Shown: positions 1-64,000 of the stretch, piece after piece
How positions within the stretch are numbered: position 1 is the first letter of the stretch
How the letters are laid out: every line of letters starts with the position of its first letter
NCBI GenBank assembly: GCA_031972475.1
Contig: DALYEP010000001.1
Span: forward strand, 325,147-389,146
Source: Candidatus Babeliales bacterium
Lineage (GTDB): Bacteria; Babelota; Babeliae; Babelales; CAIQNR01
DNA length: 64,000 bases
Reading direction: 5' to 3'
Position numbers and translations under genes: made by a program
Notes under the pieces: generated by a model
The model's database searches: none
What the model was told of the DNA's origin: nothing
What the model saw: only the letters and a program-made list of their open reading frames with translations

Positions 1-108
1 CCTATAAAACTGAACATTGCACGAGGATCATATAACAAAACATTAGTATCAAGAACATACAGTTTTTTTGATGAGGGTATTAACATAGTTCCTCCTGAGC
101 GCAGTTAG
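1..108 (+). CDS. possible 3' end of a gene truncated by the window edge
   Basis: Frame 1 open from base 1 to TAG at 106-108 (PIKLNIARGSYNKTLVSRTYSFFDEGINIVPPERS); no recognisable motif. Confidence 0.35.
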   Translation, partial: PIKLNIARGSYNKTLVSRTYSFFDEGINIVPPERS

Positions 109-294
109 AATGTTAGATTATTAACAACAAAGCGAAGCTTATCATGTGTAATTAATGATAAACAACGCTCTAAATAAAATCTCTTTTTTTATATAATTTA
201 TACTCTGTAGTAACAGTGTATTTTTTTTACTTTCTGATAAAATGTAACAATAACGTTAGACAGTAAAATATCCGTATTTGATAAAGGACCAATT

Positions 295-2016
295 ATGAGC
301 GAAGACAAAAAAAATAATACTTCTTCATACACTTTAGAACAGCTACGTCACTCTGCTGCTCATCTTTTAGCGCAGGCTGTACTTGAATTGTTCCCTACAA
401 CACAATTAACAATTGGTCCAGCAACTACGGATGGTTTTTTTTATGATCTTCTTCCTACAGAAAATTTCAAACTTGAAGATTTGCCTTTAATAGAAAAAAA
501 AATGCATGAAATTGCAAAGCGAAACTTAAAAATCACTCATTTTCAAATGGCCAAAGATGAAGCTCTTCAACTTTTTAAAAACAATAAATTTAAACTCGAA
601 TTAATTAACAATATTCCTGATGAAACAGTCGGCATTGCACAACAAGGAGATTTTATTGACCTTTGTAAAGGAGGCCATGTTGATTCAACAAAACAAATCA
701 AATTTTTTAAACTGCATGCAATTTCTGGATCTTATTGGCGCGCAGATAAAAGTAACACGGCACTTCAGCGCATTCATGGAACTGCTTTTTTTACTAAAGA
801 AGACCTTGCTCTTTATGAGGAAAAAAAAGAAGCCGCAATTTTATATGATCATCGCAAACTAGGAAAGCAACTTGATTACTTTTCATTTCATGATGAAGGA
901 GTAGGCTTTCCATTCTTTCATCATAAAGGCAAAATTGTTTTAAATGCCCTACGTCATTTTATGAGATCAATTCTACAAGAAGCTCATTATTGTGAAATAG
1001 AAACTCCAACTATGCTTTCTGATGAACTATGGCGCTGCTCGGGGCATTATGAATTTTATAGAAACAATATGTATTTTTCTAATATTGATGAAAAAAATTA
1101 TGCTGTAAAACCTATGAACTGCCCAGGTTCAATTTTAATTTACAAAGAAAGACCACGTTCTTACAGAGAGCTTCCTTTAAGATTAATGGAATTTGGAAAA
1201 GTTCACAGACATGAACTTTCTGGAGTACTTCATGGACTTTTTAGAGTCAGAGCTTTTACCATTGACGACACTCATATCTATTGCACGCTCGAACAAATTG
1301 AAGAAGAAATTGTAAAAAACATCAGTATAATTAAAAAAGTTATGAATAAATGCGGCATTGATACTTTACAAATATTTCTTTCAACACGACCTGAAAAAGC
1401 TATGGGATCTGATGAGATGTGGGAAGCTGCTATTAATGGACTAAAAAACGCATTAAATAAAGCAGATTTATCTTACACTATAGCTGAAGGTGATGGAGCC
1501 TTTTATGGCCCTAAAATTGAATTTAAATTTACTGACTCAATGGATAGAGTATGGACATGTGGAACTATTCAACTAGACTTTTTCCAACCAGAAAATTTTA
1601 ATTTAAATTATGTATCATCTGATGGATCTCTACAACGTCCCGTCATTTTACATCAAGCCATTTACGGATCTCTTGAAAGATTTTTCGCCGTACTTCTTGA
1701 ACATTATAAAGGTCATTTACCTTTCTGGCTTTCGCCAATCCAAGCACGTATTATTCCTGTTTCTACTGAACAAAAAGATGCTGCTCAAGAATTATATGAA
1801 TCTTTAAAAACCCATCTAAGAGTTGAATTTATAGAATCTACCGATTCTCTTTCTTCTCAAATTAAAGATGCTCAAATCAATAAAATCCCTTGGATGCTTA
1901 TTGTTGGTAAAAAAGAAGTAGAAAACAAAACTATTACAATACGTTATGCAAATGGAAAACAAGAATTTGGAATAACAAAAGAAGATCTGATTAAACGCAT
2001 TAGAGAAATAAATTAA
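295..2016 (+). CDS. thrS: threonyl-tRNA synthetase (no N-terminal TGS domain)
   Basis: HSAAHLLAQAV and DLCKGGHV editing motifs, KPMNCP, HRHELSG.LHGLFRVR, GAFYGPKIE, HQAIYGSLERF; AAAGGA RBS. Confidence 0.98.
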   Translation: MSEDKKNNTSSYTLEQLRHSAAHLLAQAVLELFPTTQLTIGPATTDGFFYDLLPTENFKLEDLPLIEKKMHEIAKRNLKITHFQMAKDEALQLFKNNKFKLELINNIPDETVGIAQQGDFIDLCKGGHVDSTKQIKFFKLHAISGSYWRADKSNTALQRIHGTAFFTKEDLALYEEKKEAAILYDHRKLGKQLDYFSFHDEGVGFPFFHHKGKIVLNALRHFMRSILQEAHYCEIETPTMLSDELWRCSGHYEFYRNNMYFSNIDEKNYAVKPMNCPGSILIYKERPRSYRELPLRLMEFGKVHRHELSGVLHGLFRVRAFTIDDTHIYCTLEQIEEEIVKNISIIKKVMNKCGIDTLQIFLSTRPEKAMGSDEMWEAAINGLKNALNKADLSYTIAEGDGAFYGPKIEFKFTDSMDRVWTCGTIQLDFFQPENFNLNYVSSDGSLQRPVILHQAIYGSLERFFAVLLEHYKGHLPFWLSPIQARIIPVSTEQKDAAQELYESLKTHLRVEFIESTDSLSSQIKDAQINKIPWMLIVGKKEVENKTITIRYANGKQEFGITKEDLIKRIREIN

Positions 2017-2071
2017 ATATTTTTTTGTTTTTTATTTTTGCATTTTTTTTGTATGAAATGTCGAAATATTA

Positions 2072-2101
2072 TTGACTTTGTTTTTATCAAACTTGTACTA
2101 T
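2072..2101 (+). promoter_or_regulatory. sigma70-type promoter for histone-like gene
   Basis: TTGACT-18 nt-TACTAT upstream of the 2167 ATG. Confidence 0.55.
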
Positions 2102-2166
2102 TAATCTTGTAACCATCAGTGAAGTACAGAAGGAAATAAAAAATCACTCCAAAAAAGGGAGAGAAC

Positions 2167-2469
2167 ATGACAACAAAGAAAACTGCAAAACGCAAAGCTG
2201 CTCCAAAACGCAAAGTTGCGAAAAAAGCTGTAAAAAGAACAGCTAAAAAAAGAGTAGCAAAACGTAAGGCTGCTCCAAAACGCAGAGTTGCGAAAAAAGC
2301 TGTAAAAAGAACAGCTAAAAAAAGAGTAGCAAAACGTAAGGCTGCTCCAAAACGCAAAGCTGCTGCAAAGCGTAAAGCTGCTCCAAAGCGTAAAGCTGCT
2401 CCAAAACGCAGAGTTGCGAAAAAAGCTGTAAAAGCTGCACATACAGCACATACAGAATCAGCTAAATAA
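2167..2469 (+). CDS. histone H1-like / Hc2-like basic nucleoid protein
   Basis: 100 aa, almost entirely K/R/A/P/V/T repeats (KRKAAP, AKKAVKRTAKKRV); strong AAGGGAG RBS, own promoter and terminator. Confidence 0.9.
   Translation: MTTKKTAKRKAAPKRKVAKKAVKRTAKKRVAKRKAAPKRRVAKKAVKRTAKKRVAKRKAAPKRKAAAKRKAAPKRKAAPKRRVAKKAVKAAHTAHTESAK
2186..2356 (+). repeat. 72-bp tandem coding repeat (about 2.4 copies) followed by 18-bp KRKAAP repeats
   Basis: gcaaaacg(c/t)aa(a/g)gctgctccaaaacgca(a/g)agttgcgaaaaaagctgtaaaaagaacagctaaaaaaagagta recurs with period 72. Confidence 0.9.
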
Positions 2470-2470
2470 G

Positions 2471-2505
2471 AAAAAAATCACCCGCTTCCTGCGGGTGATT
2501 TTTTT
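2471..2505. terminator. bidirectional intrinsic terminator
   Basis: aaaaaaatcacccgc-ttcct-gcgggtgattttttt between convergent genes. Confidence 0.9.
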
Positions 2506-2593
2506 ACATCTATTATTTCTTTTATTTTAAAATTTAAAAAAACTAAAAGAATAAATATCTTAATTAAAACATTCATTTTCATTACAAAAAAAA

Positions 2594-3313
2594 CTACTCT
2601 CTATTTTTATAACCTATATAAGACATTAAAATTCCTGCTGCTACTGATGCATTATAAGAAACTTCAGAACTTTTTTGAGGTAAAGTAATAATGGTTCCAG
2701 CGCGTAAAGTTGCATTAGAAACACCATTTCCTTCACTTCCTATTACTAAACAAAGAGGTTTTTTATATTCTATTGTAAAAGCATTGGCCTCTTTACTTAA
2801 TGCAGCAACATAAAGATTATAACCTGCCTTTTTAAGCTCAATCAATACGCTTTCTATTGAAGAAGCTTCATAAATTTCCATTCGTTCTGCAAGGCCTGCT
2901 GATGCTTTAAGAGCTGTAGCTGTAATTGTAGCTGATTTTTTCTTACATAAAATAACCCCATCAACACCTGTGCAATATGCTGAACGAATAATTGCACCAA
3001 GGTTTCTAACATCTTGAATACCATCAAGAAGTAATAAAAAAGGGCTTGTAGAACTATCAAAAAATTTTTTTCTAAAAGTAAAAGGTTGAACCCTTGCACC
3101 TATACCCTGATGATCAACGGTTCCTAGCGTATGAGTTAATTTTTCACGCTTCATCTTATGAATAATAATAGGATTTTTTGGCAAAAAAGATTGGATTTTT
3201 TTAAATGTTGCATGATCAGATTCCAAAATAAAAAGTTCAAAAACTTTTCTTCTTTTTTGCTCTAAAACCTCAAAAACTGCGTGAGTACCGTAAATTAACT
3301 CTGTTTCAGCCAT
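2594..3313 (-). CDS. rlmB: TrmH/SpoU family 23S rRNA 2'-O-methyltransferase RlmB
   Basis: IYGTHAV, HQGI, LDGIQDVRNLGAIIRSA, LVIGSEGNG, SYNASVAAGI; start reassigned to ATG 3313. Confidence 0.92.
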   Translation of the reverse strand: MAETELIYGTHAVFEVLEQKRRKVFELFILESDHATFKKIQSFLPKNPIIIHKMKREKLTHTLGTVDHQGIGARVQPFTFRKKFFDSSTSPFLLLLDGIQDVRNLGAIIRSAYCTGVDGVILCKKKSATITATALKASAGLAERMEIYEASSIESVLIELKKAGYNLYVAALSKEANAFTIEYKKPLCLVIGSEGNGVSNATLRAGTIITLPQKSSEVSYNASVAAGILMSYIGYKNRE

Positions 3314-3423
3314 TTTTTTTATATTTTTAATCATTTTATAATCTTTCACTAGATAAACATCGAATCTATAGCATATCACAATTCTTTACTATGGGCTCTC
3401 TCCCAAAACCAATTGCTTTCTGT

Positions 3424-3452
3424 TTGACATTCCTATTGGCCTATAGCAAAAT
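3424..3452 (+). promoter_or_regulatory. sigma70-type promoter
   Basis: TTGACA-17 nt-CAAAAT upstream of the 3503 ATG. Confidence 0.55.
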
Positions 3453-3502
3453 GACTAAATTAAAAAAGTGTATAAAAATAATTTAAATAAAAGGATTTTT
3501 TT

Positions 3503-4027
3503 ATGAAGAATAATTTGCAAATCGGCCTACTCTTAAGCTTATTTACTCTATTTTCCAATCAAACACTTATTTCTCAAGAAAGTATTTTAGAAGAAAAACA
3601 AATCGATTCTATTGTAGATAATGACCAAGAAAATAATGATGATTTTATTGATAATGATGATCAAAATTATACAACAGAAAAAGAATCAATTGGTCATTTT
3701 ATTAGTTTTTATATCGACCCTTCAATCATAAAAGATGACAATATTTCGATTGTAACAGAAAAAAATCAGTTTTATTTCAAAATAAAATTAGAAAATAATA
3801 ATGTTATTATTTTTGGAAAAATAGAAGAAGAATCTCTAACGCTTTATCATATAACTATCCCAAACAACAGCTCACTTGAAGAAATGCTTTCAGCATTTGA
3901 TACCGCAGAAAAAGCATTCTTACCTCTTGATGATGAAATAGATTGTGAAAAAATAGAAGCTAGCATAAATAAAGAAACTGGAGAGCTTATACTCTTTTTA
4001 CCATTTTTAGATCGCGATAATAATTAA
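3503..4027 (+). CDS. signal-peptide-bearing acidic protein with Hsp20/alpha-crystallin-like C-terminus
   Basis: N-terminal MKNNLQIGLLLSLFTLFS; C-terminal LPLDDEIDCEKIEASINKETGELILFLP resembles the sHSP consensus LP..VD.EKI.A...NG.L.I.LP. Confidence 0.55.
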   Translation: MKNNLQIGLLLSLFTLFSNQTLISQESILEEKQIDSIVDNDQENNDDFIDNDDQNYTTEKESIGHFISFYIDPSIIKDDNISIVTEKNQFYFKIKLENNNVIIFGKIEEESLTLYHITIPNNSSLEEMLSAFDTAEKAFLPLDDEIDCEKIEASINKETGELILFLPFLDRDNN

Positions 4028-4048
4028 ATATAAAATCATTTCTAAATC

Positions 4049-4077
4049 AAACGGGGTGCTCACGAGTACCCCGTTTT
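4049..4077 (+). terminator. intrinsic terminator
   Basis: aaacggggtgct-cacg-agtaccccgtttt. Confidence 0.85.
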
Positions 4078-4146
4078 CATTGAATTCAATATAAAATTGC
4101 TTATACTTGTATTTTCATATTTTACTAAAAAGTATCAAGGATTAAA

Positions 4147-4860
4147 ATGTATATACTAGAAGGCAATATTGGCGCTGGAAAATCAACTCTCCTCAATCTT
4201 ATAAAAACATACATGCCTTATATTGAAGTTATACAAGAACCTGTTACTACATGGTCAGATACATCTACGGAACATTCACTATTAGCTCAATTTTGCGCAG
4301 ATATGCCTCGATGGTCATACTCTATGGAAACATACACTATGTTTTGCCGCATACAAGAACATTTACGAATTCAAAAAAATCAAAATCCTTTTAAATTAGT
4401 TGAGCGCTCTCTTTATTCTGGTAACTATTGCTTTGCAAAAAACGGCTATCTTCAGTCATTTATGAGCGATATAGAATGGAATATATATACTGAATGGTTT
4501 AATTTTTTAGTTTTACAAAAATGCCAACCACCTCTTGGTTTTATCTATCTTCAAACAGACCCAGAAATTTGTTTTGAACGAACCGCTAAAAGAAATAGAC
4601 TTGGAGAAGAACATATTTCAATTGAATATTTTAAACAAATTCATAATCGCCATGAACAATTTTTAATTCATAAACAAGGTGTACTTAATCAACTAAAAGA
4701 CGTTCCCGTTCTTGTTATTGATGGATCAATTGATTTTGAATCTAACAAACAACATTTAAAAGATTGCCTTGATCAAATTGATGAATTTCTATTTTTCACA
4801 GGAGATTCTAAAGGCCTTAAACGAAAACATGATGGTATTAATCATACAAAATGTTGTTAA
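4147..4860 (+). CDS. deoxynucleoside kinase (dCK/dGK/TK2 family)
   Basis: ILEGNIGAGKST P-loop, EPV..W, ERS, YLQTDPEICFERTAKRNR..EE lid. Confidence 0.92.
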   Translation: MYILEGNIGAGKSTLLNLIKTYMPYIEVIQEPVTTWSDTSTEHSLLAQFCADMPRWSYSMETYTMFCRIQEHLRIQKNQNPFKLVERSLYSGNYCFAKNGYLQSFMSDIEWNIYTEWFNFLVLQKCQPPLGFIYLQTDPEICFERTAKRNRLGEEHISIEYFKQIHNRHEQFLIHKQGVLNQLKDVPVLVIDGSIDFESNKQHLKDCLDQIDEFLFFTGDSKGLKRKHDGINHTKCC

Positions 4861-4876
4861 TATAAAATAAAAAAGT

Positions 4877-6061
4877 TTAACCAATCACATATACTCTATG
4901 TTTTCCTACCTTTATAGTCATACCTGATCTCCATGTAACTTCATATTTAAAGTCAGAAATTATGTGAGAATCTAGCGATACAGAACCATTTTCGATAAGA
5001 CGTTTTGCTTCTGATGAACTGGAAATTGCACCCAATATTTTAAGAAAATCAACAATCCACAAAGTTTCAGATGTTCCAATAGGAAGATGAATAGTTTGAG
5101 CTTTTGAAAGATCCTTTTTTTGAAAAACATCTTCAAATGTTTTTTTTGCATCTTCTGCCTCTTTAGAAGACCAAAATTCAGCAACAATACCTTGCGCCAT
5201 ATCTTTTTTAAGAGCCATAGGATGAATTATAGAATTATATACACCTTCTTTTAATTCTTGAATTTTAGCATCTGAATAGCCAAGAAGTAACTTATAATAA
5301 CGCCACATTAAAGCATCTGATATTGACATTAATTTACCAAATGCTTGCTCTGCAGTTTCTGCCAAACCAACATAATTACCTAAAGATTTTGACATCTTTT
5401 CTACACCATCAAGTCCCTCAAGAAGAGGCATTGTCATAATAACTTGAGCATCTTGTTTATATTGTTCTTGCAAAAATCTACCCATCAACAAATTAAATGT
5501 TTGATCAGTTCCTCCAAGCTCAACATCTGCTTTTAAAGCAACAGAATCATACCCCTGCATAATTGGATACATTAATTCATGAAACCCAATAGGAACATTA
5601 AGAGAAAGCCTTTTTGCAAAATCTTCTCGTTCAATAATTCGCGCTAAAGTTACTTGAGCACCTAGTTTTAAAACATCACTAAAAGTGAGCTTATCTAACC
5701 ATTCAGAATTATAACGAATAATAACTTTATCTTTATCAAGAATACGAGTTACTTGTTGAAAATAAGTTTGTGTATTTTTTTCAATATCTTCTTGGCTAAG
5801 AGGAGGCCGTGTTTTTGATTTTCCAGAAGGATCTCCTATCCGAGCTGTACAATCACCTATAAGAAAAACTATAACATGTCCCGCATTTTGAAAATCACGC
5901 ATCTTACGAAGTACAACAGCATGACCTAAATGCAAATCAGGAGCTGTAGGATCCATGCCTAATTTTATAATTAATTTTTTATCCGATGCTAATTTCTTTT
6001 GAAGTCCTCCTTCAGGAAGACAAGAAACAGAGCCATTTAATAATTTTTCTAAAGTTGTCAT
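4877..6061 (-). CDS. tyrS: tyrosyl-tRNA synthetase
   Basis: GMDPTAPDLHLGH, IGDPSGK, YPIMQGYD, GGTDQTFN, KMSKS, C-terminal S4 domain; ATG at 6061 overlaps upstream TAA. Confidence 0.97.
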   Translation of the reverse strand: MTTLEKLLNGSVSCLPEGGLQKKLASDKKLIIKLGMDPTAPDLHLGHAVVLRKMRDFQNAGHVIVFLIGDCTARIGDPSGKSKTRPPLSQEDIEKNTQTYFQQVTRILDKDKVIIRYNSEWLDKLTFSDVLKLGAQVTLARIIEREDFAKRLSLNVPIGFHELMYPIMQGYDSVALKADVELGGTDQTFNLLMGRFLQEQYKQDAQVIMTMPLLEGLDGVEKMSKSLGNYVGLAETAEQAFGKLMSISDALMWRYYKLLLGYSDAKIQELKEGVYNSIIHPMALKKDMAQGIVAEFWSSKEAEDAKKTFEDVFQKKDLSKAQTIHLPIGTSETLWIVDFLKILGAISSSSEAKRLIENGSVSLDSHIISDFKYEVTWRSGMTIKVGKHRVYVIG

Positions 6062-6777
6062 TACACAATTCCAATTCCATATGATATTACAGTTGATACA
6101 AATAAAATAATATTCAAAATGCCGACATAAATAATCGATTGAAAAAATAATAAAAGAAAAAGTGGAGCAAAAAGCAATATCCAATCAGCGTATCCTGGAA
6201 AATTATTTTTTGATAAAAAATAAGAAAGAAAAACCATATAAAAAAAATTTATAATCATACTAAATGCAGCAAGCATACTATTAAAAATAGCAAATCTTAC
6301 TAAAAAAAGACCAACCACAATAGAAAATGAAGAAGTTGCTTCTACAGGAGAATAATGAGAGGCTAATTCAAAAATTCCAAAATTCATGAATAAAGAAATT
6401 GGATTTTGCCTGAAAATAACAACACACGTCAAAAGAGAAATAAGTGCAAAAAAAATACCCAATATCACATCAGAAAAATAAGCTATACAAAGTTTAAGCT
6501 TTCTCCATTTACCAGTAATAGCATTTGGATTGATAGGAATATATTGACCAAATCCAAAAGGAATATCCGGTATTACAAGTAAAATACAAATCCAAAAAAA
6601 ACTAATATGTGTTATTGGATTGATAGATGAAAAACCTAATTGCTCTCCAGTATCATCTCCCATTTTACTATTTACCCATGACCTAAAAGCACCAAGTAAT
6701 GGAATCGACAAAAAATAACTCATTAAAATAAGAATTTTTTGAACAAGAAAACCTGCATTTTGCAAACTTAAAATCAT
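6061..6777 (-). CDS. multi-TM protein, degenerate site-2 protease (M50)-like
   Basis: GAFRSWVNSKMGDDTGEQLGFSSINPITHI matches the M50 HE.AHAWVA..LGD.TA...GRL.LNP..HID segment but lacks HExxH; GAGG RBS before ATG 6777. Confidence 0.6.
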   Translation of the reverse strand: MILSLQNAGFLVQKILILMSYFLSIPLLGAFRSWVNSKMGDDTGEQLGFSSINPITHISFFWICILLVIPDIPFGFGQYIPINPNAITGKWRKLKLCIAYFSDVILGIFFALISLLTCVVIFRQNPISLFMNFGIFELASHYSPVEATSSFSIVVGLFLVRFAIFNSMLAAFSMIINFFYMVFLSYFLSKNNFPGYADWILLFAPLFLLLFFQSIIYVGILNIILFVSTVISYGIGIV

Positions 6778-6938
6778 GCTAAAAGCCTCTCTATAAACAT
6801 TAATAATGCACAAAATAAGTCTAAGCAGATCTATAGAAAGGTCAAACTCTATTCAATTTAAAGCTCAATATTCCTATAGACAAAGTTTTCATACATCATA
6901 GAATTGCAAAGCAATAAAATATAAAAAAAGGAAAGTTT

Positions 6939-9080
6939 ATGAATTTTCAAATTAAATCAACTTTTTTAGATATAATTACATATATTGTCACTCCAATTAT
7001 TTTAATAATAACAACTTTTGCAACATATTACCCTTCACTTTTTTATGATTTTCAATTTGATGACATCGCAAATATTAAAAAATTTTTTGCGCTCAGAACT
7101 CATTCTTTTTGGAATTTTGCATTTAAAGGATCTCGCTGGATTAGTTATTGGCTTAATACAATAAATTATTCTTTAGGAAAATTTGACCCATTTTATTACC
7201 GACTTGGCAATGTTATTTTTCATATAATTACAGGTGTTTTAATTTTTTTTGTAACAATAAAACTCCTAGAGCAAACCAAAAAAGAAAGTTTCTATTTTAA
7301 AAACTCTTTCACGATTGCAACAATTACTACCATATTATTCTTGCTTCATCCTGTACAAACACAAACTGTTTCATATGTAATACAGGGTCAACTTGAAGGA
7401 CTTGCTGGCCTTTTTATTATGGCTATTGTTTTATCTTTTATTTTTATGGCTACAACAAAAAATAAGATGATTTCTTATTTTCTTAAAATATTCATTTGTA
7501 TATTAGGATACATTTCATGCGGCACCAAAGAAATTGCCATACTCTCACCATTTATGCTTTTACTTATTGATTGGTTTTTTATAGGTCAAGGCGATATAAA
7601 AAAAATAAAAAAACGCATACCTTTTTATCTTATTTTCACAAGTATACTTATTGCTCAATATCTTTATGTTTTAAAACCTCATATTTTTAAAAACTACCTA
7701 ATTGGGGATATACAGCTTAATAATAATGTTGGTAATGTTATAACCCAAGTTGCTGGAGAAAAAATAACTCGATGGAACTACTTTATTTCTCAATTTAAAG
7801 TTATCGTTCACTATTTATGGATTTTTATATGGCCATACAACATAAGTGTTGATTATGACTGGAAAATGGTTTCTGGGTTTTTTGATCAAGAAACATTACT
7901 ACCTCTTATTTTTTTATTATTAATAGCATTTTTAATACTCAAGCGATTAAAAAAAAATAAAATTGATCCACTTATGTTTGGCCTTATATGGTTTTTTATA
8001 GGCCTCTCTCCTCGCTCTTCTTTTATACCATCAACAGAACTTGTTGCCGACTATAAAACATATTTCAGCTCTTTTGGACTCTTTTTATTTTTTGCAATCA
8101 TAATGAGCATTACGTATCAATGGATATCTAAAAAAGTTCCTCTTTCAAAAAAACAATCACTCATATTTGGCTGTATATTATTTATAGGAGGATCATTATT
8201 TTTAAGCTACTCTACTTACACACGAAACAAAGTATGGAGATCTCAACAAGAATTTTGGATTGATATCATAAAAAATGCGCCTAAAAAAGCTCGCGGATAT
8301 AATAATTATGCAGTAGCTATCGCAGAAGAAGGTCAATTTGAAAAAGCTATTCCTTATTTTAGAAAAGCAATAAAGATGGATCCTTTTTATCCTGATCCAT
8401 GGAGTAATATTGCAGTTTGTTTTAGTACAATAAATCAAGTAGATATGGCTATTAATCAACTTGAAAAAGCTATTCAAATAAATCCTTACTATCCTGAATT
8501 TTACAACAACCTTGCATCATTTTATTTAACTAAAAAAAATTATCCTGAAGTAGAAAAACTTATTGCTTATGCAATAAAATTACGTCCACATTATGGAAAA
8601 GCTTATTTTAATTTAGGACAATGTTTATATGAACAAGGAAAAAAAGAAGAAGCTTTTGAAAAAATCAAAACAGCTTGCCTTAAAGCTGACTTTGATACCT
8701 TAGAATGCTTTACTGCTTATGCACAACTTGCTTTAGAGCTACAAAAATTTAATGATGCAGTAGTTGGTTATGAACATATATACGCACTTGCACCCCATAA
8801 CCCTGATAATCATTTTAATCTCGCAAATGCTTATTATTGCTCAAAAGAATATCAAAAAGCAAAAGACCTTTACATAAAACTTATTGCTCAAAATAAAGAG
8901 GAATATCGCTCATGGTTCAACCTAGCAGAAACATATTTAGAATTAGGAGAAAATGAAGAAGCTCTAAAATGCTTTAAAATGGCAGAACCCATCGCATCTT
9001 CATTTCCACATCTTGGAACAAGAATTGCACAATTTACTAACCCTCAACAAAATGCACATACCACTAAAAAGGTTGCCTAG
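6939..9080 (+). CDS. TMTC-like GT-C membrane glycosyltransferase with C-terminal TPR repeats
   Basis: FQFDD..NI loop, YYRLGNVIFH, LHPVQTQTVSYV, WPYNISVDY, RNKVWRS, multiple TPRs (YNNYA, WSNIA, YFNLG, HFNLA). Confidence 0.8.
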   Translation: MNFQIKSTFLDIITYIVTPIILIITTFATYYPSLFYDFQFDDIANIKKFFALRTHSFWNFAFKGSRWISYWLNTINYSLGKFDPFYYRLGNVIFHIITGVLIFFVTIKLLEQTKKESFYFKNSFTIATITTILFLLHPVQTQTVSYVIQGQLEGLAGLFIMAIVLSFIFMATTKNKMISYFLKIFICILGYISCGTKEIAILSPFMLLLIDWFFIGQGDIKKIKKRIPFYLIFTSILIAQYLYVLKPHIFKNYLIGDIQLNNNVGNVITQVAGEKITRWNYFISQFKVIVHYLWIFIWPYNISVDYDWKMVSGFFDQETLLPLIFLLLIAFLILKRLKKNKIDPLMFGLIWFFIGLSPRSSFIPSTELVADYKTYFSSFGLFLFFAIIMSITYQWISKKVPLSKKQSLIFGCILFIGGSLFLSYSTYTRNKVWRSQQEFWIDIIKNAPKKARGYNNYAVAIAEEGQFEKAIPYFRKAIKMDPFYPDPWSNIAVCFSTINQVDMAINQLEKAIQINPYYPEFYNNLASFYLTKKNYPEVEKLIAYAIKLRPHYGKAYFNLGQCLYEQGKKEEAFEKIKTACLKADFDTLECFTAYAQLALELQKFNDAVVGYEHIYALAPHNPDNHFNLANAYYCSKEYQKAKDLYIKLIAQNKEEYRSWFNLAETYLELGENEEALKCFKMAEPIASSFPHLGTRIAQFTNPQQNAHTTKKVA

Positions 9081-9189
9081 GGATATTACAAAAAGTAATA
9101 TATTTTATAAAATTATTCATATCAACTGCTCATATAAGATATTTTAATTATAAGCAAAAAATTAAAATATCTTGTTAAAGGGATACTTT

Positions 9190-9456
9190 ATGAATAAAAA
9201 AAATATTTTAATAATAATTTTTATATCTATTTTATCAAAAATCATAGAAGCACAAGAAAAACCATCTCAAGGCCTATCATATGCAGCAATAGTAGCATTG
9301 TACGATCAAGCACATGATCGTTTTTTGCACAATCTACCTCATGCAAAAGAAGATCTTGATTCTGCTATAAAAATGAAATGGGAATTTATGAAAAAGCATG
9401 CAAATGATGAATTTTCAAATCTTAAAACTGAAAGTAACTCTAATGACTCAGAATAA
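9190..9456 (+). CDS. small secreted hypothetical protein
   Basis: AAAGGGA RBS, MNKKNILIIIFISILSKIIEA signal-peptide-like N-terminus. Confidence 0.7.
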   Translation: MNKKNILIIIFISILSKIIEAQEKPSQGLSYAAIVALYDQAHDRFLHNLPHAKEDLDSAIKMKWEFMKKHANDEFSNLKTESNSNDSE

Positions 9457-9597
9457 AAATTAATTAACTGATGTTTGATTATAAAAACTAATTTTAAAAT
9501 TAGTTCAAAACATTGCTTGTAAAAAATAGAAAAATTGTTTTTAATAAGTAATTATTACTGAAATTTTTAATAAATTTACAAAGAAACGAGGGAATTT

Positions 9598-9837
9598 ATG
9601 GACGTTTTTTATGTTAAAGCAATAGCTTTTTTAGGAGTAGCTTTAGGAATGGGAATTGGAGCAATGGGACCTTCTATAGGTATGGGAATGGTAGGTCAAA
9701 AAGCTTGCGAATCAATAGCTAAAGCACCAGAACATTCTGGTAAAATTCGCATGACTATGATTATTGCAATGGGTCTTATTGAAGCATGTGCTATATATTC
9801 ATTTATTCTTTGCGGTTGGATACTCTTAAAAGTATAA
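9598..9837 (+). CDS. atpE: F0F1 ATP synthase subunit c
   Basis: Two-helix hairpin, GxGxGxG motif, KAPE loop, conserved Glu in GLIEACAIY. Confidence 0.95.
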   Translation: MDVFYVKAIAFLGVALGMGIGAMGPSIGMGMVGQKACESIAKAPEHSGKIRMTMIIAMGLIEACAIYSFILCGWILLKV

Positions 9838-9850
9838 AAAGGACCACTCT

Positions 9851-10216
9851 GTGTTTTCTTTTGATATAACACTTATTTTTCAAATGATTCATTTCTTTTT
9901 TGCCTGGTGGTTTCTTGATCGTTTTTTGTTTAAATATCTGGTTAGTCATATTCATCAAGAACATACATATATGACAGGACTACAGCGCAAATTAGAAGAA
10001 GAAGTTCATACATTACAAGTAATGATGCAACAAAAAGACGGTGAATGGACTCGATTTAAAAATTTATACAAAGAAAAAATACCAGAAAAAATAGATTCAT
10101 ATTCACAAGTTAAAGATATTGCTTTTACTCCTCCAAAAGAAATCTCAGAAAAACAAAAAGTAGAAATAATTCATGATATTTCTCAAAAATTTATACAGGA
10201 AATATCTCATGATTAA
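9851..10216 (+). CDS. ATP synthase b'-like subunit (divergent)
   Basis: GTG start, DITLIFQMIHFFFAWWFLDRFLFK b-type N-terminal TM, position between atpE and atpF. Confidence 0.7.
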   Translation: MFSFDITLIFQMIHFFFAWWFLDRFLFKYLVSHIHQEHTYMTGLQRKLEEEVHTLQVMMQQKDGEWTRFKNLYKEKIPEKIDSYSQVKDIAFTPPKEISEKQKVEIIHDISQKFIQEISHD

Positions 10217-10700
10217 CACTATTTTTGACTATGTTTTTTCATTTAGATTTATTAATTTTATCTGGATTATTACATGTTTTTGTTATGGAATTAAAAAATG
10301 GATTGTTCCGGATTTAAAGACTGCAATTATTGATAAAAAAAATAGTATTACAATAATAAAACATTCAATTTCGCAAACACAATCTCAACAAAAAGACCTC
10401 TTAGACTCTATAGAATTGCAAGAATCTGTCGGCAAAGAACTTTTTTCTAAAATAATGATTTGGAATGAGCATAATACAAAAAAAAATAAACTTTTAGAAC
10501 AGAACCAAAGAACAATGCTTCACAACTATCAACATTATAGAATGACTCAATACAAGTCAGTTGAATTACTCTATGCTCAACGCTTAATACAACAAGATGT
10601 TTGGAATGTTACTATCGATCATCTCAAAAATATGTATAGCAATCAAAAAGATCAAGATAACTTTCTAAAACACGTTCTCAGTAAAAATCATGAGGAATAG
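10209..10700 (+). CDS. atpF: ATP synthase subunit b (divergent)
   Basis: FRFINFIWII N-terminal TM then coiled coil; operon position. Confidence 0.7.
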   Translation: MINTIFDYVFSFRFINFIWIITCFCYGIKKWIVPDLKTAIIDKKNSITIIKHSISQTQSQQKDLLDSIELQESVGKELFSKIMIWNEHNTKKNKLLEQNQRTMLHNYQHYRMTQYKSVELLYAQRLIQQDVWNVTIDHLKNMYSNQKDQDNFLKHVLSKNHEE

Positions 10701-11245
10701 TGATGAATACCTTGCATACCAAGCTTTCTTTAAAATATACAAAAGCATTTATGAATGTTTTTATGCAGGATATAAAAAAACAAGATATAGAATCGCTTAC
10801 TCAATGCGCTCAATTTTTATCTAAAAAACAAGAACTTTTATTTTTCTTAAACATATCGTTAATCAATCAAACTGAAAAAGAACGCTATATAGATAATATA
10901 TGCAACCAATTTAGCCTTTCTAATCCATATAAAAAATTATGCCTTCTTGTTGTACAACACCAAAGATCAATTCTTCTTCCTATTATTTTCAATATGATTA
11001 AAGAATCCTATATGAAAATAAAAAAAGAATACGCTTTCACAGTAGCAACACCAAAAGAGCTTACAGAAGATCAAAAAAAAGATGTTTTATGTTTTTTGCA
11101 GGATAATCTTTCTGGTAATATTTCTTGTAAATATACTACCGATACAAGTCTTATAGCAGGAATTCGCATATCTAATGGTTTTTTACTATGGGAAGATTCA
11201 ATAAAAAAACGTCTAACAAAATTTAAAAATGCACTAAGTAATTAA
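10700..11245 (+). CDS. atpH: ATP synthase subunit delta
   Basis: KYTKAF, TVATPKELT, DTSLIAGIRI..G...EDSIKKRL. Confidence 0.9.
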   Translation: MMNTLHTKLSLKYTKAFMNVFMQDIKKQDIESLTQCAQFLSKKQELLFFLNISLINQTEKERYIDNICNQFSLSNPYKKLCLLVVQHQRSILLPIIFNMIKESYMKIKKEYAFTVATPKELTEDQKKDVLCFLQDNLSGNISCKYTTDTSLIAGIRISNGFLLWEDSIKKRLTKFKNALSN

Positions 11246-11252
11246 GGTTATT

Positions 11253-12773
11253 ATGGAAATAAAAAGTTCAGATCTTTTTTCATTATTTGAAAAATCATTA
11301 AGTGGTAAAACAGAAAAATCTCTGCAAGAAACAGGTGTTGTTGTTCAAATAGGTGATGGTATATGCCGAGTCCACGGGCTTGAAAATGCTGTATATAACG
11401 AATTAATAACATTTGAAGGCGGAAATAAAGGAATTGTTCTAGATCTAGAAGAACAATACGTTTCAATTTTTTTACTTTATAACTCTATTCCTGTTATAGA
11501 GCTTGAAACTGTATACCGAACTGGAGAAGTTTTTAAAACACCTGTTGGCATGCAACTTGCAGGACGTGTTATTAATATAATGGGAAAACCAATAGACGGT
11601 CTTGGAGAATTAATTATTGATGATCGTGCACAAGTAGAAGCATCAGCCCCAGGAGTTATAGAAAGAAGTCCTATTAATGAACCCCTGCAAACAGGAATTC
11701 TTGCTATAGATGCTTTAATACCAATAGGAAAAGGACAACGGGAACTTATTATTGGCAACCGAGGAACAGGTAAAACTGCTATAGCAATTGATACAATTTT
11801 ACATCAAAAAGGTAAAAATGTTTTTTGCATTTTTGTCTCTATAGGACAACGTCAAGCAAATTTAGCTCGAATTATGAAACTTCTTATAGAAAATGGTGCT
11901 ATGGAATACACCGTTATTGTAAGTGCTGATGCTAGTGATTCTGTACTATGCCAATACCTTGCTCCATATGTAGGTTGCACTATTGGTGAATATTTTAGAA
12001 GCAAAGGACATGACGCTTTAATTGTATATGATGATTTAACCAATCATGCAATTGCTTACAGAGAAATGTCATTGCTATTGCGCAGACCATCTGGAAGAGA
12101 GGCTTTTCCTGGAGATGTTTTTTATCTACATTCAAGACTATTAGAACGTGCAGGTAAAATTTTAAATGGCGGTTCTTTAACAGCACTTCCTATTATTCAA
12201 GTCCAAGCAGATGACATTACTGCATATATTCCTACTAATTTAATTTCTATCACAGACGGTCAAATTTTTTTAGATGATCAAATGTTTAAAAGTGGAATAA
12301 GACCTGCAGTTAACATTGGATTATCAGTATCTCGTGTAGGAGGAGCTGCTCAAACAAAAGCAATTAAAAAAATGGCAAAAACTCTGGGTCTTGAACTTGC
12401 TCAATATCGAGAACTTTTAGATTTTTCACAATTTGGCACTGATCTTGATCAGCATTCTCAAAATCGTATTAACAAAGGACAACGAGCTGTAGAAATACTT
12501 AAACAACCTCAATATATGACCTATTCTTTAACAGAAGAAACTCTCATGCTTTTTGTTTTACAAGATGATGAAATTAATGATATAGAAACAACTTATATCC
12601 ATACATTTGTTATGCAATTTATTAGTTATATTGAATCAGTATACTCAAAACTTTATAACATAATTGGCGAAACCAAAGATGTTTCTCAAGAAAACCATCA
12701 AGAACTTAAACGAATACTTAAAGAATTTAAAACATTATTTGTACTACCTGATGGAAAAAAATGGATAATTTGA
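11253..12773 (+). CDS. atpA: ATP synthase subunit alpha
   Basis: GDGICRVHGL, PIGKGQRELIIGNRGTGKT, GREAFPGDVFYLHSRLLERA, IPTNLISITDGQIFL, SVSRVGGAAQ. Confidence 0.98.
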   Translation: MEIKSSDLFSLFEKSLSGKTEKSLQETGVVVQIGDGICRVHGLENAVYNELITFEGGNKGIVLDLEEQYVSIFLLYNSIPVIELETVYRTGEVFKTPVGMQLAGRVINIMGKPIDGLGELIIDDRAQVEASAPGVIERSPINEPLQTGILAIDALIPIGKGQRELIIGNRGTGKTAIAIDTILHQKGKNVFCIFVSIGQRQANLARIMKLLIENGAMEYTVIVSADASDSVLCQYLAPYVGCTIGEYFRSKGHDALIVYDDLTNHAIAYREMSLLLRRPSGREAFPGDVFYLHSRLLERAGKILNGGSLTALPIIQVQADDITAYIPTNLISITDGQIFLDDQMFKSGIRPAVNIGLSVSRVGGAAQTKAIKKMAKTLGLELAQYRELLDFSQFGTDLDQHSQNRINKGQRAVEILKQPQYMTYSLTEETLMLFVLQDDEINDIETTYIHTFVMQFISYIESVYSKLYNIIGETKDVSQENHQELKRILKEFKTLFVLPDGKKWII

Positions 12774-12836
12774 AAATATTAACAAAAAAGCTTATAATAG
12801 TTTTTATTAAGTTAATTACTTAATGTTTTTCAAAAT

Positions 12837-12913
12837 GTGCCCGTAGCTCAGTTGGATAGAGCGACGGACTTCTAATCCGTAGGTCATAGGTTCAATTCCT
12901 ATCGGGCACACCA
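12837..12913 (+). tRNA. tRNA-Arg(UCU), CCA encoded
   Basis: Full cloverleaf GTGCCCG/CGGGCAC, anticodon arm ACGGA-CTTCTAA-TCCGT, T loop TTCAATT, ends ACCA. Confidence 0.97.
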
Positions 12914-12914
12914 T

Positions 12915-14552
12915 TTAATTACCTTTTAGATTTTCAATCTGCTCTTGATAATTTGCTTTAATACATTCGAGTTGTTCAACTTTTTCTTGATTACGCTCAA
13001 GCTTAGCTTTTTCTATTTCTAGTTCAACCCAATTAAAATTAACTTTTAATTTATCTAAATTATCATATTGCAATACTGCAAATAAATTAGATAACAAGCT
13101 TCGTTCACTTTTATCTTGATTTCCTTTTAAATCATTAAACGATCTCTTTTTAAGCTCCTCAGCATTAACATTAGAAGGATATTGACACTGAAATTGATCC
13201 GAATAAACTCTTGCATTAATATACGCTTGCTCTTCTAGCATAGAATTAAGATGAAGTAACTTTGTATAAAGATTATTTTTAAGTTTATCATTTTTATCAA
13301 TATAAGAAGTAATATTATGATAAAATTCATTAGAATACATTCTTGGATTAATATACGCTTGGTCTTCTAGTATAGAATTAAGATGAAGTAATTTTATATA
13401 AAGATTATTTTTAAGTTTATTATTTAATAATTGCATTTCAATATGTAATTTTTTTTGAATTGCTAAAAGCATAGTCATCTTATGATCATTAACTGCTTGA
13501 AATTCATTTTTAGTATCATTATCAGAACGCAAATTTTTTATATACGCTTCATGTTCTTGTTGATCTTGGAGCAATTCTTGCTTAGTTGTTTTGCTAAATT
13601 TAAATTGATTTAAATCATCTTTTGTAAATTCTTTTTGTTTTAAAATCATATCATTATAAGAAAAATTAGCTTTAAACTGATCTTCTTGCTTTTGTGCTTC
13701 TTTAGCAAATTCTTCAACTTGTTTTTTATTTAAATAACCTTTACTTGAAGTATAATTATCATGATATTGTTCAGCTAGTTTATTAATAGCTTCAGCAGAA
13801 CCCATATACTCTAAAGCCCCTAGATCAGCACTATATTCTATATAGTTTGAAAATGATTTATATTGTATTAATTTATTATTATCAAAAGAAAAATCATTAT
13901 AATAAAGATTATCATAAAATTCTCCATATATATCTTCGTCATTTGCGTGAACACGAGTTGCAATATGATAAAATCCATGATCTACTGGGAGAGCACGACG
14001 TATAATATGATAAAGTTCATGATCTACGTGATCACCATGTATAATATGATGAAGTTCATGTAATGCTACTTTACAATTGTAAATAAAAGATAATTCTTTG
14101 AGCCTAGATTCTTTAAGCCATACTGTATTAAAATATGCAGAACCTAGTACGTAGTCTCTAGTTCTCTCAACATATAATTTAATTTTTTCCATATTATATA
14201 ATTGACTTTTCCCCATAAAAGAAAGAGATCTCTTCATCAATAATTGGAAAAATGCAGAAGGACAAACGGCAACATTTTTTTCGATATGAATTTTTTCATC
14301 ATTTTTATATGTTTCTTTAGTCGAATCAAAACGAGAAATCACTGATTTTACCCGTCTCTTATCATTTAGAGTCTTTTCTTTTTCTGTGGCAAAATTAAAT
14401 TTAAAATATTTAATAGGATCTTCTGGAATACTTCTTAAATAAGAGAAATTAGAAGATTTACTATTTTTAGAACATTCTAAAAATGGACTTTTTATAGGAT
14501 CTTTATAATCACTACAAATAGAAAATAATAAAAATAGTTTATTAAATATCAT
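12915..14552 (-). CDS. secreted HExxH (M48-like) metallopeptidase-domain protein with helical C-terminal repeat
   Basis: Signal-like MIFNKLFLLFSIC; ALHELHHIIHGDH and downstream EYSADLGA; GAGG RBS. Confidence 0.6.
   Translation of the reverse strand: MIFNKLFLLFSICSDYKDPIKSPFLECSKNSKSSNFSYLRSIPEDPIKYFKFNFATEKEKTLNDKRRVKSVISRFDSTKETYKNDEKIHIEKNVAVCPSAFFQLLMKRSLSFMGKSQLYNMEKIKLYVERTRDYVLGSAYFNTVWLKESRLKELSFIYNCKVALHELHHIIHGDHVDHELYHIIRRALPVDHGFYHIATRVHANDEDIYGEFYDNLYYNDFSFDNNKLIQYKSFSNYIEYSADLGALEYMGSAEAINKLAEQYHDNYTSSKGYLNKKQVEEFAKEAQKQEDQFKANFSYNDMILKQKEFTKDDLNQFKFSKTTKQELLQDQQEHEAYIKNLRSDNDTKNEFQAVNDHKMTMLLAIQKKLHIEMQLLNNKLKNNLYIKLLHLNSILEDQAYINPRMYSNEFYHNITSYIDKNDKLKNNLYTKLLHLNSMLEEQAYINARVYSDQFQCQYPSNVNAEELKKRSFNDLKGNQDKSERSLLSNLFAVLQYDNLDKLKVNFNWVELEIEKAKLERNQEKVEQLECIKANYQEQIENLKGN
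13215..13425 (-). repeat. imperfect internal direct repeat (about 79-bp units, period 132 bp)
   Basis: 13215-13293 vs 13347-13425, encoding N.KLKNNLY.KLLHLNS.LE.QAYIN twice. Confidence 0.9.
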
Positions 14553-14571
14553 AATTATAACCTCTATTTTA

Positions 14572-14607
14572 CAAAAAAAAAGGCAATCTAATAAATTAGA
14601 TTAAGCC
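14572..14607 (-). terminator. intrinsic terminator after murE
   Basis: Minus strand ggc-tt-aatctaat-tt-attagatt-gcc followed by a T run. Confidence 0.6.
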
Positions 14608-14640
14608 AAATTTATTATGATTTTAAAAAAATGAGCTTAA

Positions 14641-16068
14641 TTATTTTACAAATGACTGCAAAATTTCTTTTTCACTAAAATAGGCTTTTGTAGTACCAAC
14701 AATTTGATATTCATCAGGTCCTTTTCCAAGAAGCATAATAATTGAATTATTTTTTGAATAGTTATACGCAATTTCTATAGCGCGAGCTCTATCAAGTTCA
14801 ATCAATACCTTATCTTTTTGAGAAATACCATCCATAAGGTCTTCAATTATTTTTTTTGGATCTTCTTGTCGAGGATTATCTGTTGTAAGAATAACAAGAT
14901 CACTATATTCAGATGCAATTCTTCCCATTTCTGGACGTTTTACAGAATCCTTGCCTCCACCTGCACCAAAAACAACAATTAAATGATCTGTCCATTCACG
15001 GACAACAGATAGCAAACTTCTAAATGATCCTGGAGTATGAGCATAATCAATATAAGCCTGAGCACCATTAGGCAAGTTATACTCTTCTAATCTTCCAGGT
15101 ATTTTTGGAAATTGAATAGTAGTGCTTAAAAATTGATTTAAAGAAAAACCCAACTGCATTAAAGCAATACAAGCTCCTGCTAAATTATATGCATTAAAGA
15201 TCCCTGGAATACCCTGATACTTAATATCATAACTATTAGAATCAACCATTATAGTTATTTTATTTTGGATATAATGCACATAAGCAGAACAATCAAAATC
15301 TTTTTTTAAAGAAAACCCAACAGATTTATTTAGTTCTTTTAAGATTCTTTGGCCATATACATTATCTGCATTAACAATCACATAACCATCATTTTTCAAA
15401 TGACTTATTATTTTGTATTTTGCTTGAAAATAATCTTCTATATCAGGATACAATTCAGCATGTTCTCGTTCTAAATTAGTAAAAATAAGAGCATCTAACT
15501 GGATATCATCAATTCTATTAAAGGTTGTAGCCTGTGCAGCGATCTCCATAACAACATACTCTACATCATGTTGAACACAGAGTGAAAAAAATTGATGCAA
15601 ATAATCTGGCTGTGCAGTAGTAAGAGGAGCTTTAAGTTCAAATCCATTAATTGCATTAGAGACAGTGCTTAATCGAGCAACATTTTTACCTATTTTTTTT
15701 AAAAGCTTTTCTAAAATATATACTGATGTTGTTTTACCTTTAGTTCCAGTAATACCAATAATTTTTAATTTCTTTGCAGAATAATTTGCCATCTGATCGC
15801 TTAATTCCGCCAAAGCTTTACGAGAATTTTCTACACGAGTAAGCGGTATTTCATGAACAGTAAGCAATAAAAGAATATCTTGAGGAACAAAAGCATCTTT
15901 TTGAATAACTATACGAGATGCACCCTTTGCTATTGCTTGAGGAATATACAAAACACCATCATAATGCTGACCACAAATGGCAACAAATATAGTTCCCTGA
16001 CCAACATTATCTGTATGTGCAGCTACAGGAAAAATAGATGGCATACTTATTTTTTGAGATAAATTCAT
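14641..16068 (-). CDS. murE: UDP-MurNAc-tripeptide ligase (DAP-type)
   Basis: GITGTKGKTT, MEIAAQA, PGRLE, IDYAHTP, FGAGGGKD..KRP.MG, DNPR, GKGPDEYQ. Confidence 0.95.
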   Translation of the reverse strand: MNLSQKISMPSIFPVAAHTDNVGQGTIFVAICGQHYDGVLYIPQAIAKGASRIVIQKDAFVPQDILLLLTVHEIPLTRVENSRKALAELSDQMANYSAKKLKIIGITGTKGKTTSVYILEKLLKKIGKNVARLSTVSNAINGFELKAPLTTAQPDYLHQFFSLCVQHDVEYVVMEIAAQATTFNRIDDIQLDALIFTNLEREHAELYPDIEDYFQAKYKIISHLKNDGYVIVNADNVYGQRILKELNKSVGFSLKKDFDCSAYVHYIQNKITIMVDSNSYDIKYQGIPGIFNAYNLAGACIALMQLGFSLNQFLSTTIQFPKIPGRLEEYNLPNGAQAYIDYAHTPGSFRSLLSVVREWTDHLIVVFGAGGGKDSVKRPEMGRIASEYSDLVILTTDNPRQEDPKKIIEDLMDGISQKDKVLIELDRARAIEIAYNYSKNNSIIMLLGKGPDEYQIVGTTKAYFSEKEILQSFVK

Positions 16069-16080
16069 ACATTAAAATTT

Positions 16081-17451
16081 TTATTTTTTAAAAATATGCT
16101 TACGCATATACGGTATAAAATACAACATAGCAAGCAAATTAACTATTAAAAGAGCTGCAATTACTATACTAATTAATGTCCATAATTCGCTAATATCGGC
16201 TATCGCTCCCAAAAATGAACCTGCTACAAAAATTATTGGAAATAATCCCATACCTCTACCACCAGTTACATACGTCCAAGATTGAAAACCTATATAACAA
16301 TAAGGAACAATAACACCAATTCCAAATGGCAAAGTTAAACCAGTTAAAATCCAACCACCATAATAACCAAAAACAGATTGATATGCTTCAATAACCATTG
16401 GAGCTCCAGTTTCACCAGACATCCAAGCTCCACTTGCAATCAATGCAATTGCTACCATAGTCATCGCAATATTATTACTAATAAATGTACTTAACATACT
16501 TGAAGATGCATCATTAATCGGCTCTTTAGAACCTGTACTTCCATACAATACAGAAGCCGTCCCTAGGCCAGCTTCACTCGCATTAACAGTAGCATATGCT
16601 GCATGATAAAAAACTTGTTGAAGAGTTAAGCCCATTGCAGCGCCGCCCATTGCTTTAGGAGTAAATGCATTATTCATAATAACACTAAGAGCTGAAGGAA
16701 TATGTGACCAATAATACGCAAGCACAATTAAAATAGTTAAAAAGAAGAGACCTACTTTAAGAGGAACAACTTTTTCTATAACTTTTACTATTCGCTTTGT
16801 TCCTCCAAGAAGAATATACATAGAAAAAGATGCCAAAATAAAACCAAGCACAAGCTTAACTATAGAAATATCTCCATACAAATACCAATCAGAAGGAATC
16901 ATCTTATTAAATGAAGTACTAATAGTATTACACTGCATAGCATTACCGCCCGTTAAACTAAAAAACAGACAAGCAATACCATATAAATAAGTCAAAATCA
17001 TTCCACCAGGTAATTTTTCTATATATAAAAAAGGACCACCTAATTTATTTTTGTCTTTATTTTCTAATGCAAATGAAACGGCCAAAAAAACCTCTGCAAA
17101 TCTAATTGCCATACATAGCAATCCAACCACAAACATCCAAAAAACAACTCCTGGTCCACCGGCAAAAAGAGCTACCGCCGTTCCAGAAAGACATCCATTT
17201 CCAATACTTATACTTAATGTATTTAAAAAAGCCTGAAAAGATGACATATCACCCGATTTTGAATCTGTTGTTTTTTTAGGAAAAAAAACGAGCTGACAAC
17301 TTTTTATAAAAGTTCTAAATTGAATAAAATTCAAAGCAATTGTAATAATACAAGCAACCGTAATAAAAAAAATAATAAACGGTAAACTCCATATTATATC
17401 TTTAACTGTATGAATAACATGTTGAAACTTATAGATCCAATAAGCGATCAT
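16081..17451 (-). CDS. alanine/glycine:cation symporter (AGCS/AlsT family)
   Basis: MSSFQAFLNTLS.SIG.G, GGPGVVFWM, GGPFLYI, EAGLGTA. Confidence 0.88.
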   Translation of the reverse strand: MIAYWIYKFQHVIHTVKDIIWSLPFIIFFITVACIITIALNFIQFRTFIKSCQLVFFPKKTTDSKSGDMSSFQAFLNTLSISIGNGCLSGTAVALFAGGPGVVFWMFVVGLLCMAIRFAEVFLAVSFALENKDKNKLGGPFLYIEKLPGGMILTYLYGIACLFFSLTGGNAMQCNTISTSFNKMIPSDWYLYGDISIVKLVLGFILASFSMYILLGGTKRIVKVIEKVVPLKVGLFFLTILIVLAYYWSHIPSALSVIMNNAFTPKAMGGAAMGLTLQQVFYHAAYATVNASEAGLGTASVLYGSTGSKEPINDASSSMLSTFISNNIAMTMVAIALIASGAWMSGETGAPMVIEAYQSVFGYYGGWILTGLTLPFGIGVIVPYCYIGFQSWTYVTGGRGMGLFPIIFVAGSFLGAIADISELWTLISIVIAALLIVNLLAMLYFIPYMRKHIFKK

Positions 17452-17594
17452 CGTAGTTTCCTTTCGTAGAACATTAACACAGAACTATAATTTAAAAATC
17501 GAGTATACAAGACTATTTAATGAATGTCTTTACAATTTTAATATGATATAATCAAATAATAATGAAAATATAAGCTCCTACTATAAAAGGAAAT

Positions 17595-18023
17595 TTGATG
17601 AAAATTATCGCTTTAGATCTTGGAGATCAATGGGTAGGGACTGCAATTACAGATGCATCAAGAATATTAGCAAGACCTCTTAAAACAGTACCACTTAAAG
17701 AATTATATACTTTTTTAAAAGAATTATTTTCCAATGAATCAATTTCTACCATTGTTGTAGGATACCCTCAAACACTTCGCGGAACTGAAAGCGAACAAAC
17801 AAAAAAAATACTTAGCCTTAAAAAAGAACTCGAATTAGAATTTTTTGATAAAAAATGGGAACTCTATGATGAAAGACTTACCAGTAAACAAGCTCAAGGA
17901 TTAGGTAAAAAAGGCGAAAAATTAGAAATTCATTCAAAAGCAGCCGCACTTATCTTAGAAGGATATTTAATGAGGCTACAATTTCAAAATGATTTAAATA
18001 AAATAGATCCTGAAGTGTTTTAA
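17595..18023 (+). CDS. ruvX: YqgF/RuvX pre-16S rRNA nuclease
   Basis: IIALDLGDQWVGTA, IVVGYP, YDERLTSKQA, HSKAAALILEGY. Confidence 0.95.
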   Translation: MMKIIALDLGDQWVGTAITDASRILARPLKTVPLKELYTFLKELFSNESISTIVVGYPQTLRGTESEQTKKILSLKKELELEFFDKKWELYDERLTSKQAQGLGKKGEKLEIHSKAAALILEGYLMRLQFQNDLNKIDPEVF

Positions 18024-18103
18024 TATTTGTATTTTTTAAAGAAAATTTTATTATTTTATAAATTCTTGAATTAATTTATAAACAATTCTTATATCATCTA
18101 TAA

Positions 18104-18180
18104 GTGCCCATAGCTCAGTTGGATAGAGCGACAGATTCCTAATCTGTAGGCCACAGGTTCAATTCCTGTTGGGCACACCA
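18104..18180 (+). tRNA. tRNA-Arg(CCU), CCA encoded
   Basis: Cloverleaf GTGCCCA/TGGGCAC, anticodon arm ACAGA-TTCCTAA-TCTGT, ends ACCA. Confidence 0.97.
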
Positions 18181-18312
18181 TTCTTTTATAAAAAATTAAT
18201 ATTAAAAATAATCATTCTAAAAATTTTCATTTAAACCACACTCAAAAAGAGACAGGTTTACAGATCTTTACTTTTAAGGCAGACTACCGATCTTAATAGT
18301 AAGGAGAAAATT

Positions 18313-19662
18313 ATGAAAAAAATCAGTATTATATTACTTGCATTTTTATTTTTAAATTTAAATGCAAAAAGAGCATATGGAATGGTTGCAATCGGAACAG
18401 GTTGGACCAATGATTACCAAACAGTTATTTTAGATTATCTTGCAAGAAAATCAGATTTTTTAGTCCAAACAAAAGCTCCTTACACAAATCCTCACAAAGC
18501 AACCGTTGATGGAGTTTGTTATGATTTTTATCATATTCCTGTTGGAATTTTACAATCTCCTGCAATTAAAGTTTACATTGCTCCAGGAACACTTATCGAC
18601 CTTGATTTACTTATGAAAGAACTCGAAGATTTAGAAAAACTTGGAATTGACACAAAAAAAAGAATTCGAATATCTGCAAGTGCACAAATTTTAATGCCAT
18701 ATCAAAAAAGCATTGGACAATACAGTCGCAAGAAAAAAACATGCAAAATTGGATCCGGTGTACGAGTTGGTGTTGGGGCTGCAGGATCTGATAAATGCAT
18801 GGGAGTTGCCTTTAGAATAGCCGATTTAATGAGCTCAGGCTACAAAGATCTTCTTAAAGAAAATGTTCAAAGAGGAAATGATATCATAATTAAACTTTAT
18901 GAAAATAAGCCAATAGATTTTAAAGAAATATATAATACATTTAGTAAATATAGAAAAGCTCTCAAACCTTACGTTCGAGATGGGATTGAACTTAAATTCA
19001 ATCAAATGCTAAGCCATGGGAAAATAGGTCTATTTGATAGTCCTTATGGAACATATCTTGATAGCACTCATGGAACATGCTCTTATACTTCAGGTGTAAG
19101 CGCTCTTGCTTCTAGTATTTGTAGTTCTGCAGGAGTTGGATTTAAACGAATTAAAACAGTTATAGCAATCGTAGATTCTTATAGTATTTACCCAGGAAAT
19201 GAAAAAATCATCACAGCAATAGAAGATCCAGAAATTGCAAATAACGTAAAGAAAAAATTTGGCAAAATATATAATCCAAAACATCAATATGGATGGATTG
19301 ACCTTGTTATGATACGTCAAGCCGTTATGATAAATGGAGCTGACTGCATAGCATTTAATGGACTTCATCTTCTTGACGATCTTGATGAAATAAAAATGTG
19401 TATTGATTATGATCTTGATGGAAGACACCTTGATTATCCAGCACCAGCTCTTGAAGATCAAAAAAGAGTTGTTCCTCACTATATTGTTTTTCCTGGATGG
19501 AAAAAATCAACTCGAAATGCACGAACTTTTAGTGAACTACCGCAAGAAGCTCGCATTTTTTTAAAACAACTTGAGTGTCTTGCAGGAGTTCCTATAGCAA
19601 TCGTTTCTGTTGGGTTAGAGCCTTATGAAATGGTTATTGTTCAAGAATATTGTTTTCCATAA
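18313..19662 (+). CDS. signal-peptide-bearing, catalytically degenerate adenylosuccinate synthetase (PurA) homolog
   Basis: Full-length PurA-like (IPVGIL, LMKELEDLE..GID...RIRIS, GTYLDSTHGT, YGWIDL, PGWKKST..ARTFSELPQEARIFLKQLE.LAGVPIAIVSVG) but GDEGKG replaced by TNDYQT; 18-aa signal peptide; AAGGAG RBS. Confidence 0.85.
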   Translation: MKKISIILLAFLFLNLNAKRAYGMVAIGTGWTNDYQTVILDYLARKSDFLVQTKAPYTNPHKATVDGVCYDFYHIPVGILQSPAIKVYIAPGTLIDLDLLMKELEDLEKLGIDTKKRIRISASAQILMPYQKSIGQYSRKKKTCKIGSGVRVGVGAAGSDKCMGVAFRIADLMSSGYKDLLKENVQRGNDIIIKLYENKPIDFKEIYNTFSKYRKALKPYVRDGIELKFNQMLSHGKIGLFDSPYGTYLDSTHGTCSYTSGVSALASSICSSAGVGFKRIKTVIAIVDSYSIYPGNEKIITAIEDPEIANNVKKKFGKIYNPKHQYGWIDLVMIRQAVMINGADCIAFNGLHLLDDLDEIKMCIDYDLDGRHLDYPAPALEDQKRVVPHYIVFPGWKKSTRNARTFSELPQEARIFLKQLECLAGVPIAIVSVGLEPYEMVIVQEYCFP

Positions 19663-19672
19663 AATATAAGGT

Positions 19673-19729
19673 CTATAAATTAGGAAAAATTATTACGCAT
19701 AATAATACGAATTGTAAAAACATATTCAT
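19673..19729 (-). CDS. putative 18-aa hydrophobic micro-protein MNMFLQFVLLCVIIFPNL
   Basis: Not in ORF track; strong AGAGGAG RBS just before ATG; entirely hydrophobic. Confidence 0.35.
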   Translation of the reverse strand: MNMFLQFVLLCVIIFPNL

Positions 19730-19859
19730 AAAATACTCCTCTTTAAAATAGTGAATAATTTGATTAACACACTGCGTAAGAAGTAGTTTAAATAAATAAA
19801 TATGATTATTACAATAATAAATGCAGGATAAATCTGATAATATATTATTTAAAACAAAA

Positions 19860-20273
19860 CTATTTATTCTCTTTCTCTATAGACTTTAATTCATTAAGCA
19901 ATGAATCAAATATTTTTTGACCTTCATCTGTTTCAAAAGAATTATTAATAATTTTCTTTAAATACAATATAACAACCTCAATATCTTCTACAGATATTGA
20001 AACAATACGCATTTTATTATCTTCAAGAACAGTTTCTACTACTCCAGCCATACCATTTAAAACCTGCTTTAAAGATGCTGATGCTTCTTGAGAATTACCT
20101 TGATTCGCTTTAAGACCAACAATACCACCCAAAATATCTCTTAAAAAATAAGATACTAACTTTGCAGCATTGTTTGACTCAACTTGATGAGAGATAACAA
20201 TTTGACTTGTTAATATTTTGTTATTAACAAGAAAACACACCAACAACATTATTCTTTTGTAATATATTTTCAT
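19860..20273 (-). CDS. secreted hypothetical protein
   Basis: AAAGGA RBS, MKIYYKRIMLLVCFLV signal-like N-terminus. Confidence 0.7.
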   Translation of the reverse strand: MKIYYKRIMLLVCFLVNNKILTSQIVISHQVESNNAAKLVSYFLRDILGGIVGLKANQGNSQEASASLKQVLNGMAGVVETVLEDNKMRIVSISVEDIEVVILYLKKIINNSFETDEGQKIFDSLLNELKSIEKENK

Positions 20274-20347
20274 ACTACACATCCTTTAATATTAATAAGC
20301 GACTATCCTGCATCACTAATAATAAATATGAATATATAGTTTAATAA

Positions 20348-21661
20348 TTATATAATAAAAGAATCAGGTATATTATCTTTAAAAATTAAAACTTGAAAAA
20401 TACGTTTTTCTGATGATTTTTGAATTTGAAAAACATAACCCTTATAAGAAAGTCGCTCACCTTTTTTAGGTAATCTTTGTAATTTTTCACTCACAAAACC
20501 ACCTAATGTAACTGCATCTTCACATTCAAAACGAACATTTAAAAGTTTTTCAAGCTCATCAAGGTCTACACTTGCAGAAACTAGCCATCCACCTTGTTCC
20601 AATGTAACTATTGCTTCTGGAACAGATTCATGCTCATCATTTATCTCTCCAACAATTTCTTCTATAGCATCTTCAAGTGTTACTAAACCAATAATACCGC
20701 CATACTCATTCAACACCATTGCAATATGATGCCGTTGTTGTTTGAATTGACGTAACAACTGATTAACTTTCATACTTTCTGGAACAAATAGAATAGGCCG
20801 AACGAGCTCTTGCAAAGTTTTCTTCTCATTTTTTAATAAAACTAAATACGCATCTTTTTGATGAACCATTCCAATAATATTATCATCCTGTCCTTCATAA
20901 ACAGGAAGTCTTGAGAAATGATAGCGAGAAAAAAGATTTAATGCTTCTTCCAATGAAGATGAAACACTAACTGTTACAATGTCTGTTTCTGGAACCATAA
21001 TTTCTTTAACAGTTGTATGTCCAAGATCAAAAATACTATGTAACATCTGTGTTTTATCTGTATCCATCATTCCTTTTTTATTAATATAATCTATAAGAAA
21101 TTGAATTTCTTTTTCTGATGTATATGTTTCAGTACTATCTTCTTGATCAGTATTATTTTTAACTAAAGAAACAATAAAATTAGAAATTTTTGAAAGAATG
21201 TTAACAAGCGGCGACATAACATAAAATGTAATATTGGTAAGCCATAATGTTGATTTAAAAAGTTGTGGCCCGTGAGCTTGTGCTACATTTTTAGGTATTA
21301 CTTCACCAACAAGCAATGTTGTTGCTGTTGCAATAGCAATACCTAAAGAAAATCCTAATCCTTCTGAAAGTTGCAATGATTTAAAAAAATCTTCCATCAT
21401 TCTTGTAATAAGAGCCGCAGAAGTAACATCTGCAATGCTATTTGCTATTAATATAGAAATCAAAACGCGCTGTGGTTCTTTCTCTAAAACTGTAAGTAAA
21501 TTAGTGTAACCACGAGTACTTTTTGCAATTTCATTTAAATTAAAAAGACGCAGCGCAGTGACTGCAGTCTCTAAAAATGAAAATAATGCACAGAAAAAAA
21601 GCGCTATCAAAAAATAAACAAGCTGCATTGACAGTAACGAATTTGTTATATCCGAACTCAT
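20348..21661 (-). CDS. hemolysin-family CNNM/CorC-HlyC Mg2+ transporter (CNNM + 2 CBS + CorC domain)
   Basis: FSFLETAVTAL, LVGEVIPKNVA, VKEIMVP, HFSRLPVY, VLNEYGGIIGLVTLEDAIEEIVGEINDE, VTLGGFV. Confidence 0.92.
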   Translation of the reverse strand: MSSDITNSLLSMQLVYFLIALFFCALFSFLETAVTALRLFNLNEIAKSTRGYTNLLTVLEKEPQRVLISILIANSIADVTSAALITRMMEDFFKSLQLSEGLGFSLGIAIATATTLLVGEVIPKNVAQAHGPQLFKSTLWLTNITFYVMSPLVNILSKISNFIVSLVKNNTDQEDSTETYTSEKEIQFLIDYINKKGMMDTDKTQMLHSIFDLGHTTVKEIMVPETDIVTVSVSSSLEEALNLFSRYHFSRLPVYEGQDDNIIGMVHQKDAYLVLLKNEKKTLQELVRPILFVPESMKVNQLLRQFKQQRHHIAMVLNEYGGIIGLVTLEDAIEEIVGEINDEHESVPEAIVTLEQGGWLVSASVDLDELEKLLNVRFECEDAVTLGGFVSEKLQRLPKKGERLSYKGYVFQIQKSSEKRIFQVLIFKDNIPDSFII

Positions 21662-21685
21662 ATACCCCTTAGGCCTTTCGTCAAA

Positions 21686-23968
21686 TTATTCAAATGATTC
21701 ACTAGTAATATCATCATTTTCATCAACATTTATTTCTTTATCAAAGAACGATTGCAATTTTTTACTTCTAGAAGGATGACGCAATTTACGCAACGCTTTA
21801 ACTTCGATTTGTCTTATGCGCTCTCTTGTAACAGAAAAATCTTTTCCAACTTCTTCTAAAGTATGCTCAGATGCAACATCAATACCAAATCGCATTTTAA
21901 GAACTTTTTCTTCTCTTGGAGCAAGTGTTTTAAGAACTTCACGAACACGCTCTTTTAAGTCAGAATTTGCTACTGTTTCTGCAGGAGAAAAATCTTTATC
22001 ATTTTCTATAAAATCTTTAATGAATGCATCTTCGCTATCACCAACTGGGGTTTCTAACGAAATCGGCTCTTTAGAAATTTTAATAATATTTTTAACTTTC
22101 TTTTCATCAAGATTTAATTCTTTAGCTAAATCTGCATAAGAAGGCTCTTGGCCATGTTGTTGAATGAAAAGACGTTTAATTTTATTAATCTTATTAAGAG
22201 TTTCAACCATATGAACAGGAACACGAATAGTTCTTGATTGATCTGCTATTGCACGCGTAATAGCCTGCCTAATCCACCATGTTGCATATGTAGAAAACTT
22301 ATAACCTCGTTCAAATTCAAATTTTTCTACAGCCTTCATAAGACCAATATTACCTTCTTGAATAAGATCCAAGAAATGAAGTCCACGATTAACATATTTT
22401 TTTGCAATATTAACCACTAAACGTAAATTTGCTTTAGCAAGCTCATCTTTTGCATGCTTATCATCTTTTTGGCTTTTAACAAGTTGTCGATAATACTTAG
22501 TAATCACATCCAACGGAAGACCAGCTTCACCCTCTGTCTTTTTAATAGACTTAGTAGCCATTCTTATTTCTATTTCTGTTTCTTCGAGCAATACTTTATT
22601 GTCAGAAGAAATTTCTTTGCCTTTTTTAATAAAATCGACAGTTTTTTGACCTTCACGAATAATTTGCTGTTTTTCTTGAATTTTTAAAAGAAGTTTTTCA
22701 ATTTTTTTACCAATTTTTCTAATAAATTTATTAGCAATTCTAATAGATTGAACAGTCTGGCTAATTGCTTCTTTATTTTCTTTAACCTTTTGTAGCATCT
22801 CTTGTTTTTTTTCTTGAGATGTCAATTGATTTCGATAAGAAGCATAAATTCTTTCTTCATTTTTAATTAAATCTTCAAGTGCTGTAATTGTTTTTAAAAA
22901 AGCATCACGCTCTTCACCAATTTTTGGCAAATTCTCTTCATCATACTCAGCAAATTGAATAACATCTTTAAGAATCATTGGATTTTTATGAAGTTTTTCT
23001 CCAATAGATAAAAACTCTTTATACACAAAAGGAAAATGAGAAATCGCCTCAATACATGAATGCTTACTTGTTGCTATTTTATCTGAAATAATTTTTTCTG
23101 TTGTCTTATTAAGAAGAGGAATTTTTCCAATATCTCTTAAATAACATTTAACACCATCAGCAATATGAGAAGCTTCTGCTCTCTCAACAACTTCTTCTTC
23201 GTCATCTTCTGAATCAGTATCTTCTTCATCACCACCATCTTCATCAACAGAAAGACTCGAAACAAATTTATCTTTCAATTCAGCATGAGAGCCAATTTCA
23301 TCTTTTGTATGATCATCAAGAGCACTATCTTGAGCAAGTAACTCTTCTTCCATAATCAATTCTATATGTTCTTTTTCAAGAACTTTCATAAACTCATTTA
23401 CTTCTTTTTCCGTCAAATGAGCTTTGTCATGAAGAATCATTATTTCTTCATAAGTCAAAATACCAGTCTCTTTACCTTTTTCTAAAATCGCATCCATCAA
23501 ATCTTTTTTAAGATCCAGTTCTTTTTTTACAGAAACTGTTGACGTTGCTGATTTCATCTTGCTTACTGCTTTTTTAGGAGATGTTGCTTTAACAGTTTTT
23601 TTAATTGGAGTTAATGGCTTTGCTTGAACAGAAGTTTTTTTAATCACTTCATCTTTACCAACAGAAATATTTCCATCTACTTGTTTTTTTGTTACACGCG
23701 ATGGCGCTTTAACAACAACTTTTGGAGTTTTAGATTTTGAAAAAATCATTTTCTTTGCAACTGCTTTTGTTGAAGAAACTTTTTTAGTTGAAGCTTTTTT
23801 TATAACTTTTTCTACTGTTTTTTTATTTTCTTTAACAGTTTTCTTTATTTTTAAAGAATTTTTTTTAGAACTAACTTTTTTAACTTGTTTTACTTTTTTT
23901 GTTGTTTTTTTAGAACTACTCTTTTTTGATATTCCCAAAATTTTATTAATTATGCTTTTAATAACCAT
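21686..23968 (-). CDS. rpoD: primary sigma factor RpoD with about 150-aa Lys-rich N-terminal extension
   Basis: [71 protein letters not shown]. Confidence 0.97.
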
Positions 23969-25704
23969 TATATAAGCCCCTTATGTAATAATTTTTTCTT
24001 CAGATCCAAAAAAGAGCCAATAATTGCTTGCACTTCTTGCAAATTATTCTCCAATTGAGCTTCATTAAGCTGAGCCTTTGTATCGTTTACAATCATCTTC
24101 CAATATTTTTTTTCTAACAACATTTCTATATTTTCAAAATCATCTTGCACTTCAGACTCAGTCATCAATATTTGATTTACCAATATTTTTTCACGCTCAT
24201 CAAGAGTCTCAAAAAAAGCAGAATAAACTTCTTGCTCTGTATTACTATGAACATCAATTAACTTCTGTATTAAAACTTTAAGCTCACCAGGCAAATAATT
24301 CAAAAGTCTTATAACTGAGTGCTTCTTTAACAATTGCGTATCAGACACTATAGCACATATAAATTTTTTTTCTAAGGCTGAAATTTCATAATGCTCTAAA
24401 ACAGGAGTTTTTATGCTAGAGAGAATCTCTTTTCTATAAGAAACTTTAAGCTCTTGCTGTAATGAAGATAAAGGAATTCCAAAAACTTCAGACGCTTTTT
24501 GAAGTAAAATATCTTCTTTAAGAGGATCGTTAAGCTTTTTTATAATAGTTAAAAAATTTCTAGCTAAAAGAAGTTTTTGCTGCAAAGGAGCATTTTTATA
24601 ATCCTTACCTAAATCACTCAAGAAAAAATCAAAAAGCTCTTGAGCCTGAGAAACTAAAACATCTAATGATTGACCCGTTTTTAAAAAAGATGCAGGATCA
24701 AAATTTGCAGGTAAAATAATAACTTTAAGCTCTAAATTAACCTGCCAGCAAAGCTCTACCAATCTAAGCATTGCCTTTCTACCAGCACTATCACCATCAT
24801 ATAAAGTCAAAACAGTATGAGCATGATGTGACAATAACTTAAGGTGCTCAATGGTACAAGCGGTTCCGAGCGTTGCAACAGTATTTTTATATCCATGTTG
24901 ATGCATTGCAATACAATCTGTATATCCCTCTACCAAAAAAACAGTACCTTTAGTTTGAATATCTCGCTTTGCAAGATCTAAACCAAAAAGAATCGAGCCT
25001 TTTTGAAAATAATTATTCTCAGGAGAATTATAATATTTTGATCGTTCATCAGAAAGTTTAAAAACCCTTCCACCAAAGCCACAATATCTACCTAAATGAT
25101 CTCTAATAGGAAATATAATTCTTTGCTCAAATGATGAATAAACCGTTTTACCCTCTCCCATAACACCTGCATCAATAAGATCTTTTAACAAAAAATTTTC
25201 TTTGCGCAATTCCTGCAATAAATGTTTTGCAAACTGCGTCCCCCCTGGAAAATATCCTATTTTAAAAATATTAATTTCATCATGATTAATTCCTCTTTCT
25301 AAGACATAATCCATAACTTGAGGATTTTCTAAAAGACGCTCATGGCACCATTTTGCTATAAGCGAACACAATGTAAAATAACGTTTTTTTTCATCAAAAC
25401 TTTCAGTCGTTTCTGTAGAAACATTCTCTGGAAGCTCAATGGCATAACGCTCTGCAAGCAACTTTACTGCTTCTAATTGAGAACAATGTTCAATTTTACT
25501 AATAAATGCAATAACATCGCCCGTTTCTTGACAACCAAAACAATAAAAAATTTCCCTATGTGGGCTAACGCTAAATGATGCTGTTTTTTCACTATGAAAA
25601 GGGCAAGACCCTTTCCAATAATGACCAGCTTTTTTTAACAAAACATGCTGGCCAATTACATCAAGAATTTGTACTTTATTTTTTACAATATTAAAAACAC
25701 TCAT
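23968..25704 (-). CDS. dnaG: DNA primase
   Basis: [15 protein letters not shown] zinc finger, KYYNSPE, VEGYTD, YDGDSAG, DPASF. Confidence 0.97.
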
Positions 25705-26470
25705 TGTTTTTCTTTGAAAACATTGTTGCTAAACCAAAAATTAAAAACCCAATTATCATAAATAATATCGAAATCATTTGAGATGTCGAAAAGAATTCAT
25801 GAGCCATAAGACGTTCTGCTCGAAAAAAATCAACAAAAAATCTTTCTGCTCCAATAAGCAAAAAATAAACTCCAACAAGTTGTCCTGATTTTTTAAAAAA
25901 CAGATCAATAATAAAATACATTATTAAAAATATAACAAAACCTGCCACTGAACTATAAATCTGAGTTGGATGCAAATTAACAAAACAAGGAGCAAAAACA
26001 TCTTTATTTTTGTAAACAATCGACCAAAAAACTGTAGTTTTTACGCCATAACAACATCCAGCAAAAAAACATCCTAAACGTGAAATTGCATACATCAAAG
26101 GCATATAAATACTAAATCTATCAAGTAAATTTATAATATTAATTTTTTGTTTATATGCATATAATATCAAAACTCCCGTCCCTGCAATAATACTTCCCAG
26201 CAAAGAAAATCCTGCACTTGTTAAGTCAATACAATCTAAAAACGAATGAATTGTTTCAGGATATTCTAAAATATGTAATAAACGACCACCAATGATAGCA
26301 GACAAAACAATTAAACTTGCAATGTCAAAAATATTTTTATGATAAATAACCCTCATTAAAATACTATCTCGCTGCATAAAATAAAGAGTTACTATAATAC
26401 CAAGACCAATCATAAAACCATAACTATGAACAGAAAATGGACCCCATATATGAAATAAAACAGGATTCAT
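25691..26470 (-). CDS. lgt: prolipoprotein diacylglyceryl transferase
   Basis: MNPVLF, SYGFMI, IIGGRLLH, RLGCFFAGCCYG, HPTQIY, ERFFVDFFR. Confidence 0.92.
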   Translation of the reverse strand: MNPVLFHIWGPFSVHSYGFMIGLGIIVTLYFMQRDSILMRVIYHKNIFDIASLIVLSAIIGGRLLHILEYPETIHSFLDCIDLTSAGFSLLGSIIAGTGVLILYAYKQKINIINLLDRFSIYMPLMYAISRLGCFFAGCCYGVKTTVFWSIVYKNKDVFAPCFVNLHPTQIYSSVAGFVIFLIMYFIIDLFFKKSGQLVGVYFLLIGAERFFVDFFRAERLMAHEFFSTSQMISILFMIIGFLIFGLATMFSKKNNECF

Positions 26471-28320
26471 TAATCTTCCTTTGATTCAGGTTTATTATAA
26501 GGAACATAAACAGCTCTAGGTCTATGATAAATATTTATTTTCAACATAAGAAGCGAAAGAGCCGCAGGAGTCATTCCAGGAATAAGACCAGCCTGTGCAA
26601 GAGTAGCAGGTTTTATTTTTGTTAATTTTTGCTGCAACTCTGTTGACAAACCCTCCATTCCCATAAACTCAAAATCTTCCGGGAATTTCATAGTTTGATG
26701 CTTTTTTAGCCTTTCTACTTCTAACTCTTCTCGTTCTATATAAGGAGCATACTTTATTTCTGCTTGAACAGTTTGAGCAGGCCGTTCACCCAATATTTTA
26801 CCAGTTGTTTCTGTAACTGCTTTACACGCTCCAGCATTATCGCCAAAAAGACGTAATAAATCAGTATTATTATTTCCAGCACGAAGCTCTTTAATTGTGC
26901 TTATAATTATATCTTTTTCTTGTTTAAAATCTTTATACATTGCTTCATCAATAAGACCTATTTGATAAGCTTTTTCTGTAAGTCTTAAAAATGAATTATC
27001 TTGCCTAAGCAATAATCTATGCTCTGCACGAGAGGTGAACATTCTATAAGGCTCATCTATGCTTAATGTTGTTAAATCATCAATCATGATACCTATATAA
27101 CTTTCACTTCTATTTAATATAAAGGAAGGTTTATTTTCTGATTTTAAAGAAGCATTAATACCAGCAATAATACCTTGCCCTGCTGCCTCTTCATATCCAG
27201 TTGTACCATTAATCTGCCCTGCCAAAAAAAGACCTTCTATTTTTTTAGTTTCTAATGTTGCCTTTAACTGATTGGGAAGAACCATGTCATATTCAATAGC
27301 ATATCCAGGACGAACAATAACAGCATTCTCAAAGCCCTTAATTGCATTAATATATTGCTTTTGAATTTCTAGAGGAAGTGATGTCGAAAGACCATTAGGA
27401 TAAATCCATTCAGTAGAAAGACTCTCTGGTTCTACAAAAATTTGGTGTGCTGTTTTATGAGGAAATCGAGTTATTTTATCTTCTATAGAAGGACAATAAC
27501 GAGGGCCTGTTCCTGTAATTTCTTTACGCAAAATAGGCGAAAGATGAGCATTATCTTTTATAATTTGATGAACTTTTTCATTAGTATGCGTTATATAACA
27601 ATCTCTTTTTGTGGTAGTAGTATGAGGATAAAATTCAAAAAGATAATCTAAATTGTCAGATTGCTGCTTTTCAAGTCGAATAAAATCAATACTTGATGCA
27701 AGTAATCTAGGAGGAGTCCCTGTTTTAAGCCTTCCAAGAGTCAACCCTAATCTTCTTAAAGAATAAGATAAATTTACCGCAGGCTCTTCATCCTCTCTTC
27801 CCGAAGCATAATTATGCAATCCAACATGCACTAATCCATTTAAAAAAGTACCGGTGGTAAGAACAACAGAAGAAGCTGAAATATTAGTACCATCTGCTAA
27901 TTGAACACCAATAACTTGAGATTTTTCATTAACAATAACATCTTCTACCATCGCTTCTAAAATAGTAAGATTTTCAAGGGAAAAAAGCTCTTCTTGAGCT
28001 GCTTTGCTATAAGCATTTTTGTCAATCTGTAAGCGAAGACCGTGTACTGCAGGACCCTTACTAGTATTAAGCATACGAACCTGCAAATATGTTTTTGTAC
28101 AAAGTTTTGGCATAAGACCACCAAGTGCACTTATTTCAAAAACAATATGTCCTTTGCCAATACCTCCTACAGCAGGATTACAAGGCATATAGCCAATTTT
28201 ATCTTTTTTAAGGGTAATAAGAACTGTTTTAGATCCACGACGTGCAGCTGCATACGCAGCTTCTACTCCCGCATGGCCAGCACCAACTACAATAACATCA
28301 TATGAATATTTCGTACTCAT
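26470..28320 (-). CDS. mnmG: tRNA uridine-34 carboxymethylaminomethyl modification enzyme
   Basis: VGAGHAGVEAA, MPCNPAVGGIGKG, RLKTGTPPRL, GPRYCPSIEDK, AGQINGTTGYEEAAGQG, PYRMFTSRAE. Confidence 0.98.
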   Translation of the reverse strand: MSTKYSYDVIVVGAGHAGVEAAYAAARRGSKTVLITLKKDKIGYMPCNPAVGGIGKGHIVFEISALGGLMPKLCTKTYLQVRMLNTSKGPAVHGLRLQIDKNAYSKAAQEELFSLENLTILEAMVEDVIVNEKSQVIGVQLADGTNISASSVVLTTGTFLNGLVHVGLHNYASGREDEEPAVNLSYSLRRLGLTLGRLKTGTPPRLLASSIDFIRLEKQQSDNLDYLFEFYPHTTTTKRDCYITHTNEKVHQIIKDNAHLSPILRKEITGTGPRYCPSIEDKITRFPHKTAHQIFVEPESLSTEWIYPNGLSTSLPLEIQKQYINAIKGFENAVIVRPGYAIEYDMVLPNQLKATLETKKIEGLFLAGQINGTTGYEEAAGQGIIAGINASLKSENKPSFILNRSESYIGIMIDDLTTLSIDEPYRMFTSRAEHRLLLRQDNSFLRLTEKAYQIGLIDEAMYKDFKQEKDIIISTIKELRAGNNNTDLLRLFGDNAGACKAVTETTGKILGERPAQTVQAEIKYAPYIEREELEVERLKKHQTMKFPEDFEFMGMEGLSTELQQKLTKIKPATLAQAGLIPGMTPAALSLLMLKINIYHRPRAVYVPYNKPESKED

Positions 28321-28421
28321 TTACGCCATAACCTTTATATAAACACTTAAACAGAAGACGCTCCACCTACAAAATTAATAATCAAAGTATAGCGAAATAG
28401 CCAGAATCAGCAATGAATCAA

Positions 28422-28474
28422 AAAAATGTGTCTTATGCACTATTACATTAGTAAAAAGCATAAGACACATTTTT
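28422..28474 (-). terminator. long hairpin, probable terminator
   Basis: Perfect 17-bp inverted repeat aaaaatgtgtcttatgc ... gcataagacacattttt with 19-nt spacer. Confidence 0.65.
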
Positions 28475-28509
28475 AAAAATATTTAGATCTTATCTATGAT
28501 TACAGTTAA

Positions 28510-29007
28510 TTAATTTTTAACGATAGTCCAAACATTATCTTTATTTTTAATCTTAAAAAGCAAGGACATCACAAACTGCTTTGCTTTTTGATTTTTTAAA
28601 GATTTAAATTGAGAAATAACCATAGCATTTGTCATAACGCCTGCTTTTTTAAAATCAGAAACAGCCTCGACAAGCTCTGGAAAATTTTTAGCAGCTACAG
28701 AAAATTGATTAAATGTAGATATCTGACCATCATTAATCATACCAGCAAGATCATCCAACGTATTTGCAGATACAATTAAAGAATCATCTAATATGTCTAT
28801 CTTAACACACTCGACCATCACTTTATCAATTTCAACAGCACCCTCTGAAACAATAACGTCTTCTGAAAGGATAACTGTATCAACTACTACTTCATTTTGA
28901 GAAACTACTTCACACTCAGAGGCCTCTAATTTAGCTTGAACGTTTGCTCCAAATACTACCATAATTAAAAAGATCACTTTTTTAGATTTCTTAAGATTAA
29001 ATTTCAT
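28510..29007 (-). CDS. secreted hypothetical protein
   Basis: AAGGA RBS; MKFNLKKSKKVIFLIMVVFGANVQA signal peptide. Confidence 0.75.
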   Translation of the reverse strand: MKFNLKKSKKVIFLIMVVFGANVQAKLEASECEVVSQNEVVVDTVILSEDVIVSEGAVEIDKVMVECVKIDILDDSLIVSANTLDDLAGMINDGQISTFNQFSVAAKNFPELVEAVSDFKKAGVMTNAMVISQFKSLKNQKAKQFVMSLLFKIKNKDNVWTIVKN

Positions 29008-29070
29008 AATAAATCCTTTACATATAATCTTAGTTATCAGCTACTTTAAGTAGTCCTTACACATAATAAG

Positions 29071-29098
29071 AGTATACCAAAGATTAACAAAACGTCAA
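29071..29098 (-). promoter_or_regulatory. sigma70 promoter with extended -10
   Basis: TTGACG-16 nt ending TGG-TATACT on minus strand. Confidence 0.6.
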
Positions 29099-29152
29099 TT
29101 CAGTCAAAAAATAAGCTCAAAAAAAATTGCTTTCTCAAAAATTAAGCCCTGG

Positions 29153-37459: not shown

Positions 37460-39058
37460 TTAAGCAATATCTTGATCTTGAGGTTGAGTAATATTTAAAA
37501 GATTGTAAATTTCAGAAGCTGTCATTGTTTTTTTCTCAAGAAGAGCATTGGCCAATATAGTAAGTTTATCTTTGTTTTGCATTAAAAGAATTTTAACATC
37601 TTCATAGCATTTTTTAATAATTTTTAAAACTTGATCATCTATACGTTTTGCAGTTTCTTGTGAATAAATAAAATCACCTTGCTGCTGAGAATAAACAATA
37701 GGCCCAAGAGTGTCAGACATGCCATAACAGCAGACCATATCACGAACAATATCAGTTGCTTTAGCAAAATCACTATACGCACCAGTTGTCACATTATCAA
37801 ATATAATCTCTTCCGCAACTCTACCTCCAAGTAAAGTCATTATCTTAGCAAGCATTTCTTCTTTATTTATTGAATATTTATCATCTATATAACGATGAAA
37901 TGTCACCCCCATAGCATCAGCACGAGGCACTATTGTTACTTTATGTAAAGGAATAGAATACTCTTGGTTTAAAAGAGTTACTAAAGCATGACCTGCTTCA
38001 TGAAAGGCAGTTATCTTTTTTTCTTTTTCAGACAAAACAATATTTGATTCCTTGCCTAATAACAATGTATCAATAGACTCTTCAAGATCATTCATTGTTA
38101 CATATTCATTTCCAGATCTATAAGCAGTCAATGCAGCTTCATTAATTAAATTTGCAAGTTCTGCACCAGAAAAGCCAATTGTTGCCTTTGCAATTGTTTT
38201 AAAATTAACAAGGTTATCTATTTTTACATATTTTGAATGAATCTTAAGAATCTCTTCGCGAGCTTGCATATTTGGATTTTTTACTGAAATAATTCTATCA
38301 AATCTCCCTGGACGCAATAATGCATCATCAAGCATATCCTGCCTATTGGTTGCGCCAATCAAAACTATAGGATTATCTTCTTTTGAAAATCCATCAATTT
38401 CTGCAAGCAACTTATTAAGGGCCGCTTCTCGCTCGGTATTAAAACCTATTCCACGTTTAAAACCAATAGAATCTATTTCATCTATAAAGATAATACATGC
38501 ACCATGCTTTTTTGCTAATTTTCTAGCAATTGCAAAAAGATTTTGTACGTTTTTAGCAGAATCACCAATAAACTTAGATATAAAATCAGAACCCGTTATT
38601 ACTAAAAATGGACATTTAACTTCACCTGCCAAAGCCCTTGCAAGCAACGTTTTGCCATTACCAGGAGTTCCTGTTAACAAGACCCCTTTTCTTATTTTTG
38701 CACCAATACTTCTATATTTTTTTGAATTTTTTAAATAATCAGCAATTTGACCAAGTTCTTCTTTTGCCTCTTTTGCCCCAGCTACTGAATCAAAATTTTC
38801 TACAACTTGATTAGGCATAAAAATTAAAAAATTTATCTCATTGCTATTTTTTTTTGCAAAAGCATAATAAAAAACACGCCCTAAAAGATATATCGTCGCA
38901 ACCTGAAGAACACTACCCATAACCATATCAGACACAGAAAATACTTGATCTTCTTTTTTTTGAATTTGTTCTTTTAGATCATTACTTGAATACATCAATG
39001 AAAAATCAGATAAAAGATACATCAATCCAAAAAGAAAAATTCGCTTTTTAATCTTCAC
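37460..39058 (-). CDS. FtsH paralog with reduced N-terminal region
   Basis: [56 protein letters not shown]; GTG start with AAGGA RBS. Confidence 0.92.
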   Translation of the reverse strand: MKIKKRIFLFGLMYLLSDFSLMYSSNDLKEQIQKKEDQVFSVSDMVMGSVLQVATIYLLGRVFYYAFAKKNSNEINFLIFMPNQVVENFDSVAGAKEAKEELGQIADYLKNSKKYRSIGAKIRKGVLLTGTPGNGKTLLARALAGEVKCPFLVITGSDFISKFIGDSAKNVQNLFAIARKLAKKHGACIIFIDEIDSIGFKRGIGFNTEREAALNKLLAEIDGFSKEDNPIVLIGATNRQDMLDDALLRPGRFDRIISVKNPNMQAREEILKIHSKYVKIDNLVNFKTIAKATIGFSGAELANLINEAALTAYRSGNEYVTMNDLEESIDTLLLGKESNIVLSEKEKKITAFHEAGHALVTLLNQEYSIPLHKVTIVPRADAMGVTFHRYIDDKYSINKEEMLAKIMTLLGGRVAEEIIFDNVTTGAYSDFAKATDIVRDMVCCYGMSDTLGPIVYSQQQGDFIYSQETAKRIDDQVLKIIKKCYEDVKILLMQNKDKLTILANALLEKKTMTASEIYNLLNITQPQDQDIA

Positions 39059-39130
39059 AAAAAATCCTTTTTAAAATATAAAAAATTTATAATTGTATTA
39101 TAAAGAATATTTATATTTTTACAAACCCAA

Positions 39131-39162
39131 AAAAATGACCAAGTAAAAACTTGGTCATTTTT
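39131..39162 (-). terminator. intrinsic terminator after ftsH
   Basis: aaaaatgaccaagt-aaaa-acttggtcattttt. Confidence 0.85.
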
Positions 39163-39190
39163 ATTAAAAATAAAACTTAAATTTACTTAA

Positions 39191-41011
39191 TTAAATAAGC
39201 TTATGGTCTTCTCTTGGAGCAATTTGTAAAAGTTCATAAATTTCACCTGCATACATTGTTTCTTTTTCAAGAAGCGCATAGGCAAGGATATCAAGCTTAT
39301 CTCTATGTGTTTCTAAAAGCTTCTTAGCATCTGCATAACATTTATTAGTAATAGCAAGAACTTCATCATCTATAAGCTTTGCCATTTCTTGAGAATAGAC
39401 AAAATCACCTTGCTGTTGAGAATAAACAACAGGACCAAGCTTATCTGACATACCATAACGACAAACCATATCCCGAACAACCTTAGTTGCCGTAGTAAAA
39501 TCGCTATATGCGCCAGTTGAAACTTTATGAAATACAATCTCTTCAGCTATACGACCTCCAAGTGCAGACTGAACCAGTGCAAGCATTTCTTCTTTAACTA
39601 TGGAATACTTTTCTCTTTCAGGCATTGAATGAGTAACACCCAGTGCACGACCTCTTGGAATAATAGTCACTTTATGTAAAGGATCCATAACTTCTGGTAA
39701 TAATAAACGAATAAGAGCATGCCCTGCTTCATGAAAAGCTGTCATTTTGCGCTCATCTTCTGAAAGAGCAATAGTTTTTAATTCTTTACCCAAAAGAACC
39801 TTATCGCGAGCCTCTTCTATATCATGCATAACCACTTCTTTTTGATTTTTTTTAGATGCAATAATAGCTGCTTCATTAATTAAATTTGCCAAATCAGCTC
39901 CAGAAAAACCTGGTGTCCCTCTTGCAACTTTCTTTAAATCTAACTCTGGATCAATCTGAATAGAATTAGCATGAACTCTTAATATTTGTTCACGACTTAC
40001 TAAATCAGGATAAGGAACCTCTATGCGCCTATCAAAACGACCTGGCCGTAACAAAGCAGTATCAAGAACATCCGGTCTGTTGGTTGCAGCAAGAACAATA
40101 ACTGGATCTTTTGACGCCTCAAAACCATCCATTTCTGTAAGCAATTGATTTAATGTTTGCTCACGTTCATCATTACCACCACCAAGACCACTACCTCTAT
40201 GACGACCAACTGCATCAATTTCATCTATAAAGATAATACAAGGAGCATTTTTACGAGCTTGAGCAAAAAGATCTCGTACACGAGATGCACCAACACCAAC
40301 AAAAACTTCTATAAAATCAGAACCACTAATACTAAAAAATGGACAATTTGCCTCTCCAGCTACAGCGCGAGCAAGTAATGTTTTCCCATTTCCAGGAGAA
40401 CCAACAAGAAGTGCTCCTCGAGTGATCTTTGCACCTAATTTTCTATACTTTTCTGGATTTCTTAAAAAATCTACAACGTCCAACAACTCTTCTTTTGCTT
40501 CTGTTGCACCAGCTACCGATGTAAACTTTTCTTTTATAGTCGATGGCAAAAACATCTTAGCGCGACTTTTTCCTATATTAAAAGGATTTGTTCCGCCACC
40601 ACCAGAACCAACACCATTTTTAGTTTGTCTAAAAACAAACCAAACAATTAAAAGACCAATTAAAAATGTAAGACCCAAAAGAATTTGCCAAACATTAATA
40701 TCTGGCTGCGGACTTACCACAGAAAATTCGACTTTATTTTTTGCAAGCTTTTCCCATATACCTTGATCAGAAGGTATAACAGTCTCAAAGCGATTGCCAT
40801 CTTTTGTAAGACCAACAATTAATTGTCCTGAAACTACAGCATTCTTAATACTGCCTTTTTCTACCATTTCTAAAAACTGAGAATACTTATATTCCTCTGT
40901 GTTTCTTTTTGGATCAACTACTTTTGTTAAAAGCCATAAAGCTCCAACTATAAGTAAAACAACAATAATAATATTTCGAGGACCGCTAGAATTGAATATA
41001 TTTTTTTTCAT
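39191..41011 (-). CDS. ftsH: ATP-dependent zinc metalloprotease FtsH
   Basis: 2 TM + periplasmic YSQFL domain, [42 protein letters not shown]. Confidence 0.97.
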
Positions 41012-41119
41012 GAAACTTCCTACACAAATGATGAAACTATGCAATCAAGAAGGATTGGCTCTCACTACCCCTATCGATCACAATTATAATAAAATATAAT
41101 ACTACTGTCGATCGTTTCA

Positions 41120-42430
41120 TTATTTAAGAATGGGAAAATTCTTAAAATTGAGGGACCATGAAGGATATGTACATAAAGAATCTTGATCTGTTACAAAAAA
41201 ACGCTTATTTGTAAAAATATTTTGTATACAAATTCTTTTGCTATTACCATTACTTAATCCAAAAGCTATATAATTACCACATGGAGACCAGGAAGCTTCT
41301 TGTTTATGCCCTTCATCAAAGGTAATTTGCTTATGAACACCTGTATTTACATTATACAAAAATAATTGACCTATCCCATCAACCATTTTTGTATAAGCAA
41401 CTTTTTTGTTAACAGAACAATAAACAGGAGAAAAGCACACATCTTCATTATCTGACAAGCAAGTAAGTTTATCATCTGAACGATCAAGTAAATATAATTG
41501 CGGTTTACCTAATTGAAAATCAGAACAAAAAATAATTTTCCCATCATCAAGAATTGTTGGTGAAATATTATTACCATTATTAAAAGTTATTTGTATAAAA
41601 TTAACTGGTTTTTTATTTCTATTATATCTATAACCGTAAAGCTGCGTATTACCTCTGCAAGATAAACATAAAACAACTTCATTAGAATCTGGTGCAAATG
41701 CAGGTAAAATATTAAGACCTTCGTAACTAACAACTGTTTTTTGACTGCCAAGTCGTAAATCAATTTCCATTAAACAAACATTTGATGATGTATAACGAGA
41801 ATATAAAATACAAGGATGCTCATCATCTTGATTCCACCGAGGGGCAAGTAATAATTTTCCTTTTGCAACAATATGCTCATCCGTACCATCATAATTAGAA
41901 ACACAAATGCATCTTTGTCCACTGGAAAGTTGTTTGCAATAAGCTAACTTACTGCAAAAAAAACCTTTGCTGTTTGTAAGTTTTTCAATTATTAAATCAG
42001 AAATTTCATGCGCCCACATTTTTTCTGATCGTCCCGACCGATGAACAACATAACCTTTATCTGTAATCATTGAACCTTTTTTAACATCATACAAACGAAT
42101 ATCACATATTTTTTTTTTGTAATTTTCATCTATAAAAACAACTAAAGAAAATCCTTTATCCTTTAAATTTTGAATCTCTTTTTTATGAGGAACTGCCTTC
42201 ATATGCAAAACATTTAGATCAAACGTATCGGCAAAAAAAAGATCTTTTGATACCACAGAAGCTATCTCTTGCGTAGAACCTTTACTTTCTATAAAAACAA
42301 GCGCTAGTTTAACTTTTTTACTTTCTTTTGCTCCAACATGCACTTGCATATTTTCTTGAACATTATTCTTAGAATATCCATTTAATAAAAATAAACAGGA
42401 TATAAAAATAATTATATATTTTTGATTCAT
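41120..42430 (-). CDS. tolB: TolB-like beta-propeller protein
   Basis: Signal peptide, AHEISD..IEKLT, PD40 repeats (PRW, PAFAPD, SPTI, ASWSPCG); follows tolQRA. Confidence 0.85.
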   Translation of the reverse strand: MNQKYIIIFISCLFLLNGYSKNNVQENMQVHVGAKESKKVKLALVFIESKGSTQEIASVVSKDLFFADTFDLNVLHMKAVPHKKEIQNLKDKGFSLVVFIDENYKKKICDIRLYDVKKGSMITDKGYVVHRSGRSEKMWAHEISDLIIEKLTNSKGFFCSKLAYCKQLSSGQRCICVSNYDGTDEHIVAKGKLLLAPRWNQDDEHPCILYSRYTSSNVCLMEIDLRLGSQKTVVSYEGLNILPAFAPDSNEVVLCLSCRGNTQLYGYRYNRNKKPVNFIQITFNNGNNISPTILDDGKIIFCSDFQLGKPQLYLLDRSDDKLTCLSDNEDVCFSPVYCSVNKKVAYTKMVDGIGQLFLYNVNTGVHKQITFDEGHKQEASWSPCGNYIAFGLSNGNSKRICIQNIFTNKRFFVTDQDSLCTYPSWSLNFKNFPILK

Positions 42431-42446
42431 AAAACATTTTCCATTA

Positions 42447-43205
42447 TTAAGGTTTAAATATTATCGAAATAGTCTTTCCCCATAATTGCTGAGGAACAAT
42501 TAACTTATCTAATGCTTCTTCTACAGCGCTATCATAAATATAAACTTCCGTTAATTTGATCATTTTTTTTTCAAGAATTGCCCCATCCCAACCAATAACA
42601 ACTAAAACTTCACACATCAAATCATTTTCTATACCAAAAGGAGAGACCCATACTTGCTCTATGGCTTCTTTAAGTTGCTGTTCTAGCTGCAACCCATCAA
42701 GTTCTTTTTGAGTTACATAAACAACATCTTCTTTAGATTCTTGAGCAGGTTTTTCATCAGACAATTGATTGATATTATTTTTTACTAATGAAACATTTAA
42801 ATCTTTATGATCTAAGGCTTCATCCTTTGCAGAAATTTGAATATCTTTTTGATCAACATCTTTTTTTTTATTTTTTTTAGAGTTTATTTTTTTTTGTTTT
42901 TTTTCTTTTATTATTGCAGTTTTCTTACTTTCTTTACGGTGCTTTTTTTTATTACTTTGTTTGGCAGTACTATTCTTATAACTTCCTTGCTTAATCAAAT
43001 TGTTTTTAGGCTTTACAGCACCAAATGGCAATAATTTAACAATAGCATTAGAGGATGATTTATTAAGCGTGAAACTAAAATCTATTGATTGTCTGCATCC
43101 AAAAAAAATGAGCCATATTAAAAATAGATGAATAAAAATCGTAATAAATAAAAATGAATCCAGCTTGTTTTTATTAATCAATCTTTGATGTAGCCAACGC
43201 AACAT
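42447..43205 (-). CDS. tolA: TolA/TonB-like energy transducer
   Basis: IFIHLFLI TM His, Lys-rich linker, C-terminal W..P..........V.V.IGWDG....YDSAVEEAL. Confidence 0.75.
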   Translation of the reverse strand: MLRWLHQRLINKNKLDSFLFITIFIHLFLIWLIFFGCRQSIDFSFTLNKSSSNAIVKLLPFGAVKPKNNLIKQGSYKNSTAKQSNKKKHRKESKKTAIIKEKKQKKINSKKNKKKDVDQKDIQISAKDEALDHKDLNVSLVKNNINQLSDEKPAQESKEDVVYVTQKELDGLQLEQQLKEAIEQVWVSPFGIENDLMCEVLVVIGWDGAILEKKMIKLTEVYIYDSAVEEALDKLIVPQQLWGKTISIIFKP

Positions 43206-43605
43206 ATCGAACTCCCCCAATATGCTTAATCTGATCAACAAGCTCTATAACCTTACCATAAGAGACAGCTGTGTCTGCTTTTACAAAAACAGTTTTTTCT
43301 CCATTTGAACCTGCTTTTTTTTGAATATTTTCTATTAGATTTTCCAATTTAGTTAAAACATCATCAATAAAAAACTGTTCTTTTTTATTAATATAAACAA
43401 CAATATTTTGGCTTACTGTATCATCAGTTTCTTTTACATTCCCCTTAGGAAGTTCAACTTGAATCCCATTTTCTTGTTGCAACATTGGTGTAGCAACCAT
43501 AAAAATAATAAGTAAATTTAATGCAACATCAATAAGAGGCATCAGATTGATCTCTAAATGAGCATTTTCTTTTTTTTTCCTCAATCTCTGTAAACGTAAT
43601 TTCAT
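43174..43605 (-). CDS. tolR: TolR/ExbD
   Basis: EINLMPLIDVALNLLIIFMVATP, VELPKG, FVKADTAVSYGKV. Confidence 0.92.
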   Translation of the reverse strand: MKLRLQRLRKKKENAHLEINLMPLIDVALNLLIIFMVATPMLQQENGIQVELPKGNVKETDDTVSQNIVVYINKKEQFFIDDVLTKLENLIENIQKKAGSNGEKTVFVKADTAVSYGKVIELVDQIKHIGGVRYVALATSKID

Positions 43606-43606
43606 A

Positions 43607-44281
43607 TTAATCCTTTACAGAAAAAATAAATGTCTTTGAAACACCAGCTATTACTGAGGATAATTTACACAAATCATGTTCTATATAACGAATTTTATTA
43701 ACTAAATAATGATACATAATCAAAGCAGGTATCGCCACTAAAAGGCCTGCCAAGGTAGTTAAAAGAGCTTCGGCTATACCAGGAGCAACAGTAACAATAT
43801 CTGCTGTATGTTTTTGAGCAATACTCATAAACGAATGCATCAAGCCCCAAACTGTACCGAACAAACCTACTAAAGGGCCACATGCAGCTGCTATAAAAAG
43901 TATTAATAAATAAGAAGACTCTTGAAAAATTAATTCATCAATCAACATATATTGTTGTTCATCTAACAATTCCTTTTGATACTCAACTTTTACTCCATTT
44001 AATTCTTGTAACTGATCAATATAAGATGTTACTAGCTCTCCCCCAAACAACATTCTACTTTCATTAATAACACGATTAAAATCAGAACTATTTTTTACAC
44101 GATCAATTTTTGCAAGAAGCGACTCAAGTTGTTGAGATTTATCATTTAACTGAACCCATTTATAAAAAATAACAGTCCAGCATATAATAGATACGAGTAA
44201 CAAAATAATCATTATAAGCTTAGTTACAAAATCAGATTGAACAAGTAAATGCCACATAGCATTTCCAAAAAAAAATTTCAT
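43607..44281 (-). CDS. tolQ: TolQ/ExbB
   Basis: GPLVGLFGTVWGLMHSF, VAPGIAEALLTTLAGLLVAIPA. Confidence 0.93.
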   Translation of the reverse strand: MKFFFGNAMWHLLVQSDFVTKLIMIILLLVSIICWTVIFYKWVQLNDKSQQLESLLAKIDRVKNSSDFNRVINESRMLFGGELVTSYIDQLQELNGVKVEYQKELLDEQQYMLIDELIFQESSYLLILFIAAACGPLVGLFGTVWGLMHSFMSIAQKHTADIVTVAPGIAEALLTTLAGLLVAIPALIMYHYLVNKIRYIEHDLCKLSSVIAGVSKTFIFSVKD

Positions 44282-44357
44282 ACATCCACCTTTTTAGCTT
44301 AATTATAAGACCGTTGATATGTTTTAAATTGTACAAGATTATAAAAAAATAAAAATA

Positions 44358-45095
44358 TTATATAGAAAACTCTATACAACTTTTTGATTTCATTGTAATT
44401 GAAGCATTAAAAAATTTTTCAGGTAATTTTGCATTAAAAATGATTTTATTTTTTTTAAAAACAGATTTTTTTTCTGTATGTTCTGGATAAATACATGAAA
44501 TTGATTTCAAAGTATTATTTATCTTTAAAAAAGGACTTTCAAAAGATACAGGAATATCATCAATCACAGGAGCTTCCAAAACATCTGATTCTATTAATAT
44601 ATCGCGACTGTATAATTTTTTATTTTTTTGATAATCATAAGCATTAATGCATTTTATTTCTTTTTTTGTAATAGGATCACAATCAATAATCATATCAACG
44701 CTCGTTTCAAGAGCCAAAGGCTTTCCATCAGAGCTTGATAATAACAATCCATATATACCTAAATACAAATATTTATATGTATAACGCATTGGCTTATTAC
44801 AATCAGTTATCCAATCTTTTTGCAATTCATTTTTGCCAAAAGCTTTAAGATTGACATAACGTGCATTGTTTTCATCAAGAACAACCCAATCAAAAGGAAC
44901 ATCTATATATATCTTTTTTGAATTAGGTTTATTTTCATAATATTGAGGTGAAATTCTAAGTAAATTTGTTGGAAAAACACTTAAAATAGAAATTTCGGGC
45001 TCAGGCCATGGACATTCATATATAATTTTATTTTCTTTTGCCTCTAAAAATAAAAATCCTAGTATAATATATGTAATCAAATTCTTTTTTTGCAT
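44358..45095 (-). CDS. secreted hypothetical protein
   Basis: MQKKNLITYIILGFLFLEA signal-like start; overlaps end of cca. Confidence 0.65.
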   Translation of the reverse strand: MQKKNLITYIILGFLFLEAKENKIIYECPWPEPEISILSVFPTNLLRISPQYYENKPNSKKIYIDVPFDWVVLDENNARYVNLKAFGKNELQKDWITDCNKPMRYTYKYLYLGIYGLLLSSSDGKPLALETSVDMIIDCDPITKKEIKCINAYDYQKNKKLYSRDILIESDVLEAPVIDDIPVSFESPFLKINNTLKSISCIYPEHTEKKSVFKKNKIIFNAKLPEKFFNASITMKSKSCIEFSI

Positions 45096-46501
45096 AATAA
45101 AACCCTCTTTTTAAGCTCTTCTTTATCAACAATCCCATTTTCTATCTGTAAAGTATAAGCATCATGTAAAGCAATTCCTATATCTCTTCCAGCACTTATA
45201 TGACCAACAAGATCACTTCCTTTAAGAATTGGTTCTTCTTGATTATACAAAACTCCATAAGACTCTGCTTTCATTAAAAATTCTTTAAGCATTGGTTCTT
45301 CATAATTAAAAAAAGGCTCATTTTTTAAAGGATTTCTAGCTGATTTATCACACAAAACTAAAAGCCCTAATTCTTTACAGGAAGTTTCTGGAGCAAGTCT
45401 CATAGCAAGTCTTTTATATGCAGCAGAGCCGGCGTTATTTTTAATAAAAGAGAAAGGAGTCATGTGCCAACGAACTAATTTTGTTATCTTTGGAACAATC
45501 TTTTTTGTAATAGCAATAACATCTAAAATTTTTTTCGCTAATTCAACACCTGCAATATCATGTCCTAAAGAAGAAATCTTTCCATTATTTTTTTTTGTTG
45601 TTGTTAATTTTCCAAGATCATGACATAAGGCAGAAAGAACCATACTATATTTATCTTCATCATTATTATAATGCTGAAAAGCAGCTGCATCTACTGCTTG
45701 CTTGGTATGTTCAAAAACATCACCCTCAGGATGCCAATTAACATCTTGCTCAAGGCCAATAAGACCATGTAGTTCTGGCAAAATATCTTTAAGCCGATCA
45801 GTATCAACCAACCATTGCAAACCTAACGAGGGCTTTTTACCCATAATAAATAATTTATAAAATTCTTCTTTAATTCGATCGCTTGAAATATCTGACAAGT
45901 TCATACATTTTCCAATTTCATATAATTTTTCATCTGGTAAAAAATTAAATCGAGCAATGAATTGCATAATTCTAAAATAACGTAATGGATCTTCTTGAAA
46001 AAAATTATTATTTACTGCACGTAAAATTTTATTTTTTAAATCTTCTATACCATTAAATGGGTCGACTATTTGACCATTTAATAAATTTATCCCAATTGCA
46101 TTAATAGTAATATCCCTTCTTGAAAATGCTTGCTGATAAGACAATTGAGAATCTATTTGTATTGAAGGCTTTCTTCCGACTCCATCAATGCGGGGTAATG
46201 ACCAATCAACAGGAATCCCATCAATTTTAAAAACTCCAAATACCTTACCTACTTTTCTTACAAAGCCATATTGACGTAAAAAACTTTCTAAGTCATCTAA
46301 TGCAATACCATAAACTTCTATATCTAAATCTTTTATAGGCATATCTAAAAAAGCATCTCTTACAGCTCCGCCAACAAGAAAACATGCTGTATCTTTTTTT
46401 TCAGAATGAAGATCATTAATTATTTTTTTAATCAATGGAAATTCTTCTTCAATTTGTTTCATTACTTTTTGCACAATTCTCTCAACTTTTGTAGAATTCA
46501 T
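45077..46501 (-). CDS. cca: CCA tRNA nucleotidyltransferase with HD domain
   Basis: LVGGAVRD...DLDIEV, SRRDITINAI, EDPLRYFR, HPEGDVFEHT, LCHDLGK. Confidence 0.92.
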   Translation of the reverse strand: MNSTKVERIVQKVMKQIEEEFPLIKKIINDLHSEKKDTACFLVGGAVRDAFLDMPIKDLDIEVYGIALDDLESFLRQYGFVRKVGKVFGVFKIDGIPVDWSLPRIDGVGRKPSIQIDSQLSYQQAFSRRDITINAIGINLLNGQIVDPFNGIEDLKNKILRAVNNNFFQEDPLRYFRIMQFIARFNFLPDEKLYEIGKCMNLSDISSDRIKEEFYKLFIMGKKPSLGLQWLVDTDRLKDILPELHGLIGLEQDVNWHPEGDVFEHTKQAVDAAAFQHYNNDEDKYSMVLSALCHDLGKLTTTKKNNGKISSLGHDIAGVELAKKILDVIAITKKIVPKITKLVRWHMTPFSFIKNNAGSAAYKRLAMRLAPETSCKELGLLVLCDKSARNPLKNEPFFNYEEPMLKEFLMKAESYGVLYNQEEPILKGSDLVGHISAGRDIGIALHDAYTLQIENGIVDKEELKKRVLLCKKRI

Positions 46502-46538
46502 ACTCTTATACACTTTCCAAGCTTAAAAAGGACTTTTT

Positions 46539-47333
46539 ATGAAAAAAAAATTAATAGTAACATCATTATTTTTAACCTATATGACTTTATCTAGTCGCGA
46601 TGGTTTTTTTAAGAATATATCTAATTGGATATATAACATTGAAAATGATGTTAGCTCTTCTAAGCATATGTTAACAGATAAAGAAAATCACATAATAATC
46701 AAAAATTTCACAGGTGATATTACCATAAAAACATGGTCAAAAAATGAAGTATTACTTGAAGTGACAAAGTCTGGAAAAATAGATGATATTGAAGAAACAC
46801 ATGTTGATATTAAACATACAAAATCTTCTTTGATTATCAAAACAATAGAACAATCAACAGGATCCTGTCGTGTTGATTATACTTTAGTTGTTCCTAAACG
46901 TTGCTCTATTGACATACAAACAGAAAAAGGAAATATCTCTATTAATGGAGTTACAGAACCCGTTATTGCAAAAGCATATAAAGGATCAATTAAAATTAAC
47001 GGAGCACGATCAATCAAAGCAGAAACAAAATTTGGCAATATAGATATAGAAACCAATGATCTTAAAAAAACAGATAATATCCTTGCATTTAGCACAAAAG
47101 GAAATGTAAATATACGCATTCCAGAAAATACTAATGCTACCCTTTATGCAAAAACATCTCGCGGTAAAGTAACAACGGAGCAAAAAGTACTTTTAAAAAA
47201 TGTATCAACAGAAATTTGTAACACAGCACTTGCACAATTAAGAAAAGATATTCAAGGAACGTTGGGAAATTCTGAAGGTTGCGAACTTAGATTATTAACA
47301 AATTCTGGAAACGTGAAAGTATTACGAGCATGA
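46539..47333 (+). CDS. secreted DUF4097/adhesin-like beta-repeat protein
   Basis: Signal peptide; repeated T..G.I.I units (NFTGDITI, TEKGNISI, AYKGSIKI, TKFGNIDI, STKGNVNI, TSRGKVT, TNSGNVKV). Confidence 0.8.
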   Translation: MKKKLIVTSLFLTYMTLSSRDGFFKNISNWIYNIENDVSSSKHMLTDKENHIIIKNFTGDITIKTWSKNEVLLEVTKSGKIDDIEETHVDIKHTKSSLIIKTIEQSTGSCRVDYTLVVPKRCSIDIQTEKGNISINGVTEPVIAKAYKGSIKINGARSIKAETKFGNIDIETNDLKKTDNILAFSTKGNVNIRIPENTNATLYAKTSRGKVTTEQKVLLKNVSTEICNTALAQLRKDIQGTLGNSEGCELRLLTNSGNVKVLRA

Positions 47334-47521
47334 TATCAAAAAAAATAGCCTATCTTTTAAAAATATCACTAATAGTTATAGCATCAATCGGAATAAGCAT
47401 TGGAACAATGTATATTATTAGTAAAATAGCATGCAGAAAAAAAACAGAATCTAATTGCACATCACATTGCTGCTCACATGAACATAAGCATAATGAACAT
47501 AAAAAATGTCATACCCATTAA
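47330..47521 (+). CDS. single-TM micro-protein with His/Cys-rich tail
   Basis: ATGA overlap with upstream gene; TM then CTSHCCSHEHKHNEHKKCHTH. Confidence 0.7.
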   Translation: MISKKIAYLLKISLIVIASIGISIGTMYIISKIACRKKTESNCTSHCCSHEHKHNEHKKCHTH

Positions 47522-47540
47522 TAAAAATAAATGATTAATA

Positions 47541-47573
47541 AAATAAGGCACTTTTTTAAAAAGTGCCTTATTT
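47541..47573. terminator. bidirectional terminator
   Basis: aaataaggcactttt-tt-aaaaagtgccttattt between convergent CDS and tRNA. Confidence 0.8.
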
Positions 47574-47576
47574 ATT

Positions 47577-47649
47577 TGGAGCTAAGCGGGCTCGAACCGC
47601 TGACCTCACGAATGCCATCCGTGCGCTCTACCAACTGAGCTATAACCCC
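47577..47649 (-). tRNA. tRNA-Ala(GGC), CCA not encoded
   Basis: GGGGTTA/TAGCTCC acceptor with G3:U70, anticodon loop ATGGCAT, T loop TTCGAGC; genome continues AATA after the discriminator. Confidence 0.96.
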
Positions 47650-47769
47650 AAAAGCTAATTAATCTTTTAATCTTTTTTATCTCATTGTCTATTGAAAAAA
47701 AATAAGTATAGTAAGTGTAAATAATCGTAGAAAAAATGCAAACGATCCACTAATGATAAAGGAATTCAT

Positions 47770-49548
47770 ATGAAAAAATTATTATTATTTTCTTTTTTAC
47801 TACTTTCTCATTACAAGCTTCTATCTTTTAAAATAGAAAAATCATCCGAACAAAAAAATGACAATTCTCTTACTATAACTATTCCTGTTTCATTAGAGCC
47901 GCAAGAACTTATTAACAACGAACATATTATTCTTTCTATTGATGAACCAGAATGTAACTTAAAAAATTGGTCTATTGATAAAAAACCTATTCTTTCTTTT
48001 AATCAAACACTTCAAGAAAATATATATGCATACAATCAATCATTTGTTATTAATGCTTTTATAGAAAAAAATAACACACCTTTTGAAATTAATGGAAATC
48101 TTCACTTAACAATCGCATCTTCTAAAGATCCTGAACCAGAAGAAATATTAATTCCTTTTACATTTTCAGAATCAATACATCAATCATCAGAAGAAATGAA
48201 TTCAGAAATACAAAAATCTACAAACTCTACATACGCAACAGAATCAATATCTAACTCATCTTCTTTTTTTACAAAAATAACAAAATTTTCATACAAAGAA
48301 TCTATTAAAAAAATACTTATAGAAACAAACTCTCTGAGCTTGCAAATCTTGCTTGCCTTTATTCTTGGTCTTTTATTAAGTTTAACTCCTTGTATTTACC
48401 CTATGATTCCTATAACACTAGGAGTCTTACAATCACAAACACATACATCATTAATGCATAATTTTTTTATCGCATTTTCTTACACTATTGGTCTTGCAAC
48501 AACATTTTCTCTCATGGGACTTCTTGCTGCAAGTTCCGGACAAGCATTTGGCTACCTTATGACAAACCCTATTTTTGTAATTTTTATTGTTATCTTTTTA
48601 TGCTATTTTGCATTTTCACTTTTTGGATTTTACAATTTATATATCCCACGTTTTATGCAAAATAAAAGCTCAGTTTCGAATTCGGGATCTGCTTTATCTG
48701 CATTCTTTTTTGGAATGGCAAGTGGATCTGTTGCATCTCCTTGCGTATCTCCAGGACTTGCTCTTATTTTAACAATCGTAGCTGCACTTGGTAATAAGTT
48801 TTTAGGTTTTTTACTTTTATTTGCTTTTGGTTTTGGTATTAGCACACCACTTTTAATTATCGGAACATTTTCTCGATCAATGACTCTTTTACCAAAAGCA
48901 GGCATGTGGATGCTGGAAATTCAAAAAATATTTGGATTTATGCTTCTTGCTATGGCTCTTTATTATTTAAATAATATTTTACCATTTTATATAGTAATGG
49001 CATTAACTACACTTCTGTTTTTTTATATAGGAGTTCATTACTTTTATTTTATAAAAAATGAAGATACTTTTGGATGGAAAATTGTTAAAAACCTCATAGG
49101 ATTTGCAGCAATAATAACTGCTGTTATGACAGGAATTCAAACAGCCCAAGCATGGTATCACCCACAAGAAATTGTATCTTTTGACTCAACATGGTTTACC
49201 GATTATGAACAGGCGCTTACAGAAGCTCGAGAGTCTAAGAAACTTTTATTTATAGACACATGGACTCCTTATTGCTCAATTTGCAAAGGTATCACTAATA
49301 AAATTCTTAAAAGTAACGTTGTCTCAGATGTCTTAAAAAAACACTATGTTATACTTTCTGTTGATGCTTCAGACGCATTTATAGAACCATATGCAACTAT
49401 AAAAAAAGAATTTGGAGTTTCTGGAGTTCCTTATCTAATAATTATAAATCCAACAACAAAAAAAGAGATTGCTCACTGGCAAAGTGAAATGTATGACATG
49501 AGCATAGAAGATGTAGCAAAAACATTTACCAATCTTGCAAATCAATAA
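47770..49548 (+). CDS. dsbD: DsbD-family thiol:disulfide interchange protein
   Basis: LTPCIYPMIP and SPCVSP TM cysteines, LPKAGMWM, thioredoxin WTPYCSIC and GVP. Confidence 0.9.
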   Translation: MKKLLLFSFLLLSHYKLLSFKIEKSSEQKNDNSLTITIPVSLEPQELINNEHIILSIDEPECNLKNWSIDKKPILSFNQTLQENIYAYNQSFVINAFIEKNNTPFEINGNLHLTIASSKDPEPEEILIPFTFSESIHQSSEEMNSEIQKSTNSTYATESISNSSSFFTKITKFSYKESIKKILIETNSLSLQILLAFILGLLLSLTPCIYPMIPITLGVLQSQTHTSLMHNFFIAFSYTIGLATTFSLMGLLAASSGQAFGYLMTNPIFVIFIVIFLCYFAFSLFGFYNLYIPRFMQNKSSVSNSGSALSAFFFGMASGSVASPCVSPGLALILTIVAALGNKFLGFLLLFAFGFGISTPLLIIGTFSRSMTLLPKAGMWMLEIQKIFGFMLLAMALYYLNNILPFYIVMALTTLLFFYIGVHYFYFIKNEDTFGWKIVKNLIGFAAIITAVMTGIQTAQAWYHPQEIVSFDSTWFTDYEQALTEARESKKLLFIDTWTPYCSICKGITNKILKSNVVSDVLKKHYVILSVDASDAFIEPYATIKKEFGVSGVPYLIIINPTTKKEIAHWQSEMYDMSIEDVAKTFTNLANQ

Positions 49549-49568
49549 AATCTAAAGATCAAATATAA

Positions 49569-49599
49569 AAAAAAAGGGCTTTTTAAAGGCCCTTTTTTT
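49569..49599. terminator. bidirectional terminator
   Basis: aaaaaaagggcttt...aaggcccttttttt between convergent genes. Confidence 0.75.
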
Positions 49600-49626
49600 A
49601 TTAAAAATCTTTAAATTGTTAATTTT

Positions 49627-50910
49627 TTATAAAAATAATTTTTTTTGAGTTGCAATATAAATAACAGCAACAAAAAAAAGAATATAACAATAATATATCT
49701 CAGAAATAATACTTAAAGGAGAAACCCCTCCAATAGAACTTGCAAGAAGTACTTGTGCTCCATAAGGAATAAGACCTTGAATTACACAAGAAAAAACATC
49801 TAACCAAGCAGCAGTATAATGACTTGGAATGTCATGACGATTGGCAATATCTTTTGCAATTTTTCCACTAAAAATAATTGCTATTGTATTATTTGCCATA
49901 AAAAGATCACATAACCCAACAAGCGCTCCTATCACATACTGACCCGCTCGTTTGCTTTTAAAAGATCCAATAGAACGCTCAATTAACTGTGCTATCAAAA
50001 TAAGAGCGCTTGATGAAAGACCAGACAGTCCTCCAATTAAAAGAGAAAGTAATGCAATCTCATGCATACTCTTACAACCAACATCAATATCCTTACCAAA
50101 TTCTAATAAAGAATAAGAATGATCAATATAACCCACAACCCATGCAACCAATAAAGCTAAAAACAAAACTACAAAAGGATTAATCCCTAAAAATGCAAGT
50201 ACTATAAGAAATATGTAAGGGAAAATTAATAATGCAGACACTGAATGATGCTCTACAATACCACCATCACGAGAAACAATGAACAAGATGCCAATAGTAA
50301 CCAAAGCTGCAATAACAGCAACAATTGCATTTATCTTAAACTTCTTCTTCATATCAGCGCCTTGAGAAAGCACTGCTGCAATAGTAGTATCAGAAATCAT
50401 AGAAAGACTATCTCCAAACATAGAACCTCCAACTACTGTTGCCATTGCAAGAGTCATAGAAAATGCCCCACTTTGAGCAAGACCTGCAGCAAGAGGTGCA
50501 CACGTTGCAATAGTACCCATAGAAGTACCTATTGCTGTAGAAATAAGCGCGCACGCTATAAAAATACCAATAATTAGAAATTGAGAAGGTATTGTGCTAA
50601 TAGCTAAATGAACCAATGCATTAACACTTCCAATTGAAGCAGTTACTGTTCCAAAAGCACCTGCTAAAAAAAATAAAATACACATAGTAATAATATCAGG
50701 ATGACGCATTCCATCAATAAAAGCCTTCATCCGATCAGCTACATTTCCCTTAAAAAAGAGCCATGCACAAAAAATTGCGGGAAAAATAGAAGCGATAGGT
50801 GAAACTTGATAAAAAGCCTTTTCTACTCCTAAGTATGAAAAATAAATACCTGATCCTACATACGTTGAAACAAAAGTAATAATCGGCAAAAAACTAGTAA
50901 GTATACTCAT
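49627..50910 (-). CDS. NhaC-family transporter (Na+/H+ antiporter or MetT-like amino acid transporter)
   Basis: ISTAIGTSMGTIA, GGSMFGDSLSMISDTTI, ANNTIAI, QGLIPYGAQ. Confidence 0.88.
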   Translation of the reverse strand: MSILTSFLPIITFVSTYVGSGIYFSYLGVEKAFYQVSPIASIFPAIFCAWLFFKGNVADRMKAFIDGMRHPDIITMCILFFLAGAFGTVTASIGSVNALVHLAISTIPSQFLIIGIFIACALISTAIGTSMGTIATCAPLAAGLAQSGAFSMTLAMATVVGGSMFGDSLSMISDTTIAAVLSQGADMKKKFKINAIVAVIAALVTIGILFIVSRDGGIVEHHSVSALLIFPYIFLIVLAFLGINPFVVLFLALLVAWVVGYIDHSYSLLEFGKDIDVGCKSMHEIALLSLLIGGLSGLSSSALILIAQLIERSIGSFKSKRAGQYVIGALVGLCDLFMANNTIAIIFSGKIAKDIANRHDIPSHYTAAWLDVFSCVIQGLIPYGAQVLLASSIGGVSPLSIISEIYYCYILFFVAVIYIATQKKLFL

Positions 50911-51100
50911 ACTATTTCCTTATAAAATTTTATAAATTAAGCAATTCTATAGTACCACAAAAAAGAAACATTTTATTTTAAAAATATTTAAATAAAGCTC
51001 TGTTTTTTTATTTTTTAATTGCATTTTAGAAGTAATTATATAAATTACTATTAATAGAAAAATATTTATATAAAAAAACTTTTAAAACAAAAAGACATTT

Positions 51101-51628
51101 ATGGATAAAAAAATATTATTATTTTTTTTTATCTTTTCACAAAATGAATGCTCTCCTCAAACGCATTTATCTGAAAAAGACAATCGAAATTTTTTAATCT
51201 CGTGGCACACAAAAGATATTGAGTTAATACAGCTAAATGCAGCTCTTTATCTTCATTTAGCAGATGTATGTGATGATGAAAAAATATATTCTATGGGCCA
51301 TCATATTTATTATGCTTTATATAATTTTAAATTAATGAAAAAACATATATCTTCTAAATCATTTTTAACATATTATCTTTATTTTAAATTTCATAAAAAC
51401 CAAATTTTATTTTTATATGATAATATAGATACAGAAATACGTGCAACACATCTTGAAGATGGGAATAATCAAAAAAATTCAATATTAGAATATAAAAATA
51501 TAAAAGAAGAAGAATTTAAAAAATTATCAATACATACAGATTTAACATTAGATTTTTTAAAACAATTTCAATTACCATATTACCAAACAAATTTTAGTTC
51601 TCTTGTACCTTCAATTATTAATACTTAA
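51101..51628 (+). CDS. hypothetical protein with short signal-like N-terminus
   Basis: 175-aa ORF, MDKKILLFFFIFSQ. Confidence 0.6.
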   Translation: MDKKILLFFFIFSQNECSPQTHLSEKDNRNFLISWHTKDIELIQLNAALYLHLADVCDDEKIYSMGHHIYYALYNFKLMKKHISSKSFLTYYLYFKFHKNQILFLYDNIDTEIRATHLEDGNNQKNSILEYKNIKEEEFKKLSIHTDLTLDFLKQFQLPYYQTNFSSLVPSIINT

Positions 51629-51776
51629 TCATAAATGCTTCAAAAAGCTCTTAAAAAGATATGTCAGAAATCCATCCACGCCGATATGATACAGATTATG
51701 GTACAAAAAAAACTAAAGAAATATTAACAAGTGTTTCTAAAGAATGAATTGCAGCTTTTAATGCTCAATTAATACC

Positions 51777-51808
51777 TAATAAAGCCTCTTATTACAGAGG
51801 CTTTATTA
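51777..51808. terminator. intrinsic terminator after der
   Basis: taataaagcctct-tattac-agaggctttatta. Confidence 0.8.
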
Positions 51809-51844
51809 TTATCTAAATCCAAGTACTATTATTAATTCATACAA

Positions 51845-53170
51845 TTAATCAAAAAACATTCTACGTAAATTAAACTTAACAGGAACACTTTTGAGGTTAT
51901 AATCCTTACGCAAAAGATTTTCAAAAAAGTTTTGCTGACTACTTTCAAACCAATCTGGCTCATTAACATTTAAACGGATTAAAAGCGGTTTAATACCAAC
52001 TTGCTTTGCTGAAAACATTTTAAGTCTATGTTTATTATGATAAAGCGGAGTTCTTTCAAGACCATCCTTAAAAATCATTGTTAAATAAGCTGCTGAAAAA
52101 TTATGTGTATAACGTTCCCAAACTTCCTTAACAAGGGGTAAAATTTTTCCAATGTTATAACCAGTTGTACAAGAAACAGTAAGTACCTCTATTTTTCGTA
52201 GTAAATGTTCATACTCTTCAGTATCGTATTTCCACTGCTCTTGAATGTCTTCATTAACTAAATCATGCTTATTGCGAATAATAATAAGCGCTTTACCTTG
52301 TTCAAAAACATATGATGCTAGTTTAAGTTCTTGATGAGCAAGTTGCGCTTCATGTGCATCAATTAACAATAAAACAATATCTGCATCTCTAACTGCACCA
52401 AAAGATGTTCTAACCATCATCTCTTCTATTGTTTCATCAACAGATCTTTGACGACGAATACCTGCGGTATCAACAACTTCTATTGTTTCTTTATAAAAAT
52501 GCATACGATCACGAATAGCTTCTCTGGTTGTTCCAGCAATATCAGAAACCAATGATCTATCTTTTTGAAGAAGGGCATTCATTAAAGATGACTTCCCAAC
52601 ATTTGGTTTACCAAGAAGCACAACTTTATATCCTGGCTCTTCATCTGGAACATCTTCCTGAGGCGGAAGATTTGCTAAAATACCTTCACAAATATCTGCT
52701 ATCCCAGTACCATGCTGTGCAGAAATCAAGATAGTATTTTCATAGCCAAAACCAAGAGCTATAAACTCACTTTCATTTTCTTGAGCAGCGTGACTATCAC
52801 CTTTATTAATAAGCAATAATGTTGGTTTTTTAAGTTTATGTACAAATCTAGCAAGAGTTTGATCCTCTGACGTTACTCCAGCTGCTCCATCAACAACAAA
52901 AAGAACCACATCAGATGACTCCAAAACTTGAACAGCCCGTTCACGAATTGCTTCTGTTAAGAAATCGAGACCCTTTTTAAAATCTATACCACCAGTATCT
53001 ATCAACTCAAAAGACCTGTCTTTCCAGCTAACGGTATCAGAAATAAAATCTCTTGTAACACCCATATAATCAAGCGTCATACTTTTAACTGAAGTAGATA
53101 AACGATTAAAAAGCGTCGATTTCCCTACATTTGTTCTTCCAATAATCACAACTTTATTTAACTTTTTCAT
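51845..53170 (-). CDS. der: ribosome biogenesis GTPase Der (EngA)
   Basis: Two G domains: GRTNVGKS/DTGG/NKGD and GKPNVGKS/DTAG/NKHD; start reassigned to ATG 53170. Confidence 0.96.
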   Translation of the reverse strand: MKKLNKVVIIGRTNVGKSTLFNRLSTSVKSMTLDYMGVTRDFISDTVSWKDRSFELIDTGGIDFKKGLDFLTEAIRERAVQVLESSDVVLFVVDGAAGVTSEDQTLARFVHKLKKPTLLLINKGDSHAAQENESEFIALGFGYENTILISAQHGTGIADICEGILANLPPQEDVPDEEPGYKVVLLGKPNVGKSSLMNALLQKDRSLVSDIAGTTREAIRDRMHFYKETIEVVDTAGIRRQRSVDETIEEMMVRTSFGAVRDADIVLLLIDAHEAQLAHQELKLASYVFEQGKALIIIRNKHDLVNEDIQEQWKYDTEEYEHLLRKIEVLTVSCTTGYNIGKILPLVKEVWERYTHNFSAAYLTMIFKDGLERTPLYHNKHRLKMFSAKQVGIKPLLIRLNVNEPDWFESSQQNFFENLLRKDYNLKSVPVKFNLRRMFFD

Positions 53171-53181
53171 AACAATCCTGC

Positions 53182-54906
53182 TTATATTTTTTCTTCTACT
53201 TCTATAATTGTGCCGCCAAATGTATCTAGTAACATATTTGCAGTTTTCCAAGCTTCTTTATCAGAAACATCAACAACTTTTTCACGGCTTTTTACAAATT
53301 CCTGTTTTGTTTTTACTACAGAAACTTCCGCACTACTCTTTTTTTCATGACTTTCTTTAAGAGTATTTTCTACTTTTTCATCAATATTAATCCCAGATTC
53401 ATTTATTAATTTAAAATCCTCAAACAAAGCTAAACATTCTGTTTTTTCATTAAATATTTTTTGCAAAAGGGGCTGCCATATTAATTTTGTTTCTTGTAAC
53501 CACTCTCCATAAAACTTAGTCGCCAAAGGAAATACCACCGTTACAATATCAGAATTTTTATCATAATTTTTAAAATACCCTTGTTTAAAAATTGATTTCA
53601 AAAGAGGATCGCTCAATGTTTCTATTTTTTCGATAAATAATGACCAATTAGAAGAAACCTCAGAATTTTGCATTTCTATTTTTTTTGGAATTTCTTGTTC
53701 AAAAACAGGCACTTCTGATACAGAAAATTCTATTTTTTTATGAACTAAATCTTTATTTTGAAAATTTTCTTTACTAGGGACATCAAAAAACTCATTGGCT
53801 TGGTAATTCTGACCCATCATAGTAAAAAACATCAAATGTAAAACCCCTTCTTGAGCAGTACTTTTCAATAAAACCATTTCATAGTCATATAAAATTTGCA
53901 AATATCGAACTAACTGATTACTTTCGCATACTTGAACTAATAATAAAATACGTTCCATATGATTATATTGAGCAGAAAGTTTAACATTGTTTTTTAAAGC
54001 CAATAAAGCCCTAATACATTCTTGTACTTTTTGCCAAACTAAAAATGGGGCATATGATTCATTATGAATAGTATTTAAAATCTCCATACAACGCGGATTA
54101 TTTTTTTGAAAAACTGCTTCAATCAAATCAATCAATAAACCTTCTGGCATATGCCCAAGAACTTTTAAAACAGTATCATTGGTAACTCGAGCAGAAGAAA
54201 AGCGAACTTGCTCAAGTAAATTAAGAGCGTCACGAGCAGATCCTTGAGTTTCTTGGACTATCGTTTTAAGCGCAGAAACTTCTACTTCGATATTTTCTGC
54301 GTTACAAACCTGTTGCAAATGATTTACTAATGAATCACTACTTATTGCAGTAAAAAATAACTGAAAGCAACGAGAACGTACTGTTTCTATAATTTTTTCT
54401 TGATCGGTAGTTGCAAGCATAAAAACAACTGAAGAAGGAGGTTCTTCTAATATTTTTAAAAAAGCATTAAAAGCAGCTTTGCTAAGCATATGCGCTTCAT
54501 CTATTAAATAAACACGCTTAGAACCTATAACAGGCAACAATGAAGCCGCATCAATAATTTGCCGAACATTATCTACACCTGTATGAGAAGCTGCATCAAT
54601 TTCTATAAAATCAGGATGATTTCCTGATGCCATAGCTAAACAAGAAACACATGACAAACAAGGAATCATATGATGCTTCGGATCTTTTTTAAAAGATTCA
54701 AGTTGTGAACAATTAAGAGCCGATGCAAAAATACGAGCTGTGGTTGTTTTTCCGCATCCTCTTTGTCCTGAAAAAAGATATACAGGAAAAATTTGTCCTA
54801 CATAAAGACTATTTTGCAACATACGGACGGGCAACTCTTGTCCAACAATTTCATTAAACTGTTTAGAGCGCCATTTTCGAGCTAAATTAAGAACTGCGGT
54901 AACCAT
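53182..54906 (-). CDS. dnaX: DNA polymerase III subunit gamma/tau
   Basis: LARKWRSKQF, GQRGCGKTT, EIDAASHTGVDNVR, IDEAHMLS..AFNAFLKILEEPP, SRC. Confidence 0.97.
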   Translation of the reverse strand: MVTAVLNLARKWRSKQFNEIVGQELPVRMLQNSLYVGQIFPVYLFSGQRGCGKTTTARIFASALNCSQLESFKKDPKHHMIPCLSCVSCLAMASGNHPDFIEIDAASHTGVDNVRQIIDAASLLPVIGSKRVYLIDEAHMLSKAAFNAFLKILEEPPSSVVFMLATTDQEKIIETVRSRCFQLFFTAISSDSLVNHLQQVCNAENIEVEVSALKTIVQETQGSARDALNLLEQVRFSSARVTNDTVLKVLGHMPEGLLIDLIEAVFQKNNPRCMEILNTIHNESYAPFLVWQKVQECIRALLALKNNVKLSAQYNHMERILLLVQVCESNQLVRYLQILYDYEMVLLKSTAQEGVLHLMFFTMMGQNYQANEFFDVPSKENFQNKDLVHKKIEFSVSEVPVFEQEIPKKIEMQNSEVSSNWSLFIEKIETLSDPLLKSIFKQGYFKNYDKNSDIVTVVFPLATKFYGEWLQETKLIWQPLLQKIFNEKTECLALFEDFKLINESGINIDEKVENTLKESHEKKSSAEVSVVKTKQEFVKSREKVVDVSDKEAWKTANMLLDTFGGTIIEVEEKI

Positions 54907-54970
54907 ATACCAGCCTTTTTATATACAAAAAATTAGATTATTTATAACTAGTATACGCGCAGGCACCAAA

Positions 54971-55348
54971 TCAAGCAATTTCAGAACGGTTTTCACTATT
55001 CTGATCACTATTTTCCTTAGAATTTATTTTTTCTAGAGGCTTTTTTTTATTTAAAAAAAATTTATAAACCAAAATTCCGACTAACAAAGATCCTGCAAAA
55101 AGCTTATCTTGCAAAAGAACATTATGCTTTGAAAAAAACATATCTTTTGTATAATTTGTATATTTTACGAGCTTATTTTTAGTATAATCATACATAGAAG
55201 AAGTTTGAACTTTATCTATATAAAGCCTTATTTTATTAAATAACAGTTCTTTTCTATTTACTTCTTTTTGATTATTTTTATTTTCACTTGCAAAAACAAA
55301 AGATTGTATACCTATCAGAAAAAGTCCGATTAAAATATTTTTTTTCAT
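54971..55348 (-). CDS. secreted/membrane hypothetical protein
   Basis: MKKNILIGLFLIGIQSFVFA signal peptide plus a C-terminal TM. Confidence 0.7.
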   Translation of the reverse strand: MKKNILIGLFLIGIQSFVFASENKNNQKEVNRKELLFNKIRLYIDKVQTSSMYDYTKNKLVKYTNYTKDMFFSKHNVLLQDKLFAGSLLVGILVYKFFLNKKKPLEKINSKENSDQNSENRSEIA

Positions 55349-55391
55349 GATTATCTTCAACTTTATATTTAATTTTTTTAAAAAAACAAGC

Positions 55392-56069
55392 TCAAACATA
55401 CATTAATGACAATTTTTTTTCGATCTTATTTAAAGCCTTACCAACACTATCAAGGGCATAAGTAATATCTTTTTTTAAACAATCAAATTTTTGATCTTTA
55501 TATTGAGGAATAGAGTTTAAAGATAAAATAATAGACTCTAAATATCTTTTTATACGCTTACATCCAAACCAAGCTTGCTTTAAATACGCATTTTTATAAT
55601 TATATAATTTTTTAAGCTCATCAGACTCAACAAAGTTTTCGTCTAAATAGATAATTTTAAGCAACTGAGCATCATTATCAGATACTCTCCCTGCTATATT
55701 TTCTGGCTTTACTCTATAACAAACCAATTCATCTGCAACATACCCAAAAAGAGAACCCAATACTATAGAGCTTATATTTAAAGGATTCAAACTTAAGAAA
55801 ACACCAGAAATCTCTTTTTTGTTAGTATTTGAAGTATCATGATTTTCAAAAGAAGTATTATAAAGATTATTAATCCAAAAAATGGTTGCGCAACCTACAG
55901 ATAAGCCAACTAAACTTGCTACAACTTTATTTTTTAAGCCAAGATCAGAACTAGTGCTGCATTGATCGATAACTTTATCAAAAACATTTATTTCTGAAAA
56001 ATATAAAGGAGAACAGAAAATCGAAGTAAGAAATAGTGATGAAATAATAAATATTCTTTTCATATACAA
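55392..56069 (-). CDS. secreted/membrane hypothetical protein
   Basis: MKRIFIISSLFLTSIFC signal plus two hydrophobic segments. Confidence 0.7.
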   Translation of the reverse strand: MYMKRIFIISSLFLTSIFCSPLYFSEINVFDKVIDQCSTSSDLGLKNKVVASLVGLSVGCATIFWINNLYNTSFENHDTSNTNKKEISGVFLSLNPLNISSIVLGSLFGYVADELVCYRVKPENIAGRVSDNDAQLLKIIYLDENFVESDELKKLYNYKNAYLKQAWFGCKRIKRYLESIILSLNSIPQYKDQKFDCLKKDITYALDSVGKALNKIEKKLSLMYV

Positions 56070-56194
56070 TACTCACTTTAAAAAAATAATCATAACTACA
56101 GGATTTCAATTATATACAACTTGTAAGCTTTTGCAATTTAGAAAAACAATAAAATTGCATTTTTGAATAAAATAAGCTCATTGATAAAAACTTA

Positions 56195-57028
56195 TTATGA
56201 CTGCTTCATTTTTTGAGATATTAAAGATGGAAGAACATAACAATAAGCTATTTTAGAAAAATCAAGTAATGGTTTAACTTTAACTTTATATTGAATTCCA
56301 TCAAGCTCAAATGATTCAATAACGCCAACTCCAAAACCATATGGGAACACAAGCCCTTCTCCTGCAGAAAAAAGCATATCTCCATTACATAAATCTTTCA
56401 TATGACTTACATGAACAAACACTCCATAATCCATACTGCAACATCCTTCATAAATACCAGAAGTTGATGTTTTTTCACAAAAACAGGCTACTTTACAACG
56501 TCTATCAACAATTAAAAGAATTTTACTAAAGGAGTAATAAACCTCTATAACTTTGCCAAGTAAGCAATTTTTATAAACAACTGGACTATCAATTTCAATC
56601 CCATCTTTTTCTCCTAAATTTATAAGAAAAAAATACTCATCCTTATCACAGTGTTTTAAAATAACTCTTGCAAGCTTTGCATCATCACTATTTTCATATT
56701 GTTTTTTATACTCAATAAGCTCTTTATTTTGATCAAGAAAAATAGTCTTAGCTTTTAAAGCAAGCAGAGCCCCCTGAATCTCCTGAGAGCGATTACGATA
56801 AAAATCTCTCTCTGCAACAAGATCTTTTTTTGATTCTATATAAGATGACCAGTCTTTAAAAGTACTAACAATCAAATACTCTAAAGATATAAAGGGATAC
56901 ATTACAGTACTACGCGCAACAAAAAAAAGATGGTTATTTATAAAAAAAACAGAAGAAAAAATAATAAATATTGCGCTCAATAAAAAATATTTAAAATTAA
57001 AAAACCCTTTTTTAACAACTTTCATCAC
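56195..57028 (-). CDS. mreC: rod shape-determining protein MreC
   Basis: N-terminal TM, coiled coil, INLGEKDGIE..SPV, LLGKV..V....SKILLI, GLVFPYGFGVG, VKPLLDF. Confidence 0.88.
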   Translation of the reverse strand: MMKVVKKGFFNFKYFLLSAIFIIFSSVFFINNHLFFVARSTVMYPFISLEYLIVSTFKDWSSYIESKKDLVAERDFYRNRSQEIQGALLALKAKTIFLDQNKELIEYKKQYENSDDAKLARVILKHCDKDEYFFLINLGEKDGIEIDSPVVYKNCLLGKVIEVYYSFSKILLIVDRRCKVACFCEKTSTSGIYEGCCSMDYGVFVHVSHMKDLCNGDMLFSAGEGLVFPYGFGVGVIESFELDGIQYKVKVKPLLDFSKIAYCYVLPSLISQKMKQS

Positions 57029-57993
57029 TACTCACTTATAAAAAAATATTTCAATCCATCCGCTAATTCTTCTTGAGTTTGAGCAATTACTAATTTTTGA
57101 CGTAAAGCTGAAGCAGAAGGCTTACCTTTAATATAAAAAGGTAAATGCTTTCTAAATATATGAACACCTTGAGGGCCATAATAATCAACAACTGCAGAAA
57201 GATGATCTAAAGCAGCTTTAAGAATCATACTTTCATTTACTTCAAAAACATTTCCATAAGAAATTTCTTCTAATTCTTTAAGCTTCCATGGCCTAGACCA
57301 CATACCGCGAGCAATTAAATAACCATCAACACCAGTTTTCTGGTAAACACTTTGAGCCGTTGCCCAATTAACAACTCCACCAGAAAAAAAGACAGGTATT
57401 CCAACGGCTTCTTTTACCTGACGAGCTATATCATAATCTGGCTGACCCGAAAACATTTGTGTTTGCAAACGCGGATGTATAGCAAGAGCATCAACCCCAC
57501 AATCTTGGGCAAGTTTAGCTACAGTGACAGCATTTTTTTCTTTAAAACCAGCCCTCATTTTTAAAGTAAATGGAATAGGTAATGTAGCTCTAAAAAATTT
57601 TAAAATCTTTTCAAGTCTAGGTAAATCACCCATCAAAGCAGAACCTGAACCTGACTTAATAACACAACGAGCTGGACAACCAATATTAAGATCTACAATA
57701 TCAACACCTGCTTCCAAAATTTTTTGACATGCCTGTTCTATAAAATCAATAGAATTTGCAGAGACCTGATAAGTAAATGGGCGCTCAAGTTGCTCAAAAT
57801 CAAGAGACTTTTTAGCACCTGCATCATTAGCAACACACCCTACATGGCGCATTTCACCGTACAACAAAGCATCTTTTGAAAATTGCCTGACTACTTTTCT
57901 GAAAGGAGAATCGGTAATACCATCAAGTGGCCCACCAATAAAACGCGGAATTTCTAAATGACCAATTTTAATTTTTTGCTGCCAGTATGACAT
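57028..57993 (-). CDS. dusB: tRNA-dihydrouridine synthase
   Basis: PLDGITDSPFR, DLNIGCP, GSGSALM, KMRAG, AIHPR, RKHLPFY. Confidence 0.92.
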   Translation of the reverse strand: MSYWQQKIKIGHLEIPRFIGGPLDGITDSPFRKVVRQFSKDALLYGEMRHVGCVANDAGAKKSLDFEQLERPFTYQVSANSIDFIEQACQKILEAGVDIVDLNIGCPARCVIKSGSGSALMGDLPRLEKILKFFRATLPIPFTLKMRAGFKEKNAVTVAKLAQDCGVDALAIHPRLQTQMFSGQPDYDIARQVKEAVGIPVFFSGGVVNWATAQSVYQKTGVDGYLIARGMWSRPWKLKELEEISYGNVFEVNESMILKAALDHLSAVVDYYGPQGVHIFRKHLPFYIKGKPSASALRQKLVIAQTQEELADGLKYFFISE

Positions 57994-58051
57994 AAAGTTT
58001 GTATCCCTACATTACAAATACGCTAATAAAAGTATGCAGTATATCATACAG

Positions 58052-58088
58052 AATCAAAAAAGGGAGTCAGGAACTCCCTTTTTTGATT
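58052..58088 (-). terminator. intrinsic terminator after Zn-ribbon gene
   Basis: aatcaaaaaagggagt-cagga-actcccttttttgatt. Confidence 0.85.
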
Positions 58089-58102
58089 GTCAACGTAGCT
58101 AA

Positions 58103-58258
58103 TTATTTACTTGGCAAAATTCTAAAAACAACTGTTTTGCATTTTGCACATTCGCCTTTTAGCGCTGCACGTTGCTTACCACCTTTTGCCTTCATGCTAA
58201 CTTCTTTACCATTAACAATTTGGCATTTTGCTTTGCATTTTACACAGTATCCTTCCAT
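58103..58258 (-). CDS. 51-aa basic zinc-ribbon protein (DUF5679-like) MEGYCVKCKAKCQIVNGKEVSMKAKGGKQRAALKGECAKCKTVVFRILPSK
   Basis: Missed by ORF track; AAAAGGAG RBS; CxxC...CxxC; dedicated terminator. Confidence 0.88.
   Translation of the reverse strand: MEGYCVKCKAKCQIVNGKEVSMKAKGGKQRAALKGECAKCKTVVFRILPSK

Positions 58259-64000: not shown

Follow-up and report, generated by a model that had tools for sequence, protein, structure and literature searches.

The window, i.e., the whole stretch of 64,000 nucleotides that was analyzed, has a GC content of approximately 30%, is derived from a 790-kb contig and encodes a deoxynucleoside kinase. It also contains an ORF for a homolog of PurA (adenylosuccinate synthetase), a textbook cytoplasmic, GTP-dependent enzyme. 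The best named relatives of the MnmG encoded in the window belonged to Candidatus Dependentiae and Babeliales, and the gene order MnmG-Lgt-DnaG-RpoD-CorC was common to the window and a locus of a named Dependentiae MAG (L029). A gammaproteobacterial origin was rejected, being contradicted by the MnmG matches and by the synteny with this MAG. Dependentiae (TM6, Babeliales-like) are obligate intracellular bacteria that parasitize protists and are almost uncultured. TM6/Dependentiae were reported to be without nucleoside biosynthesis and dependent on nucleotide transporters (PMC4776705); in addition, they have been described as having large secretomes, and 44% of CDS in Chromulinavorax carry signal peptides (PMC6561590). 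Features of the PurA-like gene are given below, with motifs compared to those in the alignment with E. coli PurA.

18185..18212, + strand: promoter-like sequence TTTATA-16-AATAAT, weakly supported, between tRNA-Arg(CCT) and the PurA-like ORF
18301..18306, + strand: Shine-Dalgarno sequence AAGGAG, 6 nt 5' of the ATG of the leader
18313..19662, + strand: PurA-like ORF, intact, 449 aa (449 codons)
18313..18366, + strand: predicted Sec/SPase I-type signal peptide, residues 1-18 (MKKISIILLAFLFLNLNA), with n-h-c layout
18367..19662, + strand: mature PurA-fold domain, residues 19-449 plus the stop codon; full-length fold, catalytic motifs absent
18406..18423, + strand: former GTP P-loop, TNDYQT replacing GDEGKG (D13N, K16Q; TNDYQTV versus GDEGKGK)
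18475..18495, + strand: former switch/IMP motif, APYTNPH (KAPYTNPHK) replacing GGHNAGH; N38T, G40P, H41 kept
19033..19053, + strand: former IMP motif FEGAQGT, now FDSPYGT (Q224Y)
19258..19290, + strand: former aspartate loop (E. coli 297-306, FGATTGRRRR), now FGKIYNPKHQ(Y), in which IYNPKHQ replaces TTGRRRR
19357..19368, + strand: former guanine-specificity motif TKLD, now NGLH

Promoter-like sites in the region were not more numerous than in shuffled sequence. The order PurA-like gene, small ORF, CorC, RpoD, DnaG, Lgt and MnmG was kept in seven further contigs (L002, L003, L022, L005, L006, L007 and L021), and the ORFs of positional orthologs were intact at 95%, 76%, 62%, about 41% and 37% identity. 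In L028 and L029, which are Dependentiae loci related more distantly, the PurA-like gene was absent after CorC, and it follows that its presence at the corC locus is confined to a sub-lineage. The convergent small ORF (19860-20282) was rejected as a partner of the PurA-like gene, because a small secreted ORF equivalent to it is located after CorC in Dependentiae loci without the PurA-like gene. Homology of this small ORF could be traced between L028 and L021, and comparison of the loci indicates that it belongs to the CorC array and is older than the PurA-like gene. An operon with SPFH/NfeD was also dismissed: these genes were upstream in six relatives, but the adjacency was broken in the window, L002 and L022, and so it is not obligatory. 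Similarly, membership in the PurA-like proteins of defense systems (cf. PMC12522546) was discarded, as the window protein and its homologs P0124, P0008 and P0007 had no PADLOC match and the neighbors are core genes. The neighborhood of the PurA-like gene offered no operon-level clue to its function.

The leader is translated, because AAGGAG is located at a suitable place ahead of its ATG, and no comparable ribosome-binding site was found for the next in-frame ATG (M24). It starts with MKK, an n-region with a charge of +2, and continues with a 13-residue hydrophobic core. Its Kyte-Doolittle 12-mer maximum (2.65) was comparable to that of the envelope protein TolB encoded in the same window, and no comparable leader was present in ThrRS, dNK, MurE, AtpA, DnaG, MnmG or RuvX, which are cytoplasmic proteins from this window. 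Neither a twin-arginine motif (no RR) nor a lipobox Cys was found in the leader. Residue 21 of the window protein aligned with residue 1 of E. coli PurA; the leader is thus a clean N-terminal addition. Cleavage is predicted after LNA (L-N-A/KR, where the slash marks the cleavage site), with A at -1, L at -3 and KR at +1/+2; at the equivalent place, orthologs had VNS, VEA, VDA, ANA or VNA. The leader character was kept in more than 20 divergent relatives. The K19-R20 pair that directly follows the predicted site of cleavage is unusual for a Sec substrate, and this flank could indicate an uncleaved anchor. If so, the protein might not be exported at all, its N-terminal helix being an uncleaved membrane anchor (or a mis-read) and the domain lying on the cytoplasmic side, especially as KR at +1/+2 balances the MKK n-region and makes the topology ambiguous for the window clade. 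We regard such an arrangement as very unlikely, because the leaders of orthologs from the intermediate clades are of the textbook cleavable type, flanked by neutral or acidic residues (ANA/EQ, VDA/LQ and VNA/AP), the leader property has been conserved in more than 20 lineages, and the cytoplasmic enzymes of the window are devoid of it. For the window protein itself, we infer actual export, cleavage of the leader and the resulting compartment from these features.

The whole PurA fold was predicted to be retained, and this was confirmed. The Pfam profile PF00709 matched residues 26-437 over profile positions 2-412 of 416 (E=4e-79). Among PDB sequences, bacterial PurAs matched the window protein at about 1e-53 to 6e-57, with scores of 184-196 bits versus 111-156 bits for eukaryotic AdSS. 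An AF2 model built from a 42-sequence alignment had a pLDDT of 90.3 and a pTM of 0.88, and was used instead of the model from a 9-sequence alignment, whose pLDDT was only 69. In this model, residues 2-15 form a helix and the linker behind them is of lower confidence, and Foldseek superimposed the model on PurA crystal structures with TM of 0.88-0.92 and rmsd of 2.3-3.0 A. The window protein is clearly derived from a bacterial PurA. It nevertheless fell under the cut-offs of the NCBIfam PurA equivalogs (266 versus 402 bits for NF002223 and 251 versus 395.6 bits for TIGR00184). A PurZ-like phage enzyme was excluded, since the match to NF038379 was partial and scored 50.3 bits versus a cut-off of 300; the PHROG match of the window protein (phrog_1211) reflects general PurA homology. 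Viral contigs contained only leaderless, canonical-type PurA homologs, at 27-32% identity. PurA is an obligate dimer with shared active sites, and the PurA fold of the window protein is probably still dimeric.

All substitutions that had been listed relative to E. coli PurA were confirmed by alignment. Besides the motifs given above, R143 was replaced by G and T239 by S, and T128/T129 were lost (the alignments differed in placing S/G or G/V at these positions). The original prediction also recorded H41 as kept; this is correct for the window protein, but H41 is no conserved feature of the dead clade, as P0003 and P0004, which are close relatives, have R at this position. As judged from these replacements, the GTP, IMP and aspartate sites of the window protein are all gone, and it cannot make adenylosuccinate via the known mechanism. 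Compared with canonical forms, the former site segments contained more aromatic residues (11 versus 4) and Pro (5 versus 2) and fewer basic residues (6 versus 13). The pI of the entire degenerate family was 8.0-9.2, whereas that of canonical forms was 5.2-6.1. Within the dead clade, the replaced motifs were themselves conserved (GTGW.N.Y, APYT.P, F(D/N)SPY, I(Y/H)PG and FNGL). Conservation of the former active-site segments was 0.856 versus 0.839 elsewhere in this clade; the corresponding values for canonical PurA were 0.88 and 0.57. A new conserved polar constellation was sought across the family and none was found, the family-specific signature positions being only seven. Pocket composition and signature positions argue against nucleotide binding and, weakly, against a new conserved catalytic center, and they fit a fold maintained for surface or assembly. 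The suggestion that the protein serves as a nucleotide binder is therefore unlikely to be right, with phosphate- and base-binding residues replaced and the shift from basic to aromatic residues described above.

A different possibility is that the remodeled, aromatic-rich site binds a new, non-nucleotide substrate and carries out another reaction outside the cytoplasm. This would agree with the conservation of the replaced motifs within the dead clade and with the long branch (0.50) followed by tight constraint, which is typical of neofunctionalization. However, no new conserved polar or catalytic set was present across the family, the former site segments were no better conserved than the remaining protein, H41 varied within the clade, and a protein without the P-loop would have no energy source. 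We consider a new enzymatic activity unlikely for these reasons.

Selection was assessed by pairwise dN/dS (Nei-Gojobori), with reference genes from the same contig pair (window versus L002). For the 95% identical ortholog in L002, omega of the PurA-like gene was 0.056, and the same pair of contigs gave 0.063 for AtpA, 0.028 for CorC, 0.12 for RpoD and 0.22 for MurE; omega of a neighboring orphan ORF (545 aa) was 0.66. Values for the PurA-like gene were 0.098 for the window versus L003, 0.13 for the window versus L022 and 0.09-0.11 within the intermediate clade of the family. The PurA-like fold is under strong purifying selection, as tight as that on ATP synthase alpha. Neutral decay of the orthologs, named in the original prediction as an outcome that would speak against it, was not seen (omega of 0.056-0.13, with synteny in seven further contigs). 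A purA pseudogene decaying in the course of genome reduction could account for the loss of all catalytic motifs, and purine synthesis has been given up in the host phylum (PMC4776705). The dN/dS values and the synteny ruled this explanation out; together with the intact ORF of 449 codons, the intact orthologs at 37-95% identity, the strong ribosome-binding site and the confident fold, they leave it practically no probability.

Our sequence comparisons thus identify the window protein as a pseudoenzyme, i.e., a homolog of an enzyme that has no catalytic residues and yet is subject to purifying selection. Because all sites have been lost and the fold is still strongly constrained, the retained function should be non-catalytic. 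This supports the central part of the original prediction, an exported and catalytically dead PurA kept for another purpose: its sites were lost, its leader is conserved in more than 20 relatives, and omega is 0.056-0.13. Some pseudoenzymes act by binding, e.g., the Toxoplasma ROP pseudokinases and the trypanosomatid AdoMetDC prozyme, and we infer a binding or scaffold role for the window protein.

A profile search of 1.84 billion representatives and related loci recovered 22 leader-bearing degenerate PurA-like proteins, which formed a monophyletic family (100/100 NJ bootstrap). All 22 were without the aspartate loop and the IMP residues. The GTP site was kept in proteins of the P0005, P0007 and P0008 types, which have (T/D)DDGKGK, GH, (S/T)(K/R)LD and SVGP, and the P-loop was lost in the window clade, P0031/P0036, P0032 and P0033/P0034, which are separate branches, and partly in L005. 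Since members with and without the P-loop interleave in the tree, loss of the GTP site must have occurred on more than one occasion. P0008, in which the P-loop and TKLD are intact, is encoded at a syntenic position identical to that of the window gene; the two forms are thus states of one gene. Site loss was most complete in the window clade, and the branch leading to the dead clade was long (0.50), with tight constraint thereafter. That the GTP site was lost repeatedly while purifying selection continued implies that nucleotides are not required for the function conserved in this family. Neither this series nor an exported active ancestor figured in the original prediction.

The best canonical BLAST matches of every family member were PurAs that also carry leaders (e.g., P0314, P0312, P0307 and P0317), one of which (P0314) is from 'Candidatus Babeliales bacterium'. 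As matches to the family, these leader-bearing canonical PurAs scored approximately 60 bits above E. coli PurA. Leaders were present in about 20 of the 40 best relatives of the PurA from L008, and the remaining ones, of the Chlamydiota type, start at the canonical N-terminus. In L008, fumC, purA, an ITPase gene and purB lie in a row in one orientation, and a hydrophobic leader was present on each of the four encoded proteins. In L026, leaders were found on PRPP synthetase, GuaA, GuaB and PurA, and none on PurC-E, PurB and PurM. The leader-bearing PurA of L025 is encoded amid Legionella_OMP, CBU_0592, ankyrin and autotransporter genes. The leaderless degenerate PurA-like protein P0124 was a nominal sister of the family, with 66% support in an NJ tree whose deep nodes were poorly supported. 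Because these nodes lack resolution, descent from an exported active PurA was deduced from the ranking of BLAST/HMM similarity, which suggests that the leader likely came first and site loss afterwards. In the literature searched, neither an exported nor a dead PurA had been described, and signal-peptide-bearing purine enzymes in intracellular bacteria form a wider pattern that is apparently new to the literature.

The occurrence of exported canonical PurAs in Babeliales (P0314) also raises the question of whether the window protein is a regulatory heterodimer partner of an exported active PurA or PurB that the bacterium encodes elsewhere, as dead paralogs often regulate live ones. We view such a prozyme as quite unlikely, since neither a canonical PurA nor PurB was encoded within the 64-kb window, and no large contig of the window lineage appeared among the best 120 relatives of the exported L008 PurA.

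A host-directed role should be considered as well, in which the protein reaches the host cytosol and either cripples host AdSS as a heterodimer or serves as a decoy in the regulation of host purines. The reasoning behind a poison subunit is that the PurA active site borrows R143 from the partner, and the window protein has G at this position. An R143L mutant of PurA is represented in PDB (1cg3). The R143G change and the loss of every site on an intact fold would be compatible with this role, as would the large secretomes of Dependentiae (PMC6561590) and the GTP site of intermediate members, which implies a compartment containing GTP. However, the window protein is of bacterial type (184-196 bits, versus 111-156 bits for eukaryotic AdSS), and its nearest relatives are exported (leader-bearing) bacterial PurAs. 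Besides, the low omega (0.056) and the location among core genes do not resemble those of an arms-race effector (compare 0.66 for the neighboring 545-aa ORF), only a Sec route is indicated by the predictions, and neither the basic pI nor the remodeled pockets are demanded by such a model. On these sequence grounds a poison subunit of host AdSS is not favored, and we consider a host-directed role in general improbable.

We instead propose, at about an even chance of being correct, that the window protein is a Sec-exported, non-catalytic binding or scaffold protein with a PurA fold, domesticated from an exported enzyme of purine interconversion. The ancestors would have been PurA enzymes that already carried leaders and were catalytically intact, presumably acting, in the periplasm or farther out, on IMP, GTP and aspartate from the host; enzymes of this ancestral type sometimes adjoin exported PurB, fumarase, ITPase, GuaA and GuaB. 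Within a single sub-lineage, a copy located beside corC-rpoD would have come to be without the IMP and aspartate sites, which no member has, and several branches would then have lost the GTP site independently of each other. The pockets for GTP, IMP and aspartate appear to have been remodeled with aromatic residues and prolines. The present role would most likely be that of a binding or scaffold protein in the envelope, in the periplasm or on the cell surface, mediated by the protein surface and oligomeric state and not by a nucleotide pocket.

More tentatively, and with considerable doubt, it is possible that several unrelated intracellular bacteria export a set of purine enzymes that rework host pools before nucleotide import, the window protein being a domesticated, non-catalytic descendant of this set with a new essential role in the envelope or facing the host. 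The proposed set comprises PurA, PurB, fumarase, ITPase, GuaA, GuaB and PRPP synthetase, the pools would be IMP, GTP and AMP, and the site would be the periplasm or the host. Lineages concerned are Dependentiae/Babeliales, one that is Legionellales-like and another with a PurA most similar to PurAs of the Chlamydiota type. The intact exported PurAs would imply that NTP-dependent purine chemistry occurs outside the bacterial cytoplasm, on host metabolites, and such chemistry would add a novel layer to the parasitism of nucleotides and energy. In addition, the family provides an unusually complete series, from an exported enzyme through proteins with only the GTP site to fully dead ones, with all of them represented at one syntenic locus, and in this way the birth of a pseudoenzyme becomes directly testable. 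A conserved, abundant-looking protein that is predicted to be exported is also a concrete handle on the envelope and host biology of Dependentiae.

The window protein may be compared with several known systems. It shares with PurA/AdSS (EC 6.3.4.4) the whole-length fold (TM of about 0.9), the size and the core residues GW.D, PGW, LP..A and SVG, but differs in having an N-terminal leader, a basic pI and replacements of all catalytic motifs. The closest catalytic relatives by BLAST, i.e., leader-bearing canonical PurAs (e.g., P0314, L008/P0306, P0307 and P0338), likewise have a leader before the PurA fold and are from bacteria with an intracellular lifestyle. In contrast to the window protein, they keep GDEGKGK, GGNNAGHT, IGTTGRGIGP, FEGAQG, TTGRKRR and TKLD, have an acidic pI, and in some cases are encoded in rows of purine genes with further leader-bearing products. 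PurZ, PurZ0 and DgsS of the phage 2-aminoadenine pathway are similar in being diverged members of the PurA family that were recruited to a new role; however, these proteins are active, retain catalytic residues, are shorter and cytoplasmic, and the TM of the window protein to them was 0.65-0.72. Finally, in the secreted Toxoplasma ROP pseudokinases and the trypanosomatid AdoMetDC prozyme, as in the window protein, a fold has remained under selection after the loss of catalytic residues, and some of these proteins are exported and act outside the cell that makes them, although their folds are unrelated to the PurA fold.

Leader-bearing PurAs of canonical type were found at three loci of the comparison set.

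L008:817-5963, MAG 'bacterium isolate CSMAG_2274': co-directional gene row fumC, purA, ITPase (HAM1-like), purB
L026:1557-11335, GCA_029262595.1, GC 44%: purine gene cluster
L025:10001-11386: canonical PurA P0307, with leader

All four products of the L008 row carried N-terminal hydrophobic leaders and its PurA kept all catalytic motifs intact; the row resembles the part of the purine nucleotide cycle that resynthesises AMP, in exported form. In the L026 cluster, signal-peptide-like leaders were present on PRPP synthetase, GuaA, GuaB and PurA, and absent from PurC-E, PurB and PurM. The neighbours of P0307 in L025 were Legionella_OMP, CBU_0592-domain, ankyrin, intimin-like and autotransporter genes, so that a predicted exported PurA also occurs in a Legionellales/Coxiellales-like lineage.

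The nominal sister (66% support) of the exported degenerate family, which comprises 22 leader-bearing PurA-like proteins including that of the window, was P0124, a PurA-like protein of the representative library. It retained TKLD and GKGK, had D13S and Q224H, and lacked the aspartate loop. Since P0124 is both degenerate and leaderless, a cytoplasmic lineage of degenerate PurA-like proteins may also exist.

Record titles of five public MAGs of this lineage (L002, L004, L005, L007 and L018) read 'uncultured Pseudomonadota', 'Gammaproteobacteria' and even 'Alteromonas naphthalenivorans'. Both synteny and MnmG similarity placed these MAGs in Dependentiae, which suggests mislabelling or contaminated bins.

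Several other genes of the window also deserve mention.

4147-4860 (+): deoxynucleoside kinase (PF01712)
12915-14552 (-): orphan ORF, 545 aa
21686-23968 (-): RpoD
30073-32823 (+): ORF, 916 aa
37460-39058 (-): second FtsH-like protein, AAA plus peptidase M41, 532 aa

The kinase is consistent with life on salvaged nucleosides, with no de novo synthesis. The 545-aa orphan, which had no match in Pfam or PHROG, carried an internal duplication of ~45 aa (KLKNNLY[IT]KLLHLNS...) as well as an HELHH motif; it evolves rapidly (dN/dS of 0.66 against L002), with 62% amino acid identity compared with 81-97% for its neighbours, and is a candidate effector. The 916-aa ORF lay where the window is richest in AT (GC 23%), had a hydrophobic N-terminal region and matched only a sigma-54-type AAA domain, weakly and partially. 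RpoD began with a long N-terminal extension of ~150 aa, rich in Lys/Ser/Thr (17 protein letters not shown) and common to relatives L003 and L006. The 532-aa FtsH-like gene adjoined canonical ftsH (window 39191-41044), and its product lacked the FtsH_ext domain, the N-terminus being signal-peptide-like only. M41 peptidases of secreted type have been noted in Chromulinavorax (PMC6561590).
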